From assembly GCA_035578045.1 (NCBI GenBank), contig DATJWP010000104.1:283-64282 (forward strand): a DNA stretch of 64,000 nt, read 5' to 3'. The position numbers and the translations under genes were made by a program. Each line of letters starts with the position of its first letter. Within the stretch, counting starts at the first letter, position 1. This stretch comes from Polyangia bacterium. GTDB lineage: Bacteria > Myxococcota_A > Polyangia > Fen-1088. Below, piece by piece: positions 1-64,000 of this stretch. The notes beneath the pieces are model-generated. The model worked only from the letters and a program-made list of their open reading frames with translations. It made no database searches and was not told the DNA's origin.

Positions 1-1111
1 TGGCGCCGATGCGGACACCGTCGGTGAAGCAGACCGAGGCCGGGCCGTCCCAGGGCTCCATCAGGCAGCCGTGGAACTCGTAGAAGTCCTTGCGCTCGCG
101 CGACATGGACTCGTGGTTCGACCACGGCTCCGGGATCATCATCATCATCGCGTGCGGCAGCGACCGCCCCGACAGGACCAGCAGCTCGAGCACGTTGTCG
201 AACATGCCGGAGTCGCTGCCATCGGTGTCGACGACCGGGATGCACTTCTTCAGGTCGTCCCCGAACAGCTTGGAGGCGAACATGCTCTCGCGCGCGTGCA
301 TCCAGTTGACGTTGCCGCGCAGCGTGTTGATCTCGCCGTTGTGGGCCACCATCCGGTAGGGATGCGACCGCGCCCAGTTGGGGAAGGTGTTGGTCGAGAA
401 GCGGGAGTGGACCAGCGCCAGCGCCGACTCGACCCGCTGATCCTGCAGGTCCAGGTAGAACGCGGTCAGCTGATCGCAGTTCAGCATCCCCTTGTAGACG
501 ATCGTGCGCGACGAGAGGCTGGCGATGTAGAAGCGGGCCTTCTCGGGGATGTCCAGCTTGCGGACCGCGTGACGCACGCGCCGGCGAATCACGTACAGCT
601 TTCGTTCGAACGCGTCGTCGTCGGCGATCGACGGGTCGCGCCCGATGAAGAGCTGCTTCATGACCGGCTGCGAGCGGCGGGCGGTCGGTCCCAGCATCCG
701 GGGCTCGACCGGCACCTCGCGCCAGCCGAGGAAGCGCTGCCCCTCCTCGCGAACCACCTGTTCGCACAGGTGCTCGCAGGCGGCGCGGTTGCCGGGCTCG
801 TTGGGCAGGAACACCATCCCGACGCCGTACTGGCCGGCCGCCGGCAGCTCGATGTGTCCGGTCCCCGCCGCGCAGGCGGCCACCAGGAACTTGTGGGGGA
901 TCTGGATGAGGATCCCGGCGCCGTCGCCCGTGTTCTTCTCGGCGCCGCACGCACCGCGGTGTTCCAGGTTCAGGAGAATCTGGACGCCGTCACGAACGAT
1001 CTGATGGGACTTTCGCCCCTTGAGGTCGACGACGAAGCCAACCCCGCAGGAATCGTGTTCGTGCGCGGGGTCATACAATCCTTGACGCGACGGGCCGAGA
1101 TGGTCTTTCAT
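1..1111 (-). CDS. gltB: glutamate synthase large subunit, N-terminal part (start in window, 3' part runs off the left edge)
   Basis: Minus-strand translation from ATG 1111..1109 reads [78 protein letters not shown]. This is the class-II amidotransferase N-terminus of GltB. It is absent from the ORF track because no stop lies in the window. Confidence 0.9.
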
Positions 1112-1254
1112 GTCCACTATTTCCAGGAATAACGCCCAGCGGCTGACTGTAGCACGTTGTGCGACCTCGACCGCACCGAGAAAACGCAGGACCGTGACGG
1201 ACCGGGGCCTCGCGGCGCACTAGCCCGGGCATCGAACGGTCGATCAAATCCAGG

Positions 1255-2847
1255 ATGACCGCCCTGGCCCTGCTGGGGACTGGCTGCTTGCCCCGGGGCG
1301 CTCCGCCGGCCGGGCAGCAGATCATCGCCGATCGACAGGCGTCGCTGGTCGGCATGGTTCCCCCCGATGGCGACGGCATGCTGCGCCTCCTGGTCACCCA
1401 CCCTGGCGCGGAGGTCGGCGCGCTGGACCTGTACGTCGCCGCGGTGGGTGCGTCGGGCGGGCCCCCGACAGAGACCCTGCTGGTGCCCGACTACGACATC
1501 GTCGATGGCCTGGGCTGCAACTACAAGGTCGCGCCCTGCAGCTCGGTTCTGGCGCGAAGCCTCTGGGCTCACCAGACGACCGGCGCGTTTGTCTGGGTCA
1601 ACCCGGTCACCGGATATCGGTTGGATCTGCCGCAGTACCCCATGCTCATGTCGCCCAGCGGCGAGCGCATCTTCAACTTCGATTCGGGACTGGGGACGCA
1701 GGCGGGCTCGGGAAGGCTGGACGACGCCGACGGGACGTCGATCGCGCTGGACGACGTCGCCTACCCGGTCTTCAGCGCCGGCGACGACTTTTACTACTCG
1801 ACGCAGGAAGGCGACCTGATGCGCATCCCTCTGTCCGGCGCGGCGGAGAAGGTCACCACCGGACTCGTGGCCAGTTCCCCCGGCGCCAGCCAGGTTGCCG
1901 TCCCGGGGCTGTACAGCCTCGCGCCGTTCGCGGTCGTGCCGACGCCGGATGGAATGCTGCTGTTCCTGAGAAGGGCCACGTCCGCTTCCGCCGCCTCGCA
2001 GCTGTTCGTTCGCGATCCGCTGAGCGGGGCGGAGACAGCTCTGCCGTTCGACGCACCCGGCGTTCCGCTGGTCTCGACCGATGGGCGCTGGCTGGTCGAC
2101 GCCTCGGAAGGTTCCGGTGGTCGGCTCACGTTCTTTGATTACCGCGCCAACGACACGGAGGTCGTCGACTTTGGAGTGCCGGTGTTCTCTGGGGAGTGGA
2201 GGCCACAACACAGCGACTTCTGGGCCGCGTCGCGGACCTGGAACGCGGACGCCACCGTCGAGACGGTCATCCAGTGGATCCTGAGCCCCACGGCAGCGCC
2301 GATCATGGTCCCGAACCTGGACACCGCCGTCCCCACGTTCACGCCCGACGGCAGCTACTGGCTCTCCACGCCCGACTTCGACATGACCAAGTCTCGAGTT
2401 CAGGTCGGGCCGGCCGACGATCCCAACGGACCCAAGTTCCAGCTGAACCCGGCGAACACCTCGGCCGACCCCATCTGGATCCTCGACGACGACCGCCTGG
2501 TGGCATCGGTCTATACCAAGGATACCGACATCGAGGCGCGCACTGACGCCATCGTGCTGGACCCGCGCACCGGTGACAGCCTCGTGCTGGGCGAGCGGGG
2601 CTGGCTCGCCGCCGTGGGACAGACGCGCGTCCTGGGGCTGTTCCACTCCGACGAGATGCGCGGCGATCTGACCGTCAGCGAGATCGACACCGGCCGCCAG
2701 ACGGTCCTGGCGCCCGAGTTCGCGGTGACCGCCTTCGCCGAACCGCAAGGCGCCGATCAGCTCGCCCCCGGCACGCGGATCGCTTACCAGTTCCAGGCGC
2801 GGACCGACTCCCCCTACGACGGCATCTGGGTCGCGACTTGCCCATGA
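1255..2847 (+). CDS. putative lipoprotein with PD40/TolB-like PDG(R/S)(W/Y) motifs, tandem paralog 1
   Basis: 530-aa ORF. The N-terminus MTALALLGTGC has a lipobox-like Cys. Motifs VSTDGRWLV and FTPDGSYWL are present. The C-terminal block VLAPEFAVTAFAEPQGADQLAPGTRIAYQFQARTDSPYDGIWVATCP is shared with the next three ORFs. The start is uncertain because the signal peptide is very short. Confidence 0.7.
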   Translation: MTALALLGTGCLPRGAPPAGQQIIADRQASLVGMVPPDGDGMLRLLVTHPGAEVGALDLYVAAVGASGGPPTETLLVPDYDIVDGLGCNYKVAPCSSVLARSLWAHQTTGAFVWVNPVTGYRLDLPQYPMLMSPSGERIFNFDSGLGTQAGSGRLDDADGTSIALDDVAYPVFSAGDDFYYSTQEGDLMRIPLSGAAEKVTTGLVASSPGASQVAVPGLYSLAPFAVVPTPDGMLLFLRRATSASAASQLFVRDPLSGAETALPFDAPGVPLVSTDGRWLVDASEGSGGRLTFFDYRANDTEVVDFGVPVFSGEWRPQHSDFWAASRTWNADATVETVIQWILSPTAAPIMVPNLDTAVPTFTPDGSYWLSTPDFDMTKSRVQVGPADDPNGPKFQLNPANTSADPIWILDDDRLVASVYTKDTDIEARTDAIVLDPRTGDSLVLGERGWLAAVGQTRVLGLFHSDEMRGDLTVSEIDTGRQTVLAPEFAVTAFAEPQGADQLAPGTRIAYQFQARTDSPYDGIWVATCP

Positions 2848-4451
2848 AAGACGGTCGCGTCGTGATCGGCGTGCTGCTGGCGCTCCCGGCGGCTTGCGTG
2901 CCGCGCGGCGACCCACCCGCGGGACGCCAGATCCTGGCCGATCGACAGGCCGGCCTGATCGGGCTTCTCCCTCCGACGGGGGACGGCGTGCTGCGGGCGT
3001 TCGTGGCGCGCACCACCGGGCAAGGGCCGGAGGGTCCGGTCGGCGATCTGTTCGAGCTCTCGCTGGATTCGACCGGAGACCCGGCCACCGAGAAGCTTCT
3101 GGCGCCCGACATCCAGCTGGCGGAGAGCCTCGGGTGCACCTTCAATGTCGCGCCCTGCAACGGGATCGACCCCCGGGGCGTGACGGTCTTCCCGGGCGCG
3201 GGCCCGCTGGAGCGAGTCGACGCCCTCACTGGTGCCGTGCAGACGTTCTCGGGCTACCCGACGTTTTCGCAGAGCAAGCAGCGCTTCTTCTTCGGCGATC
3301 AGCAAGGCGTCGCGCTGACCGACGTGAGCGGGCAGACGACGGTCCTGTCGGACGCCTCGACCGCGACGGCGCGCTTCGTCGGAGACGACTTCTTCTACGT
3401 GACCCCTCAGGGAGACCTGATGGACGTCCCCCTGTCTGACGTTCCGACGCAAATGGCAACCGGGCTCGTGGACTGCCGGAATGCGCAGTACCAGAACCAG
3501 CCGTGCACGTCGTTCTGGGGGCAAGCCACGCCGGACGGGATCGCCCTGGTGTTGCACAAACAAACGCCGAACCCGAACGACCAGGGGTGGTCCGTTCGCG
3601 ACCCGGTCACGGGCCTCGAGACCTGGTTGCCCTTCGACGCCAGCTACGCGCAGCTCTCGCCGGACGGACGTTGGCTTCTGGAAGAGCAAGCCAGCGCCGA
3701 TGACCCCCTGACTTTTTTCGACTACCGCGACGGCGTCCAACAGGACTTCGACGTTCCCTACCAAGAGTTCTCGATCCCGGTCTGGCGCCCGGGGACCGCC
3801 GAGCTGTGGATGAGCGTCGGGCTTGGTTCCGACACGGCAGCGATCTGGATCGTCGAGCCGGGCAAGCCGGCCATTTCCATCTCGGGGTCGGGCCTCCAGT
3901 GGGCCGGAGCTCTGGACGCGTCCGAGAGAATCACGCCCTTCACGCCCGACGGAGTCTACTGGTTTTCGTCGGCCAACACGCCCGACACATCCATGCCGGT
4001 CACCCAGATCGGCCTGGCCGACGATCCTTCGGGTCCTCGATTCGATCTCGACACGCCGAATACGTACCTCGAGCCGGTGCGCGACTTTGCGAACGGGCGT
4101 GTGCTGGACGCCGTCTACACCAAGCCCGACGACGCAGAGACGCGTGAAGACGTGTCGGTGTTCGACCCGCGCACGGGGGCGAGCTGGTTGGTCGGCGAAC
4201 GCGGGCGCATCGCGGCCGTCGGGCAGACCCGCGTGATGGGGATGTTCCACTGGGACGAGATGCGCGGCGACCTGACCGTCGCCGACCCCGCCACCGCCCA
4301 GGCAATCGTCCTGGCGCCCGAGTTCACGGTGACCGCGTTCGCCGAACCGCAAGGCGCCGATCAGCTCGCCCCCGGCACGCGGATCGTCTACCAGTTCCAG
4401 GCGCGGACCGACTCGCCCTACGACGGCATCTGGGTGGCGAATTGCCCATGA
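2838..4451 (+). CDS. putative lipoprotein, tandem paralog 2
   Basis: 537 aa. Lipoprotein signal MPMKDGRVVIGVLLALPAAC. Motifs LSPDGRWLL and FTPDGVYWF, with the same conserved N-terminal (C.PRG.PP.G.QI.ADR) and C-terminal blocks as the neighbours. Overlaps the upstream stop by 10 nt. Confidence 0.8.
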   Translation: MPMKDGRVVIGVLLALPAACVPRGDPPAGRQILADRQAGLIGLLPPTGDGVLRAFVARTTGQGPEGPVGDLFELSLDSTGDPATEKLLAPDIQLAESLGCTFNVAPCNGIDPRGVTVFPGAGPLERVDALTGAVQTFSGYPTFSQSKQRFFFGDQQGVALTDVSGQTTVLSDASTATARFVGDDFFYVTPQGDLMDVPLSDVPTQMATGLVDCRNAQYQNQPCTSFWGQATPDGIALVLHKQTPNPNDQGWSVRDPVTGLETWLPFDASYAQLSPDGRWLLEEQASADDPLTFFDYRDGVQQDFDVPYQEFSIPVWRPGTAELWMSVGLGSDTAAIWIVEPGKPAISISGSGLQWAGALDASERITPFTPDGVYWFSSANTPDTSMPVTQIGLADDPSGPRFDLDTPNTYLEPVRDFANGRVLDAVYTKPDDAETREDVSVFDPRTGASWLVGERGRIAAVGQTRVMGMFHWDEMRGDLTVADPATAQAIVLAPEFTVTAFAEPQGADQLAPGTRIVYQFQARTDSPYDGIWVANCP

Positions 4452-6061
4452 AAAACGCTCGCACGACGATGGCCGCGCTGGTGGCCCTCACGTCGGGTTG
4501 CCTGCCGCGCGGCGAGCCACCCGAGGGGCGCCAGATCGTGGCAGATCGCACGGCGACCCTGGTCGGGCTTCTGCCGCCGACCGGCGACGGCGTGCTGCGC
4601 GCCTTCTTCACGCGCCCCATCGCGCAAAACGCGGAGGGCCCGGAGGGGGATCTGTTCGAGGTCTCGGTGGAGCCAACCGGCGGCCCACCCGTGGAGAGGC
4701 TCCTGGTCCCCAGCGTCGACGCGACGCTGGGGCTCGGCTGCGGCTTCGACGTCTCGCCGTGCCGCGGGATCGACGCCGGGGGCGTGACTGTTTCCACCGA
4801 GTCTGACGGGTATGACGTCGGAGACGTGCGAGCTGACGCCATCACCGGCGACTTGGTCCAGCTCATGGGGCTCCAGCTGCTCCTTTCGCAGGATCGCCGG
4901 CGGTTCTCTCTCAGCAATCCGTCGTCGCAACCACCCGCCGTCACGCTGTACGACGTCGATGGGCAGACAACCATGCTGGACGACGCTTCCCCTGCCCAGT
5001 TCATCGCAAACGATTTCTTCTACTTCACCTCGGAAGGAGTCCTGATGGACGTTCCGCCCTCCGGCGTTCCCCAGCAGGTGGCAACCGGGCTCGACCCCTG
5101 CACGACCCCCAGCACGGTCCCGGGGCAGCTGTGCCAGCAGTTCTGGGGTCAGGCGACGCCAGACGGGATCGCGCTGGTCCTGCACATGGCGACACCGGGA
5201 CCGAACGGCGAGCTCTGGGCCGTTCGCGATCCGATCACCGGCACGCAGAGCTGGTTGCCGTTCGACGCCAGCCTGGCGGGACTCTCGCCGGATGGGCGCT
5301 GGTTCCTGACCGCCGAGAGCAGCGGCGGAAGCAACGCCGAGTACACCCTGTTCGACTACCGCGCCGGCCTTCAACAGACGGCCGATCTCCCGGTACCTCT
5401 GAACACGCTCCCGGGCGCTTTCGCGCTGGTGTTCACGGCGCACTGGCGCCCCGGAACCGATCAGGTCTGGGTCAGGAGCGGCACCGACACGGTGATCCTC
5501 GAGCCGAACAAGCCCCCGGCGTCGATTCCGGGGCGAGCCGTGGGCGGTTTCACCCCTGACGGCGCCTTCTGGTACTCGACGTCGACTCTCAGCCAAGCGG
5601 ATTCGCTGGTGGAGCAGGTCGGCTCGGCCGACAATCCCTCCGGGCCCCGGTTCGACCTCAACACGCCGGGCGAGGACATCGACCCGGTCAGCCAGTTCGC
5701 GGACGGGACCTTGCTGGTGCCCGTGTACACCGACATCAGCGACGAGCAGACGCGCGGCGACGTGTCGGTGCTCGACCCGCGAACCGGCGCCAGCCGCTTG
5801 CTGGGACAGCGCGGGCGCATCGCGGCCGTCGGGCAGACCCGCGTGATGGGGATGTTCCACTGGGACGAGATGCGCGGCGACCTGACCGTCGCCGACCCCG
5901 CCACCGCCCAGGCGACGGTCCTGGCGCCCGAGTTCACGGTGACCGCGTTCGCCGAACCGCAGGGCGCCGATCAGCTCGCGCCCGGCACGCGGATCGTTTA
6001 CCAGTTCCAGGCGCGGACCGACTCGCCCTACGACGGCATCTGGATGGCGACCGCGCCATGA
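4442..6061 (+). CDS. putative lipoprotein, tandem paralog 3
   Basis: 539 aa. Lipoprotein signal MPMKNARTTMAALVALTSGC. Motifs LSPDGRWFL and FTPDGAFWY. The C-terminal roughly 85 aa are nearly identical to paralog 2. Overlaps the upstream stop by 10 nt. Confidence 0.8.
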   Translation: MPMKNARTTMAALVALTSGCLPRGEPPEGRQIVADRTATLVGLLPPTGDGVLRAFFTRPIAQNAEGPEGDLFEVSVEPTGGPPVERLLVPSVDATLGLGCGFDVSPCRGIDAGGVTVSTESDGYDVGDVRADAITGDLVQLMGLQLLLSQDRRRFSLSNPSSQPPAVTLYDVDGQTTMLDDASPAQFIANDFFYFTSEGVLMDVPPSGVPQQVATGLDPCTTPSTVPGQLCQQFWGQATPDGIALVLHMATPGPNGELWAVRDPITGTQSWLPFDASLAGLSPDGRWFLTAESSGGSNAEYTLFDYRAGLQQTADLPVPLNTLPGAFALVFTAHWRPGTDQVWVRSGTDTVILEPNKPPASIPGRAVGGFTPDGAFWYSTSTLSQADSLVEQVGSADNPSGPRFDLNTPGEDIDPVSQFADGTLLVPVYTDISDEQTRGDVSVLDPRTGASRLLGQRGRIAAVGQTRVMGMFHWDEMRGDLTVADPATAQATVLAPEFTVTAFAEPQGADQLAPGTRIVYQFQARTDSPYDGIWMATAP

Positions 6062-6573
6062 CACCGTCGTTTCTTGACCAGGTGAATGGCCTGGCCGCCA
6101 CTGATCAACCATTCGCCCTCCGCTCATTCTGGGAGTCGCCGCGTAGCACGGCCACCTGGTCGCAGTCGTCGGACGCGGCCGCTCAGAGCATCCAGCCCGT
6201 CTGGAATCTCTCGGGCGATCGATTGCTGGCCGGCATCTACACCAAGCCCGACGACGGTCAGAAGCGCGCCGACGCGATCCTGTTCGACCTTCCGACCGGC
6301 GACAGCCGAGTGCTGGGTGAGCGCGGAAAGGTGGCCGCGGTGGGCCAGCCCCGCATGTTGGGGATCTTCCACTTCGACGGTCAGGACGGGGATTTGACTG
6401 CCGTCGACCTCGACAGCGGAAAGCCGACCGTTCTGGCGCCCGAGTTCGCGGTCACCGGATTCGCCGAGCCGCGAGGCGTGGATCAACTCGCGCCGGGCGG
6501 GCAGGTCGCCTACCAGTTCCAGGCGCGGAGCGAGTCGCCTTACGACGGCATCTGGGTGGTCGACGCCCCGTGA
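6058..6573 (+). CDS. truncated paralog: C-terminal conserved module only, no signal peptide (possible remnant)
   Basis: 171 aa aligning only to the last third of paralogs 1-3 (LLAGIYTKPDDGQKRADAILFD...[47 protein letters not shown]). ATGA overlap with the paralog 3 stop and GTGA overlap with the next gene. Confidence 0.5.
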   Translation: MTPSFLDQVNGLAATDQPFALRSFWESPRSTATWSQSSDAAAQSIQPVWNLSGDRLLAGIYTKPDDGQKRADAILFDLPTGDSRVLGERGKVAAVGQPRMLGIFHFDGQDGDLTAVDLDSGKPTVLAPEFAVTGFAEPRGVDQLAPGGQVAYQFQARSESPYDGIWVVDAP

Positions 6574-8789
6574 CGCCCCTGGCTGCTCTGCTGGCGGCGG
6601 TGCTGGTCATCGACGGGGGCGTCGATGCCGGCGCGCCGGATCGCGACGCCGGGACGGACGCAGGAGACGCGAGCCTGAGCCCGATCGACGCCGGCGCTTC
6701 CCACGTCGAGGTCCCCGAGACCAAACCGCCCGAGCTTCGACTGGCCGCGCCGACCGGTCGCATGGCTGGCCACGTCCTGGCCAAGGGCGGGCGAGAGGTC
6801 GTGCCCGACGCTTCCTTGCTCGTCGACGGTGTCTCGGTCGGCGTGAGCGACGACGGTGGTGATTTCTACTTCGCCCTCGCCTGCGGTCCCAGGACGCTGA
6901 CCGTCCGGGCCGCCGGCTTCGAGGCGATGACCACCACGGTCGACGCCTGCGCGGAGCCGCGGGAGCCGCTCACGCTCCGGCTGGCCCCCACCCCCGGCCG
7001 CGCGCGTCGCGAGACCGTCGTCCGGGCCAAGGCGCCGCAGCCGGTGGTGCGGCTGGTGGGTGAGGAGCTGACGCAGACACCCGGCGCGCTGGGGGACCCG
7101 CTTCGCGTGATCGAATCGCTGCCCGGCGTGGCCGCCGTCGCCTGGCCCGCGCCGGTCTACGCGGTCCGCGGCTCGAACCCCGGCAACACCGGGTTCTTCC
7201 TGGACGGCATCCAGATCCCGGCGCTGTTTCACTTCGCGCTCGGCCCCTCCGTCATCAACCCGTACTTCTTCCACAGCCTGGACTTCTATCCGGGCGGCTA
7301 TCCGGCGCGCTACGGGCGCTACGTGGGTGGAATCGCCACCGCCGAGACCCAGGCTCCGTCGCTGGACCAGACGCACATGTCCGTCGACGTTCGCCTGTAC
7401 GACGCGGGGGCGATGGTCTCCGCGCCCATCGCCGGCGGAGCGGTCGCCGTGGCCGCCCGATACTCGTTCACGGGCGAGCTGGTGACGGCGCTGCGCGAGG
7501 ACATCCGGCTGCAGTACTGGGACTACCAGCTGCGCGCCGATCGGCGCTTCGGACCGCTGCAGGTCACGTTGCTGGCGTTCGGCTCGGGCGACTCGTTCTC
7601 GCCCAACAAGACCGACGACCAGAACGAGGTGGACCTGGACTTCCATCGCGTGGGACTGCGGGCCTCCCTGCCCGCCGCGGGCGGCCTGCTGCAGGGCTCG
7701 GTGGTGCTCGGCAGCGATCACACCCGCGCGCCCATCGAGAGCACCTACCCGATCACCGTCGACGCCGTCAGCCTGGCGCCGCGCCTGTCGTACCAGCGCT
7801 CCGCCGGGCCGGTGACCATGGTGATCGGCTTCGACGGCCAGCTCGCGCGGTACACGCCCACCGTCGTGGGGATCGCGGTGCCGCCAGGGCCCTGGGACAT
7901 CGCCATCCCGCGAGACGCCCGCATGATGGCCGGCTACGCCTCGGCGACGGTGGCGGCGGGCCGCCTCACGCTGACCCCCGAGATCCGGCTCGACACCTAC
8001 GAAGAGAACGGCACCTACGCCCAGGAGCTGGGCCCGCGGCTGACCCTGGGGCTCGCGCTGAACGACGAGACGTCGTTGCAGGCCAGCGGCGGCCGCTTCA
8101 CGCAGCTCCCCAGCCTGCCGCTTCAGATCCCGGGTGTCGAGGCCTTCGGGCTGAAGCTGCTGGGGTTGCAGACCTCGTGGCAGGGATCGGTCGGCGTCGA
8201 GACCAGCCACTTCGCCGCGGCGAAAGTGAGGGTGACGGGGTTCGTCCAGAAGTACGTCCTGACCGATCTCAGAAGCCCGTCGGCGAGCGACCTCGATCCC
8301 CTGGACAGCGAGTTCCTGGCCAGCCGCCCGGCGCTGTCCTACGGCGTCGAGCTGCTGGCGCGCCGCGCGCTGACGGAGCGGCTGCACGGCTGGCTGTCGT
8401 ACACGCTGTCCAACAGCATCCGATCCTACGGCGGCGGCGCGGTCGGCCCGTCGGACTGGGACCAGCGGCACATCGTGAACCTGGTGCTCGGTTACCGCGT
8501 CCGCCGCTACACCCTGGGAGCGCGGTTTCACTTCAACACCGGCCGCCCATTCTTTCTCCAGGACCCCAACGCCGACACGTACCAGCGGCTGCCCAGCTAC
8601 TACCAGCTGGACCTGCGCGTCGACCGCCCCGTCGTCTACGACAAGTTCACGCTGAACCTCTACGCCGAGCTGGTGAACGCGACCTTGACCTCCGAGGTTT
8701 TCAGCATCGACCAGCCGAGCGCGGGCGTGCTGCAGCCCAAGAGCTACCGGATCGTTCTGCCGTCGATCGGCGCCCGCGCCGAGTTTTAG
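6570..8789 (+). CDS. TonB-dependent receptor-like outer-membrane beta-barrel with an N-terminal carboxypeptidase-regulatory-like domain
   Basis: 739 aa. Plug-like segment [17 protein letters not shown]...[24 protein letters not shown], followed by a long beta-rich region and a C-terminal aromatic residue (ARAEF). The GTG start overlaps the upstream stop. Confidence 0.85.
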
Positions 8790-10111
8790 TCCAGACGGCG
8801 CCTGACCTCGTCGCGGACGGCCAGGTAGTCGTTGGGCAGATACACGGGGTGGTTCGCGTGCTTGGGGTGCGGCACGTCGGGGAGCGTCCCCTCGTGGTAG
8901 CGGACCTTGAAGTCGGTGAACTTCAAGCCGTTGGCCGTGCTGACCACGACCACCCGGTCCGACGACGTGACGTCGCGCCGGGCCACCAGCTTCTCCAGCG
9001 CGGCCAGCGCCACGCCGGTGTGCGGGCAGTTGAACAGGCCGGTGAGGTCGGCGCGCGCGGCGGCGTCGGCCAGCTCGGCCTCGGTCGCGTCCTCGACCAC
9101 CCCCTCGAACTTCTGCAGGGTGCGGATCGCCTTCTTCACGCTGACCGGGTTGCCGATCTGGATGGCCGACGCCAGCGTCGGCTGCGCCACCACCGCCTGG
9201 AACCTCTCCCAGCCCGACTTGTAAGCGCGGTAGAGCGGGTTGGCCGCCGCCGCCTGGGCCACGCAGATCCGCGGCAGCTTCTGGATCAGCCCCAGCTCCC
9301 GCATCATCGTGAAGCCGGCGCCCAGCGCGCTGACGTTCCCCAGGTTTCCGCCCGGGATGATGACCCAGTCCGGGACCTCCCAGTCGAACTGCTGGACCAT
9401 CTCGATCGAGACGGTCTTCTGCCCCTCGATGCGCAGACTGTTCATGCTGTTGGCCAGGTAGACGCCCTCTTCCTCGGCCAGGCGCTTGACGATGGCCATG
9501 CAGGCGTCGAAGTCGCCGTCGACGGCCAGCACGGTGGCCCCGTTGGCCAGCGGCTGGACCAGCTGGGCCGTCGAGACCTTGCCGCGCGGCAGGATGACCA
9601 TCGCGCGGATGCCGGCGGCGGCGGCATAGGCGGCCAGCGCCGCCGAGGTGTCGCCCGTCGACGCGCAGGCCACCGCGCGCAGCGGCTTGCCGTCGGCGAT
9701 CATCTGCTTGACCGTCGAGACCAGCACGGTCATCCCGAGGTCCTTGAAAGATCCGGTGTGCGACACGCCGCATTGCTTGACCCACAGGTCCGTCAGGCCC
9801 AGCTCGCGGCCGTACCGCTCGGCCCACAGGAGGTTGGTCCCCCCTTCCAGCATCGAGACCACGTTCTCGTCACGAACGTGCGGCTGCACCCACTCCTTCT
9901 TGCCCCAGACCCCCGAGCCGTAAGGCCAGGTGTTCCGCAGGTAGCGGTCGTCGAACAGCTTCATCCAGGCGGCCGCGCTGCGGCTCTTCAGCGCCTCCAG
10001 GTCGTGGACGACCTCCAGCAGGTCGCCGCACTTGGGGCACTTGTAGATGATCTCGTCGAGGGCGTGATCGCCGGCGCACCCCGAGATGCACCGGAACGTG
10101 GAGCGGGACAT
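8786..10111 (-). CDS. thrC: threonine synthase
   Basis: Translation from the internal ATG at 10111 reads [41 protein letters not shown]...[16 protein letters not shown], a PLP-dependent threonine synthase. The track ORF start at 10285 lies in a repeat-rich spacer and looks spurious. Confidence 0.9.
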
Positions 10112-10173
10112 ACGCTTCAATTTAGCGCATTTCCGCCGCCAGCCCCGCGTGACGGTTTGGCCCCAGGATCGGG

Positions 10174-10400
10174 CCCTCCTAGGCCGCCTACCGGCGGCAC
10201 GTCGTCGGGCATGGTTCGCGTCGCTCACCGTTGCCTTCGGCAACGCCCTCCTAGGCCGCCTACCGGGCGGCACGTCGTCGGGCATGGTTCGCTTCGCTCA
10301 CCGTTGCCTTCGGCAACGCCCTCCTAGGCCGCCTACCGAGCGGCACGTCGTCGGGCATGGTTCGCTTCGCTCACCGTTGCCTTCGGCAACGCCCTCCTAG
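10174..10400. repeat. three tandem direct repeats of 72-73 bp plus a 9-nt partial fourth unit, in the divergent thrC / aspartokinase spacer
   Basis: Units start at 10174, 10246 and 10319, each beginning CCCTCCTAGGCCGCCTACCG. Each unit contains the small inverted repeats CCGCC-N5/6-GGCGG and CGTTGCC-TTC-GGCAACG. Only a few mismatches separate the units. Confidence 0.9.
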
Positions 10401-10437
10401 CCCTGCACCGCCGGTTCCTGATACACCTTGGCCCGCC

Positions 10438-13062
10438 ATGGGCAAGGGCAGTCAGAAGCTCAGCGTCGAGGTCCACAAGTTCGGCGGGGCGTCGCTCGCC
10501 GACGGCGCGGCGTTCCGTCGCGTCGTCGAGATCGTCGCGGGCCGGCGCGGCGCGCGCGTCGCGGTCGTCTCGGCCCCGGCGGGCGTCACCGATCTGCTGC
10601 TGGGGCTGGCCACCCGGGCCACCGGCGGCGAGACGGACCTGGGCGCCGAGGTCGAGGCGCTCACGACGCGCTACCTCGAGATCCTGCGCGGCGCCGCCGG
10701 GCGCGGCCACACCGTCACCTCCGCCGAGATCAAGGCGTCCATGGACGAGCTGGCCCGACTGCTCTCGAGCCTGGCGGTCCTGCGCGAGCTGACGCCCCGG
10801 ACGCGCGACTTCATCGTCAGCCGCGGTGAGCGCCTGTCCGCCCGCATCCTGACCACCGCGCTCGAAGCCAAGGGGATCCGCGCCCGCTATGTCGACGCGA
10901 CAGAGGTCGTGTTCACGGACGGCCCCTACGGCGGCGCGTCGCCCAACCTGATGATGACCGACCTGCGGGCGCGCAAGGTGCTGCGGCCCATCTGCGCCGC
11001 CGGGGTCATCCCGGTGGTCCCCGGGTTCATCGGCGCCGCGCCGGTCGAGGACGATCGGCGTACCGGCGGCGTCGCCACCCTGGGGCGCGGCGGCACCGAT
11101 CTGACGGCCACCCTGCTGGGCCGTGCCCTGGGCGCGCAGGAAGTGTCGCTCTGGAAGGACGTGCCCGGCCTGCTGACGGCCGACCCGCGCCTGGTCCCCG
11201 ACGCCCGGGTCATCCCGCAGCTTCACGTGCGCGAGGCCGCCGAGCTGGCTTACTTCGGCGCCAAGGTGCTGCACCCGCGCGCGCTGATCCCGGTGGCCGG
11301 CAAGGCCATCCCCGTCTTCGTGCGCCCGTTCGCCGACGATCAACAGCAGGAACCCTCGGAGGGTTCCCGCCCTCTCCCGCGACGGACTTCGCCGGGCGAA
11401 GCCCAGCTACGTCCACGCGCCACGGCGGCCGGCACCGAGATCTCGGCCCGCCGCACGCTGGATCGCTACCCGGTGAAGGCGCTCTCGGCGGTCGGCGGCC
11501 AGGCCCTGATCACCGTGGCGGGGAACGGCATGCTGGGCGTGCCGGGCATCGCGGCGCGCACGTTCGAGAGCCTGCACGCGCAGGGGATCAGCGTGTCGCT
11601 CATCTCGCAGTCGTCGTCCGAGCAGTCGATCTGCTTCTCGGTCCCCGAGGCGACCGCCCGCCAGGCCCGCGACCGGCTGGCCCACGAGTTCCGCGAGCAG
11701 ATCGCCCGGGGCGAGGTCGACGGCATCGAGGCGCGCACCGGCGTGGCCACCGTCGCGGTGGTCGGCATCGGGATGGCGGGCCACCCCGGCATCGCGGCGC
11801 GCGTCTTCTCGGCGCTGGCCGAGGCCGGTATCAACATCGTGGCCATCGCGCAGGGCTCGTCGGAGCTGAACATCTCGTTCGTCGTCGACGCCAAGGAGTC
11901 GGCGGCCGCCCAGCGGGCGGTCCACGCGGCCTTCCAGCTCTCGAAGATCGGCGGCGGCGCGGCGACGCGCGCGGCCCACAGCGACGTCGTGCTGCTGGGA
12001 TTCGGGCTGATCGGCCGGGCGCTGGCGCGGATCATTCCCAAGGGGAACGGTGGCCGGCGCGGCGCCAACGGCGGGCCCGCCCTGCGGCTGGTGGCCGCCA
12101 TCGACCGCCGGGGGTTCGTGTTCGAGCCGTCCGGGCTGTCGCCGCGCGCGCTCGCGTCGCTGATCGCGGCCAAGGAGAGCGGCACCGCGCTGGCCGACGC
12201 GCCCGGCGGCCGCGCCGCCACGCCGCAGGATGCCCTGGCTTTTCTGGCCCAGCACGCGCTGACCGACCCGATCCTGGTCGACGTGACCGCCGACGAGAGC
12301 ACCCCGCTGCTGCGGCAGGCGCTGAGCGCCGGCATGGACGTCGTGCTGGCCAACAAGCGCCCCATCTCGGGGCCGCGCGCCGAGAGCACCGCGCTGGCGA
12401 CGGCCGCCGAGCGGACCGGCCGGCGCCTGCTGACCGAAGCGACCGTGGGCGCCGGACTGCCCATCTTCGACACCCACCGCAAGCTGGTCGAGTCGGGCGA
12501 CCGCGTGCTGAAGATCGAGGGCTGCCTGTCAGGCACGCTCGGCTTCGTGCTGACCGAGGTCGACCGCGGGCGGCCGTTCTCGGCGGCGGTGCGCAAGGCG
12601 ATGGAGCTCGGCTACACCGAGCCCGACCCGCGCGACGACCTGTCGGGGGTCGACGTGGGCCGCAAGGCGCTGATCCTGGGGCGCCTGCTCGGCTTCGGCG
12701 GCGAATCGGCGGACGTCGGCGTCGAGTCGCTGGTGCCGCCCGCCTTCCGCTCGATCGCCCCCGCCGAGTTTCTCAGCCGCCTCGAGGAACTGGACGGTGA
12801 CTGGGCCCGCCGGGCCGCCGCCGCCAAGAACAAGGGTCGGGCCTTGCGCTACATCGCGTCGGTCACCAGGGACCGCATCTCCGTGCGCCTGGAGGCCGTC
12901 GACCGCGCCAGCCCGTTCTTCGGCCTGAAGGGGACCGACAACCAGGTCGCCTTCACGACCGTGCGCTACCGCAAGAACCCGCTGGTCATCACCGGCCCCG
13001 GCGCCGGCCCCGCCGTCACCGCCGCCGGCGTCCTGAACGACATGCTCCGCGCGGGCGCGTAG
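10438..13062 (+). CDS. thrA: bifunctional aspartokinase / homoserine dehydrogenase
   Basis: From ATG 10438: MGKGSQKLSVEVHKFGGASLADG (aspartokinase N-terminus). Also ACT-type region ISVSLISQSSSEQSICFSV and INIVAIAQGSSELNISFVV, and a C-terminal homoserine dehydrogenase (LANKRPISG...KIEGCLSGTLGFV). The track start at 10357 lies inside the tandem repeats. Confidence 0.9.
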   Translation: MGKGSQKLSVEVHKFGGASLADGAAFRRVVEIVAGRRGARVAVVSAPAGVTDLLLGLATRATGGETDLGAEVEALTTRYLEILRGAAGRGHTVTSAEIKASMDELARLLSSLAVLRELTPRTRDFIVSRGERLSARILTTALEAKGIRARYVDATEVVFTDGPYGGASPNLMMTDLRARKVLRPICAAGVIPVVPGFIGAAPVEDDRRTGGVATLGRGGTDLTATLLGRALGAQEVSLWKDVPGLLTADPRLVPDARVIPQLHVREAAELAYFGAKVLHPRALIPVAGKAIPVFVRPFADDQQQEPSEGSRPLPRRTSPGEAQLRPRATAAGTEISARRTLDRYPVKALSAVGGQALITVAGNGMLGVPGIAARTFESLHAQGISVSLISQSSSEQSICFSVPEATARQARDRLAHEFREQIARGEVDGIEARTGVATVAVVGIGMAGHPGIAARVFSALAEAGINIVAIAQGSSELNISFVVDAKESAAAQRAVHAAFQLSKIGGGAATRAAHSDVVLLGFGLIGRALARIIPKGNGGRRGANGGPALRLVAAIDRRGFVFEPSGLSPRALASLIAAKESGTALADAPGGRAATPQDALAFLAQHALTDPILVDVTADESTPLLRQALSAGMDVVLANKRPISGPRAESTALATAAERTGRRLLTEATVGAGLPIFDTHRKLVESGDRVLKIEGCLSGTLGFVLTEVDRGRPFSAAVRKAMELGYTEPDPRDDLSGVDVGRKALILGRLLGFGGESADVGVESLVPPAFRSIAPAEFLSRLEELDGDWARRAAAAKNKGRALRYIASVTRDRISVRLEAVDRASPFFGLKGTDNQVAFTTVRYRKNPLVITGPGAGPAVTAAGVLNDMLRAGA

Positions 13063-13084
13063 CCCTCACCCGCCGGCAACCAGC

Positions 13085-13477
13085 TCAGCGATCGCCCGCG
13101 ACCTCCTGCACGAAGCGTTCGAGGCTCTCCGCGACCGGCCCGGCGACCACCTCCAGGTCGCGAACACGCGCGCGCACCTTCGCCGGGTCCAGCTGCAACA
13201 CATAAGCGTTCCGAAAGAAGCGTCGGAACTTCCGAAGCTCGTGCAAAGCCGGCAAGACGGCTGCCGGCAGCAGCGCCGGACGCAACCGGGGATGTCGAGC
13301 CGCATCTGCTCGAGCAGGTCGATGTGCCAGCTCGGCCCTCTGCAAGCCCCCCTCGGCATCCCACCGCGCCGAAAGATCGCGCGTCTCTCGGTCGCGCTCT
13401 CGGAGCGCCGTCACGTCCACCGCGATCTCGGCCTGAAGGCGCCGAAGCCGGACCAGGACGTCAGGGTCACGGACCAT
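13085..13477 (-). CDS. HEPN/HepT-like protein, partner of the upstream nucleotidyltransferase, with a degenerate catalytic motif
   Basis: 130 aa. Overlaps the upstream MNT gene by 11 nt. The segment HELRKFRRFFRNAYVLQLD resembles the HepT-like FRH..RH.Y region, but Asn replaces the expected His. Confidence 0.55.
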   Translation of the reverse strand: MVRDPDVLVRLRRLQAEIAVDVTALRERDRETRDLSARWDAEGGLQRAELAHRPARADAARHPRLRPALLPAAVLPALHELRKFRRFFRNAYVLQLDPAKVRARVRDLEVVAGPVAESLERFVQEVAGDR

Positions 13478-13823
13478 GGATGGCCATCCCTTCGCCCTCC
13501 ACCCGTGCCCGGAACGAGGCGGGAAGATCGGTCAACGACAGGATGTCGACCGGCTTGCCGATCGACCGCGCCACTGCCGTTTCTATCTCCACGGAGCGAC
13601 CCGCATCGACCCCATCGAACACCAGACCGATGTCGCTGTTGCTCCCGAACTCCCCCCAGGCCAGCGATCCGATGAGCCAGGCCCGGCCCCCGACCGGCAA
13701 TCGGCTGCGCACGAGCGCGAGCACCTCTGCGCGTGCCGAGGCAGCCTGCGCGGCGGCCTGCACCCGCGCCGCGGCTGAACGCCGGCGCAGGGTGTCGAGC
13801 ATCGGTGAACGGCCCGCCGGCAT
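13467..13823 (-). CDS. minimal nucleotidyltransferase (MNT) domain protein
   Basis: LIGSLAWGEFGSNSDIGLVF matches the GS-X(9-13)-D.D nucleotidyltransferase signature, except the second acidic residue is Gly. The start is ambiguous (ATG at 13823 or 13802; track start 13850). Confidence 0.7.
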   Translation of the reverse strand: MPAGRSPMLDTLRRRSAAARVQAAAQAASARAEVLALVRSRLPVGGRAWLIGSLAWGEFGSNSDIGLVFDGVDAGRSVEIETAVARSIGKPVDILSLTDLPASFRARVEGEGMAIHGP

Positions 13824-13849
13824 GGTCACCCACCAGCGTGACACACGCA

Positions 13850-13884
13850 CAAAAAAAAACGGGAGGCCCCCAGGCCTCCCGTTT
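13850..13884 (-). terminator. intrinsic terminator downstream of the porin gene
   Basis: On the minus strand: GGGAGGCC-TGGG-GGCCTCCC hairpin followed by G plus a run of nine T. It lies about 35 nt after the stop of the 13919..15199 gene. Confidence 0.75.
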
Positions 13885-13918
13885 CAGGTTCTCGAAGTCC
13901 TAGCTGTTGATGCTGAGA

Positions 13919-15199
13919 CTAGAACCAGGTGAGCGCGGCGACCGTGCCCGTGAACTGGTTCTTCTTGGTGGTCGACGTCGGCGTGGTGCTGGTGTCGACC
14001 CCGAAGACATCGTCGCCCGAGAAGTCGCCGCGGAGCTCCGGGCGCAGCTCGAAGTTCTTGCCGACGTCGATGCCCAGCATGACCGTCCCTTCCTCGACGT
14101 TGCTGCTGACACCGCCGAAGTGGTTCTGCAGGAACTCGCCGCGGGCCGCGAAGTTCAGGTGGTCGCTGATGACGTAGCGGCCCATGACGGCCACGCCGAT
14201 CTGGTGATCGTCGCTGACCGAGGTGAGCGGCGGCGCCTTCACGTAGTCGAAGTTGACGTTCAAGCCCAGCTTGTCGCTGATGGTGAACGCGCCGACCAGG
14301 TCGACCAGGACGGTGACGGAGCCCGGGATGGTCGTCCCGACCTCGGTCGCTTCCTTGCCGATGTAGGCCGTCGCGATGATCGAGGCCATCGGGTTGATCG
14401 TAACCGACGCCGACAGGCCGACCGTCTTCCAGGCGTTGTTGTCTGGATCAGCCAACGGCGACCCATAGCTGTTGACCAGGCTGGCCTGCAGGGTCAGCTG
14501 ATCGTTGATCTTCAGGTTGGCGCGCACGCCGGTGTGAACGAACGGGATGATCGTGAACAGGAACGACCGCGAGTAGAGCCAGTTCTTGTTCGCCTCGATG
14601 ACCTCGGCGCCCGCCGTGGTGGCGAACTTACCGAAGTCGATGGTCAGGTTGCCGGGCAGCGCGATCTCGCCGTAGGCCTGCTCGACGAAGAACGACGGCG
14701 CCGTCTGACCGCCGGCACTGGGAAGGCTCGTCCCGTTGACGACGGTCGCCGCATCACCGTACCCGACGTCCAACTGAAAGCTGACCGGGTCCATCGCGGC
14801 GTTCAGCGAGACCTTCGCCAGCGACAGGTTGAAGCTGTTCGGGTTGACGTCGAACGCGCGACCAACCGGCGCCGTCAGCGAGTTCATGCCGCTGGCGGGG
14901 TTGAACAGGTACATGTAGTAGGTGTCGACCAACCCGCCCCAGGTCAGCTTCGGCGCGGGCGTGGCAGGGGCCGGCGCGGGCGGCGGCGGCGGGGTCGCCA
15001 TGACGGCAGCGGGCGCGGGAGCCGGCGGCGCCGTCGGCGTGGCCGGCGCGGGCTTCTCGGCCGGTGGCATCGAGCCGCTCGGAGGAGGTGCTTCAGCAGC
15101 CGGCGGCGGAGGTGGAGGCGGCGGTGGCGGCGTCTGCGCGAATGCCCGAACCGGCAGAACAGCAGCTATCGCAAGTGCACATAGACGAAGTCGCATCAA
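13919..15199 (-). CDS. outer-membrane beta-barrel porin (bbp2/OmpL-like) with a Pro/Ala-rich N-terminal linker
   Basis: 426 aa. Signal peptide MMRLRLCALAIAAVLPVRAFA, about 60 aa of Pro/Ala-rich sequence, then alternating beta-strand-like sequence ending ...GTVAALTWF (terminal Phe). An AGGGAGGA Shine-Dalgarno lies upstream. Confidence 0.8.
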   Translation of the reverse strand: MMRLRLCALAIAAVLPVRAFAQTPPPPPPPPPPAAEAPPPSGSMPPAEKPAPATPTAPPAPAPAAVMATPPPPPAPAPATPAPKLTWGGLVDTYYMYLFNPASGMNSLTAPVGRAFDVNPNSFNLSLAKVSLNAAMDPVSFQLDVGYGDAATVVNGTSLPSAGGQTAPSFFVEQAYGEIALPGNLTIDFGKFATTAGAEVIEANKNWLYSRSFLFTIIPFVHTGVRANLKINDQLTLQASLVNSYGSPLADPDNNAWKTVGLSASVTINPMASIIATAYIGKEATEVGTTIPGSVTVLVDLVGAFTISDKLGLNVNFDYVKAPPLTSVSDDHQIGVAVMGRYVISDHLNFAARGEFLQNHFGGVSSNVEEGTVMLGIDVGKNFELRPELRGDFSGDDVFGVDTSTTPTSTTKKNQFTGTVAALTWF

Positions 15200-15332
15200 T
15201 GGTCCTCCCTTTGTTTTTTTCCAGATCCTTGCCGTCGTACTTGGGGCGGACCGTAATCTGTGGTTGTGGTTCGTGTAAAGATTTTCAGCACATCCGATAC
15301 GACAATTTGCCCGCGGGAAACTCGTAAGAAAC

Positions 15333-15378
15333 GTTGACGAAACGTGCCGAATCGGGGCGTTTATCGGGTTTCGTCAAC
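15333..15378 (-). terminator. 11-bp perfect inverted repeat spanning the stop codon of the ABC ATPase gene (terminator-like or operator-like)
   Basis: GTTGACGAAAC (15333..15343) and GTTTCGTCAAC (15368..15378) are separated by 24 nt. On the minus strand they are followed by GTTTCTT. The function was not established. Confidence 0.35.
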
Positions 15379-16872
15379 ACCGGCCATGAGGCGCAGGAGG
15401 CTGGCCTGATCGGCGCCGGCCGGCAGCTCGCCGGCGACCCGGCCTTCCCGGAGAACCAGGAATCGCGTCGAGAGCGCCAGCAGCTCGGGGAGCTCGCTGG
15501 AAATCAGCAGGATCGCTGTTCCCGAGCCGGCCAGCTCGCGCACCAGGGCGTGGATCTCGGCCTTCGCGCCGACGTCGACCCCGCGGGTCGGCTCGTCCAG
15601 GATGAGCAGGCGGCAGTTGGCGGCCAGCCACTTCGCCAGCACCAGCTTCTGCTGGTTGCCGCCCGAGAGCCCGACGGCCGGCCCGTCGAGATCGGGGACC
15701 CGGACCTTCAGCCTCGCGAAAGCGTCGCGGGCACGCGCCTTGGCCGCCGCCGGACGAATCCAGCCCCAGCGCGCCAGCTCGGGAAGCACCGGCAGGGTCA
15801 CGTTCTCGAGCCCGCTCAGGCCCAGGACCAGCCCCTGCCGCTTTCGGTCCTCGGGGACCAGCCCGATCCCCGCGCGCATGGCCTCGACCGGCGACCCGAG
15901 CGGCAGCGCCAGGCCGCCCACCTCGATCCGGCCGCGGGCGGCCCCATCCAGGCCGAAGATCGCCTGGGCGACGTCGGACCGCCCGGAACCGACCAGGCCC
16001 GCCAGGCCCACCACCTCACCCGCCCGGACCTCGAAGCTGACGCCGGCGAAACGTGGCGGGCTCGAGAGCCCTTCCACCCGGAGGACAATGTCTCCGGCAG
16101 GCGGCGGCTGGCCGCCCGGCAGAACTTGCTCCACCTGTCGCCCGTGACGCCCAAGCATGGCCTGGACCAGCGCGGACTCGTCCAGCTCACCGGCCGGCGA
16201 GGTCAGCACGTGGCGGCCGTCGCGCAGCACGGTCACCGTGTCGCACAGGCGAAAGATCTCGGGCATGCGGTGAGAGACGTAGACGCAGGTGGTGCCGCGT
16301 TCGCGCAGGCGCCCCAGCAGTGCGTACAGCCGCTCGGCTTCGTGCTGCGACAGGCTGCTGGTCGGCTCGTCGAAGACCACGATGCGGGCCCCGCCGCCGA
16401 CGGCAGCCGCGATCTGCAGGACCTGCTGCTCCGCCACCGTCAGCTCGCCAACCGGCTTGTCGACGTCCAGATGCAGGTCCGCGTCGATGGCCTCCAGCTG
16501 GGCCCGGGCCCGGCGCGCCATGTCGGTCCGCGAGACGAACGGCCCCCGCCGTGGCAGCCCGCCCAGGCACAGGTTCTCGGCCACCGACAGGTTGTCGCAG
16601 AAGGCCAGCTCCTGGTGGACGATGCCCACCCCGGCGCGCAGCGCGTCCCGCGGTCCCTGGAACCGCACCGGCCGGCCGTCGAGGCGGATCTCGCCGCGGT
16701 CCGGCGTCTCGATGCCGGCCAGCAGCTTGCCGAGCGTGCTCTTCCCTGCCCCGTTCTCGCCGCACAGCGCGTGGCACGCGCCGGCGGCGATCCGGAGGCT
16801 GACGTCGTCCAGCGCGCGCACCCCCGGGAACTGCTTGCTGACCCCGACCAGCTCGATCGCGGCAGCGCTCAT
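15361..16872 (-). CDS. sugar ABC transporter ATP-binding protein (two ABC domains, RbsA/MglA-like)
   Basis: 503 aa. MSAAAIELVGVSKQFPGVRALDDVSLRIAAGACHALCGENGAGKSTLGKLLAG, plus a second Walker A GLVGSGRS and signature LSGGNQQK. Confidence 0.9.
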   Translation of the reverse strand: MSAAAIELVGVSKQFPGVRALDDVSLRIAAGACHALCGENGAGKSTLGKLLAGIETPDRGEIRLDGRPVRFQGPRDALRAGVGIVHQELAFCDNLSVAENLCLGGLPRRGPFVSRTDMARRARAQLEAIDADLHLDVDKPVGELTVAEQQVLQIAAAVGGGARIVVFDEPTSSLSQHEAERLYALLGRLRERGTTCVYVSHRMPEIFRLCDTVTVLRDGRHVLTSPAGELDESALVQAMLGRHGRQVEQVLPGGQPPPAGDIVLRVEGLSSPPRFAGVSFEVRAGEVVGLAGLVGSGRSDVAQAIFGLDGAARGRIEVGGLALPLGSPVEAMRAGIGLVPEDRKRQGLVLGLSGLENVTLPVLPELARWGWIRPAAAKARARDAFARLKVRVPDLDGPAVGLSGGNQQKLVLAKWLAANCRLLILDEPTRGVDVGAKAEIHALVRELAGSGTAILLISSELPELLALSTRFLVLREGRVAGELPAGADQASLLRLMAGVDETR

Positions 16873-16882
16873 GGCACGCGGA

Positions 16883-17911
16883 CTACCTCTGGCCCAGGTT
16901 CAGGTACTCCTCCGGCACGTCGGGGAACCCCCACTGCCGGAGCTGCCGCGCCCAGGATCCCAGGGTGTCGATCGTGACCCGCACCGGGTCCATCGAGACG
17001 ATCGGCGGGACGTCCTGCTTGTAGACCAGCTTGTCGACGATCTTGGTGACGCCCACGTTCCCCCAGAGGTACGAGGCCTGGGCCAGCAGCACCGGCGCCA
17101 GCCCCTTCTCGACGTACGGGAGCTCGGGCGGCAGCGCGTCGACCGCGACGATCTTGACCCGCTTGGGGTCCAGGTCGGTCAGCAGCGTCTTGGTGTAGAG
17201 CGCCCAGCCGCCGGCCATCGCCCAGCCGCTGATGCCGGGGTAGGCGTTGTTGACGCGGATGACCTCGGCGGCGGCGTCCTGCGGCGTCTCCGAGTGATAG
17301 AAGGTGCCGACGATGTGAATGCCGGGGAACTTGGCGGCCTCCGCCTTGATGCCGTCGACCCGCCGCCGCAAGTTGGGGGCGTTCTGGTTGCCGGCCAGGA
17401 TCGCGATCTTGCCGCGCCCGTTCAGCAGCTTGCCCAGCTCGGACATGACCTGCTCGCCCAGCCGCCGATCGTCCACGCCGTAGTACGAGAACCGCTTCGA
17501 GGCGGGAGCGTCGCTGTCGAAGGTCATGACCGGCACGCCGCGCGCGACCGCGTCGTCGATGGCGCCGGTCAGCTTCCCGGCGTCGGAGCAGGAGACCAGG
17601 ATGGCGCTGGCCCCCTCGTTCACGGCCTGGGCGATGCGCTGGGCCTGGATCTGGCCGTCCTCGGTCGGGGGCGTCAGCCACACGATCTCGATCGGCACGC
17701 CGGTCTTGAGCGTCAGATCGCGGGCCGCGGTCTCCGCGCCCCGGCGCGCCGACAGGAAGATCGGATTCGTCGAGCTCTTGGCGATCATCGCGATGCGGAT
17801 CGGCTTGGCGCTGGCCCGCGGCGCATCGCCGGCCGGCGCCGCCGGCGCGCTGGGCGCCTTGCACCCGGCCGCCATCGCCGCGCAGAACAAAGCGACAGCC
17901 GCAAACCTCAT
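16883..17911 (-). CDS. sugar ABC transporter periplasmic substrate-binding lipoprotein (RbsB-like)
   Basis: From ATG 17911: MRFAAVALFCAAMAAGCKAP lipoprotein signal, then a periplasmic-binding-protein type I fold sequence. The start overlaps the permease stop (ATGA). Confidence 0.85.
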   Translation of the reverse strand: MRFAAVALFCAAMAAGCKAPSAPAAPAGDAPRASAKPIRIAMIAKSSTNPIFLSARRGAETAARDLTLKTGVPIEIVWLTPPTEDGQIQAQRIAQAVNEGASAILVSCSDAGKLTGAIDDAVARGVPVMTFDSDAPASKRFSYYGVDDRRLGEQVMSELGKLLNGRGKIAILAGNQNAPNLRRRVDGIKAEAAKFPGIHIVGTFYHSETPQDAAAEVIRVNNAYPGISGWAMAGGWALYTKTLLTDLDPKRVKIVAVDALPPELPYVEKGLAPVLLAQASYLWGNVGVTKIVDKLVYKQDVPPIVSMDPVRVTIDTLGSWARQLRQWGFPDVPEEYLNLGQR

Positions 17912-18948
17912 CGGGCCCGCCGCGCCAGCCGCCGAGCCGCAAAACGCACGCTCGCCTGATCGAGGACGACCGCGACGACAATGGCACATCCAATGATGAT
18001 CCATTCGTAGTTCTGATCGAGGTGCAACGTCCGGATCGACTGCCGGATGAGGACGATGAGCACCGCCCCCAGCATGGCGTTGACTGCGCTCCCGCGACCA
18101 CCGCTCAAGCGAGCGCCGCCGACCACCGCCGAGGCGATGACGTATAACTCATATCCCGTCGCGTCTCCACAGGAGACCGACCCGTAGAAGCTGGATCCCA
18201 GGAACGCGGCCACCCCGGCCGTCAGCCCGGCCAGCAGGTAGACCCCCACCTGGATCCGCCCCAGACGCAGCCCGGCGAAGCGGCTGGCCTCGGCGTTACC
18301 TCCAAGGGCATACACGTGACGCCCCATGACGGTCTGCCCCAGGTACACCGCCCCCAGCGCCGCGACGGCCACCATGGCCAGCATGGGGACCGGGTACAGC
18401 GCCGCGCCCAGCCCCAGGGGCGCCTTGGCGAAGCGAACCAGCGCCTCGGGGAGCAGGATGCTCTCCGCCTTGCTGATCACGAAGGCGATGCCGCGCAGGA
18501 TCCACATGCTGCCCAGGGTGACGATGAAGGGATGTACCCGAAGCCCCACCACGAGCAGGCCGTTCAGCGCCCCGGCGGCAGCTCCGATGCCCGCGCAGAC
18601 GCAGACCGCCAGCAGCACGGCGCCGGCGCCGCTGGCCGGCGGGTGGGCGCGCAGCGCCAGCCCCATGCTCACCCCGGCCAGGGCGTAGACCGACCCGACC
18701 GAGAGGTCGATCCCCCCCGAGATGATCACGATGGTCGCCCCGACCGCCATGATGGCGATGAAGCTGGCGTCGGTGGCCGTCTGGATGAGCGTGTACGAGT
18801 TGAAGAAGTTGTTGACGGTCCGGCCGGTCGCCTCGTCCAGGTGCGACCCGGCCGCCAGCGAGAGACCGATCACCATCAGCGTGATGATCGCCAGCAGCCC
18901 GGCCTGCTCGGCCCTGAGCAGCCGCTCCAGGCGGTGGCGGACGCTCAT
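17908..18948 (-). CDS. sugar ABC transporter permease (RbsC-like)
   Basis: From ATG 18948: MSVRHRLERLLRAEQAGLLAIITLMVIGL..., with multiple hydrophobic helices. The track N-terminal extension to 19290 is R/G-rich and overlaps the FAH gene. ATGA overlap with the FAH stop. Confidence 0.85.
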   Translation of the reverse strand: MSVRHRLERLLRAEQAGLLAIITLMVIGLSLAAGSHLDEATGRTVNNFFNSYTLIQTATDASFIAIMAVGATIVIISGGIDLSVGSVYALAGVSMGLALRAHPPASGAGAVLLAVCVCAGIGAAAGALNGLLVVGLRVHPFIVTLGSMWILRGIAFVISKAESILLPEALVRFAKAPLGLGAALYPVPMLAMVAVAALGAVYLGQTVMGRHVYALGGNAEASRFAGLRLGRIQVGVYLLAGLTAGVAAFLGSSFYGSVSCGDATGYELYVIASAVVGGARLSGGRGSAVNAMLGAVLIVLIRQSIRTLHLDQNYEWIIIGCAIVVAVVLDQASVRFAARRLARRAR

Positions 18949-19799
18949 GCGATCCGGTGACGGGCGCTCCCCAGCCCGTCGATGCCGTACTCGACGACGT
19001 CGCCGGCCCGCAGGTAGAGGGGTGGCTTCCGCCCCAGCCCGACACCGGCCGGCGTCCCGGTGCTGATCACGTCGCCCGGGAGCAGCGTCATGAAGCCCGA
19101 CACGTAGCTGACCAGCGTCGGGACGTCGAAGATCATCTGCCCGGTCGAGCTCTTCTGGCGGGGCTGGCCGTTCACGTTCAACCAGATGGACGCGGCCCCC
19201 AAGGAAGTACCAAGTTCCGGCATCTCGTCGCGCGTCACCAGGGTGGGGCCCAGCGGGGCGAACCCGTCGGCGCTCTTCCCTTTGGTCCACTGGCCGCCGC
19301 GCTCGATCTGGAAGGCCCGCTCCGAGTAGTCGTTGTGCAGGACGAACCCGGCGACGTGGGCCAGCGCCGCTTCCCGGGAAACGGTCTTGGCGCGCGCGCC
19401 GATGACCAGCGCCAGCTCCACCTCGTGGTCCAGCTTCTCCGACCCGGGCGGCAGCGGCACGTCGTCGTTCGGCCCGGCGATCGCGCTGGTCGCCTTCATG
19501 AAGACGATCGGCTCGGTCGGGATCGCCGCGCCGGTCTCCTGGGCGTGGTCGCGGTAGTTGAGCCCGATGCAGACCAGCTTGGACGGACGGGCCACCGCCG
19601 GTCCCAGGCGCGCGCCGGCGGGGACGCGTGGCGCCCTGGGCCCCTCGTCCTGGGCCCAGGCCGCGAGGCGCGTCAGGCCATCGCCCGCGAAGAACCGCTC
19701 ATCCCAGTCGCCGCCGAACCCGGACGCGTCGACCCGCTCCTCGCCCACCAGGAGCCCCGGCTTCTCGGCCCCGGCGGGCCCGAACCGAAACAACTTCAT
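18945..19799 (-). CDS. fumarylacetoacetate hydrolase (FAH) family protein
   Basis: 284 aa. MKLFRFGPAGAEKPGLLVGEERVDASGF...GLNYRDHAQE...HEVELALVIG...PGDVISTGTPAGVG, typical of the FAH/2-keto-4-pentenoate hydratase family. Confidence 0.85.
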   Translation of the reverse strand: MKLFRFGPAGAEKPGLLVGEERVDASGFGGDWDERFFAGDGLTRLAAWAQDEGPRAPRVPAGARLGPAVARPSKLVCIGLNYRDHAQETGAAIPTEPIVFMKATSAIAGPNDDVPLPPGSEKLDHEVELALVIGARAKTVSREAALAHVAGFVLHNDYSERAFQIERGGQWTKGKSADGFAPLGPTLVTRDEMPELGTSLGAASIWLNVNGQPRQKSSTGQMIFDVPTLVSYVSGFMTLLPGDVISTGTPAGVGLGRKPPLYLRAGDVVEYGIDGLGSARHRIA

Positions 19800-19938
19800 G
19801 CCGGCACTTTACACCCGGGGTTTGAGCCAGAACGACGATTGGGATAGCTTCGCGGCGTGCAGGGGTTGGTGATGGTCGCGGCGGTCGTCCTGCCGATCTC
19901 AGGGCCCAGAGCGTGGCGACCGCCCAGCGGCCGCTGAT

Positions 19939-22900
19939 TCAGGCGGGCGCGGCGGCGGCGGCCTCGGCCGCGGTCTCCTCGATGACGACCAGCAAGTCCC
20001 CGGCCTCCACGCTCTCGCCGGCCCCGGCGACGATCTCGCGCACGGTCCCGCTGACCGGCGCCTTGATGACCGTCTCCAGCTTCATCGCCTCGGTGACCAG
20101 CAGCTTCTGCCCGGCCTTCACCTGCTCGCCCACCTTGGTGACCAGATCGATGACCCGCCCGGGCATGGGCGCGCCGACCTCGCCCGGCTTGGTGGTGGCG
20201 CGCCGGCGCTTGGGCCCGCTCACCTTGGCCGAGTCGTCGGCCACGCGCAGCTGTCGCGACTGGCCGTTCACCTCGAAGGTCAACACGCGCGCGCCGTCCG
20301 GCTCGACCTCGCCGATCGACAGCAGCTTCACGATCAGCGTCTTGCCGGGCTCGATGTCGATCCAGGCTTCCTCGCCGACGCGCAGGCCGTAGAAGAAGGT
20401 GGGGGTCGGGAGCACCGAGGTGTCGCCGTGCAGCGCGCGGTGCTCCATGTAGCCGCGCAGCACCTTGGGGTAGAGCGCGAACGACACGACGTCGCGCCGC
20501 GCGACCTCGACCCCGGCCAGCGCCTCCATCTCGCGCTTGGCGCCCGCCCAGTCGAACGGGGGCATGCTGGCGCCCGGGCGCCCCTCGACCGTGGCCGCTC
20601 CCTTCAGGATGTCGCTGCGCAGCGGCTCGGGGAACCCACCGGGCGGCTTGCCCAGCGAGCCGCGCATGAAGTCGATCACCGACTCGGGGAACGTCAGCTC
20701 GCGGGCGCGCGCCGAGACGCCCTTGCCGTCCAGCCCCTGCTTGACCATCCAGATGGCCATGTCGCCCACGACCTTGGACGACGGCGTCACCTTGGGGATG
20801 TCGCCGAAGAGCTGGTTCACCTCGCCGTAGGCGTGCTTGACCGCCTCCCAGCCGTCGCCGACGCCCAGCGCCTCGGCCTGCGCCCTCAGGTTCGAGTACT
20901 GGCCGCCTGGAATCTCGTGCTGGTAGACGTCGGCGGCGGGCGCCTTCAGGCCCGACTCGAACGGGGCGTAGTAGGCGCGCACCGGCTCCCAGTAGGCCGA
21001 CAGCTTCTCGAAGATCTCCGCCGACATCCTGGGATCGCGCGGCGCCCCGGCCAGCGCGAACGACAGCGAGGACAGCGACGGCTGCGACGTCATGCCGGCC
21101 ATGCTGCTGACCGCGCCGTCGACCACCGCCACGCCGGCGTCGATGGCGGCCAGGTTGGCGGCCACGCTGTTGCCGGCCGTGTCGTGCATGTGCAGGTGCA
21201 GCGGCACGTCGACCGCGTCGCGCAGCGCCTTCACCAGCATGGTCGCCGCGCGCGGCCGCAGCAGGCCCGCCATGTCCTTGATGCACAGCAGGTGCGTCCC
21301 GCGGCGGACGATCTCCTTGGCCAGGTTCACGTAGTACTTGAGGTCGTACTTGGTGCGGGTCGGGTCCGAGACGTCGCCCGTGTAGCAGATGGCCGTCTCG
21401 ACGATGCGCCCGGTCTTCTGCGCCGCCTCGATGGCGACCACCATGTTGTCGACGTCGTTCAGCGCGTCGAAGATCCGGAACACGTCCATCCCCGCCGCCG
21501 CGGCCTCCTGGATGAAGGAGACCACCACGTCGTCGGGGTAGTTGGTGTAGCCGACCGCGTTGGCCCCGCGGACCAGCATCTGGAACATCACGTTCGGGAC
21601 CAGGCGCCGCAGCTCCTCCAGCCGGACCCAGGGGTCCTCGGACAGGAACCGGTAGGCGACGTCGAACGTCGCGCCCCCCCACATCTCCAGCGAGAACAGG
21701 TCGTGCGCCAGGTGCGCCGTGGCGGGCGCCACCCGGTTCAGGTCGTAGCTGCGCACGCGCGTCGCCAGCAGCGACTGGTGCGCGTCGCGCCAGGTGGTGT
21801 CGGTCAGGCGAACGCGCGGGTCATTCCGGAGCATCCGGACGATCCCGTCCGGGCCTTCCCTGTCCAGGAGCTGCTTGGTCCCGGCGGGCGGCGCCGCTTT
21901 GGGGGCGGGTGGCGGGATGGCGTCGGCGGCCAGCACCGAGACCGGCGGCTTGGGCTTGCCGCGCACGGTCGGGTGTCCGTTGACGATGGTCGAGCCGATG
22001 TAGCGCAGGATGCGCGTCGCGCGGTCCCGCCGCGGCTGGTACTGCACCAGCTCGGGCGTCTCGTCGATGAACGTCGTGTGCGCCTTGCCGGCCGCGAAGG
22101 TCGGGTGCAGCAGCACGTTCTCGAGGAACGCCAGGTTCGTCTTGACCCCGCGGATCCGGAACTCGCGCAGCGAGCGGACCACCTTGCGGCGGGCGTAGTT
22201 CCACTCGAGCCCGCTGGCCGTGATCTTCACCAGCAGCGAGTCGTAGTAGGGCGAGACGCGCGCCCCCACGTAGCCCGACCCGTCGTCCAGGCGGATCCCC
22301 AGCCCCGCCGCCGCCCGGAACACCTGGATCTTGCCGGTGTCGGGCAGGAAGTCGTTCTTGGGGTCCTCGGCGGTGACGCGCACCTGGATGGCCACGCCCC
22401 GCTGCACGACGTCGGCCTGGGACGCGATCCCGATCTCGGGATCGGACAGCTTGTAGCCCTGGGCGATGCGGATCTGCGACTGCACCAGGTCGCGCCCGGT
22501 GATCGCCTCGGTCACGGTGTGCTCGACCTGGATGCGCGGGTTGACCTCGATGAAGTAGTGGCGGCCGTCCTCGCCGACCAGGAACTCGACCGTGCCCGCG
22601 TTGGCGTAGCCGACCTGGCGGCCGATCTTCAGCGCGTCGTCGGCCAGGCGCGCCCGCAGCTCCTGCGGCAGCGACCAGGCCGGCGCGTACTCGACGACCT
22701 TCTGGTGGCGCCGCTGCACCGAGCAGTCGCGCTCGAACAGGTGCACCAGGCTGCCGTGGTTGTCGCCCAGGATCTGCACCTCGATGTGCTTGGGGCGGCT
22801 GACCAGCTTCTCCAGAAAGACGGCGTCGTCGCCGAAAGCCTTCTTGGCCTCGGAGCGGGCCCGGTCCAGCAGCTCGGGCAGCTCGGCGGCGCTGCGCACG

Positions 22901-23430
22901 ACGCGCATCCCGCGCCCGCCGCCGCCCGCCGAAGCCTTGATCATGACCGGGTAGCCGGCCTGCTCGGCGAACGCCCGGGCCGCCTCCAGCGAGCGGACCG
23001 CGTCGGGCGTGCCTGGAACCGTCGAGACGCCGGCGGCCGCCGCGATCTTGCGGGCGGCGACCTTGTCCCCCAGCGCCTCGATCGCTTCGGGCGTCGGGCC
23101 GATGAAGACGATCCCTGCCTCGCGGCACTTGCGTGCAAAAGAGGCGCGCTCCGAGAGCAGGCCATAGCCCGGGTGGATGGCGTCCGCGTCGTGACGCTTG
23201 GCCAGCTCGACGATCTCGTCCTCAGCCAGGTAGGCGGCCACCGGCTCCAGCCCCTTGCCGACCAGGTAGGCCTCGTCGGCCTTGTACCGGTGCAGGTGGA
23301 CCCGGTCCTCTTCCGAGAAGATGGCGATCGTTCGGAACCCGAGCTCCGTGCAGGCGCGGAACACGCGGATCGCGATCTCGCCGCGGTTCGCGCAGAGCAC
23401 GCGCTTGAAGGGGGCAATGGGCGTGGCCAT
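19939..23430 (-). CDS. pyc: pyruvate carboxylase
   Basis: 1163 aa with a biotin carboxylase N-terminus (KRVLCANRGEIAIRVFRAC), a carboxyltransferase middle domain and a C-terminal biotinyl domain (EAMKLE). Confidence 0.95.
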   Translation of the reverse strand: MATPIAPFKRVLCANRGEIAIRVFRACTELGFRTIAIFSEEDRVHLHRYKADEAYLVGKGLEPVAAYLAEDEIVELAKRHDADAIHPGYGLLSERASFARKCREAGIVFIGPTPEAIEALGDKVAARKIAAAAGVSTVPGTPDAVRSLEAARAFAEQAGYPVMIKASAGGGGRGMRVVRSAAELPELLDRARSEAKKAFGDDAVFLEKLVSRPKHIEVQILGDNHGSLVHLFERDCSVQRRHQKVVEYAPAWSLPQELRARLADDALKIGRQVGYANAGTVEFLVGEDGRHYFIEVNPRIQVEHTVTEAITGRDLVQSQIRIAQGYKLSDPEIGIASQADVVQRGVAIQVRVTAEDPKNDFLPDTGKIQVFRAAAGLGIRLDDGSGYVGARVSPYYDSLLVKITASGLEWNYARRKVVRSLREFRIRGVKTNLAFLENVLLHPTFAAGKAHTTFIDETPELVQYQPRRDRATRILRYIGSTIVNGHPTVRGKPKPPVSVLAADAIPPPAPKAAPPAGTKQLLDREGPDGIVRMLRNDPRVRLTDTTWRDAHQSLLATRVRSYDLNRVAPATAHLAHDLFSLEMWGGATFDVAYRFLSEDPWVRLEELRRLVPNVMFQMLVRGANAVGYTNYPDDVVVSFIQEAAAAGMDVFRIFDALNDVDNMVVAIEAAQKTGRIVETAICYTGDVSDPTRTKYDLKYYVNLAKEIVRRGTHLLCIKDMAGLLRPRAATMLVKALRDAVDVPLHLHMHDTAGNSVAANLAAIDAGVAVVDGAVSSMAGMTSQPSLSSLSFALAGAPRDPRMSAEIFEKLSAYWEPVRAYYAPFESGLKAPAADVYQHEIPGGQYSNLRAQAEALGVGDGWEAVKHAYGEVNQLFGDIPKVTPSSKVVGDMAIWMVKQGLDGKGVSARARELTFPESVIDFMRGSLGKPPGGFPEPLRSDILKGAATVEGRPGASMPPFDWAGAKREMEALAGVEVARRDVVSFALYPKVLRGYMEHRALHGDTSVLPTPTFFYGLRVGEEAWIDIEPGKTLIVKLLSIGEVEPDGARVLTFEVNGQSRQLRVADDSAKVSGPKRRRATTKPGEVGAPMPGRVIDLVTKVGEQVKAGQKLLVTEAMKLETVIKAPVSGTVREIVAGAGESVEAGDLLVVIEETAAEAAAAAPA

Positions 23431-23505
23431 CGGCCCGCAGAACTACCACTAGAGCGGAGGGGCTGGGAAGGTCGATCGTGCCGGTTGAAGAACGAGAAGA
23501 CGAGG

Positions 23506-26103
<2,598 letters not shown>

Positions 26104-26188
26104 GGTTGCCCACCCGTGTCATCGGCTGCCCCGACGCCCCCGTTGAGGGCGGCTGAGCTCCCGTGCGGGCGGACACCCCGCGGGCGCG

Positions 26189-26593
26189 CTAGCGCTTGAT
26201 GCCGAGCAGCAGGTCCATGGTGGCCTGGTCGGCGGCCGGGAACCGGTAGTTCTCGAACTCGCTGGAGGCGACCCAGCGGCAGTCGGCCACGCGGACAGCC
26301 TTCGGCTCTGCGGCGCCGGCGATCTCGGCCTGGTAGAGGGCCAGGTCGACCGAGTAACCGTCGTAGTCGTGGGTGCGACGCCCGATGCAGACACCGACCG
26401 TCACGTCGACGCCCACACGCTCGCGCACCTCGCGCCGCAGCGCCTCGGTGTCGGTCTCCCCCTCCTCGACGCGGCCGCCGGGAAACTCCCACAGGCCGGC
26501 CAGCACGGCGGACGGACGTCGCTGCGTGATCAGATATCGCTCGTTGCGCGCGACGACCGCCGCGACGACCCGCAGGTGAGAGGGTTTGCCCAT
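26189..26593 (-). CDS. NUDIX hydrolase (MutT-like)
   Basis: Nudix box GLWEFPGGRVEEGETDTEALRREVRERVGV. The start is probably ATG 26593 (MGKPSHLRVVAAVV); the track start is 26635. Confidence 0.85.
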   Translation of the reverse strand: MGKPSHLRVVAAVVARNERYLITQRRPSAVLAGLWEFPGGRVEEGETDTEALRREVRERVGVDVTVGVCIGRRTHDYDGYSVDLALYQAEIAGAAEPKAVRVADCRWVASSEFENYRFPAADQATMDLLLGIKR

Positions 26594-26627
26594 GATGGTC
26601 CGACAATATTGTGGTAACACCGCCTCG

Positions 26628-27050
26628 ATGGTCAAACGAGTGACACCACCCGAGGCCGCGGCCCTGCTGGAGCAGGGCTGGAGCTACCTGGATGTGCGGT
26701 CGATTCCCGAGTTCGAGGCCGGGCACCCGCCCGGCGCGGCCAACATCCCGCTGCTGCACTTCACGGGTGGCCGGATGAGCCCCAATCCCGACTTCCAGAA
26801 GGTCGTCCAGGCCGTCTACCCCCCGGACACCAAGCTGGTCGTCGGCTGCAAGATGGGTGGCCGATCGCTCCAGGCGGCCGCCCTGCTCGAGGCCGCCGGC
26901 TACACCAGCGTGGTCGACATGCGGGGCGGCTTCGCCGGCGAGCAAGACGCCATGGGTCGGGTGACCTGCGCCGGCTGGGCGGGGCAGCTGCCGGTGGAAC
27001 AAACGGCCCCCGTCGAAAAGACCTACGCCGAGCTCTCGAAGAAGGCCTGA
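26628..27050 (+). CDS. rhodanese-domain protein
   Basis: MVKRVTPPEAAALLEQGWSYLDVRSIPEFEAGHPPGAANIP...VVGCKMGGRSLQAAALLEAAGY, with the CxxGxR active-site loop. The start could be 26586. Confidence 0.8.
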   Translation: MVKRVTPPEAAALLEQGWSYLDVRSIPEFEAGHPPGAANIPLLHFTGGRMSPNPDFQKVVQAVYPPDTKLVVGCKMGGRSLQAAALLEAAGYTSVVDMRGGFAGEQDAMGRVTCAGWAGQLPVEQTAPVEKTYAELSKKA

Positions 27051-27093
27051 AGAAAGGGCCTCGGGCCAGGCTCAGGCTCTGCCCGGAGGCCGG

Positions 27094-27120
27094 AAGCGGG
27101 AGGCCGGAAGCCCGCTTTTT
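27094..27120 (+). terminator. intrinsic terminator after the rhodanese gene
   Basis: AAGCGGG-N10-CCCGCTT hairpin running into TTTTT, about 45 nt after the stop, between convergent genes. Confidence 0.55.
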
Positions 27121-27126
27121 CTGCTC

Positions 27127-29124
27127 TTACTGTCCGACCGAGATCCCGTTCTTCTGGCAGACCGCGTGGACCAGGCTTCGGTTGCGGTCGTCCAGGCGGG
27201 CGTAGGCGTGCTCGGCGGCCTCGGCGTCCTTCAGCGAGCAGGAGCAGACGGCCAGGATCTGATAGGCGTCGGTCCAGCCGGGCTTGGCGCGTAGCGCCCG
27301 CCGCGACAGCTCCATCGCGGCGCCGCACTGCTGGCGCAGCCAGGCTTCGCGCGCCTGCTTCATCAGCGTCTCCGCGTCCTCGGCCTCGGCCGGCGCGGCG
27401 GGGATTGGCTCGGACTGGTCGGCCCTGGCGGCCTCGGACCGGCGGGTCGGCTCCGGCCGCTCGACCGTCGTCGTCGAGGCCAGCTGCCGGGATCGAGCGG
27501 CGGGCCTTCCGGCTGCGGCGACGACCACCGGCGCCTCGGGACGCGCGCGGCAGGTCCGCGCCAGCTCCCGGACGGCGGCGTTCTTCGGATCCAGCCGCAG
27601 CACCTGACTGGCCTCGACGCGCATGTCGGCGCAACGCCCCTCGGCCCGCGCCTTCTCGGCAGCGGATGTGTGCTCGGCGACCACCATCCCGCGCGCCTCC
27701 TCGTAGCGCGGCTGCGCCCGCTTCCGGTAGACGCTCTCGACCGGAATCCGCGCGTATCCGGTCACCGCCGCCGCGTAGTCCTTGGCGCTGGCCGCCTCGT
27801 CGAACTGCGCGTAGAGGGTCGCGCCCTGGCGCTCGACGTCGATCTTGCGGGCCAGCATGGCAGCCTCGCGGCGGGCACCCGGGTCGGCGGTCGCCGGATC
27901 GATTTGCCCCAGATCGGCCTGGGCGCCGTTCCAGTCTTCGGCGGCCATCGCCTGCCGGGTGGCGGCCAGCAGCCCGGCGGCCGTGGCCGGCGGAGCCGCC
28001 GGCGCGACCCGCGGGGGCGCCGGGGTCGGTGCGACGGGGGCGGCCTGTGCCGGGGCAGGCGGCGGGGACGCGGCGACCGGCTCGGTCGTCTCGGGCGCGC
28101 GCGAGCCGCGGTGCAAGAACAGCGCGAGCAGCGCCATCGCAGCCAGGGCGCCGCCGCCGACGGCGATCAGCGGGGCCGGAATCCGCCGCTGGATGCCCAT
28201 CGCGCGGCCGTCGAACACGAACTGTTCCTGCGGCGCGACGAATCGGAGCTTCACGTGCCCCAGCTCGACGACGTCGCCCGAGTTCATCTCGATGCGCTCG
28301 TAGTCCTCGCCGTTGACCCGGACGCCGTTCGCGCTCTGCAGGTCGACGATGGTGTAGCGATCGCCCTCGCGCACGATCTTGGCGTGGTGACGCGAGATCG
28401 ACCGGTGGTTCAGGACCGCGTCGTTCTCGGTGGTCCGGCCGATCACCAGCGACGGCTTGTCGAGTCGGACCTCGAACCCGGCCAGATCGGTGGTCAGCAC
28501 GACCAGCCGGGCAGGCGGACCGGTCTCCGCCGCCCGCTCGGCGCTCTGTTCGGTCAGCGCGCGCAGCGGAATGGTCGGCTGCGCCTCGACCGGCTCGACG
28601 ACGATCGCGGCTTCCGGCACGGCGGCCACCGGCTGTGGCGGCGAGGTCTTGGTGCGCGAGCGAGGCGCGGTCGCCGGCGCCACCTGGGCGGCCGGCTGCG
28701 CCGCCATGGCGGCGACCGAGGCGCGTCCGGGGATCGCCACGGCGCCACCAACGGTCGCCATGGGACCCATCGGGCCCAAGGCACTGTTGACGGCCGGCAT
28801 GGTCGGCATCGTGGGCCGGTCGGCGATCGCAGGCTGCTCGCCGCGCAGCGCGATCCGGTAGTCGCCGATCTGGACCTCGTCGCCCTCGCGCAGCGGCGTG
28901 GCCGAAACGATCTTGGCCCCGTTGACGCGGACGCCGGTGAAGCTGGCGAGGTCCTCGATGTAGATCGCGCCGTTCTGGCGCGAGAGGCGCGCGTGTCGCC
29001 GTGACACGTTGCGCTCCGTCAGGCGGATGGTGTTTCCCTCCAGACGCCCGATGGTCATCTCGTCGCGCGTGAGCGGGACGACTGTCGTCTTCCCCTCATC
29101 GTCTTCGATGCTCAGCTTGAACAC
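27127..29124 (-). CDS. protein with two FHA domains, a Pro/Ala-rich TM region and a C-terminal helical-repeat region
   Basis: 665 aa. First FHA domain: TIGRLEGNTIRLTERNVSRRHARLSRQNGAIYIEDLASFTGVRVNG. Second FHA domain: LVIGRTTENDAVLNHRSISRHHAKIVREGDRYTIVDLQSANGVRVNG. Confidence 0.85.
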   Translation of the reverse strand: MFKLSIEDDEGKTTVVPLTRDEMTIGRLEGNTIRLTERNVSRRHARLSRQNGAIYIEDLASFTGVRVNGAKIVSATPLREGDEVQIGDYRIALRGEQPAIADRPTMPTMPAVNSALGPMGPMATVGGAVAIPGRASVAAMAAQPAAQVAPATAPRSRTKTSPPQPVAAVPEAAIVVEPVEAQPTIPLRALTEQSAERAAETGPPARLVVLTTDLAGFEVRLDKPSLVIGRTTENDAVLNHRSISRHHAKIVREGDRYTIVDLQSANGVRVNGEDYERIEMNSGDVVELGHVKLRFVAPQEQFVFDGRAMGIQRRIPAPLIAVGGGALAAMALLALFLHRGSRAPETTEPVAASPPPAPAQAAPVAPTPAPPRVAPAAPPATAAGLLAATRQAMAAEDWNGAQADLGQIDPATADPGARREAAMLARKIDVERQGATLYAQFDEAASAKDYAAAVTGYARIPVESVYRKRAQPRYEEARGMVVAEHTSAAEKARAEGRCADMRVEASQVLRLDPKNAAVRELARTCRARPEAPVVVAAAGRPAARSRQLASTTTVERPEPTRRSEAARADQSEPIPAAPAEAEDAETLMKQAREAWLRQQCGAAMELSRRALRAKPGWTDAYQILAVCSCSLKDAEAAEHAYARLDDRNRSLVHAVCQKNGISVGQ

Positions 29125-29209
29125 GGCGAGACCCTCGAAATCAGCGGGCCTTTTGACTGTATCCGCCGCCCTCGCCCTGAGTCAATGCCGCACCCGATGC
29201 GCCGCGCGA

Positions 29210-29449
29210 TCAACGGGAAACGCCGATGGCCGCCGCGATCACGATCCCCATCCCTATGAGGAGCGCCCCGGCGACGACCGCCACCGCCATGTTCTTGTTC
29301 TCGTGGATCTCGCGCCGGAGGTTGTACGGGGTGATCAGCTCCCACAGGTAGTACCCGACGATCAGCAGCACGATGCCCGACAGCCCGAAGAGGGTGAAGT
29401 CGAGGAGCTGGTGCGCCAGCGGCGCGGTGGCCAGTGGCGCGACGGGCAT
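29210..29449 (-). CDS. DUF350-like small membrane protein
   Basis: 79 aa with two hydrophobic helices. The WELITPYNLRREIHENKNMAVAV segment resembles the DUF350 family (from memory). Confidence 0.65.
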   Translation of the reverse strand: MPVAPLATAPLAHQLLDFTLFGLSGIVLLIVGYYLWELITPYNLRREIHENKNMAVAVVAGALLIGMGIVIAAAIGVSR

Positions 29450-29453
29450 CCGA

Positions 29454-30449
29454 TCAGAGGCTCCGGAGCTCCGGGTAGGTGGTCATGACGTCGGTCTCGG
29501 TCATCGAGTCGTTGGGATCGGCAGGCGTCCAGACGACCTCGAGCCCGAGCATGGCGTCGGGCGACACGCCCCCCAGCTCGGAAAGCAGGGCCCCCAGCTC
29601 CTCCGGACCGCTCGGCTGCCCGAACTTCTCCAGCGGCGTCCGCGTGGCGGCCAGGATTGTGACGACGATCAACTCCAGAGCCTCTCGCCCCTCCTCGGCG
29701 GGCGCCTCCGACCGGGACACCCGCCCGTCGGCCCCCCGGATCCGCTCGATCTGGAAACGGCCGCGCTCGGCCAGCGCCAGGCCGTTCATCGCGGTCTCGG
29801 CGTTGGTCAGGCTCATCGGCCCCCGCCCCTCGGCCCCGGCGTAGCGGACGGCGTCCTTTTCGCGCAGCAGCTCCAGCGCGGTCTGCTGCAGGAGGGCGGT
29901 CAGGCCCGCCTCGGTCGACGTGTCGCCGCGCGTGGCGAAGTCGGCCAGGCGCTCTTGGATGCCGCGCGCGGACCGGCCGAGCGCCAGCTGCAGCCGATAG
30001 AGATAGGCGCGGCCAGGCATGGCCACCACCTGCCCGCCGTCATCGTCGTCGCCGTACCCGTAGCCCGGCGTGCCCATCCGGCGGCAGGTCCGGACCGCCC
30101 GGACGACGGAGGCCACCGCCAACCCGACAATCACCACGCCCAGCAGCGGGCCGATGGTCCCGAACCCGTAGCCACCGAAGCCCGGAAAAAAGAAGAAGCG
30201 CGGTCCGCCGTAGCCGTAACCCGAGCCATAGCCGTAGCCTGGCGAGCTGTAGCCGGGGGAGCTGTAGCCGCCGCCCGAGTAGCCGGGCGCCGACATCCCG
30301 CCGCCCGACCGGAAGCCCAGCCGGCCACCGAAGCTGGAGCCGGACCGAGGGCCGGCCAGCGCGGGCGAGGCCAGCCCGGCCGTGAGGATCACCACGACGG
30401 TGGCCAGAGCCAGCGCCAGGAATCGGCGTGCGCGGCGGGCGATGTTCAT
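29454..30449 (-). CDS. DUF1517-like membrane protein with a Gly/Tyr/Ser-rich N-terminal region
   Basis: 331 aa. Signal/TM segment, GGYSSPGYSSPGYGYGSGYGYGG low-complexity region, TM segment, then a conserved C-terminal domain ending LGLEVVWTPADPNDSMTETDVMTTYPELRSL. Confidence 0.7.
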   Translation of the reverse strand: MNIARRARRFLALALATVVVILTAGLASPALAGPRSGSSFGGRLGFRSGGGMSAPGYSGGGYSSPGYSSPGYGYGSGYGYGGPRFFFFPGFGGYGFGTIGPLLGVVIVGLAVASVVRAVRTCRRMGTPGYGYGDDDDGGQVVAMPGRAYLYRLQLALGRSARGIQERLADFATRGDTSTEAGLTALLQQTALELLREKDAVRYAGAEGRGPMSLTNAETAMNGLALAERGRFQIERIRGADGRVSRSEAPAEEGREALELIVVTILAATRTPLEKFGQPSGPEELGALLSELGGVSPDAMLGLEVVWTPADPNDSMTETDVMTTYPELRSL

Positions 30450-30535
30450 CTTGCGTCAAGTCTAAGCCGCGGCGGGGACCCGGGCAAAGCCCCCCTTGCG
30501 GGCCGCCAGTGGGCAGCGTGAAATGAGATGCAGCC

Positions 30536-31216
30536 GTGGAGCTGACACCCGAGCAGAGAGAAGCCGCGGTGGCGGCGCTGGGCTTCGACGAGATCGGCCG
30601 CTCGACCGAGGGGCGGCCCATCGTCGCCCGGCGCTTCGGCGGCCCGGGTCCCCCGCTGCTGCTCATGGGCGGCATCCACGGCGACGAGCCCGCCAGCGTG
30701 GACGCGCTGCTCCATCTGCTCGAGCGGTTGCCGCCGGCTGGCCTGCCGCCGTTCTGGCTGCTTCCGGCCGCCAATCCGGACGGGCTGCGGTCCGGGCGCA
30801 AGAACTCGGCGCGCGACGTCGACCTGAACCGCAACTTCCCGGCGCGCTCGTTCCGCGCCGACCACGCGCCCGGCTACTGGCCCGGGCCGGGGCCGCTCTC
30901 GGAGCCCGAGACCCGGGCCGTCGCCGCGTTGATCGACCAGCAGGGCGTACGGGGGGCGGTGGCGGTCCATGCGCCGTTCGCCTGCGTCAACTTCGACGGG
31001 CCCGCCGCCGACTGGGCCCAGGCGGTGTCTCGCGCCTGTGGCTGGCCGGCGCGCGCGGACATCGGCTACCCGACGCCGGGGTCGTTCGGCTCGTGGCTGG
31101 GACTGGACCGGGGGACCCCCGTCCTGACCCTCGAGCTGCCGCCCGGCCCGCTGGCTGGTTTTCGGGTGGCGGCGGCCGCGGCGCTCGACGCTGCGCTGGC
31201 CTGGGCCCCCCCCTGA
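30536..31216 (+). CDS. M14-family zinc carboxypeptidase-like protein (MpaA-like)
   Basis: 226 aa. GGIHGDEPAS, ANPDG and DVDLNRNFP motifs are typical of M14 peptidases. Confidence 0.75.
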   Translation: MELTPEQREAAVAALGFDEIGRSTEGRPIVARRFGGPGPPLLLMGGIHGDEPASVDALLHLLERLPPAGLPPFWLLPAANPDGLRSGRKNSARDVDLNRNFPARSFRADHAPGYWPGPGPLSEPETRAVAALIDQQGVRGAVAVHAPFACVNFDGPAADWAQAVSRACGWPARADIGYPTPGSFGSWLGLDRGTPVLTLELPPGPLAGFRVAAAAALDAALAWAPP

Positions 31217-31306
31217 AGGCCTCAAGCTGCCTCTCGCCCGATCGAGCTTCCGGGCTATACTGCTTGACAGGTGGGTGGGGGTCGTACTTCTCTGGCCCTT
31301 CTCGCA

Positions 31307-31891
31307 ATGGACAACAAGGAGCGTACGTTTCTGGAGACGATGTCGAGGGCCCTCGTCTCTCTGCCCTTCGACCTCAAGATCCTGCTGGAGGCGGTTGCCG
31401 ACTCCGATCTCGAGCGCCCCGTGCGCGAGATGGCGGTCGGGACGGTCGTGCACATGATCACGCCGAAGGACGGGAACGTCGAGGCGCCCCTCCGCTTCGC
31501 CGAGGACGTGGTGCAGCTCCGGCTGGCCACCGCCAAGATCGCCGCCGAGGGCGGCGAAGGCGCGCCGGCCTTCCGCGATCGCTTCGCCGAGGACTTCTCG
31601 CGCTTCGAGCAGGAGCTGGTCCTGTTCCGCAGCGTGCTAGGCGACGACATCGTGGACTGGCTGGACACCCGCTGGGGCTCGTTCGGCAAGGGCGTCTACG
31701 CCAAGAAGAAGATCTCGCAGTTCGTCGACGACGAAGAGCTGGGCACGTTTCTGTACGACGAAGGCTCGAAGTTCGGGACGCTCTACCCGATCAGCGAGAA
31801 GTCGCTGGCCGGTCGCGTGAAGCAGGCGCAGCCGTTCATCGATCACCTTGCGCGCAAACGCGATCAGGACAAGAAGAAGATCACGTCGTAG
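31307..31891 (+). CDS. hypothetical protein
   Basis: Coding-like ORF with high GC3 and balanced composition. The start was chosen at MDNKERTF (track start 31271). No family recognised. Confidence 0.55.
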   Translation: MDNKERTFLETMSRALVSLPFDLKILLEAVADSDLERPVREMAVGTVVHMITPKDGNVEAPLRFAEDVVQLRLATAKIAAEGGEGAPAFRDRFAEDFSRFEQELVLFRSVLGDDIVDWLDTRWGSFGKGVYAKKKISQFVDDEELGTFLYDEGSKFGTLYPISEKSLAGRVKQAQPFIDHLARKRDQDKKKITS

Positions 31892-31921
31892 GACCGCGGC
31901 GTTTCTGAAGGACGACTCGAC

Positions 31922-32845
31922 GTGTCGCGCGGCTTGATAGCAGCCGGCGCCGGGCATGATTCGCCGGCGGCGTTGCTGGACGTGGCCGTGGCGGTGGCGC
32001 AGGGAGCGCCGCCGCCGCCGCCTGAGATCACCGCGGCCGCCCGCCCGGCGGCGCCGCTGCTGGCGCACCTGCCGCCCGACAAGCTGCGTGGCGCGCTCGA
32101 GGCGGTGATCATGGCGCGCGCGCTGGACGCCGGGCTGCAGTGGATGCACGAGGCCGGCGTGCTGGGCGTCCTGCTGCCGGAGCTGGAGGCGACCGTCGAC
32201 TTCTCGCAGGAGGCCGGACGGCGCCACAAGGACGTCTGGGAGCACACCAAGCTGGTGGTGGTCCAGTCGGTGGCGAACCCGATCGTCCGCTGGGCGGCGC
32301 TGCTCCACGACATCGGTAAGGTCCCGACGCGGGTCCTGCTGCCCGACGGGCGCGTGACGTTTCACCGCCACGCCGAGGTCGGCGCGCGCATGTGGGATCC
32401 GATCGCCCGCCGGCTGGCGTTCGACAAGACCGAGCGGCGCGACATCCGGTTCCTGGTCATGAACCACCTGCGCGCCAACGCGTACGAGCCCGGCTGGACC
32501 GACGCGGCGGTGCGGCGGTTCGACAAGGAGATGGGCGAGCACCTCCAGGATCTGCTCGACCTCTCCTGCGCCGACGTCACGTCCCGGCGGCCCGGGCGGC
32601 GGCAAGAGGCGATCGACAACATCCACGCGCTCAAGGACCGCATCCTGGCGATCCGTGAGCTGGACGCGCGCATCCCACCGCTGCCGGCCGGCCTGGGAAA
32701 CGCGATCATGGAGACCTTCAACCTGCCGCCCTCCAAGCGGATCGGCGACCTGCGCAAGCTGTGCGAGGACGCGGTCGAGCGGGGCGAGCTGGAAGAGCGC
32801 CGCGACGCCGCCTACTACATCGAGTTCCTGCGCGAAAAGATCTGA
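31922..32845 (+). CDS. HD-domain protein related to the C-terminal part of CCA-adding / poly(A) polymerase family enzymes
   Basis: 307 aa. HKDVWEHTKLVV...AALLHDIGKVPT...FHRHAEVG HD motifs. No N-terminal nucleotidyltransferase head is visible. GTG start. Confidence 0.75.
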   Translation: MSRGLIAAGAGHDSPAALLDVAVAVAQGAPPPPPEITAAARPAAPLLAHLPPDKLRGALEAVIMARALDAGLQWMHEAGVLGVLLPELEATVDFSQEAGRRHKDVWEHTKLVVVQSVANPIVRWAALLHDIGKVPTRVLLPDGRVTFHRHAEVGARMWDPIARRLAFDKTERRDIRFLVMNHLRANAYEPGWTDAAVRRFDKEMGEHLQDLLDLSCADVTSRRPGRRQEAIDNIHALKDRILAIRELDARIPPLPAGLGNAIMETFNLPPSKRIGDLRKLCEDAVERGELEERRDAAYYIEFLREKI

Positions 32846-32848
32846 TGC

Positions 32849-33505
32849 TTACCCGGTTAGCGCCCGCAAAAGGTCCCGTCGAAACGCCTGAAACGCACCG
32901 AGCCCATCGAGTACGGACAGACTGGAGAGGTTCGCGAGGCTCGACCTCACCTCACTCGGCACCGCGTTTCGCGACTGCGATATCCACTCGGCCAGAAATT
33001 GCTTCGCTTGACCAGGCTGGAGCGCCTCTATCGCTGGCGGCTGCGCTGGAATCGGTTCGAGAACCTTAGCGACGGCGCCGTGATCGGCGATCAGCCACCC
33101 TTCAAACTCGGGTGCCGGAACCGCGACAACGACACGTACACTGATTCCCTCTTCAATGTAGCTCTCAAGTAGTTGCTTGCGGCCGGACGTGCCGTCGTCG
33201 TCGACGAACACCACGGCTAGATCTGGCCGTCTCTCCGGACCGGGCCAGGTCAGCAGCCGCCGCAGCGAACGCTCAACCAGCAGGTCACTTCCTCGCGGAT
33301 GACGGCCCGTTCGTAGGCGTAGGGGCGAGAGAAATCGGACCGCGTTCTGGGGTACGCCGGTGCCGTGAGCAATTGCACGCCGCACCAAGTGATGCGCTGG
33401 ACCAAGATGAGACTCTTCAAGTGCTTCACCCGGAGGGGGAAGCCAACTCTGTTCGCCGACTGAGTCAGCGGGCCCCTCGGCGTACACGACGACGCGAACA
33501 GACAC
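32849..33505 (-). CDS. DUF4276-like protein with Toprim-like E / DxD motifs
   Basis: From GTG 33505: (M)SVRVVVYAEGPADS..., LAVVFVDDDGTSG and VRVVVAVPAPEFEGWLIADHGAV. The gene starts 7 nt after the ATPase stop. The track ATG at 33574 would overlap the ATPase gene by 62 nt. GC content is low. Confidence 0.7.
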   Translation of the reverse strand: MSVRVVVYAEGPADSVGEQSWLPPPGEALEESHLGPAHHLVRRAIAHGTGVPQNAVRFLSPLRLRTGRHPRGSDLLVERSLRRLLTWPGPERRPDLAVVFVDDDGTSGRKQLLESYIEEGISVRVVVAVPAPEFEGWLIADHGAVAKVLEPIPAQPPAIEALQPGQAKQFLAEWISQSRNAVPSEVRSSLANLSSLSVLDGLGAFQAFRRDLLRALTG

Positions 33506-33512
33506 CTGTCGA

Positions 33513-34400
33513 CTATCCGCCGGGAACGCCGCCAAGCGCACCAGAAAGCCAAAGCCCGCCCAACGATCCTTCATACTCGCGAACGGACTTCGCCCAGTCG
33601 GCCGACTCAGTAGGCGCCCGTTCGACCTGTGTCGTCCCGTCGGATTCGCGGCGGCTCACAAACCTGACTTCATGGGGGAGAGCAAATTCCAACAGCTCGG
33701 CAGAGTGAGTTGCGAGGATCACCTGTATGGTTTTCGGGCCGAGTCTACCCAGGGCAAGATCGCGTAAAGACTCGATCAGCTTGCCAAGCAAATAGGGATG
33801 GAGCCCACGTTCGGGTTCTTCAATCGCGATCACATCGACCGGTTGTGGCTGATGCTCCACCAGCAACAGGGCCAACATCAGCATGCTGCCGTCCGAAACC
33901 TGAGTAGGCTCGTACCAGAGCTCAGGACTCCATCGATCCTGAAAGACCAGTCGATGGTTGCCTGGATTTTGAGGCGATGGCCGAGTAGCCACGTCGCGGT
34001 ACATGGGAACGAGCTTGGTGAAATGTGCGACGAGCGCGTTCTGTTCCTCTCGTGTCAGGGTCGCAAACACGTTGGTGAGATTCGTGCCCGTCTCGTCCAG
34101 CCTTCTCGCCTCCTGAACGACATTCGGGTATCGAATCTTCTCCACGTCCAAGTGCAGCAACTGGAAAGCATGGCTCGCTGACCGGATAGGCGTCCGACGC
34201 CCCTCGGAAATCACTTCGATGACCGCGGAGCCTTTGTTACGCCAGGCGTTTGTGCCGTCCAAAGCAATATCGGGACGAAGGGTCGATATGAGCGAACTCT
34301 TCCCGGACGCGTTAGGACCAACGAGGATGGTCAGGGGTTCGAAGTCTACGTCGACGCTGGCAAGGCATCGAAAGTTCCGAATTATTGCCCGCGAAATCAT
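33513..34400 (-). CDS. compact ABC/SMC-type (AAA_21/AAA_15-like) ATPase
   Basis: 295 aa. MISRAIIRNFRCL, Walker A GPNASGKSS, signature-like QVSDGSMLMLALL, Walker B VDVIAIEEPERGLHP and H-loop ILATHS. GC is about 53% against about 70-80% in the flanks. Confidence 0.85.
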   Translation of the reverse strand: MISRAIIRNFRCLASVDVDFEPLTILVGPNASGKSSLISTLRPDIALDGTNAWRNKGSAVIEVISEGRRTPIRSASHAFQLLHLDVEKIRYPNVVQEARRLDETGTNLTNVFATLTREEQNALVAHFTKLVPMYRDVATRPSPQNPGNHRLVFQDRWSPELWYEPTQVSDGSMLMLALLLVEHQPQPVDVIAIEEPERGLHPYLLGKLIESLRDLALGRLGPKTIQVILATHSAELLEFALPHEVRFVSRRESDGTTQVERAPTESADWAKSVREYEGSLGGLWLSGALGGVPGG

Positions 34401-34638
34401 CCGGGAAACAGTTTACCAGCGGGAGCCGAACAGCGCGAATCACGCAGGACGCTGAGCGGTCTGCCAATCCTCTGCGCCGCGAATCAGGCGCCCTATCGCC
34501 GACGCTCTCGAGCGGCTCGCCTTCTTCGATCCGCGCCACTCCAACGCCGCTTGTGGCCGAAACGCCAGAGCGAGCATCGCGAGCGGGTTCCTTGGCGGGA
34601 GCGCAGGCTTTGCCCGCGCGGAGCGCCTCACAAACGGG

Positions 34639-35130
34639 GTGGGCCCGCGGGAGGGAACACCCTCCCGCGGAGCGGAGCGCGGCGACGCCGGTCGAGCGCT
34701 GCTGTTCGCAAACCGCAGCCGGCGTGAGGTCGAGCAGGCGCTGGTGCTGCTGGAAGGCGCCTGCGGCGGCGGCGACTTGCGGGCCTGCAGGACTCTCGGC
34801 GACTGGTACGGGCAGAGCCAGGACCGGACGTCACAGGCACGCGCCCAGGACCTCTTGACGCGGGCCTGCAAGGGCGGCCTGGCAGACGCCTGCCCCCTCC
34901 CCGCTGACGCGCCCACGCCCCGAGCGGCGACGACAGCGGACTGCAGCCAGACGACGTGCCAGGACCGTCAGGCCATCCGAAGAAGCACTGACCGCCCTAA
35001 TCCCAGTCGCCGACGCCCTCGAGGGGCTCGCCCTTTTCCCAGTGCTCGAGGTTGCGCTTTTGCCGGCGCAGGTTGCGGACCTGGAACACCAGCCAGACGA
35101 CACACCCCAGAGACACCAGCAGCACGATGA
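34639..35130 (+). pseudogene. Sel1-like Cys-rich repeat remnant
   Basis: EQALVLLEGACGGGDLRACRTLGDWYGQSQDRTSQARAQDLLTRACKGGLADAC resembles Sel1-type repeats. There is no convincing start, and the same frame stays open upstream to about 34501. Third-codon GC collapses after about 34960, where the opposite strand looks coding. Confidence 0.3.
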
Positions 35131-35149
35131 TCAGCGCGGGGAGCGGCAT
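34997..35149 (-). CDS. small (50 aa) single-pass membrane protein, not in the ORF track
   Basis: MPLPALIIVLLVSLGCVVWLVFQVRNLRRQKRNLEHWEKGEPLEGVGDWD: one hydrophobic helix plus a charged tail. 45 of 50 codons end in G/C, which is genome-like. No clear Shine-Dalgarno. Confidence 0.45.
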   Translation of the reverse strand: MPLPALIIVLLVSLGCVVWLVFQVRNLRRQKRNLEHWEKGEPLEGVGDWD

Positions 35150-35196
35150 TCGGGAAGAGTTTGAACCGGGGCGGCGGCGAATGCCAGACTCGGGCC

Positions 35197-36132
35197 ATGC
35201 CGGAGCTGCCCGATCTGGTCCACGTCCAGGACGTCCTCAGCCGGACGCTGGCCGGCCAGACCATCACGGGCGCGCGCACCGGTGACCCCACCGTGCTCCG
35301 GCTGATGGTCCGCGAGCCTTTTCCGCAGGTGCTGGTGGGGCGCCGGCTGGCCTCGGTCGAGCGGCGGGGGCACTTCATGCGGTTCGCCGTGGGCGACGAT
35401 CTGGTGATCGTCATCAACGCGATGTTGGTCGGCCGCTACAAGCTCGTCCCGCCGGCGCCGGAAGCCGACCGGAAGAAGGACCCGCGCGCGCTGGGGCTGG
35501 CGCTGTCGTTCGACGAAGGCCCGGAGCTGCAGTACCTGGACGAAAAGCGAATGGGCAAGGTCTACGTGGCGCGCGCCGCTGACGAGGGTCAGATCCCCGT
35601 CTACGGCCAGCTGGGGGCCGACCTGCTCTCGCCGGCCTTCACGCGCGAGGCGTTCGGCAAGATCTTCGCCAAGCGGCGCGATCAGGTGCGGCCGTTCCTG
35701 ATGGACAAGCGCGCGCTCTCGTCGATCGGAAACGCTTACGCCGACGAGATCCTGTACGCGGCCGGCATCCACCCCAAGGCCTTCTGTCGCAAGCTCGAGC
35801 CGGCCGCGGTCGACGCGCTGTACGGCGCGATCGGGCGGGTGCTGACCGAGGCGATCGCGGAGATCCGGCGGCGCGACGAGCCGCCGGAGGTCAAGGTGCG
35901 CGACTTCCTGAAGGTGCGCGGGCGCGACGGCAAGCCCTGCCAGGTCTGCGGAACGACGATCCGCGCGGTGCGGGTGGGCGACGGCGACGCCTGCTTCTGC
36001 CCGACCTGCCAGCCCGAGACCCGCAAGCTGTTCGTGAGCTGGTCGGGACTGGACGCCAAGAGAAACGACGCCAACAAGAACCACAACCAGAAGAACGACG
36101 GCGAGAAGGCCGCTCAGCCGCGCAAGGCGTAG
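35197..36132 (+). CDS. mutM: formamidopyrimidine-DNA glycosylase (Fpg/Nei family) with a C-terminal extension
   Basis: From ATG 35197: MPELPDLVHVQDVL (catalytic N-terminal Pro). H2TH region, zinc finger CQVCGTTI...CFCPTCQ, then a roughly 38-aa K/N-rich tail. Confidence 0.85.
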   Translation: MPELPDLVHVQDVLSRTLAGQTITGARTGDPTVLRLMVREPFPQVLVGRRLASVERRGHFMRFAVGDDLVIVINAMLVGRYKLVPPAPEADRKKDPRALGLALSFDEGPELQYLDEKRMGKVYVARAADEGQIPVYGQLGADLLSPAFTREAFGKIFAKRRDQVRPFLMDKRALSSIGNAYADEILYAAGIHPKAFCRKLEPAAVDALYGAIGRVLTEAIAEIRRRDEPPEVKVRDFLKVRGRDGKPCQVCGTTIRAVRVGDGDACFCPTCQPETRKLFVSWSGLDAKRNDANKNHNQKNDGEKAAQPRKA

Positions 36133-36887
36133 AGGAAGATCGCGGCGGCGGTCGCGACGTTCAGGGAGTCGGCCTGCGGCGACATCGGGATCGTCACGAG
36201 GTGATCGCAGGCGGCGCGCGCCGCTGCCGACAGGCCAGGCCCCTCGGCGCCCAGCAGCAGGGCGGTCCGAGGCGGGCGCGCGAACCGCCCCAGCGGGGTG
36301 GCGCCGGGATCCAGCACCGCGCCGACGACCTGAACGCCGCCGGCGCGCAGGTCGGCCAGGGCGTCGGGCCAGGCAGCGGCGCGCGCGATCGGCAGCCCGA
36401 ACACCGCGCCCAGCGAGACGCGGATCGCCTTGCGATAGAACGGATCGGCGCAGCGCGGGCTGAGCAGCAGGCCGTCGGCCCCGAACGCGGCCGCGTGGCG
36501 GGCGATGGCGCCCAGGTTGTCGACGTCGGTCAGGTCTTCCAGCGCCACGATGGTCCGGGCTTCGCGCGGCAGCTGCGGGGCGGACGGGCGTACGCCCAGG
36601 GCCAGGCAGCCGCGGTGCACGTGAAACCCGGCCACGCCGTCCAGCACAGCCTGCGGCGCCAGGTAGACGGGGAACGGTCCCACCAGCACATCCGCCAGCG
36701 TCGCCAGGCGCGGCGCCGTCAGCAGCACCGAATCGATCCCCAGCCCGCTCGCGACCAGGCGCCGGACCACCCGTTCGCTCTCGGCCACGAACCGCCCGGC
36801 CTCGATGACCGCGCGCTCTTTCAGCGCGCGGTAGCCGGCCACACGCGGGTCGTGGGGGTCGGCGATCTGGATTGGCGGCAGAGCCAC
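36114..36887 (-). CDS. TrmH/SpoU-family RNA 2'-O-methyltransferase
   Basis: 257 aa. LLLGAEGPGLSAAARAACDHLVTIPMSPQADSLNVATAAAIFLYAL, the SPOUT C-terminal motifs. Confidence 0.85.
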   Translation of the reverse strand: MALPPIQIADPHDPRVAGYRALKERAVIEAGRFVAESERVVRRLVASGLGIDSVLLTAPRLATLADVLVGPFPVYLAPQAVLDGVAGFHVHRGCLALGVRPSAPQLPREARTIVALEDLTDVDNLGAIARHAAAFGADGLLLSPRCADPFYRKAIRVSLGAVFGLPIARAAAWPDALADLRAGGVQVVGAVLDPGATPLGRFARPPRTALLLGAEGPGLSAAARAACDHLVTIPMSPQADSLNVATAAAIFLYALRG

Positions 36888-36933
36888 GTCGGAGAAAATA
36901 GTCGAACCGGCGGCCGCCTGTTACAACCAGCGC

Positions 36934-37812
36934 ATGCGGTCCCCCTGGCTGCCGATCGCAGCGGTCGCGATGCTCGGATGCTCCAGCGCCAGCTCGCCGC
37001 CCCACGGTTCGCCCGTGCTGCTGGACGTCTACTGGATCTCGGGTGGGCAGCGGACGCTGGTCTGGGCCGCCCCGCTCGCGGACGGGGGCGGGAGCCTGGC
37101 CGTCACGGTTCCCCCCGCCGGCCAGCAGGTCGACTTCGTCTTCGACCGCCGGCTGGACGGCAGCAAGATCGAGGATTCGGTCACCCAGAACGGCGTGACC
37201 GTCCAGGTGCCCAGGGCCACGCCGCCGATCGGCGTCTCGTGGGACGGCGGCGTCGACAGCACCCCGCCCTTCACCGACCAGGTCTTCTACAACACCGAGC
37301 CCTTCTACGGCGGGTCCACGGCATACGTGTTCCTGCGGCCGGGGACCACCGGTTTCCCGTCGAGCAACTCGGTCGTCTTCACGTTCGACAAGACGGCGCT
37401 CACCAGCGCGTACAACGAGCCGATGATCGGTCCCGATCAGATCGCGGTGGCGACCGGGCCCTTCACCGCGACGGTGCGCGCCCTGAGCGCGGGCGACGCG
37501 GGCAGCGCCGTCCCGACCAGCTACATGGTGCCCATCGCGTTCACGAACCGCATCACCCCCGCCGCCGTGGCCCCGTTCGTCCACGCCTCGTCGGCCGGCG
37601 TCGCGGTCCCGATCACCGTGACCGGCGACACGAGCGACCCGACCGTCGTCTATGCGACGTCCGCCTGCGCAGGCGGCTGGCCCACGGCGGCGCCGATCAC
37701 GGTGACCATCGACAGCCAGGCCCCCGACGCCTTCGGCGGCCTCCTGCAGACCGCCGCCAGCGGCACCTTCACCGCCGTCGGTGCGACCCAGGCGGGCGAC
37801 GGCGGCTGCTGA
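36934..37812 (+). CDS. hypothetical lipoprotein
   Basis: 292 aa. Lipoprotein signal MRSPWLPIAAVAMLGCSS, beta-rich, no family recognised. Confidence 0.6.
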   Translation: MRSPWLPIAAVAMLGCSSASSPPHGSPVLLDVYWISGGQRTLVWAAPLADGGGSLAVTVPPAGQQVDFVFDRRLDGSKIEDSVTQNGVTVQVPRATPPIGVSWDGGVDSTPPFTDQVFYNTEPFYGGSTAYVFLRPGTTGFPSSNSVVFTFDKTALTSAYNEPMIGPDQIAVATGPFTATVRALSAGDAGSAVPTSYMVPIAFTNRITPAAVAPFVHASSAGVAVPITVTGDTSDPTVVYATSACAGGWPTAAPITVTIDSQAPDAFGGLLQTAASGTFTAVGATQAGDGGC

Positions 37813-37825
37813 CTACGGAGGCGGC

Positions 37826-38464
37826 CTAGAACGTTCGACCGAACACGTCGGCGAACGTCTCGCGGACGGCGGCCTTCATGTCGTCGACCGGCACGGTGTG
37901 CCCGAGCTCGCTGCTCACCGACGCCATCACCGAGGCGTCCAGGCCGCAGGGGTTGATGGCGGCGAAGCGCGAGAGATCGGTCGAGACGTTGAGCGCGAAG
38001 CCGTGCATGGTGACCCAGCGCTTCACCGCCACGCCGATCGACGCCAGCTTGCGCGCGCCGCCCACCGTCCAGACGCCGGTCCAGCCGCTCTTGCGGTCGC
38101 CCTCCAGGCCGAAGCGGCCGACCGCCAGGATGAGCGCCTCTTCCAGGTTGCGCAGGTAGCGGTGCAGATCGCGCTCGTCGGGGCGTAGCAGGAAGATCGG
38201 GTACCCGACCAGCTGCCCGGGGCCGTGATAGGTCACGTCGCCGCCCCGCTCGATCTCGAACAGCGGAACCCCGTCCATGGCCAGCAGGTTCTCGCGGTGG
38301 GCGCTGCGGCCCGCCGTGACGACGTGGGGATGCTCGACGAACACCAGCGTGTCGGGGATCTCGTCGCGCTGGCGCGCGGTCACCAGGTCGCGCTGCATCG
38401 CCCAGACCTCGCCGTACTCGCGGGTGCCCAGGTCCAGGAGGCGCGCGGGGAGTGGCTCCTTCAC
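37826..38464 (-). CDS. lipB: lipoyl(octanoyl) transferase
   Basis: 212 aa. FVEHPHVVTAGRS...ERGGDVTYHGPGQLVGYPI...KLASIGV. Overlaps the lpdA stop by 4 nt. Confidence 0.9.
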   Translation of the reverse strand: MKEPLPARLLDLGTREYGEVWAMQRDLVTARQRDEIPDTLVFVEHPHVVTAGRSAHRENLLAMDGVPLFEIERGGDVTYHGPGQLVGYPIFLLRPDERDLHRYLRNLEEALILAVGRFGLEGDRKSGWTGVWTVGGARKLASIGVAVKRWVTMHGFALNVSTDLSRFAAINPCGLDASVMASVSSELGHTVPVDDMKAAVRETFADVFGRTF

Positions 38465-39867
38465 CGGTTCATAATATGGATCGCTTCGCCCAGCGCCGCC
38501 TTCGCCGCCTCCATGATGGCCTCGGGCAGCGTCGGGTGGGCGTGGATGGTCAGGCTGATGTCCTCGGCCAGCGCGCCCATCTCGATGGCCAGGGCCGCCT
38601 CGGCGATGATGTCCGACGCGCCGTTGCCGACGGCCTGGATGCCCAGCACCTCCTTGCTGGCGGCGTCGATCACCACCTTCACGAAGCCGTCGGTGTCGGC
38701 GTTCGCGATGGCGCGGCCCAGCGCGGCGAACGGGAACTTGCCCACCTTCACGTCGCGCCCCTTCTGCTTGGCCTCGTCAGCGGTCAGCCCGGCGGTGGCG
38801 ACCTCCGGATCGCTGAAGATGACGGCCGGGATGCAGCGGACGTCCATCTCGGCGGGACGGCCGGCGATGACCTCTGCCACCACCTCGGCCTCGTGCGAGG
38901 CCTTGTGCGCCAGCATGGGCTGGCCGGCGACGTCGCCGATGGCGTAGATGCCCGCCACGTTCGTGCGCAGCTGCTTGTCGACCGGCACGAACCCGCGCTC
39001 GATCTTGACCCCCAGCTCTTCCAGCCCCAGCCCCTCGGAGTTGGGGCGCCGGCCGACCGCCACCAGCACCTTGTCGGCCTCGATGGTGACCTCCTTGCCG
39101 CCCACCTCGGCGGTGACCAGGGCGTGACCGCCTTTCTCCGTCCAGTTCTTCGCCTTGGCGCCCGTCAAGACCTCGACGCCCAGCGCTTTCAGCTTGCGGG
39201 TCACCAGCGTGACGATCTCCGGGTCGTTGCCGGTCAGGATGGTCGGCAGCGCCTCGACGACGGTCACCTTCGAGCCGAGCTTGGCGTAGAGCGTCCCGAT
39301 CTCGATGCCGATGTAGCCGCCCCCGATCACCACGAACCGCTCGGGCACCGCCGCAAAGTCCAGCGCGCCGGTCGAGTCGACGATCCGCTGGCCGTCGAAC
39401 TTGAAGCCCGGGATCTCGATGGGGCGCGAACCGGTCGCCACCACGATGTGATCAGCCTCGACCGTGGTCTTGCCGCCGGCCTCGGCGATCTCGACGGTGC
39501 GTCCCGAGGTCAGCCGCGCGGTGCCCACCCGATACTCGGCGCCGTTCGACTTCAGCAGCGTCTTCACGCCGCCGGTCAGCTTGCCGACCACCTCGCCCTT
39601 CCAGGTCTGCATGGTCCCCATGTCGACCCGAAAGTTGTCGGCCAGGATGCCGATCTTGGCGCCGTGGCGGAGCTTGTCGTAGGTCTTGGCCGCGTTGATG
39701 AGCGCCTTGGAGGGGATGCACCCGACGTTCAGGCAGATGCCCCCGGGCTTGTCCTTCTCGACGACGATGGTCTTCTTGCCGAGCTGCGCCAGCCGGATGC
39801 CGGCCACGTAGCCGCCGGGGCCCGAGCCGATCACCACCGCGTCGACGCGCGTCTTCTGGTCCGCCAT
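38461..39867 (-). CDS. lpdA: dihydrolipoyl dehydrogenase (E3)
   Basis: 468 aa. VIGSGPGGYVAGIRLAQLG, redox-active GGICLNVGCIPSK, and a C-terminal HAHPTLPE. Confidence 0.92.
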   Translation of the reverse strand: MADQKTRVDAVVIGSGPGGYVAGIRLAQLGKKTIVVEKDKPGGICLNVGCIPSKALINAAKTYDKLRHGAKIGILADNFRVDMGTMQTWKGEVVGKLTGGVKTLLKSNGAEYRVGTARLTSGRTVEIAEAGGKTTVEADHIVVATGSRPIEIPGFKFDGQRIVDSTGALDFAAVPERFVVIGGGYIGIEIGTLYAKLGSKVTVVEALPTILTGNDPEIVTLVTRKLKALGVEVLTGAKAKNWTEKGGHALVTAEVGGKEVTIEADKVLVAVGRRPNSEGLGLEELGVKIERGFVPVDKQLRTNVAGIYAIGDVAGQPMLAHKASHEAEVVAEVIAGRPAEMDVRCIPAVIFSDPEVATAGLTADEAKQKGRDVKVGKFPFAALGRAIANADTDGFVKVVIDAASKEVLGIQAVGNGASDIIAEAALAIEMGALAEDISLTIHAHPTLPEAIMEAAKAALGEAIHIMNR

Positions 39868-40215
39868 GCGGGAGGCTTATACCGGAACCCCGCGCGCCGG
39901 CAATGCCGATCGCCGGGCCCCGACCGATCCCCGGCTGCAGTCCGGGAGCGCGAAGTCGCTCGCGGCCGAGCGAATCAGCCGCTCGAAGGTCCCGGCGAAC
40001 GGCCGCGAGGTGAGCGCCGAGTCCAGTGCCTGGCGAAACACGACGCCCAGCCGGTCGGCAGATCGGGCGCGCGCGCCAGCTCGTGCGCGAGCACGTAGGC
40101 GAAGCTGGCGATGCGGTTACCGTGATGGCGAAAGCCAGGCCTCGCACGCCCGAGCGCAGTGGTTTTGATCGATTGGTGAACGGGGGTTACCCGTCGGCGG
40201 GCTGAGGCCGGTTGT

Positions 40216-40303
40216 CCTCGCCCCTCGGGGCGAGGATAAAGGAGAGGGGATCCGGCTGAGCGCGGCCACCTCTCCCCGCCTTCGCTGCCTTCCCGGGGAG
40301 AGG
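40216..40303. repeat. REP-like palindromic elements in the lpdA / monooxygenase spacer
   Basis: Hairpin CCTCGCCCC-TC-GGGGCGAGG (40216..40235) and CCTCTCCCCG-N14-CGGGGAGAGG (40269..40303). The second shares the CTCTCCC(C)G...CGGGAGAG core seen at 50707..50727 and 57442..57608. Confidence 0.6.
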
Positions 40304-40316
40304 CGCAGATAATCAA

Positions 40317-41489
40317 CTAGGAGGACGGCCCGAGCGGGCCGACGTTCTCGAGAATCTGCCAGCGCAGCAGATCGGTCAGGGTGCGGGCGGGCGTCCGCCG
40401 CAGGATGGCCTCGCGCAGCTTGATGGCCGGGCGCGATCTCCAGCGGAAGGGCCTCCCGAAGGCCCAGCTGCGCTTCACGATCAGGCGCGTGCGGTCCAGC
40501 CGCTCGCGCTCGTATCGGGCCAGCGCGTCCGCCACCGACTCCTCGTCGCGCAGCGCGCGCGCCAGGACGAGGGCGTCGTCGATGGCCATGTTGGCCCCCT
40601 GCCCCAGGTTCGGCGTGGTCGGGTGAGCGGCGTCCCCGATCAGCACCACCCGACCGCGCGCGTAACGCCGGCCCGGCTTCCGGTCGACCACGTCGTTCTG
40701 CAGGATGCCGCCCTCCTCGGTGGCGGCGATCGCGTCCGGCAGACCGAAGGGCCAGCCGCGATACCGCTCGAGCAACATGGCCTTGCGCAGCGCGGGAGGC
40801 ACGATCTCGTTCACCGGCGCGTTGTGGGCGACCCACCAGTACACCCGGCGGCCGTCGATCGGACAGACGGAGGCCCGCTGCCCCGCGCCGTAGATCTCGC
40901 GAATCTCCCTGGGGTTGGCCGACGGCAGCGTGGCCAGCCCGCGGAAGCAGGTCTGCCCCGAATAGCGGATGCGGTCCTGCCCCGCGATCATCGAGCGAAC
41001 CACGGAGTGAAGCCCGTCGGCGCCGATCAGAAGGTCACCCTCCTCGGCCCAGCCGGTGTGAAAGCGCACGTGGACGGCGCTCCCGGAGCTCTCGGCAGCC
41101 TCGACCCGGTGGCTGGCGTGCACGCGGTCGGGGGCGACCTGGCGGGCCAGGGCGGCCAGCAGGACCGGACGCGCGACGACCCGACAGGAGGCGTCGGCGA
41201 ACTCCGCGCCCAGGTCGTCCAGCCGGATCGAGGTCAGGACCCGGCCGTCGGCCGCCGCGGCCGAGAAGATGCGCACGGGCACCGTCGCCGCCCGGACGTC
41301 GTCGCCCGCGCCCAGCTGGTCCAGGCTGGCGAGCGCGTTGGACCAGAGGCCCACGCCGGCCCCCACCTCACGCAGCTCGGCCCCCTGCTCGTAGAGGTCG
41401 GCGTGGATCCCGACCTTGCCCAGGGCCGCGGCCATGGCCAGGCCCCCGATTCCCCCGCCAGCGATGAGCACGCGGCGGACGATGGGCAT
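40317..41489 (-). CDS. FAD-dependent aromatic-ring monooxygenase (UbiH/salicylate hydroxylase-like)
   Basis: 390 aa. VLIAGGGIGGLAMAAALGKVGI (GxGxxG) and GDAAHPTTPNLGQGANMAIDDALVLA. Confidence 0.85.
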   Translation of the reverse strand: MPIVRRVLIAGGGIGGLAMAAALGKVGIHADLYEQGAELREVGAGVGLWSNALASLDQLGAGDDVRAATVPVRIFSAAAADGRVLTSIRLDDLGAEFADASCRVVARPVLLAALARQVAPDRVHASHRVEAAESSGSAVHVRFHTGWAEEGDLLIGADGLHSVVRSMIAGQDRIRYSGQTCFRGLATLPSANPREIREIYGAGQRASVCPIDGRRVYWWVAHNAPVNEIVPPALRKAMLLERYRGWPFGLPDAIAATEEGGILQNDVVDRKPGRRYARGRVVLIGDAAHPTTPNLGQGANMAIDDALVLARALRDEESVADALARYERERLDRTRLIVKRSWAFGRPFRWRSRPAIKLREAILRRTPARTLTDLLRWQILENVGPLGPSS

Positions 41490-41490
41490 C

Positions 41491-42465
41491 TCAGCTCCTG
41501 GTCGCCGCAGCGTCCAGGGCGGCGCGCACCTCCGCCTCGGCGGCGGCCTGCATCTCGGACGCCGCCCGGGGGTCCAGAATCCGCGCGCCGGCCAGGCGGG
41601 CGCCGCTGACCGCCAGCGGGTTCGTGTCTGCCGGGATCACCGCCTCGACCAGCGTCGCGCCCTGCCCGCGCCGAGCCCGCTCGACCGCCGCTCGCACGTG
41701 CGCCCAGACCGCGCACAGGTCGGTCCCGTCGACGCGCGAGCCCGCGATCCCGTACGCCAGCGCCCGAATCGCGATGGTCTCGCCGGTCTGCATCGGCGCG
41801 TGCGGCCGGTCGTTCAGGCAGACGAAGACGACCGGCAGCCGAAACACGCCGCCGAAGTTGAGGCCGGTGTGAAAGTCCTCGGCGTCGATCTCCTGCGGGT
41901 CGAAGTAGCCGAGCGCGACGGTGGGCTTGCCCTGCATCTTGGCGGCCCAGGCGATCCCGGCCGCGTGAGGCAGCTGGGTGGCCGCGTGGGACGACCCCGG
42001 AACCACGTTCAGCGCGCGCGGGATGGTCAGCCAGCCGGCCAGGCGGCCGGCCGCCAGCTCGTCGCCGTTCCCCTGCAGCTGCGCGGCAAACGACGCCACC
42101 GGCATGCCGCGATAGAGGGCAGCGGCCCCGCTTCGTGGCCCCGCCGCCACCATGTCGTCCGGCCCCAGGGCGGCGACGGCGCCCATCACCGCGGCCTCGA
42201 TCCCCTTGGTCGGGAGGTACGAACCCAGGCGTCCCTGCGCGACCAGCGCGGCGGCCGCCCCGTCGAGCGCCCGCATCTGCAGCATGGCGAAGTAGGCGTC
42301 GTTGAGCGTGTCTCCGTCCAGCTCGCGCAGCCCCTCGGCCTGATCGATGTGCGTCGCGCGCGCGTATTCCTCGTCGGTCCAGGCCAGCGACTCCGTGATC
42401 CCGGGTTCACCCAGGCCGGCGCGGATGTGGCGCGAGGTAGGCGGCGTCTTCTTGCGCGCGCTCAC
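41491..42465 (-). CDS. 2-oxoacid dehydrogenase E1 alpha-like subunit, divergent (TPP motif not recognisable)
   Basis: 324 aa, collinear with branched-chain/pyruvate E1-alpha (GRLGSYLPTKGIEAAVMG...ATQLPHAAGIAWAAK...RLPVVFVCLND...YGIAGSRVDGTD). Where GDG/GEG-X(25-30)-NN is expected it reads GYFDPQEIDAEDFHTGLNFGGVFRLPVVFVCLNDRPHAP. Confidence 0.75.
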   Translation of the reverse strand: MSARKKTPPTSRHIRAGLGEPGITESLAWTDEEYARATHIDQAEGLRELDGDTLNDAYFAMLQMRALDGAAAALVAQGRLGSYLPTKGIEAAVMGAVAALGPDDMVAAGPRSGAAALYRGMPVASFAAQLQGNGDELAAGRLAGWLTIPRALNVVPGSSHAATQLPHAAGIAWAAKMQGKPTVALGYFDPQEIDAEDFHTGLNFGGVFRLPVVFVCLNDRPHAPMQTGETIAIRALAYGIAGSRVDGTDLCAVWAHVRAAVERARRGQGATLVEAVIPADTNPLAVSGARLAGARILDPRAASEMQAAAEAEVRAALDAAATRS

Positions 42466-42466
42466 G

Positions 42467-43657
42467 TCAAACGGACCTGTCGTCGAGCGCCGAAGGCGAC
42501 TCGAGCTGGCGCTTGATCTCGCCCACGAACTGGGCCGCGTCGAAGCCGTCGACCACCCGGTGGTCGAACGAGATCGACAGGTTCATCAGGTCGCGGATCA
42601 CGATGGCGTCACCCACCACCGCCGGCCGCCGCGCGATCCGGTGCACGCCCAGGATCGCCACCTCGGGCGGGTTGATGATGGCCGTGGCCATCACGCCGCC
42701 CCAGGCGCCCAGGCTGGTGATGGTGAAGGTCGATCCCGTGAGCTCCTCGCGCGTGGCCTTGCCGGTCCGGGTGGCCACTGCCAGGTGCGCGATCTCGGCC
42801 GAGATCTGGGCGATCGACTTGCGGTCGGCGTCGCGAATCACCGGCACGATCAGACCGGCCTCGGTGGCGGTGGCCAACCCGATGTGGAGCCGCGCCCGCT
42901 GGACGATCTCACCGGCCGCGTCGTCGAGCATGGAGTTCATCTGCGGGAACTTCTTCAGCGCGGCGACGGTCGCCTTGATGATGAACGGCAGGTACGAGAG
43001 CTTGGCGTTGCCTGCGACCCGCGCGTTGACCGCGTTGCGCAGGGCGACCAGCTCGGTGCAGTCGACCTCCTCGACGTAGGTCGCGTGCGGCGCGGTGAAC
43101 TTCGACCGGGCCAGGGCCTCGGCGATCTTCTTGCGCACGCCGCGGAAGGGGATCCGCACGTCGCCCGTCGACGCCGGCGGCGCCGCGGCCGCGGGGGCCT
43201 GCTTGTGCGACCGCACGTCGTCGGAGGTGACGCGTCCGCCCGGGCCGGTGGCGGTGACGGCTCGGATGTCGACGCCGATGTCGCGCGCCAGCTTTCGGGT
43301 GGCCGGCGTGGCCAGCACGGCGCCCGCGGCACCGCTGGCCACCGGGGCAGCGACGGTTGCCGTGCCCGGCCGCGGGGCCGGAGCTGCCGCCGTCTGCGCC
43401 CCGCCCGCGCCGACCTCGTCGGTCTCTATGACGATCAGCACCTTGCCGACCGGGCAGCGGTCGCCTTCGGCGAACATGAGCTTGGCGACGCGGCCGGCGC
43501 GAGGGGACGGGATCTCGACCGTCGCCTTGTCGGTCATCACTTCGACCATGGGCTGGTCCAGCTTCAGCAGGTCGCCCTCCTGAACCAGCCAGCGGACGAC
43601 CTCGCCCTCGACGACGCCTTCGCCGATGTCAGGGAGCTTGAACTCGTACGCGCTCAA
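42467..43657 (-). CDS. dihydrolipoamide acyltransferase (E2)
   Basis: 396 aa. Lipoyl domain EVMTDKATVEI, Ala/Pro linker, subunit-binding domain ATPATRKLARDIGVDI, and catalytic DHRVVDG. Confidence 0.9.
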   Translation of the reverse strand: MSAYEFKLPDIGEGVVEGEVVRWLVQEGDLLKLDQPMVEVMTDKATVEIPSPRAGRVAKLMFAEGDRCPVGKVLIVIETDEVGAGGAQTAAAPAPRPGTATVAAPVASGAAGAVLATPATRKLARDIGVDIRAVTATGPGGRVTSDDVRSHKQAPAAAAPPASTGDVRIPFRGVRKKIAEALARSKFTAPHATYVEEVDCTELVALRNAVNARVAGNAKLSYLPFIIKATVAALKKFPQMNSMLDDAAGEIVQRARLHIGLATATEAGLIVPVIRDADRKSIAQISAEIAHLAVATRTGKATREELTGSTFTITSLGAWGGVMATAIINPPEVAILGVHRIARRPAVVGDAIVIRDLMNLSISFDHRVVDGFDAAQFVGEIKRQLESPSALDDRSV

Positions 43658-44628
43658 AAGCGCACCACCCGCTCGACGGCATCGAGGATGCGATTCGCGT
43701 CCGGCAGGTACTCGTGCTCCAGCGTGTAGGGGAACGGGGTGTCCAGGCCCGTGACGCGCACGATCGGCGCGTCCAGGCGCAGGATGGCCTTCTCGGCCAG
43801 GGTGGCGGCCAGCTCGGCGCCGAAGCCCGAGGTCCGCGGCGCCTCCTGGACGATGACCACCCGCCCCGTCTTCTCGACGGAGGCCAGGATCGCCGCCTCA
43901 TCCAGCGGGACCAGGGTGCGGAGGTCGATGACCTCCAGGTCGTAGCCCTGCAGGGCCCCTTTCCTGGCCGCCTCGAGCGCGGTGTGGACCATCGCCGACC
44001 AGGCCAGGACGGTGACTTGCTGCCCGGACCGGACGACCTTGGCCTGACCGAGCGGGATGGTCAGCTCCCCCGCCGGCACGTCTGCCCGGGCCTCACGGTA
44101 ATAGCGCTTGGGCTCCATGAAGATGACCGGATCGTCGCCCCGGATGGCGCTGGCCAGCAGGCCCTTGGCGTCGATCGGGTTCGAGGGGCAGACCACCTTC
44201 AGCCCCGGAATGTGGGTGAACAGGGCCTCGGGCGACTGCGAATGGTAGTGGCCGCCGCGGATGCCGCCCCCGATGGGCGTGCGGATCACGACCGGCGCGT
44301 GATACTCGCCACCCGAGCGGTACCGCATCTTGGCCAGCTCGTTCACGATCTGGTCGAAGGCCGGGTAGATATAGTCGCCGAACTGAATCTCGGGCACGGG
44401 GCGCATGCCATAGAGCGCCATCCCGATGGCGGTCCCCACGATCCCCGACTCGGCCAGGGGCGTGTCGATGCACCGGTCGGGGCCGAATTCGGCCTGCAAC
44501 CCCTCCGTCGCGCGGAAGACGCCGCCGAAGTTCCCGACGTCCTCACCCAGCACGACCACGCGCGAATCCCGCCGCATCTCCACCCGCAGCGCGTCGTTCA
44601 CCGCTTGCAGCAGATTCATCTCCGCCAT
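43654..44628 (-). CDS. 2-oxoacid dehydrogenase E1 beta subunit
   Basis: 324 aa. VLGEDVGNFGGVFRATEGLQAEFGPDRCIDTPLAESGIVG...HSQSPEALFTHIPGLKVV, canonical E1-beta. Confidence 0.9.
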   Translation of the reverse strand: MAEMNLLQAVNDALRVEMRRDSRVVVLGEDVGNFGGVFRATEGLQAEFGPDRCIDTPLAESGIVGTAIGMALYGMRPVPEIQFGDYIYPAFDQIVNELAKMRYRSGGEYHAPVVIRTPIGGGIRGGHYHSQSPEALFTHIPGLKVVCPSNPIDAKGLLASAIRGDDPVIFMEPKRYYREARADVPAGELTIPLGQAKVVRSGQQVTVLAWSAMVHTALEAARKGALQGYDLEVIDLRTLVPLDEAAILASVEKTGRVVIVQEAPRTSGFGAELAATLAEKAILRLDAPIVRVTGLDTPFPYTLEHEYLPDANRILDAVERVVRF

Positions 44629-44688
44629 GGCGCCCCGGCGAACTACCCCAATCCGCTCCTCAATTCAAGGGGGAGTGAGCTGCCGCGT

Positions 44689-45378
44689 CTATGTCGTCGG
44701 CGGCCGCAGCTTGTAGCCGACGTGCCGGACCGTCTCGATCATCGCGCTTCCCGGGCCCAGCTTGGCCCGGAGGCGCCGGACGTGGATGTCCACGGTCCGG
44801 GTTCCGCCGGCGTAGCGATAACCCCAGACGCGGGACAGCAGTTGCTCGCGGGAGAAGACGCGGCCCGGCCGTTCGGCCAGGAACTTCAGCAGCTGGAATT
44901 CCTGCCGGGGCAGCTTCAGCGCACGGCCGCGGTAGGACGCCTCGACCGCGACGGCGTCGATGACCAGGTCGCCAATCTTGATGCGGCCGGCCGCCCGGAA
45001 CGACGACATGCGCCAGTCCAGCTGGCGGATCCGCGCGTAGAGCTCCGGGCCGACCACCGGCGCCAGCACGAAGTCGTCGGCGCCCGCCTCGGGGTCCAGC
45101 CCGGCCAGACGGGAGACCTCCACGCACAGCAGCACGGGCACGTCCGCCAGGGACCCGACCTCCCGGACCCGCCGGATGGCGGCGCGCCCGACCTCGAGGT
45201 GGGCCCCCGCGTCGACGACCACCACCGACGGGCGTTGGACCTCGATGTCCTCGGGAAGCTGATCGACGTCGTACCCGACGGCGACCACCTCGCAGCCCAA
45301 GTCATTCAGCGCGGCGGCGGGAGATTCGGGCTCGGAGGACGCCGTCGCGGGGTTGGAAGTGACGACCAGGGCACGCAT
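44689..45378 (-). CDS. OmpR/PhoB-type winged-helix response regulator with an atypical receiver domain
   Basis: 229 aa. The C-terminal LPRQEFQLLKFLAERPGRVFSREQLLSRVWGYRYAGGTRTVDIHVRRLRAKL is canonical. The receiver lacks the N-terminal acidic pair (VVTSNP) and the conserved Lys (GADDFVLAPV). Confidence 0.85.
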   Translation of the reverse strand: MRALVVTSNPATASSEPESPAAALNDLGCEVVAVGYDVDQLPEDIEVQRPSVVVVDAGAHLEVGRAAIRRVREVGSLADVPVLLCVEVSRLAGLDPEAGADDFVLAPVVGPELYARIRQLDWRMSSFRAAGRIKIGDLVIDAVAVEASYRGRALKLPRQEFQLLKFLAERPGRVFSREQLLSRVWGYRYAGGTRTVDIHVRRLRAKLGPGSAMIETVRHVGYKLRPPTT

Positions 45379-45601
45379 TCGGCGCCTACGTTATCTGTGC
45401 CGGTCGACGGTGACAACTGGCGCGCTCGAGCACGGCCCGCTGAATATCAAGAGCCCGTTTCCAACTCCCGCCCGAATCAGGCAGCTCCGCCGGGCCGCGC
45501 GGTGCCTCTAGGAAACCGTTCCGGCGGCCCCACCATCTATCTGACGGCCCACGTCCGGCCACGCTTGGCGCGGCGCAGACCTGGTGCAATACTCTTCCTT
45601 G

Positions 45602-46807
45602 ATGGACGACTTCCACTGCTCCTTCTGTGGGAAGCGGCGCCGTGAGGTGCGCAAGCTGATCTCCGGTCCGCGTGTGTTCATCTGCGACGAGTGTGTCGCG
45701 CTCTGCAACGACATCATCGCAAAGGAAGAGGCGGCCGAGCGCCCCAAGCACCCCCGGCCGCGCGAGATCTGGGACGAGCTGAACAAGTACGTCATCGGTC
45801 AGGACCGCGCCAAGAAGGCGCTCTCCGTCGCGGTGCACAACCACTACAAGCGCGTCGGGCAGCACGGCAAAGCCGGCGAGGTCGAGATCCAGAAGGGGAA
45901 CATCCTGCTGCTGGGCCCGACGGGCTGCGGCAAGACGCTGCTGGTCCAGACGCTGGCCAAGAAGCTCGACGTCCCCTTCGCGATGGCGGACGCCACCACG
46001 CTGACCGAGGCCGGCTACGTCGGCGAGGACGTGGACAGCGTCATCAAGGCGCTCTATCGCAACGCCGGGAACGATCCGGAGAAGGCCAGCCGCGGCATCG
46101 TCTGCATCGACGAGATCGACAAGATCGCTCGCAAGGGCGGCGGTCCGTCGGTCACGCGCGACGTCTCGGGCGAGGGCGTCCAGCAGGCGCTGCTCAAGAT
46201 TCTCGAGGGGAAGCAGGCCTCGATCACCCCCGACGGGGCGCGCAACCGCCCGCAGCAGGAGCTGATCCAGGTCGACACGACCGACATCCTCTTCGTCTGC
46301 ACGGGCGCCTTCAACGGCATCGAAGAGATCGTGCGCCGCCGCGTCGGCGAGCGCGGGCTGGGCTTCGGCGCGCACATCGGCAAGGGCGAGGAGTCGAAGA
46401 ACGCCCTGCGCGCGATGACCCGCACCGAGGACCTGATCAAGTTCGGCATGATTCCAGAGTTCATGGGGCGGCTCCCGATCATCGTCGCCGCCGACGACCT
46501 GGACGTCGACATGCTGGTCGAGATCCTCTGGAAGCCGAAGAACGCGCTGGCCAAGCAGTACGAGCGCCTGTTCGAGATGGAGGGGGTCAAGCTCCGCTTC
46601 ACAGAGGATGCGCTGCGGGGCGTCGCCGAAGAGGCGACCCGCCGCAAGTCCGGGGCCCGCGGCCTGCGCGCCATCCTCGAAGAGGTGATGCTGGAGGTCA
46701 TGTACGAGATCCCGTCGCTGACCGGGGTCACCGAGTGCGTCGTCACCCGCGATGTGGTTGTGTCGCGCAGCCGCCCCCAGCTGGTCCGCGAGAAGAAGGC
46801 CTCGTAG
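45602..46807 (+). CDS. clpX: ATP-dependent Clp protease ATP-binding subunit ClpX
   Basis: [32 protein letters not shown] (zinc-binding N-domain) and Walker A GPTGCGKT. The track start, GTG 45584, is also possible. Confidence 0.92.
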
Positions 46808-46914
46808 TCGCCGCGCCGGGAACCTATCTGGTCGCCGGTGCATCGAAGTCGCCTTCAGAGTCTTTACCGCCGTCAATCCGGCATTAGGATTGAACGCCAA
46901 CCAAAGGTCGACCC

Positions 46915-47355
46915 ATGCTGAGCCCGAAGGAAAAAGCGCAGATCCGAACCGTGCTCGAAGACGAGCAGAAGCGCCTCGCCCGCAAGAGCGAGAACGCCCT
47001 GGCGTACTCGATGAACCACGAGCGGAACATCGGCCGCGATTCGATCGACGAGTCGATGGAAGAAGAGATCTTCTCGACCGAGATGCGGCTGCACGATCGG
47101 GAGAAGTTCCTGCTGGGCAAGATCGCCAAGCAGCTGGCCCGCCTGGACGCCGACGAGATCGACGTCTGCGAGGACTGCGGGGAGAAGATCTCGTTCCGGC
47201 GTCTGCTGGCGCGCCCCGTCACGACCCTCTGCATCGACTGCAAGGAGCAGAGCGAGCGTGAAGAGCAGGCGACCGAGCAGCCCGGACGGGCCGGCGCCGC
47301 CTTCAGCGAGATGGGCGACGGCGAGGGCGAGCCGAAGATCACCGCGGAAGAATAG
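46915..47355 (+). CDS. DksA/TraR-family C4 zinc-finger protein
   Basis: 146 aa. Coiled-coil N-terminal part and CEDCGEKISFRRLLARPVTTLCIDC zinc finger, with an acidic C-terminal tail. Confidence 0.85.
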   Translation: MLSPKEKAQIRTVLEDEQKRLARKSENALAYSMNHERNIGRDSIDESMEEEIFSTEMRLHDREKFLLGKIAKQLARLDADEIDVCEDCGEKISFRRLLARPVTTLCIDCKEQSEREEQATEQPGRAGAAFSEMGDGEGEPKITAEE

Positions 47356-47454
47356 GTACCTCGTGCGGGGACCTCCCGGGGGTTCCGCCGACGATGAATT
47401 GCTGCATTTCCCCTTTCGGCATATGGTCATCCGCGGGGTTGACGCGGATCACTG

Positions 47455-49038
47455 ATGGCCGATAACCGTTATCGCATCACCGAGCGGGTCGCCGCCGGCG
47501 GAATGGCGGAAGTCTTCCGCGGCGTCGCCGAGTCGATGCGCGGGTTCAAGAAGAACATCGCCATCAAGCGGATCCTGCCGTCGCTGACGAAGAACAAGAA
47601 GTTCGTCGCGATGTTCCTGGACGAGGCCCGGCTGTCGCTGTCGCTGCAGCACGCCAACATCGTCCAGGTCTTCGACATCGGCCACAGCGAGGACACGTAC
47701 TTCATCGTCATGGAGTACGTCGACGGGGTCGACCTGAAGGGGATCCTCGACTGGCGGCGCCGGATCAACAAGCGGGTGCCGGTCGCGCACTCGCTCTACG
47801 TGATCATGGAGATCTGCAAGGGGCTCTCCTACGCGCACGAGCTGCGCAACCCCGAGAACGACGCCCCGCTGGGGATCGTCCACCGCGACGTCTCGCCGCC
47901 CAACGTGCTGCTGTCCAAGCAGGGCGAGGTCAAGGTCGTGGATTTCGGCCTGGCCAAGGCGACCAGCCAGGTCGAGGTCACCGACCCCGGCGTCGTGAAG
48001 GGGAAGATGAGCTACCTGTCGCCCGAGGCGGCGCGCGGTGAGGAGGTCGACCATCGCGCGGACATCTTCGCCGTCGGCATCCTGCTGTACGAGATGCTGA
48101 CCGGGAAGCGCCTGTTCTACGGCGAGACCGACTACCAGACCGTCGAGCTGGTGCGCAACGCCAAGATCCCGCCGCTGCGGCCGCAGAACCCGCAGGTCGA
48201 GCCCGAGCTGGAGGACGTCGTCCGCAAGGCGCTGGCCAAGCGCAAGGAGGACCGCTTCCAGAGCGCGACCGACATGCAGGACGCGCTGGCCCAGTACAGC
48301 TATTCGCGCGGCCTGAAGGTGATCTCGCGCGACGTCGCCGAGCTGGTGCGCCAGTGCCTGGAGGACCGCCGGATGCAGTCCGGCGAGGGGAAGGCCAGGA
48401 CCAGCATCATCGACCACCTCCTGCAGGACGAGATCGTGAAGTTCACCTCGGTGGACTTCGAGGATCCGGGCGCGCAGCCGCTGGCCGCCGACGAGCTGGG
48501 ATCCAGCCCCGCGGCGCCAGGCTTCGACGACGGCGACTTCGTCGACCCGCGCGGCTGGGCCGACGAGCGCCAGACGGCCCCGTCGACGCCCGCAGAGACG
48601 CGGGCCCTGGAGCAGCGGCGGACCGCGCGCGACCTGCCCGCCGCCAATCCCCCTGGCGGCGCGAAGGCTCCTCCTCCGGCGCCCCCGCCCAAGCGAGGCG
48701 CGACGCCGCCCACCGGGACGGCCCAGCCGACGAGGCCGCGCGTGCCGACGGGCCCGCAGCGCCCGGTGGCCGCGGCCAGCCCACCGCCGGCCGCGCGCAC
48801 GACCGATGACACGCCGGGCCCGGAAACGCTGGCCAGCGTCCTCGAACCGACGCCGGGCCCGCAGCCGAAAGCCCCGTCCGTGCCTTCGGCGCGCCCCGCC
48901 GCGGCTCCGGGACCGGCCCGCAGCTTCCTGATCGGTGCGGTCATCGGCACCGTGATCCTGGGCGGCGTCGTCGCCGCCGTCGTCTTCAAGCGCGGCGCCG
49001 CGACCGCCGGCACCCACGCCCCCGCCCAGCACCCGTAG
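47455..49038 (+). CDS. Ser/Thr protein kinase with a Pro-rich linker and C-terminal TM segment
   Basis: 527 aa. GGMAEVFRG...IAIKRI, HRDVSPPNVL, DFGLAK, SYLSPE, and a C-terminal FLIGAVIGTVILGGVVAAVVF. Confidence 0.9.
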   Translation: MADNRYRITERVAAGGMAEVFRGVAESMRGFKKNIAIKRILPSLTKNKKFVAMFLDEARLSLSLQHANIVQVFDIGHSEDTYFIVMEYVDGVDLKGILDWRRRINKRVPVAHSLYVIMEICKGLSYAHELRNPENDAPLGIVHRDVSPPNVLLSKQGEVKVVDFGLAKATSQVEVTDPGVVKGKMSYLSPEAARGEEVDHRADIFAVGILLYEMLTGKRLFYGETDYQTVELVRNAKIPPLRPQNPQVEPELEDVVRKALAKRKEDRFQSATDMQDALAQYSYSRGLKVISRDVAELVRQCLEDRRMQSGEGKARTSIIDHLLQDEIVKFTSVDFEDPGAQPLAADELGSSPAAPGFDDGDFVDPRGWADERQTAPSTPAETRALEQRRTARDLPAANPPGGAKAPPPAPPPKRGATPPTGTAQPTRPRVPTGPQRPVAAASPPPAARTTDDTPGPETLASVLEPTPGPQPKAPSVPSARPAAAPGPARSFLIGAVIGTVILGGVVAAVVFKRGAATAGTHAPAQHP

Positions 49039-49132
49039 GCGACGCCGCCGGCTCACGGCCTGTCGTCGCGCCGCCCGCGCGGCAGCCGCGTACGGCCGCG
49101 GCCAAGCTCTGGCCATCCGCCGTGGCGACCCC

Positions 49133-49441
49133 ATGTTCGCAGGGATGAGGAAATTGCTGATTTTGGCGCTCCTGAGCCTGGCCGGTGGCTTCGCCGCCGG
49201 CACCATGGGCTGCGACACGGCGCAGGAAGCGTTCGACTGCCACGAGGTCTGCGGGCGTTACCGGGACTGTTACGACAGCTCTTACGACGTGGGCGCCTGC
49301 GAGGATCGCTGCCGCACCAACGCGGCCAACGATCCCAGCGTCAAGGACGATGCCGACGCCTGTGAATCGTGCATCGGCGACAAGTCCTGCGTCTCCGCGA
49401 CGTTCAACTGCGCGGGCAGCTGCGGCGCCATCGTTCCCTGA
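49133..49441 (+). CDS. Cys-rich putative lipoprotein
   Basis: 102 aa. Signal MRKLLILALLSLAGGFAAGTMGC, then 10 further Cys in about 75 aa (DCHEVCGRYRDCY...CEDRC...CESCIGDKSC...CAGSC). Confidence 0.6.
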   Translation: MFAGMRKLLILALLSLAGGFAAGTMGCDTAQEAFDCHEVCGRYRDCYDSSYDVGACEDRCRTNAANDPSVKDDADACESCIGDKSCVSATFNCAGSCGAIVP

Positions 49442-50667
49442 TCGCGGCGAGGCGCCCCGCCCGGGCACGGGCGTCGCTGCTGCTGCTCGGGATGTTGGCC
49501 GGTGCCAGCCGGGCACAGGCCCAGTCCGGCCGTGAGCTGAACGTCGTCCCTCTGGCGGGCGGCGACAGCGACGTGGGCATCGGCGGGGGCGTGGTGGGCG
49601 ACTGGGCGGCGCTGGCGCCAGGACGTCCGGGGTTCAAGCAGCGCCTCGAGCTGCAGGCGTTCATCACGTTCAAGCTTCAGGACGGCAAGCAGCTCGTCTC
49701 GCCGTTCCAGGACTACTCGCTCGAGGAGATCATCCCGCACCTCGGGCCGGCCGGGAGGCTGCGCCTGGATGCTCGGATCGCCTACACCGACGAGACGACG
49801 CTCAAGTACACGGGGATCGGTAATGCCTCGCCCCCCCTGGCCTCCAACCTCCCGGACACGGCGGACGAGTACGGCCGCCTCCACCCCACCGCTTCGCTGG
49901 AGGTGCGCACCCGCCTGAGGGGCGTGTTCTATCTGCTCGGCGGCGTAAACCTCACCTACAACCGGCTCAAGGTGCCGCCAGGAACGATTCTGGCCGCCGA
50001 CCAGCAGATGGGCTCCCCCGAGGTGCGGGCGATCCTGGGCGGCTTCGCTCCCCACCTTGTCGCGCTGGTGACCGCGGAGGCTCAGCTGGACACGCGCGAC
50101 GACGAGATCGTCACCCGGAACGGTCAGTTCCACACGCTCCGCTTCCGATACAGCCCCGGCTACGGCGGAGAGTTGCCGTACCAGTACCAGCGGCTCACGC
50201 TGACGACCCGCCTTTACCGCTCCGCGGTCGGGGGCCGGCTGACGGTCCGGTGGCGCGGTGTGGGCGACGTTCTCTGGGGCTCACCGCCGTTCTACGAGCT
50301 GGCGCGCTTCGACGAGACGGCAGCCATCGGGGGCGTCAAAGCCGTGCGCGGCATCCCCGCCCAGCGTTACTACGGGAAGGTGAAGCTGTTCCAGAACCTG
50401 GAGGTATCGGCGGCCATCTGGACGTTCAGGCTGTTCTCCAAGCAGTTCACGGCGGGGCCGGCGGTGTTCTTCGACGCCGGTCGGACCTGGACCGAGCTGG
50501 CCCACGCCCACCCCGAATTGGACGGGACGGGGCTGGGCATCAAGTACGGGATCGGCGGCGGCCTGCGGGTGCAGGAGGGCAAGACGTTCATCGTCCGCGC
50601 GGACCTCGCCTGGTCACCCGACGCCACGCCCATCGGCGCCTATTTCGCGGCCGGCGAGATCTTTTGA
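49369..50667 (+). CDS. Omp85/bacterial surface antigen (D15)-like outer-membrane beta-barrel (start unresolved)
   Basis: Sec-like signal RRPARARASLLLLGMLAGASRAQA|QS, a beta-rich sequence and a C-terminal ...IGAYFAAGEIF. The only upstream ATG (49369) overlaps the Cys-rich ORF by 73 nt. Confidence 0.65.
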   Translation: MHRRQVLRLRDVQLRGQLRRHRSLIAARRPARARASLLLLGMLAGASRAQAQSGRELNVVPLAGGDSDVGIGGGVVGDWAALAPGRPGFKQRLELQAFITFKLQDGKQLVSPFQDYSLEEIIPHLGPAGRLRLDARIAYTDETTLKYTGIGNASPPLASNLPDTADEYGRLHPTASLEVRTRLRGVFYLLGGVNLTYNRLKVPPGTILAADQQMGSPEVRAILGGFAPHLVALVTAEAQLDTRDDEIVTRNGQFHTLRFRYSPGYGGELPYQYQRLTLTTRLYRSAVGGRLTVRWRGVGDVLWGSPPFYELARFDETAAIGGVKAVRGIPAQRYYGKVKLFQNLEVSAAIWTFRLFSKQFTAGPAVFFDAGRTWTELAHAHPELDGTGLGIKYGIGGGLRVQEGKTFIVRADLAWSPDATPIGAYFAAGEIF

Positions 50668-50683
50668 AGAGGCCTGACCCCAC

Positions 50684-50727
50684 CCGGCGAGCCTCCGGCT
50701 CGCCGGCCTCCCCGCTCCGCGGAGAGG
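50684..50727. terminator. two GC-rich hairpins between convergent genes (terminator-like or REP-like)
   Basis: CCGGCGAGC-N5-GCTCGCCGG (50684..50706), immediately followed by CCTCCCCGC-TCC-GCGGAGAGG (50707..50727). No T-tract. Confidence 0.45.
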
Positions 50728-50749
50728 CGGAGAGGGAGGCTAGCGCAGG

Positions 50750-51313
50750 CTAGCGCCGCTCCAGGAAGCCGCGGCCCTCGAATATCGCCGGCATCGCTCT
50801 CTCGATGCGCGCCGCCCGCGTCGCCGACTGCTTGGCCGCGGCGAAGTGGTAGAGGTAGCTCCGCTGCCGGCCGGGCGTCAGCGCCTCGAAGGCGCGCTTC
50901 AGACGCGCGTCCTTCCTGAACCGCGCCGTCAACTCCTCGGGGACCGGGAAATCCGAGGTCTTCTTCCGCTCCACGCGCAGGCCGGCCTTCCCGACTGCGA
51001 TGGCCTCGCGCACGTAGGCCTTGATGGTGGCCGCCTTGGCCGTGATCTCCTTCGCGCTGGTGAACTTCATCACCCGCCCGGCCTGCACCTGGCCCAGCTG
51101 CACCAGCACCTTCTTGGAGTCCTTCAGCAGGGCGCCCTGAAAGAAGCCCAGCGCGAAGTACTCCTTGAAGCCCTGCAAGATGACGACGTTCTTTCCATCC
51201 ACCGTGTAGGTGGGCTTGCCCCACTTGCGCTCCTCCGTCATCGCAAAGCCTGCGAGCACCCGCCGCATCGCCGCGATCTCCGCCTGCCACCGGTCGCGAT
51301 AGGCCATCTCCAT
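50750..51313 (-). CDS. YdeI/OmpD-associated family protein (DUF1801-like N-terminal part)
   Basis: From ATG 51313: MEMAYRDRWQAEIAAMRRVLAGFAMTEERKWGKPTYTVDGKNVVILQGFKEYFALGFF...PGRQRSYLYHFAAAKQSATRAARIE. The track N-terminal extension is R/G-rich junk. Confidence 0.75.
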   Translation of the reverse strand: MEMAYRDRWQAEIAAMRRVLAGFAMTEERKWGKPTYTVDGKNVVILQGFKEYFALGFFQGALLKDSKKVLVQLGQVQAGRVMKFTSAKEITAKAATIKAYVREAIAVGKAGLRVERKKTSDFPVPEELTARFRKDARLKRAFEALTPGRQRSYLYHFAAAKQSATRAARIERAMPAIFEGRGFLERR

Positions 51314-51315
51314 GG

Positions 51316-52803
51316 CTAGCGGCGCAGGATGCGGGCCAGCTTGGCGCGGTCGGCAGGGTCCAGCTCGCCGCCGGCGACCAGGACGACGACGTAAGCCGCG
51401 GCGGCCAGCACGATGGCCGCCAGGCCGGCGATCTTGCCGTGACCGGGGACGATGTGGGCCAGGGCGGCGCCCGCGGCCAGGCCGACCGCCACGCGGGCGA
51501 CCGTCGCCGGCGGCGGGAACCCGCCCAGCCGGGTGCGCACGTAGACCATGGCGGCCGCGAAGCCGGAGGCCATGCCCAGCGAGGTCGCGATGGCCGCCGC
51601 GCGCAGCATCGAGGGGCCGATCTCGGCGTTCGGGACCAGCAGCGCGGCCGCGCCCGCGCCCACGGCGACGGTCAGCGCCACGAAGGACAGCGTGGCGCGC
51701 GTCCGGCCGGCGGCGTTCAGGATCGCGCAGACCACACCCAGCAGCGCCAGGCAGCACTCGCCCGCGACCAGGATCGGCATGGCCGCGGCACCCTCGCCGT
51801 AAGCGGGCTTGTACAGGATCCCGAGCAGCGCGGCCGGGCGCGCCGCCAGCACGATCCCCATGAGGCCCACCAGGATCAGCGCGTAGCGCAGCGTCTGCGT
51901 CACGTAGATGCGCGTGGCTTCCCGGTCCTCGGCAAAGGTCGCGCGCGAGACCAGCGGGAAGATCACGAACGTCACGACGATGAGGGCCTGATAGGGCAGC
52001 AGGGCCAGCGTCCGCAGCGCCTGATAGTGCCCGGCGGCCACGGCGGCCACCGCCTCGCCCGCCGCCTGGCCGGCAAAGTGGTGGAGCAGCGGCTGGTCGT
52101 AGTTCAGCGCCACGTTCAGCAGCAGGCCGTACGCCACGACGGCGCTCATGTACGCGCTGATCCGCCCGGTGGGGAAGCGCTCACCGCCCGCCGGCAGCTT
52201 CATCACGCGCGACGCCACCACCAGGATGAAGGCCGCCGCGGCCGCGAACCCCACGAACGCGCCCGTGACCTTCCAGAGGAACGCCAGCGCCAGCAGCAGG
52301 ATGGTCTTGGCGGTCGAGAAGCCGACGTCGAAGGTCGCCTGGGTCCGGAAGCGGCGCAGCCCGTTGGCCGAGCCCACGAAGACGGCGTAAAGCGCGTACA
52401 GGAACGGGATCGCGGCCGCGATCCGGAAGTAGGTCGTGTAGTGGGGCGCGTGCTCGAAGTCGGCGATCCAGGGCGCCCCCACGAAGATCCCCAGCGCCAG
52501 CGCCGCCCCCAGCACCACCTGCATGCGGAGGCCGGCGCGCTGGACCGCGCCGGCCCGCGCGTCGTCCTCGGCGGTGTACTTCGAGACCGACTGGATCGTC
52601 GCCTGGACGACCGTGTTGTTGACGATCGAGATGACGTTGTTGACCACCGCGAAGGCGCCGAACTCGGCGGCGCCGACCAGCCGGGGCAGCAAGACCTGCT
52701 GCAGGAACCCGCTGATCATGAAGTAGATCTTCGCGAAGCCGATGAAGAGCGCGCCCTTGGCGGCGGTCGAGCCCTCGGCGGCGACCGGCGGGGACGCGGT
52801 CAC
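51316..52803 (-). CDS. polysaccharide/oligosaccharide flippase (MOP superfamily, Wzx/MurJ-like)
   Basis: 495 aa, about 12-14 hydrophobic helices, N-terminal KGALFIGFAKIYFMISGFLQQVLLPRLVG. Confidence 0.75.
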   Translation of the reverse strand: MTASPPVAAEGSTAAKGALFIGFAKIYFMISGFLQQVLLPRLVGAAEFGAFAVVNNVISIVNNTVVQATIQSVSKYTAEDDARAGAVQRAGLRMQVVLGAALALGIFVGAPWIADFEHAPHYTTYFRIAAAIPFLYALYAVFVGSANGLRRFRTQATFDVGFSTAKTILLLALAFLWKVTGAFVGFAAAAAFILVVASRVMKLPAGGERFPTGRISAYMSAVVAYGLLLNVALNYDQPLLHHFAGQAAGEAVAAVAAGHYQALRTLALLPYQALIVVTFVIFPLVSRATFAEDREATRIYVTQTLRYALILVGLMGIVLAARPAALLGILYKPAYGEGAAAMPILVAGECCLALLGVVCAILNAAGRTRATLSFVALTVAVGAGAAALLVPNAEIGPSMLRAAAIATSLGMASGFAAAMVYVRTRLGGFPPPATVARVAVGLAAGAALAHIVPGHGKIAGLAAIVLAAAAYVVVLVAGGELDPADRAKLARILRR

Positions 52804-53666
52804 GCCCTCACCCCCGACACGACGCGCTCGATGCCGGCCAGGTCGCGGCGGCGGCGAACGTCCTGGAAGCCGGCGGCCTGCAGCAGCGCCGCCGTGGCGT
52901 CGGCCTGGCCGGCCCCGATCTCCAGGGCCAGCGCGCCGCCCGCGCGCAACAGGGCGGGCGCGGCGGCGACCAGCCGGCGGACCAGATCCAGCCCGTCGGG
53001 GCCGCCGTCCAGCGCCAGGGCCGGCTCGGCGCGCACCTCCGGCGCCAGCCCGGCCATCTCACCGGAAGGAACGTAAGGCAGGTTGGCGACGATCAGCGAG
53101 AACGCTGCCTGCTCGGCCAGCGGCGCCGTCAGATCGCCCTCGAGGAAGGTCACCGGGAGCCCCAGCCGCTCGGCGTTCGCGCGCGCCACGGCCAGCGCAT
53201 CGGGTGAAACGTCCACGGCATGAAGCGCGGCCGACGGACGCAGCTTGGCCAGCGCCAGGGCCACCGCCCCCGACCCCGTGCCGATATCCACGATCCGCTC
53301 ATCTTCGCCTTGCTGCTCGTCGAGGCGAGCGCGCCCTTCCTCGACCAGCGTCTCGGTATCGGGGCGCGGGACCAGCACCCGCGCGTCGACGGCCAGCTCC
53401 AGCCCCCAGAACTCTTTCTTGCCGACGACGTAGGCGACCGACGCCCCCGCCTGCCTGCGTTTGATGAGCTCGCGAATGTCCGCCAGCTCCGCCGGCGTCA
53501 GCGGCCGATCGTGCTGCACGTAGAGCTGCACGCGCGACAGGCCCAGCGCGTGCGCGACCAGGATCTCGGCGTCCAGCCGGGGCGTCTCCAACCGGCGCTC
53601 CGTGAACCTGGCGATGGTCCACTTGATGACGTCCAGGACGGTCCACCGCGCCGGCGCGGTCTCCAT
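52800..53666 (-). CDS. prmC: peptide chain release factor N5-glutamine methyltransferase
   Basis: From ATG 53666: METAPARWTVLDVIKWTIARF...VLVPRPDTE...IVDIGTGSGAVALALA...VANLPYV (NPPY-type motif). Confidence 0.85.
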   Translation of the reverse strand: METAPARWTVLDVIKWTIARFTERRLETPRLDAEILVAHALGLSRVQLYVQHDRPLTPAELADIRELIKRRQAGASVAYVVGKKEFWGLELAVDARVLVPRPDTETLVEEGRARLDEQQGEDERIVDIGTGSGAVALALAKLRPSAALHAVDVSPDALAVARANAERLGLPVTFLEGDLTAPLAEQAAFSLIVANLPYVPSGEMAGLAPEVRAEPALALDGGPDGLDLVRRLVAAAPALLRAGGALALEIGAGQADATAALLQAAGFQDVRRRRDLAGIERVVSGVRA

Positions 53667-53677
53667 CGCCAAGCTGG

Positions 53678-53995
53678 TCACTTCATCCTGAGGCGCTCGA
53701 CGGGGACGCCGCCGAACAGGTGGCTGTCGATGATCTCGGGGACGTCCGCCACGGTGACACCGCCGTACCAGACCTGCTCGGGATAGACGACGACGGTCAC
53801 CCCGCGCGCGCACTGATCCAGACAGCCGGCGGCGTTGGCGCGCATCCGACCCTTCACGCCGCGGTCGTGCAGGAGCCGCTTGAACTCGTCGCGGACCGCC
53901 TCGCCCCCTTTCTCGGCGCAGTCCCCCTTGGGATGCCCGGGTTCGCGCCGGTTCACGCAGATGAACACGTGCTTCTCGAGGTGCGGCTCTGCCAT
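53678..53995 (-). CDS. thioredoxin-like [2Fe-2S] ferredoxin family protein
   Basis: From ATG 53995: MAEPHLEKHVFICVNRREPGHPKGDCAEKGG...AGCLDQCARGVTVVVYPEQVWYGGVT. Confidence 0.7.
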   Translation of the reverse strand: MAEPHLEKHVFICVNRREPGHPKGDCAEKGGEAVRDEFKRLLHDRGVKGRMRANAAGCLDQCARGVTVVVYPEQVWYGGVTVADVPEIIDSHLFGGVPVERLRMK

Positions 53996-54006
53996 CGCGC
54001 GCGGGA

Positions 54007-54798
54007 TTATAGCTTTCCGACTTCGCCGGCGCGGAGCCAACCTTCCAGGCCGTTCCCCAGCCGGACTCGCACCCAGTCCTGGTCGGTGTCCACGATGCGA
54101 ACGCGGGCCCCGGCGTGCAGGCCGAAGCTGGTCCGGGCGCCCGGGTCGGCCCCCTCCCGGACCTCGACCGCGTCCGGCAGCACGACCCCGAACGACAGCC
54201 GTTCCAGCTGAACCCGCCCGATCAGGAGCGCGCCGGTCAGCAGCGCCGCCGCGCCGAACGCCGTCGCCGCGATGGCGAGCCCAGAGCGCAGGTCGGCCCC
54301 CGCCCAGAGCCGCCAGAACAGCAGCCCGAACAGCCCCAGATAGGCCACCGTGAACAGCCAGGTCTCGGCCGAGGCGCTCAGCGAGCTGACGATGCGGACC
54401 CAGAGGGGGTCGCGGTCCTGCCCGGGGGCCTCGGCCGCGTCCGGCGAATGCCCCAGGCGGGCCGCCTGCTTGCGCGCGGCGCCCAGGTTGTACCGGGCGT
54501 CGTCGTTGCCCGGGTCCAGCACCAGCGCCTCCTCGAACGCCCAGATCGCCGGGCCCAGCGCGCCCGTGCGCACGTAGGCGTCGCCCAGGTTGAAGAACAG
54601 GTCGGTCGAGCGGACCCCCTGGTCACGCAGCTCCTGGTAGGCCGCCACGGCCGTCCCGTAGTCGCCGTGCAGGTAGGCCTGGTTCCCGCGCCGCCACGCC
54701 TCGTCCAGCCGACCGGCGCGGGCGGCGCCGGTCAGGCCCGCCACCAGCCCCGCCGCGACGAGGGACACTGCCACGGAGCGCTTCACGGCTCGCGTCAT
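54007..54798 (-). CDS. batE: BatE-like protein (TPR plus C-terminal SH3-like domain)
   Basis: 263 aa. Signal, TPR repeats (AYLHGDYGTAVAAYQEL...FFNLGDAYVRTG), TM segments, and a C-terminal VRIVDTDQDWVRVRLGNGLEGWL. It is the last gene of the MoxR/Bat operon. Confidence 0.7.
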   Translation of the reverse strand: MTRAVKRSVAVSLVAAGLVAGLTGAARAGRLDEAWRRGNQAYLHGDYGTAVAAYQELRDQGVRSTDLFFNLGDAYVRTGALGPAIWAFEEALVLDPGNDDARYNLGAARKQAARLGHSPDAAEAPGQDRDPLWVRIVSSLSASAETWLFTVAYLGLFGLLFWRLWAGADLRSGLAIAATAFGAAALLTGALLIGRVQLERLSFGVVLPDAVEVREGADPGARTSFGLHAGARVRIVDTDQDWVRVRLGNGLEGWLRAGEVGKL

Positions 54799-56708
54799 CC
54801 CTTGGCCTCCGGGTGCTGCTCGGCGCGCAGCTCCGCACGATCGATCGCCCCGACCAGGTCGGCGGCCCGGCTCTCCATCGCGGCCAGCGCCGCCGGATTC
54901 CCGGCAGTCGCGCCCGGGGCGAAGCGCGCCTCGTCGCAGGTCTCGAGCGCGCTCACGACGGCCGCCGTCTCCGCGGCGCCCAGCCCGCGCTCGCCCAGGA
55001 GCACCCTGAGCTCGCCCAGCTGCAGGCCGGCGACCGGCGTGCCCAGCCGTTCACCCAGAGCGTCGCGCAGCACCCGATCGATCTCGGCGTAGAAGGCAGT
55101 CACCCGCCCGGCCGCCCGATGGGCCTCGGCGTCGCGCAGGCGCTTGCGGGCCATGCTCCGCAGCCGCCGGCGGCGCGTGCGCTGCTCGTCGGCCGACAGC
55201 CGCGCCCGGGCGCGCCCGAACAGCAGCACCGCGGCCCAGGCCAGCGGCGGCAGGACCATGGTCGCCGTGAAGGCCCCGCTTCGCAGGAAGGCCAGGCCAG
55301 GGCTGGTCGACAGCGACGGGCGCGCGTGGATCGGCCGGATGGCGCCGGGAGCCGCTTCCGCCGGCGGCGCGGCGTTGCCGGTCCCGGCGGTGGCCGGCGG
55401 CGCGCTGCTCGCCTCGCCGGTGACCACGAGGTCGATCGGCGAGGTGCGCTCGGCCTGGTACCGCTTGGCCGTCGGGTCGAAGGTCTCCAGCGCCAGCGGC
55501 GGCACGGTGGTCTTGCCGGGCCGCTCGGCCCGCATCAACCATTCCACGGTCTTGGTCCCGGTGACGGAGTCGCCCGCGTCCACCGCCACGTCGACCTTCG
55601 GCTCGTAGCTCTTCCAGCCTTCCAGCGCCGGCAAGGCCGGCGGCCGCACGTTGCGCACGTTGCCCGCGCCCTTGACGGCGACCCGGAGCATGACGGCGTC
55701 GCCGACGGCGACGGCTGCCCGATCGACCGTCGCCGAGATCTGGTACTTGCCGACGTTCGCGGGGTCGAAGGCCGCTGGCTGCCCGGCGTGCGGCAGCGGC
55801 ATCGCCTCGATCACCAGCGGATCGGTCTTGAGCCGCCGCGCCCGCACCGCCGAACCGAACAGGTCGACCTGCGAGACCTCGGCCTCCATCGGCGTGATGG
55901 TCAGCTTCCCCGCCGACAGCGGGAACAGCGCCTTCTTGAACAGCAGGGCCACGTTGTAGGTGCGCCCGTTCAGCGTCTGCTCCGTGAATGACAGCCGCCC
56001 CTGGGGGTTGGTCGACGGGATGTCCTCGGACCAGAAGCCGTCCGTGCGCGGCTCGGTGATGCTCTCGTAGCGGTTCTGGTTCTGCGTCAGGTACAGGTAC
56101 CAGCCGACCGTGACCTGCTCCCCGACGAACGCGCGCGTCTTGTCGGGAAGCACGCGGATGAAGGCCGCCGAGGACGAGGACGCCAGGGCGTCCGACTGGT
56201 CGGCGTCACCGCCGCCGAACGGCCCGCCGGACCCGCCGCCAAAGAACTGCTGGAAGATGTTGCCCGGCGCGGGCGGCTGGCGAGACGGGCGAGCCGCGCC
56301 GCTGCCGGCGCCGACGCGCACCGGGACGGTGTTGCTGGCCATGTCGCGGCCCCCGACGCGGGCGTGGGCGGGGCCAATCGTCAGCGTCCCCTTCGCGCCG
56401 GCCGGCACGGCCAGCTGAAACGTCCAGGAGAAGCTGTTCTCGACGCTGGTCTGGCCGCCGGCGATCTGCATGCTGGTCGATCGGCTGGGGAAGCTGGGCG
56501 CCTGGACCACCTGCAGGCCGTGGAAGTCGGGCGGGCGAAAGTTCGCGACCTCCTCGTTCGCCACCGTCAGCGTGACCTGGTAGATGAACGGCTCTCCGGG
56601 GGCCACCGCGTCGCGATCGAGGGACGCGCTGAACGAAGCGGCGTGAGCTGGAGCGACCATCGCCGCCAGCGACAGGGCGGCCAGCGCCGCTGGACGAAAG
56701 CGCCTCAC
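54795..56708 (-). CDS. batD: BatD-like (oxygen tolerance family) protein
   Basis: 637 aa. Signal peptide, repeated Ig-like beta-rich modules (GEPFIYQVTLTV..., GEQVTVGWYLY...), and a TM segment near the C-terminal quarter. Its operon position matches BatD. Confidence 0.7.
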   Translation of the reverse strand: MRRFRPAALAALSLAAMVAPAHAASFSASLDRDAVAPGEPFIYQVTLTVANEEVANFRPPDFHGLQVVQAPSFPSRSTSMQIAGGQTSVENSFSWTFQLAVPAGAKGTLTIGPAHARVGGRDMASNTVPVRVGAGSGAARPSRQPPAPGNIFQQFFGGGSGGPFGGGDADQSDALASSSSAAFIRVLPDKTRAFVGEQVTVGWYLYLTQNQNRYESITEPRTDGFWSEDIPSTNPQGRLSFTEQTLNGRTYNVALLFKKALFPLSAGKLTITPMEAEVSQVDLFGSAVRARRLKTDPLVIEAMPLPHAGQPAAFDPANVGKYQISATVDRAAVAVGDAVMLRVAVKGAGNVRNVRPPALPALEGWKSYEPKVDVAVDAGDSVTGTKTVEWLMRAERPGKTTVPPLALETFDPTAKRYQAERTSPIDLVVTGEASSAPPATAGTGNAAPPAEAAPGAIRPIHARPSLSTSPGLAFLRSGAFTATMVLPPLAWAAVLLFGRARARLSADEQRTRRRRLRSMARKRLRDAEAHRAAGRVTAFYAEIDRVLRDALGERLGTPVAGLQLGELRVLLGERGLGAAETAAVVSALETCDEARFAPGATAGNPAALAAMESRAADLVGAIDRAELRAEQHPEAKG

Positions 56709-57436
56709 CAGTCGCGCTCCGGCGGAGCCCGTCGCACCGCCCGCACGCGCGCCCGCTCTTTCTCGAGATCCTTGGCGCTGCGCTCGAGGTTGTCGAGAAC
56801 GGCCTCGGCCTGCTGGCGGTCGTCACCGCCCTGCGGCTGGGGCTTTTGCGCGTCTTTCTGATCCTGCTTGTCGTCCTTCTTCTGCTGGTCCTTCTTCTGA
56901 TCCTGCTTGTCGTCCTTCTTCTGCTGGTCTTGTTTGTCGTCCTTCTTTTGCTGGTCCTTCTTCTGATCCTGCTTGTCGTCCTTCTTCTGGTCGTTCTTGT
57001 GCTTCTCTTCGTCTTCCCTCTGCTTCTTGAGCGCGATCTCCAGATTCCACTTGGCCTGCTTGTCGTCCGGGCGCAGCCCCAGCGCGCGCGTGTAGGCCCC
57101 CACCGCCTCCTTGAACTTCTCCTTCTTGAAGAGCGCGTTCCCCAGGTTGTAGAAGGCCGACTGCTTGAGCGCGGCGTCCTTTGCGTCGGTCGCGCGCAGG
57201 AACTCTTGCCCGGCCTCGTCGAAGCGCGACAGCGCGTACAGCGCGGCGCCCCGATCGAAATGGACGCCCGCGTCGGCCGGTAGCTTCTTCGCCGCCTTGT
57301 CGTAGTGCGCCAGCGCGTCGTCGGGCTTGCCGGCCTTGAGGGCCGCGTTCCCGGCCTCGATCTCGGGGTCGCGCTTCTCCAGCACGGCGAACCCGCAGAG
57401 CAAGGGCGCCAGCGCCAGCACCGCAAGAGCCCTCAC
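56705..57436 (-). CDS. batC: BatC-like TPR protein with a K/D/Q-rich C-terminal repeat
   Basis: From GTG 57436: (M)RALAVLALAPLLCGFAVL, then TPR repeats. An alternative ATG at 57637 (ATGA overlap with the batB stop) would translate the 48-bp repeat block. Confidence 0.65.
   Translation of the reverse strand: MRALAVLALAPLLCGFAVLEKRDPEIEAGNAALKAGKPDDALAHYDKAAKKLPADAGVHFDRGAALYALSRFDEAGQEFLRATDAKDAALKQSAFYNLGNALFKKEKFKEAVGAYTRALGLRPDDKQAKWNLEIALKKQREDEEKHKNDQKKDDKQDQKKDQQKKDDKQDQQKKDDKQDQKKDQQKKDDKQDQKDAQKPQPQGGDDRQQAEAVLDNLERSAKDLEKERARVRAVRRAPPERDW
56858..56995. repeat. about 3.5 tandem copies of a 39-nt coding repeat (KKDQQKKDDKQDQ)
   Basis: The unit CTGATCCTGCTTGTCGTCCTTCTTCTGCTGGTCCTTCTT is repeated from 56858. 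It lies within the batC 3' region. Confidence 0.8.
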
Positions 57437-57441
57437 CCCGG

Positions 57442-57608
57442 CCCTCTCCCGCAAGCGGGAGAGGGAGAAGGACCTCTCACCCCTCTGACCCCTCTCCCGC
57501 AAGCGGGAGAGGGAGAAGGACCTCTGACCCCTCTGACCCCTCTCTCGCAAGCGGGAGAGGGAGAAGGATCTCTCACCCCTCTGACCCCTCTCCCGCTTGC
57601 GGGAGAGG
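57442..57608. repeat. about 3.5 tandem copies of a 48-bp palindrome-containing REP-like unit
   Basis: Units start at 57442, 57490, 57538 and 57586. Each unit carries CCCTCTCCCGC-AA-GCGGGAGAGGG (11-bp arms). The last unit has TT in the loop. Confidence 0.9.
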
Positions 57609-57633
57609 CTGGGAGGGGGTCCGCCCCCTGCGC

Positions 57634-58662
57634 TCATGCGGCCTCCCTGGCCGGCTTGCGGCGCTCGCTCATGCAGGCCTCGCCGATCAGCAGCAGGAAA
57701 GCCACGAAGGCCGGCAGCTCGTAGATCTCGTCGTACTGGCGGACCACCCGGGCCTCGTTCTCGGTGTGCTGCAGGCCGGCCAGCGCACGCTCGACGTCCT
57801 CGACGCCGAAGCGCTTGCTGTCGGCGTGGAAGTACTCCCCGTTGGTCCGGCGGGCGATGTCGGTCAGCATGTCCTCGGCCAGCCGCGACGTGACGTAGTG
57901 ACCCTCGGCGTCCTTCACGTAGCCGGTGACCTTCCCCTGCTCGTCATACTCCGGGATCAGCTCGCCGGAGCGCGACCCGATGCCGACGGTGAAGATCTTC
58001 ACCCCCAGCTTCGAGGCCTCGTCGGCCATCTGCAACGGCTCGCTCTCGGTGTCCTCGCCGTCGGTGAGCAGCAGGATCGCCTGGCCGCGCGTCGCGCCCC
58101 CCTGGCCCCGCAGCGCCACCAGCTGGTCCAGCGCCGAGCGAAGCGCGCGGCCGATCGCGGTCCCACCCACCGGCATGTCCCAGGGGCCGAGATCCCGCCA
58201 GAACAGCTTCACCGCCGCGTAGTCGGTGGTCGGCGGATAGGTCAGCGGCTCGCCCGCGAAGGCGACCACGCCGATTCGATCGCCGCCCCGCGTGTCCAGC
58301 AGCTGCTCCAGCTCGCGCTTGGCGCGCTCCAGGCGCGAAGGGTAGACGTCGCGCGCCAGCATCGAACGCGAGAAATCCAGCGCCACCACCAGATCCAGCC
58401 CGCGCTGCTTGGCCAGCCGGGCCCGCCCGCCCGCCTGCGGCCGGGCCAGCGCCAGCGCGGCCAACCCGGTCGCCAGCACGAACAGGGCGGCGCGCGCCCA
58501 CTTGCGGGCCACCGACACCGTGGCGCTCATACGGGCCACCAGCTCGGGATCGCCCAGCCGGGCCAGCCGCCGGCGCCGGACGTCGAATCCCCAGAGGTAC
58601 GCGATCGCCGCCACCGGAACGGCGAGCAGCAGCCAGAGCGCGTGAGGGTTTCCGAAGCGCAT
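57634..58662 (-). CDS. batB: VWA-domain protein BatB-like
   Basis: 342 aa. N-terminal TMs, VWA MIDAS motif VVALDFSRSM and ILLLTDGEDT. Confidence 0.85.
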   Translation of the reverse strand: MRFGNPHALWLLLAVPVAAIAYLWGFDVRRRRLARLGDPELVARMSATVSVARKWARAALFVLATGLAALALARPQAGGRARLAKQRGLDLVVALDFSRSMLARDVYPSRLERAKRELEQLLDTRGGDRIGVVAFAGEPLTYPPTTDYAAVKLFWRDLGPWDMPVGGTAIGRALRSALDQLVALRGQGGATRGQAILLLTDGEDTESEPLQMADEASKLGVKIFTVGIGSRSGELIPEYDEQGKVTGYVKDAEGHYVTSRLAEDMLTDIARRTNGEYFHADSKRFGVEDVERALAGLQHTENEARVVRQYDEIYELPAFVAFLLLIGEACMSERRKPAREAA

Positions 58663-58664
58663 GC

Positions 58665-59732
58665 TCAGGGGATCCGTTGAAAGCGCGTCAGCCGCAGCGC
58701 CAGCTCGAGCAGCAGTAGCCCGAAGGCCGGCAGCAGGAAGCGCCGGTAGAGCTCCGTGTACAGCGTGCCCCGGTCGTGGATGCGTGACTTCTGCAGGTCC
58801 TCGAGGATCTTCTGGAACCGCTCCTGCAGGGCCCGCGTGTCGGTGGCCAGGTACGGCGTCCCGCCGGTCATCGAGGCGATCTGCTCGAGCAGCTTCGGGT
58901 TCACGGGCTGGCGCTGCTGGCCCGGGCCGCGCGCCTCGCCGTCGTCGTTACCGGCCAGGACCGTGTAGATCTTCACACCCAGCGTCTGCGCGTAGCGGGC
59001 CGCCTGCTCGGGCGAGATGTTGCCCGCGTTGTTCTCCCCGTCGGTCAGCACGATGATGACCTTGGACCGGGCGTCCGACTTGCGCAGGCGGTTCAGCGCC
59101 ACGCCGATACCGTTGCCGATGGCGGTCCCGCGCCCGTCGATGATCCCCAGGTGCAGCTCGGCCAGCATGCGCAGGAAGGTGCCGTGGTCCAGGGTCAGCG
59201 GGATGTCGGTGTAGGCGTCGCGCCCGAAGATCACCAGCCCGATTCGATCCGAGGGGCGGCGGCGCACGAAGTCCTGGATCACGAACTTGGCCGCCTCGAG
59301 CCGATTCGGGACCAGATCCGTCTCCTGCATCGAGCCCGAGAGATCGAGCGCGATCACGATGTCGATCCCCTCCAGCTCGAGGTCCTCGGTGATCGACGTG
59401 CTCTGCGGGCGCGCCAGCGCGACGCCCATCAGGGTGACGGCGGCCAGCCGCAGCACGGTGGGCAGATCGCGCAGCCGGGTCACCAGCCCCGGACGCTGGG
59501 CGGCCAGCTCGGCGGCCCGCGAGTAGGTGAACACCCCCCGGCGGCCCGGCGCGCGAGCCAGCCCGGCCCAGGCCACCAGCGCGACGGCCGGCGGGATCAG
59601 CGCCAGCGCGAACGGGTGGGCGAACCGGAACCCCTCGACGTCGCGCATGACCACGAAGTACGCGATCGCGATCGGCACGCAGACGATCGCGATCAGGGCG
59701 TAGGGGATCCGTCGCTCCTTCGTCTCAGGCAT
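58665..59732 (-). CDS. batA: VWA-domain protein BatA-like
   Basis: From ATG 59732: MPETKERRIPYALIAIVCVPIAIAYFVV..., VIALDLSGSM and IIVLTDGENN. The track N-terminal extension is R-rich. Confidence 0.85.
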   Translation of the reverse strand: MPETKERRIPYALIAIVCVPIAIAYFVVMRDVEGFRFAHPFALALIPPAVALVAWAGLARAPGRRGVFTYSRAAELAAQRPGLVTRLRDLPTVLRLAAVTLMGVALARPQSTSITEDLELEGIDIVIALDLSGSMQETDLVPNRLEAAKFVIQDFVRRRPSDRIGLVIFGRDAYTDIPLTLDHGTFLRMLAELHLGIIDGRGTAIGNGIGVALNRLRKSDARSKVIIVLTDGENNAGNISPEQAARYAQTLGVKIYTVLAGNDDGEARGPGQQRQPVNPKLLEQIASMTGGTPYLATDTRALQERFQKILEDLQKSRIHDRGTLYTELYRRFLLPAFGLLLLELALRLTRFQRIP

Positions 59733-60744
59733 GCGCGGCCTCCGACAGCCCGGTGCCGCCCACCGGCGCGGCGACCGGTCGGGTCGTCGAGACGATCCGG
59801 ATCGCGCTCTCCAGCGCGCCACGCGCCTCGGCCGCCGACGGCGAGATCTTGGCGAACTTCACCAGATCGCACCCGGCCAGCCAGCCCTCGACCTCGCTCA
59901 GCACCAGCTCGCGGCCGGAGTGCCGCCGCAGCTCCGCCATCAGCTCGTCGGTGGTCAGCTCCAGCGAATCGAACCCGTAGCGTCCGCCCAGGTACTCGCG
60001 GATCACCTCGGAGACGGCGAAGTAGAACGGCCGGTTGTCGGCGTTCTCCAGGAAACCGTAGGCCCCCAGCCGGTCCAGCTTCTCCAGCGCCACCTCGTGG
60101 GCGGGGCGGGGCGGCGGCCCCGGGCGGGCACCGCGCCGCGCGCGGATCCGGCGGACGATCAGCATCGTGACGAGCGCCCCCAGCGCGGCCGCGACCAGGC
60201 CGCCCGCGACGTACGCCGGCCAGAGGTTCTCGGTCATCACCGTGACCGGCGGCGCCGCGTCCTTCAACGCCGGTTCGGGCTCGTTGGCGATCAGGCTGGC
60301 GATCTTGATCGGGACCGGCGCGGTCCGCGCGGTGCGCACGTCCCCGCGCGGCCCCAGGTACGTGACCTCGATGGGCGGCAGGACCTTGGCCCCTGGCTCG
60401 TAGGCCGCCACGGCCAGCGTGTACAGGCGGCGGATCCGCCCGTCGCCCAGCGCCTGTTCGCTCTCCTTGCGGTCGAGGAGCGAGAACGGCCCCAGCTCCA
60501 GCGTCGACGGCAGGTTGACCGGCACGCTGCTCTTGGCGATCGCCACCACCTCGACGTGAACGGGATCGCCCACGTGCGCCTCGGCGCGATCGGCCCGGGC
60601 GGTCACCGTCGGCGCGTCGAGATCGGGCGCTTCGGGGGCGCTGGCGTCGGCCTGCGCGCGCGCGGCCCCGACCGCCACCGTGACCACCGCCAGGGAGGCG
60701 ACCGCCAACGACACGGCCAGCTCCAGCCGACTCCTTCGCCTCAA
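59725..60744 (-). CDS. membrane protein with a BatD-like N-terminal beta module and a DUF4381-like C-terminal part
   Basis: 339 aa. Signal, GDPVHVEVVAIAKSS beta module, TM segment (YVAGGLVAAALGALVTMLIV), and helical C-terminal part ...LAGCDLVKFAKISPS. Confidence 0.65.
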   Translation of the reverse strand: MRRRSRLELAVSLAVASLAVVTVAVGAARAQADASAPEAPDLDAPTVTARADRAEAHVGDPVHVEVVAIAKSSVPVNLPSTLELGPFSLLDRKESEQALGDGRIRRLYTLAVAAYEPGAKVLPPIEVTYLGPRGDVRTARTAPVPIKIASLIANEPEPALKDAAPPVTVMTENLWPAYVAGGLVAAALGALVTMLIVRRIRARRGARPGPPPRPAHEVALEKLDRLGAYGFLENADNRPFYFAVSEVIREYLGGRYGFDSLELTTDELMAELRRHSGRELVLSEVEGWLAGCDLVKFAKISPSAAEARGALESAIRIVSTTRPVAAPVGGTGLSEAAHA

Positions 60745-61625
60745 TGCCGCATCCTCCGGGCCCGCGACTCGAAGAACGAGGTCAGGGCGGGCAGGTACGG
60801 CTTGTCGGTCGACAGCTCGATCGGATCCATGGCCAGCCGCTTGAACAGCGTCGCCCGGGCCTCGCGCACCGCTCGTATCGATCGCGCGAAGGCCGCCGCC
60901 TCCGGGCCCCCCGTGTCGAAGACGATCGTCCCGCCGCTCTCGGGGTCCTGCATCTCGACCAGGCCGACGTTCGGCAGCCCTTGCTCCAGGGGGTCGCCGA
61001 TGACCACCGGGATCATGTCGTGCCGGCCGGCGGTGATGCGCAGCGCCCGCTCGTAGCTGGCGATGGGCGCCAGGAAGTCGGAGATCAGGAACGCCACAGC
61101 TCGCCGCCGCACCACGTGACTCAGGAACTCGAGCCCGGACGGCAGGGACGTGCGCCGGCTCTTCTCGCGGAACGACAGGATCTCGCTGACCACGCGCAGG
61201 ACGTGCCGCTTGCCCTTCTTGGGCGGCACGAACTTCTCGACCTCGTCGGTGAAGATGATCAGGCCCACCCGGTCGTTGTTGCGGATGGCCGAGAACGCCA
61301 GCACGGCCGCCAGCTCGGCGGCCAGGTCGCGCTTCTGCCGCACCCGCGAGCCGAACAGCCCCGAGGCGGACATGTCGCAGAGGAGCAGCACGGTCATCTC
61401 GCGCTCCTCGGTGAACAGCTTCACGTACGTGTCGTTCATGCGCGCCGACACGTTCCAGTCGATCAACCGGACGTCGTCGCCCGGGATGTACTGCCGCACC
61501 TCCGAGAACGCGATGCCCCGCCCCTTGAAGACCGAATGGTACTGCCCCGCCATCCGATCGCGCACCAGGCGCTCGGTGACGATCTCGATCTTGCGGATCC
61601 GCTTGAGGACTTCGCGCGGGAGCAT
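60741..61625 (-). CDS. DUF58-domain protein
   Basis: 294 aa. GQYHSVFKGRGIAFSEVRQYIPGDDVRLIDWNVSAR, the DUF58 signature that typically follows MoxR. Confidence 0.85.
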   Translation of the reverse strand: MLPREVLKRIRKIEIVTERLVRDRMAGQYHSVFKGRGIAFSEVRQYIPGDDVRLIDWNVSARMNDTYVKLFTEEREMTVLLLCDMSASGLFGSRVRQKRDLAAELAAVLAFSAIRNNDRVGLIIFTDEVEKFVPPKKGKRHVLRVVSEILSFREKSRRTSLPSGLEFLSHVVRRRAVAFLISDFLAPIASYERALRITAGRHDMIPVVIGDPLEQGLPNVGLVEMQDPESGGTIVFDTGGPEAAAFARSIRAVREARATLFKRLAMDPIELSTDKPYLPALTSFFESRARRMRH

Positions 61626-61629
61626 GGAG

Positions 61630-62613
<984 letters not shown>

Positions 62614-62725
62614 GTCTCCCTCGGTCGGTGGGTTGGCGGTGATCTGGCTCTTGCGCGGGCGCGCAGCTTACAACTCTGGGGGCGCCTAGGATATTTCCCC
62701 GTCATGTGCTAGCTAATCGGCCGCC

Positions 62726-62968
62726 ATGAGCCGTGATGCGACGCCAGTGGACCCCAAGCAGGCCCGCCTCTTCGACAAGCGGACCGTCGACCGCAACATC
62801 AAGAAGGGGCTGGTCACCCGCAAGGACTACGACAAGTACCTGAAGACCCTGGACGACGTCGCCGACAAGGGCGTCTACGGCAGCGCCGACACCAGGGGCG
62901 ACGACGAGCCCGCTCCGGCGGCGCCCCCTGCGGCCCCGCCCAGCCCGCTGGACGGCGAATCGCGCTGA
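62726..62968 (+). CDS. small hypothetical protein
   Basis: 80 aa, coding-like (KQARLFDKRTVDRNIKKGLVTRKDYDKYLKTLDD) with an acidic/Pro-rich tail. Confidence 0.5.
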   Translation: MSRDATPVDPKQARLFDKRTVDRNIKKGLVTRKDYDKYLKTLDDVADKGVYGSADTRGDDEPAPAAPPAAPPSPLDGESR

Positions 62969-63016
62969 TCGCTGCCGTCAGTTGAAACCGCGGCCGGGCG
63001 TGCATAACCTCCACGC

Positions 63017-63406
63017 ATGCCCAACGGCGACTCCAAACCCTCCGGCTTCACCGTGACCGATCGGCGGAGCCTGTCCGACCAGGGCAGCGCTCCCGCCTCT
63101 GACGCAACGAGGCCGCCTGCGGCCGAGGAGGACACCGCCTCGGCTGCCGCCGGTTTCCCACCGGTCGACTTTCATACCTTCGTGCTGTCGCTGGGCAGCT
63201 CGGCCTTGCTGCACCTGGGCGAGCTCGAGCACCCCGACGTGGGCGCGCCGCGGAAGGATCTGCCGCTGGCGAAGCACACCATCGACATCCTGGCGATGCT
63301 CGAGGAGAAGACGAAGGGCAACCTGACCTCGGCCGAGGAGAAGCTGATCGAGAGCCTGCTCTACGACCTCCGCCTGCGCTACGTCGAGGCGTCTCAGCCG
63401 AAGTAG
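63017..63406 (+). CDS. DUF1844-like protein
   Basis: 129 aa. FHTFVLSLGSSALLHLGE...AKHTIDILAMLEEKTKGNLTSAEEKLIESLLYDLRLRYV matches my recollection of the DUF1844 consensus. Confidence 0.65.
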   Translation: MPNGDSKPSGFTVTDRRSLSDQGSAPASDATRPPAAEEDTASAAAGFPPVDFHTFVLSLGSSALLHLGELEHPDVGAPRKDLPLAKHTIDILAMLEEKTKGNLTSAEEKLIESLLYDLRLRYVEASQPK

Positions 63407-64000
63407 CTGGTGTGCAGGATGTCCGACGCGATGTTGCACAGCGCGTGAAACGTCGCGCCGGCGGCGATGGAGCCGGTTCGGGCGCGCATCCAGCCGAAGA
63501 CCAGGGCGGGGAAAAAGACGGCCAGGCGCTGCGGGTTGGGGACCACCACCACGTGGCCCAGCGCGAACAGGGCCGACGAAACGATCAGCGCGGCGCCGAC
63601 CGGCGCGCCCAGCAGCCGGTGGGTCGGGGGCCAGACCTGCTCGAGCCGTTCCATCAGGTAGCCGCGGAAGAACAGCTCTTCGGGGACGGCGACCACCGCC
63701 AGCTGGCTCAGGGCCAGAACGGCGAAGCGAGGGGGCAGCCGCAGCTGGCCGCCGGCGACCCCCAGCCAGTGACGGCACAGGCCCCCGAAAAGGTGCGTCG
63801 CGGCATTCGGCGGGATCGTGCAGACGTGGCCGTAGAACAGGAAGAACCCGCCGGCGAACGCGGGCAGCGTGACGGCCGACAGGATCCCCACCACCGCCAG
63901 GTTCAGCCCGAGCGGATCGGCTCGTAGTCCAGCCTCGCGGTAGTCGAAGTCGCGCCCGGCCCGGCGCGCCGCCCAGGCCGGCGTGTAGATGAACAGCAGC
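63394..64000 (-). CDS. CPBP-family intramembrane glutamic endopeptidase (CAAX protease/Abi), 5' end beyond the window
   Basis: VAVPEELFFRGYL, FALGHV and TFHALCNIA motifs. The reading frame stays open upstream of the track start (GTG 63894) to position 64000, and still looks coding there (…LLFIYTPAWAARRAGRDFDYREAGLRADPLGLNLA). Confidence 0.75.
   Translation of the reverse strand, partial: LLFIYTPAWAARRAGRDFDYREAGLRADPLGLNLAVVGILSAVTLPAFAGGFFLFYGHVCTIPPNAATHLFGGLCRHWLGVAGGQLRLPPRFAVLALSQLAVVAVPEELFFRGYLMERLEQVWPPTHRLLGAPVGAALIVSSALFALGHVVVVPNPQRLAVFFPALVFGWMRARTGSIAAGATFHALCNIASDILHTSYFG

Follow-up and report, generated by a model that had tools for sequence, protein, structure and literature searches.

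The interval 32846-34490 of the window (the whole 64-kb stretch of DNA analyzed here) is a 1645-bp cassette of foreign DNA that encodes a compact ABC ATPase and a DUF4276-family protein, and we think it probable that the two genes form a self-contained operon of the HEC-01 type that was acquired recently and is likely directed against phages or mobile elements, with a build like that of OLD, PARIS and Gabija. The pair is not a new system, since it is already listed as HEC-01, a candidate anti-phage system. HEC-01, an ABC ATPase plus a TOPRIM protein, was found inside Hma systems, and the representative assayed in that study stopped none of the phages tried in E. coli (Payne et al., bioRxiv 10.1101/2024.01.29.577857). 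Another HEC-01 representative shielded E. coli B from at least one of T4, T5 and T7, according to a report sparse in detail. The locus has little discovery value, because its pairing is already named by PADLOC (HEC-01) and NCBIfam (Mad3/Mad4) and representatives have been assayed. The initial annotation, which knew of no characterized system with this ATPase/DUF4276 pairing, is therefore superseded as to novelty but not as to function, since the PADLOC models HEC-01A and HEC-01B name the pair. What we add is the absence of the cassette from relatives, the compact clade to which its ATPase belongs, the tight coupling to DUF4276 genes together with the decay of these partners, and the stand-alone setting of the pair.

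The cassette and its insertion site

The cassette has a G+C content of 60.0%, which departs from the 70.4% average of the window by far more than chance would allow (z = -4.0, given an sd of 2.6% among segments of 1645 bp) and is the lowest value in the 64 kb. The sharp drop in composition that had been read from single 60-nt blocks was reproduced count by count (32/60 G+C at 33781-33840, 32/60 at 34261-34320 and 49/60 at 32041-32100). The cassette genes have GC3 values of 0.63 and 0.65, and seven neighboring genes have values of 0.89-0.95. At one end, the cassette abuts a convergent HD gene, whose stop codon TGA (32843-32845) is separated by 3 nt (TGC) from the stop codon TAA (32849-32851) of gene 2 on the minus strand, the spacing given in the initial annotation.

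DNA homology with 14 relatives stops at 32845/32846, at the HD stop codon, and restarts at ~35001. Neither an ATPase nor a DUF4276 match was found at 80 related Polyangia loci, about 25 of which share the HD / small ORF / Fpg / SpoU synteny, with the site either empty or occupied by unrelated cargo. In two of the relatives (L012 and L013) a PIN-domain gene sits at the cassette's site, and the insertion site is polymorphic even between the nearest relatives. Thus, the foreign GC3, the absence at all 80 loci and the sharp homology breaks support the horizontal acquisition that had been proposed from composition, and the pair is not a conserved syntenic core feature with host-like composition, the finding that had been named as speaking against that proposal. 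We rejected a functional tie between the pair and either fpg or the convergent HD gene, since relatives without the pair keep these two as syntenic core genes. Relatives display the site both empty and with other cargoes, and they show precisely where the junctions lie, so that the locus offers an unusually clean natural case of cassette gain.

At the other end, a 90-nt operon leader (34401..34490, minus strand) lies within the low-GC insert, between the ATPase start and a repeat, and is the presumed promoter region. The promoter is placed there only presumptively because a scan upstream of the operon gave no match to the sigma-70 consensus, which is of the E. coli type and uninformative for Myxococcota; the operon likewise showed no signal resembling a terminator. 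The repeat at the inner edge of the cassette is copy A (34491..34527) of a 37-nt direct repeat, 84% identical to copy B (35002..35038). Copy B is the native 3' end of a conserved small ORF of 50 aa (34997-35149, minus strand), and synteny with the relatives restarts there. Copy A is an extra, diverged duplicate of this 3' end, and the relatives have the native copy only. Between the two copies lies the remnant of a Sel1-like repeat gene (34669..34893, plus strand), which matches residues 39-119 of a 390-aa protein occupying the site in two relatives, L006 and L007 (tblastn, 53% identity over 81 residues, E = 2e-19); the ORF enclosing the remnant has a GC3 of 0.70 and a GC2 of 0.71, unlike the genuine genes of the window. 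The earlier suspicion of a Sel1-like remnant in a rearrangement hotspot is borne out by this match and by the alternative cargoes in relatives. The 37-nt repeat is the sole significant one and brackets the Sel1 remnant, not the cassette, around which no convincing terminal inverted repeats or short target-site duplication were found. The window contains no tRNA genes or Rfam matches, and no integrase was found near the cassette.

The ATPase and its Toprim partner

The product of gene 1 (33513..34400, minus strand) is a compact, HEC-01A-like ABC ATPase of 295 aa, of the same type as OLD, PtuA and GajA and with a calculated mass of ~33 kDa. The four motifs quoted in the initial annotation are all present (GPNASGKSS at residue 28, SDGSM at 169, IAIEEPE at 191 and ATHS at 230) and fall on conserved columns: K34, S169-D170-G171, E194-E195-P196-E197 and H232 are kept in 44-45 of the 45 ATPase clade members. 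The protein matches AAA_21 (4.8e-21) and AAA_15 (9.9e-21) in Pfam, and its best PADLOC model is HEC-01A PDLC04182 (E = 2.1e-38, 130 bits), with eight more HEC-01A models matching at E <= 4e-27. A Foldseek search with the AlphaFold model (pLDDT 91.5) returned PtuA, SMC and Rad50 heads and OLD, all at a probability of 1.0, with PtuA as the best structural match (E = 3.5e-12, TMq 0.53-0.64). A profile of the ATPase clade, searched against solved structures, found its closest relatives in a class 1 OLD (TsOLD, 8e-18), PtuA (9e-14) and GajA (4e-6). The earlier reading of the protein as a compact ATPase of the ABC/SMC type is thus confirmed by domain and structural matches alike. At its C-terminus is a tail, W-L-S-G-x-L-G-G-V-P at residues 284-293, that is invariant in the clade and disordered.

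Gene 2 (32849..33505, minus strand) encodes a DUF4276-family protein of 218 aa (HEC-01B-like) that starts with GTG 33505, 7 nt past the gene 1 stop codon TAG; the start, the spacing and the three motifs first reported (VVVYAEGP at residue 5, VVFVDDDG at 98 and EFEGWLIAD at 133) all hold. An alignment with 43 homologues of 202-260 aa favored the GTG start over an upstream ATG at 33574, which the mechanical ORF call and the ENA record use and which would give 241 aa. We rejected the ATG because 41 of the 43 homologues have nothing that matches the first 23 residues of the longer form, a stretch that would also overlap with the invariant tail of the ATPase. The 241-aa form scores only 14.7 bits (E = 0.036) against PF14103, below the gathering threshold of 30.2 bits, and the 218-aa form has no match at E <= 0.01. 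PF14103 is matched, however, by 39 of 44 close homologues (38-57% identical; best 6.6e-11), and gene 2 is therefore assigned to DUF4276 by transitivity through its subfamily, not directly. PADLOC's HEC-01B models match all 44 subfamily members (best 1e-13) and match gene 2 itself partially (PDLC04210, E = 3.3e-8, residues 121-217).

DUF4276 is a published Toprim family that includes Mad4 of MADS, and the structural model of gene 2 (AlphaFold, pLDDT 96, pTM 0.92) is consistent with this. In sequence searches against solved structures no relative of gene 2 was detectable (best E = 0.58, noise). The sole confident PDB match in Foldseek was 6NK8_B, the Toprim region of the B. pseudomallei OLD protein (BpOLD), and this match is of moderate quality (probability 0.99, E = 2.7e-3, TM 0.46/0.48). 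The E and DxD motifs end the predicted strands E3-8 and E96-100, so that gene 2 has both the Glu after strand 1 and the DxD after strand 3 that define Toprim. D102, D104, E133 and E135 are invariant in the 44 subfamily sequences, and E10 is kept in at least 90% of them. K168 is nearly invariant and is a candidate counterpart of the catalytic lysine of OLD. Judged from the model, gene 2 appears to have the three-layer alpha/beta Toprim fold, which upholds the initial description of a DUF4276-like Toprim partner, and it is predicted to be a metal-dependent nuclease.

Genomic distribution and probable function

The ATPase belongs to a clade of compact proteins of ~300 aa, found mostly in Myxococcota and Planctomycetota. 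A DUF4276 gene directly follows the ATPase gene on the same strand (median gap 15 nt) at 50 of the 53 metagenomic clade loci that leave room for one, and the same order of ATPase and DUF4276 recurs in the annotated loci L002, L003, L084, L085 and L097; the split into two genes is the rule throughout the clade. Roughly a quarter of the DUF4276 partners are decayed (truncated or frame-broken), as counted in a scan for broken partners beside intact ATPases.

No defence island and no Hma or MADS locus was recognizable in eight annotated neighborhoods (the window and seven others). Embedding in MADS or Hma was accordingly rejected, as there are no such genes near the pair in the eight loci. Within 10 kb on either side of the window pair there are metabolic and housekeeping genes only, and the sole methylase in this range, a SpoU RNA methyltransferase, keeps its syntenic place in relatives without the pair. 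Carriage by phages or prophages is unsupported: ten viral-contig matches are distant ATPases (27-41% over parts), and none of the ten has a DUF4276 partner beside it or the tail motif within it. A structural search of BFVD gave no match. The host of the cassette is an uncultured soil myxobacterium.

By analogy with related systems, the most likely function of the pair would be that of an ATP-gated Toprim nuclease in phage defence. The Toprim domains of AriB and P2 Old cut tRNA once freed from an inactive, ATPase-containing assembly. In the corresponding scheme, from which we infer complex formation, trigger, substrate and outcome, the ATPase, with its Walker A, signature, Walker B and H-loop motifs intact, would dimerize as an ATP sandwich and keep the Toprim partner inactive in a complex, possibly via its C-terminal tail. 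The ATPase would change its state on a cue of infection, be it a phage protein, DNA of aberrant structure or altered nucleotide pools, and the freed or activated Toprim enzyme would cut nucleic acid, tRNA or DNA, with a metal site formed by E10, D102-x-D104 and E133, E135. Phage replication would then be halted, probably at a cost to the cell. The analogy is weak with regard to sensing, because the large insert that provides AriA, PtuA and GajA with a scaffold or sensor is missing from the ATPase.

The features of the locus can also be read in other ways. That the cassette is a selfish addiction module of the toxin-antitoxin type, in which a Toprim toxin is restrained by the ATPase and loss is harmful with no net anti-phage benefit, seems to us unlikely. 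Such a module would suit the marked compactness of the cassette (1645 bp, 3 nt from the neighbor's stop codon, mobile without a recombinase gene), the isolation of the pair amid unrelated genes at each locus examined, the occurrence of a PIN-domain gene, a typical toxin, at the same site in L012 and L013, and the Pfam label of AAA_21 ('putative AbiEii toxin, type IV TA system'). However, an addiction module should not lose its toxin before the antidote has become dispensable, and here, in a scan for broken partners, the presumed toxin is the gene most often decayed beside an intact ATPase. Moreover, one HEC-01 system gave phage protection, and addiction and abortive-infection defence can coexist. 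The broken homologous cassettes often seen elsewhere, together with the unameliorated GC3, the lack of promoter-like or terminator-like signals for the operon and the neighboring Sel1-like gene that is already a remnant, would also fit inert passenger DNA, transferred but unexpressed in this host and heading for decay. We regard this as quite improbable: both ORFs are full length with all family-invariant catalytic residues intact, and the promoter scan, having used the E. coli-type sigma-70 consensus only, carries no information in this phylum.

A housekeeping role in DNA repair or chromosome maintenance, like those of RecF, RecN, SbcCD or the archaeal OLD-family ATPase Cran1, would make the adjacency to fpg (~800 bp from the pair) meaningful, and ABC ATPases of the same fold do include Rad50, SMC and RecF; an archaeal OLD-family protein is reported to have a cell-cycle role and no apparent antiviral role (PMC12796447). 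Yet we hold this explanation to be highly improbable, because the pair is missing at the 80 related loci even where the HD / small ORF / Fpg / SpoU synteny is identical, has a foreign codon composition, stands in differing and unrelated neighborhoods in other genomes and decays frequently, and so patchy, foreign, non-syntenic and decaying a pattern is unexpected for a core repair function. In the reading that we prefer, a phage-defence operon, the foreign GC3, patchy presence, polymorphic site and decayed partners represent turnover of a kind typical of defence genes. Counted against a defence role are the lack of a defence island, the lack of a close viral-contig relative and the negative HEC-01 result of Payne et al.

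It is conceivable, if rather doubtful, that the compact clade constitutes a distinct, autonomous and minimal OLD-like system, free of the large insert of other HEC-01A proteins, strictly coupled to its own DUF4276 subfamily of 269 clusters at E <= 1e-30 and common in large-genome soil phyla (Myxococcota, Planctomycetota), which would sense infection without a sensor domain (e.g., through nucleotide levels) and dock its nuclease on the tail. [quoted passage not shown] The pair also provides a small, tractable version (33 kDa + 24 kDa) for the biochemistry of ABC ATPase control over Toprim nucleases, and in its compact form, standing alone, it occurs widely in Myxococcota and Planctomycetota, two phyla that phage-defence experiments have scarcely reached.

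Comparison with known systems

Septu and retron PtuA/PtuB are likewise two-gene systems of an ATPase and a nuclease, with PtuA being the best structural match of the ATPase, but PtuB is an HNH nuclease rather than a Toprim protein, and PtuA (465-550 aa) forms hexamers via domains that are missing from the window ATPase. The OLD proteins of classes 1 and 2 (P2 Old, TsOLD 6P74, BpOLD 6NK8) and GajA share the ATPase clade and an IEEPE-type Walker B with gene 1, and OLD shares the Toprim fold class with gene 2. In these proteins, however, ATPase and Toprim are fused in 510-680 aa with a dimerization insert, whereas the window has two genes and no insert. The pair does not belong to OLD classes 1-3 or GajA, since a stop codon and 7 nt of spacer separate its two ORFs, and the locus also lacks the GajB-like helicase of Gabija.

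In PARIS ('class 4 OLD'), the ATPase and the Toprim nuclease are separate polypeptides of one operon, as in the window, and the release of a Toprim tRNase by an ATPase scaffold is a mechanistic precedent for the scheme above. The window ATPase matches AriA models at 2.8e-22, more weakly than HEC-01A at 2.1e-38, and its clade profile matched no AriA chain among solved structures (E <= 0.001). AriA has ~53-55 kDa with a large scaffold, compared to ~33 kDa for the window ATPase, and AriB is a DUF4435 Toprim protein. Membership in PARIS or AbiL was rejected, as gene 2 has no DUF4435, AriB or AbiLii match in Pfam (E <= 0.1) or PADLOC; the PARIS-like label of the initial annotation therefore stands as an architectural analogy but not as membership.

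MADS resembles the pair more closely in its domains, since Mad3 is an AAA_15/21-type ATPase and Mad4 a DUF4276 protein (Maestri et al. 2024), and the best NCBIfam matches of both window proteins are the MAD3 and MAD4 models. The scores remain far below equivalog level, at 93.4 bits versus a 420-bit cut-off for MAD3 and 14.8 bits versus a 160-bit cut-off for MAD4, and neither a methyltransferase nor any other MADS component lies within 10 kb of the pair. A MANTIS preprint that surfaced in the MADS search concerns an unrelated BREX-like system.

The pair differs from HEC-01 as described in several respects. The best-matching HEC-01A models exceed the window ATPase in length by ~100 residues, and HMM coordinates suggest that residues 42-70 of the ATPase take the place of positions ~44-188 of PDLC04182; gene 2 matches HEC-01B weakly and partially (3e-8), and the pair stands outside any Hma system in the window and the seven other loci. 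On the other hand, in HEC-01 an ABC ATPase (HEC-01A) precedes a TOPRIM-like protein (HEC-01B), and models of these two are the best PADLOC matches of the window pair; the HEC-01 genes are adjacent on the same strand, as are those of the window with their 7-nt spacer; and HEC-01B reportedly resembles the Toprim region of BpOLD 6NK8, as does gene 2. By its profile matches, an HEC-01A match with an adjacent HEC-01B match on the same strand, the pair would thus be classed as HEC-01, an assignment that denotes matches to PADLOC's profile models and not PADLOC's own coverage-threshold call.

A foreign gene pair at a variable locus

Both genes of the pair are intact and lie on the minus strand: gene 1 (33513-34400; 295 aa) and, 7 nt downstream, gene 2 (32849-33505; 218 aa, GTG start). 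Just 3 nt lie between the end of gene 2 and the convergent HD-domain gene's stop codon. The initial annotation had both sets of coordinates base-exact, and the motifs it claimed in gene 1 (GPNASGKSS at residue 28, SDGSM at 169, IAIEEPE at 191 and ATHS at 230) and gene 2 (VVVYAEGP at 5, VVFVDDDG at 98 and EFEGWLIAD at 133) are located where it put them; its three 60-nt G+C counts were exact on recount. Alignment with 43 homologues showed its GTG start for gene 2 to be correct and ruled out the ATG at 33574 (241 aa) of the mechanical ORF call and the public contig annotation. The cassette (32846-34490) is the G+C minimum across the 64 kb, with 60.0% G+C versus 70.4% (sd 2.6%) in equal-sized windows (z = -4.0), and the GC3 of the pair is 0.65 and 0.63 versus 0.89-0.95 in seven adjacent genes. 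Upstream of the HD gene, a hypothetical gene (31271-31891, plus strand) has a G+C of just 64.6% with a GC3 of 0.89; it is native and not a second island, its low G+C being due to its amino-acid composition.

The window's host is an uncultured bacterium of the Polyangia (Myxococcota); we compared its locus with those of 80 genomes carrying the HD gene at 55-90% protein identity. Neither cassette protein had a match in any of these 80 related loci. The order HD gene, small ORF, Fpg gene and SpoU gene is kept in 25 of the 80, with Fpg oriented as in the window; among these syntenic loci, the HD-to-Fpg interval is just 214-278 bp (an empty site) in 11 and holds 0.5-3.5 kb of unrelated cargo in 14. 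Among these cargoes, L005 has an alpha-amylase-family protein, L006 and L007 a 390-aa Sel1-like repeat protein, L012 and L013 a PIN-domain protein, L018 an acetolactate-decarboxylase-like protein, L020, L031 and L032 an esterase, and L034 a phosphofructokinase. The content varies even within the group nearest to the window's host (87-90% HD identity). This recurrent insertion site of the Polyangia, between the HD gene and the small ORF, corresponds to 32846-35196 of the window (compared loci L004-L034, L052 and L080).

Relative to 14 relatives, DNA homology ends at 32845/32846, the HD stop codon, and restarts at ~35001; therefore, the window's variable segment spans 32846-35000. The two break points lie ~17 bp apart in L004, a relative with an empty site. 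The segment is composite, consisting of the low-GC cassette, a 37-nt sequence at its inner edge (34491-34527) and a stretch with the Sel1-like remnant noticed in the initial annotation (34669-34893), which matches residues 39-119 of the L006/L007 protein (53% identity, E 2e-19). The 37-nt sequence is an extra copy, 84% identical to the native copy (35002-35038) that forms the 3' end of a conserved 50-aa ORF and at which synteny restarts. These direct repeats flank the Sel1 remnant rather than the cassette, and relatives have a single copy. The extra flank copy suggests, as one possibility, that the cassette arrived together with a same-locus piece from a diverged relative; no recombinase, tRNA gene or terminal inverted repeat was found accompanying it. 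The empty sites and alternative cargoes, together with the break points and the composite segment, indicate that the earlier reading of a rearrangement hotspot was right: the site, between two convergent genes, has been hit repeatedly and tolerates insertions in this lineage.

The small ORF (34997-35149, minus strand; 50 aa, MPLPALIIVLLVSLGCVVWLVFQV..., with one predicted hydrophobic helix) looks like a real small membrane protein gene. Its GC3 is 0.90, its DNA is conserved across relatives, and it resembles the N-terminal region of PhoR weakly, below threshold (E 7e-4). L006 and L007 each carry a pair of long, oppositely oriented ORFs that overlap (7089-8261, plus, and 7478-8449, minus, in L006). 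One encodes the 390-aa Sel1-like repeat protein; the product of the other has 323 aa and a lipoprotein-like signal sequence. Both look protein-like, neither has a Pfam match, and one at most is real.

The ATPase and its Toprim partner

Gene 1 encodes an ABC ATPase of the OLD/PtuA/GajA group, with Pfam matches to AAA_21 (4.8e-21) and AAA_15 (9.9e-21). Its AlphaFold model (pLDDT 91.5) matched PtuA of Septu and retron systems, SMC/Rad50 heads and Thermus OLD, all with probability 1.0, and a profile of its clade, a group of compact ATPases, matched the solved structures of class 1 OLD (8e-18), PtuA (9e-14) and GajA (4e-6). Walker A K34, signature S169-D170-G171, Walker B/D-loop E194-E195-P196-E197 and H-loop H232 are kept in 44-45 of the 45 clade members, from which a catalytically competent enzyme is expected. 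The compactness pointed out in the initial annotation extends to these 45 members (292-342 aa, median 304). The C-terminal residues 284-295 of gene 1 (33513-33548; WLSGALGGVPGG) are predicted to be disordered (pLDDT below 50), yet seven of these positions (W284, L285, G287, G290, G291, V292 and P293) do not vary across the 45 sequences. This is the pattern expected of a docking peptide, and the tail is thus a candidate for docking the DUF4276 partner or for self-assembly.

Gene 2 encodes a DUF4276-family protein with a Toprim fold, as initially proposed. Alone it matches PF14103 under the Pfam threshold (14.7 bits, E 0.036); with its 43 homologues (38-57% identity) it forms a subfamily in which 39 of 44 members match PF14103 and all 44 match the PADLOC HEC-01B models. 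An exhaustive profile search recovered 269 clusters (defined at 50% identity) at E <= 1e-30 and 2414 at E <= 0.001. Among the invariant or nearly invariant residues are E10 (in Y-A-E-G after strand 1), D102-x-D104 (after strand 3), E133, E135 and W137; H38, R43, G72-S73 and K168 are also conserved. The sole confident PDB match of the model (pLDDT 96, pTM 0.92) is 6NK8, the Toprim-containing C-terminal region of Burkholderia pseudomallei OLD (probability 0.99, E 2.7e-3, TM 0.46/0.48). A sequence search of the PDB detected no relative, nor did a structure search among viral proteins.

Operon coupling and decay in other genomes

Among 53 clade members with 700 bp or more of sequence following the ATPase, from 80 metagenomic loci, an intact same-strand DUF4276 gene directly follows the ATPase in 40, with a median gap of 15 nt; the DUF4276 gene is multi-frame in four, partial in six and absent in three. 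The partner is truncated, frame-broken or missing, with the ATPase kept, in about a quarter of clade loci (L098 at 2325-2507; L123, L124, L128, L134, L141, L160, L163, L169, L171 and L174; L154, L159 and L168), and some of these cases may be assembly errors. In L098, a Polyangia-related genome, the retained ATPase is accompanied by a partner reduced to ~56 codons; the L096 partner is broken across frames, though this assembly fragments other genes too.

In five annotated loci (a metagenome-assembled genome, L002; two Planctomycetota genomes, L003 and L085; Hyalangium rubrum, L084; and the closest metagenomic relative, L097) the ATPase-then-DUF4276 operon stands alone among unrelated housekeeping and regulatory genes, and no Hma locus, MADS locus or obvious defence island surrounds it. 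Nor was any close relative found in 2.9 million viral contigs. The G+C of the pair is below that of its flanks in all six loci measured, and the window copy is the least ameliorated, which fits a recent arrival. In the Myxococcaceae-type L084 and L096 the pair occupies the same syntenic position, with a Lactamase_B gene upstream and a PAS/GAF histidine kinase gene downstream, and seems to be longer-resident in that lineage than in the host of the window.

Proposed function and relation to known systems

The pair shares with OLD, Gabija and PARIS an architecture in which an ABC ATPase is the sensor and a Toprim nuclease the executor, and by this analogy it is probably a defence system of the ATP-gated nuclease type, directed against phages or other invading DNA. 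A selfish toxin-antitoxin-like cassette appears unlikely and inert passenger DNA slightly more so, while a housekeeping repair role, which conflicts with the pair being missing from syntenic relatives, is improbable. In PARIS, the ATPase scaffold keeps AriB until a phage protein triggers its release, upon which AriB cuts tRNA (PMC11464382, PMC12409363); P2 Old reportedly forms an inactive tetramer that, once destabilised, exposes its Toprim site and cleaves tRNA (bioRxiv 10.64898/2026.07.10.737580). A defence system built on the present pair might work similarly: the gene 1 ATPase would form a dimer around ATP and retain its DUF4276 partner, perhaps via the invariant tail, until a cue, possibly nucleotide state sensed directly, made it free or activate this partner, whose E10/D102/D104/E133/E135 site would cut tRNA or DNA with a putatively abortive outcome. 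The folds, the conserved catalytic residues, the tight coupling within the operon, the foreign origin and the pattern of gain, loss and decay are established here; the complex, its trigger, its substrate and the abortive outcome are drawn from the analogy. Confidence in any particular trigger or substrate is far lower than in the defence role itself. AriA, PtuA and GajA have a large insert with scaffold and sensor surfaces that the gene 1 ATPase lacks, making the sensing step the weakest part of the analogy.

The initial interpretation is supported in substance, but the novelty it implied fails by the test it had set itself, as PADLOC-DB models already name the pair HEC-01 (gene 1 as HEC-01A, 2.1e-38; gene 2 as HEC-01B, 3.3e-8) and representatives have been tested. 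HEC-01 was defined as an ABC ATPase paired with a TOPRIM protein and located inside Hma systems; HEC-01B was reported to resemble the BpOLD Toprim with the metal site retained, and the representative gave no protection in E. coli against the phages tested (Payne et al., bioRxiv 10.1101/2024.01.29.577857). In a later survey of cold-seep genomes, E. coli B carrying a randomly picked HEC-01 cluster was reported to be protected against one or more of the phages T4, T5 and T7 (PMC12881386). DUF4276 has been placed in the Toprim superfamily and described as the family to which Mad4 of MADS belongs (PMC12065111); in its AAA_15/21 tree, the PARIS paper also shows DUF4276 as a partner (PMC11464382). 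The best NCBIfam matches of genes 1 and 2 are the MAD3 and MAD4 models; however, the scores are far under the cut-offs (93 versus 420 bits and 14.8 versus 160 bits) and no other MADS gene was found near the pair, excluding MADS. PARIS is excluded since gene 2 has no DUF4435 or AriB match and the AriA match of gene 1 is weaker than that to HEC-01A, and classical OLD and Gabija are excluded by the location of the ATPase and Toprim domains on separate polypeptides. Judging from HMM coordinates, about 145 positions of the best HEC-01A model appear to correspond to ~29 residues (42-70) in gene 1. The window pair belongs to a compact, stand-alone subclade of the known candidate system HEC-01.
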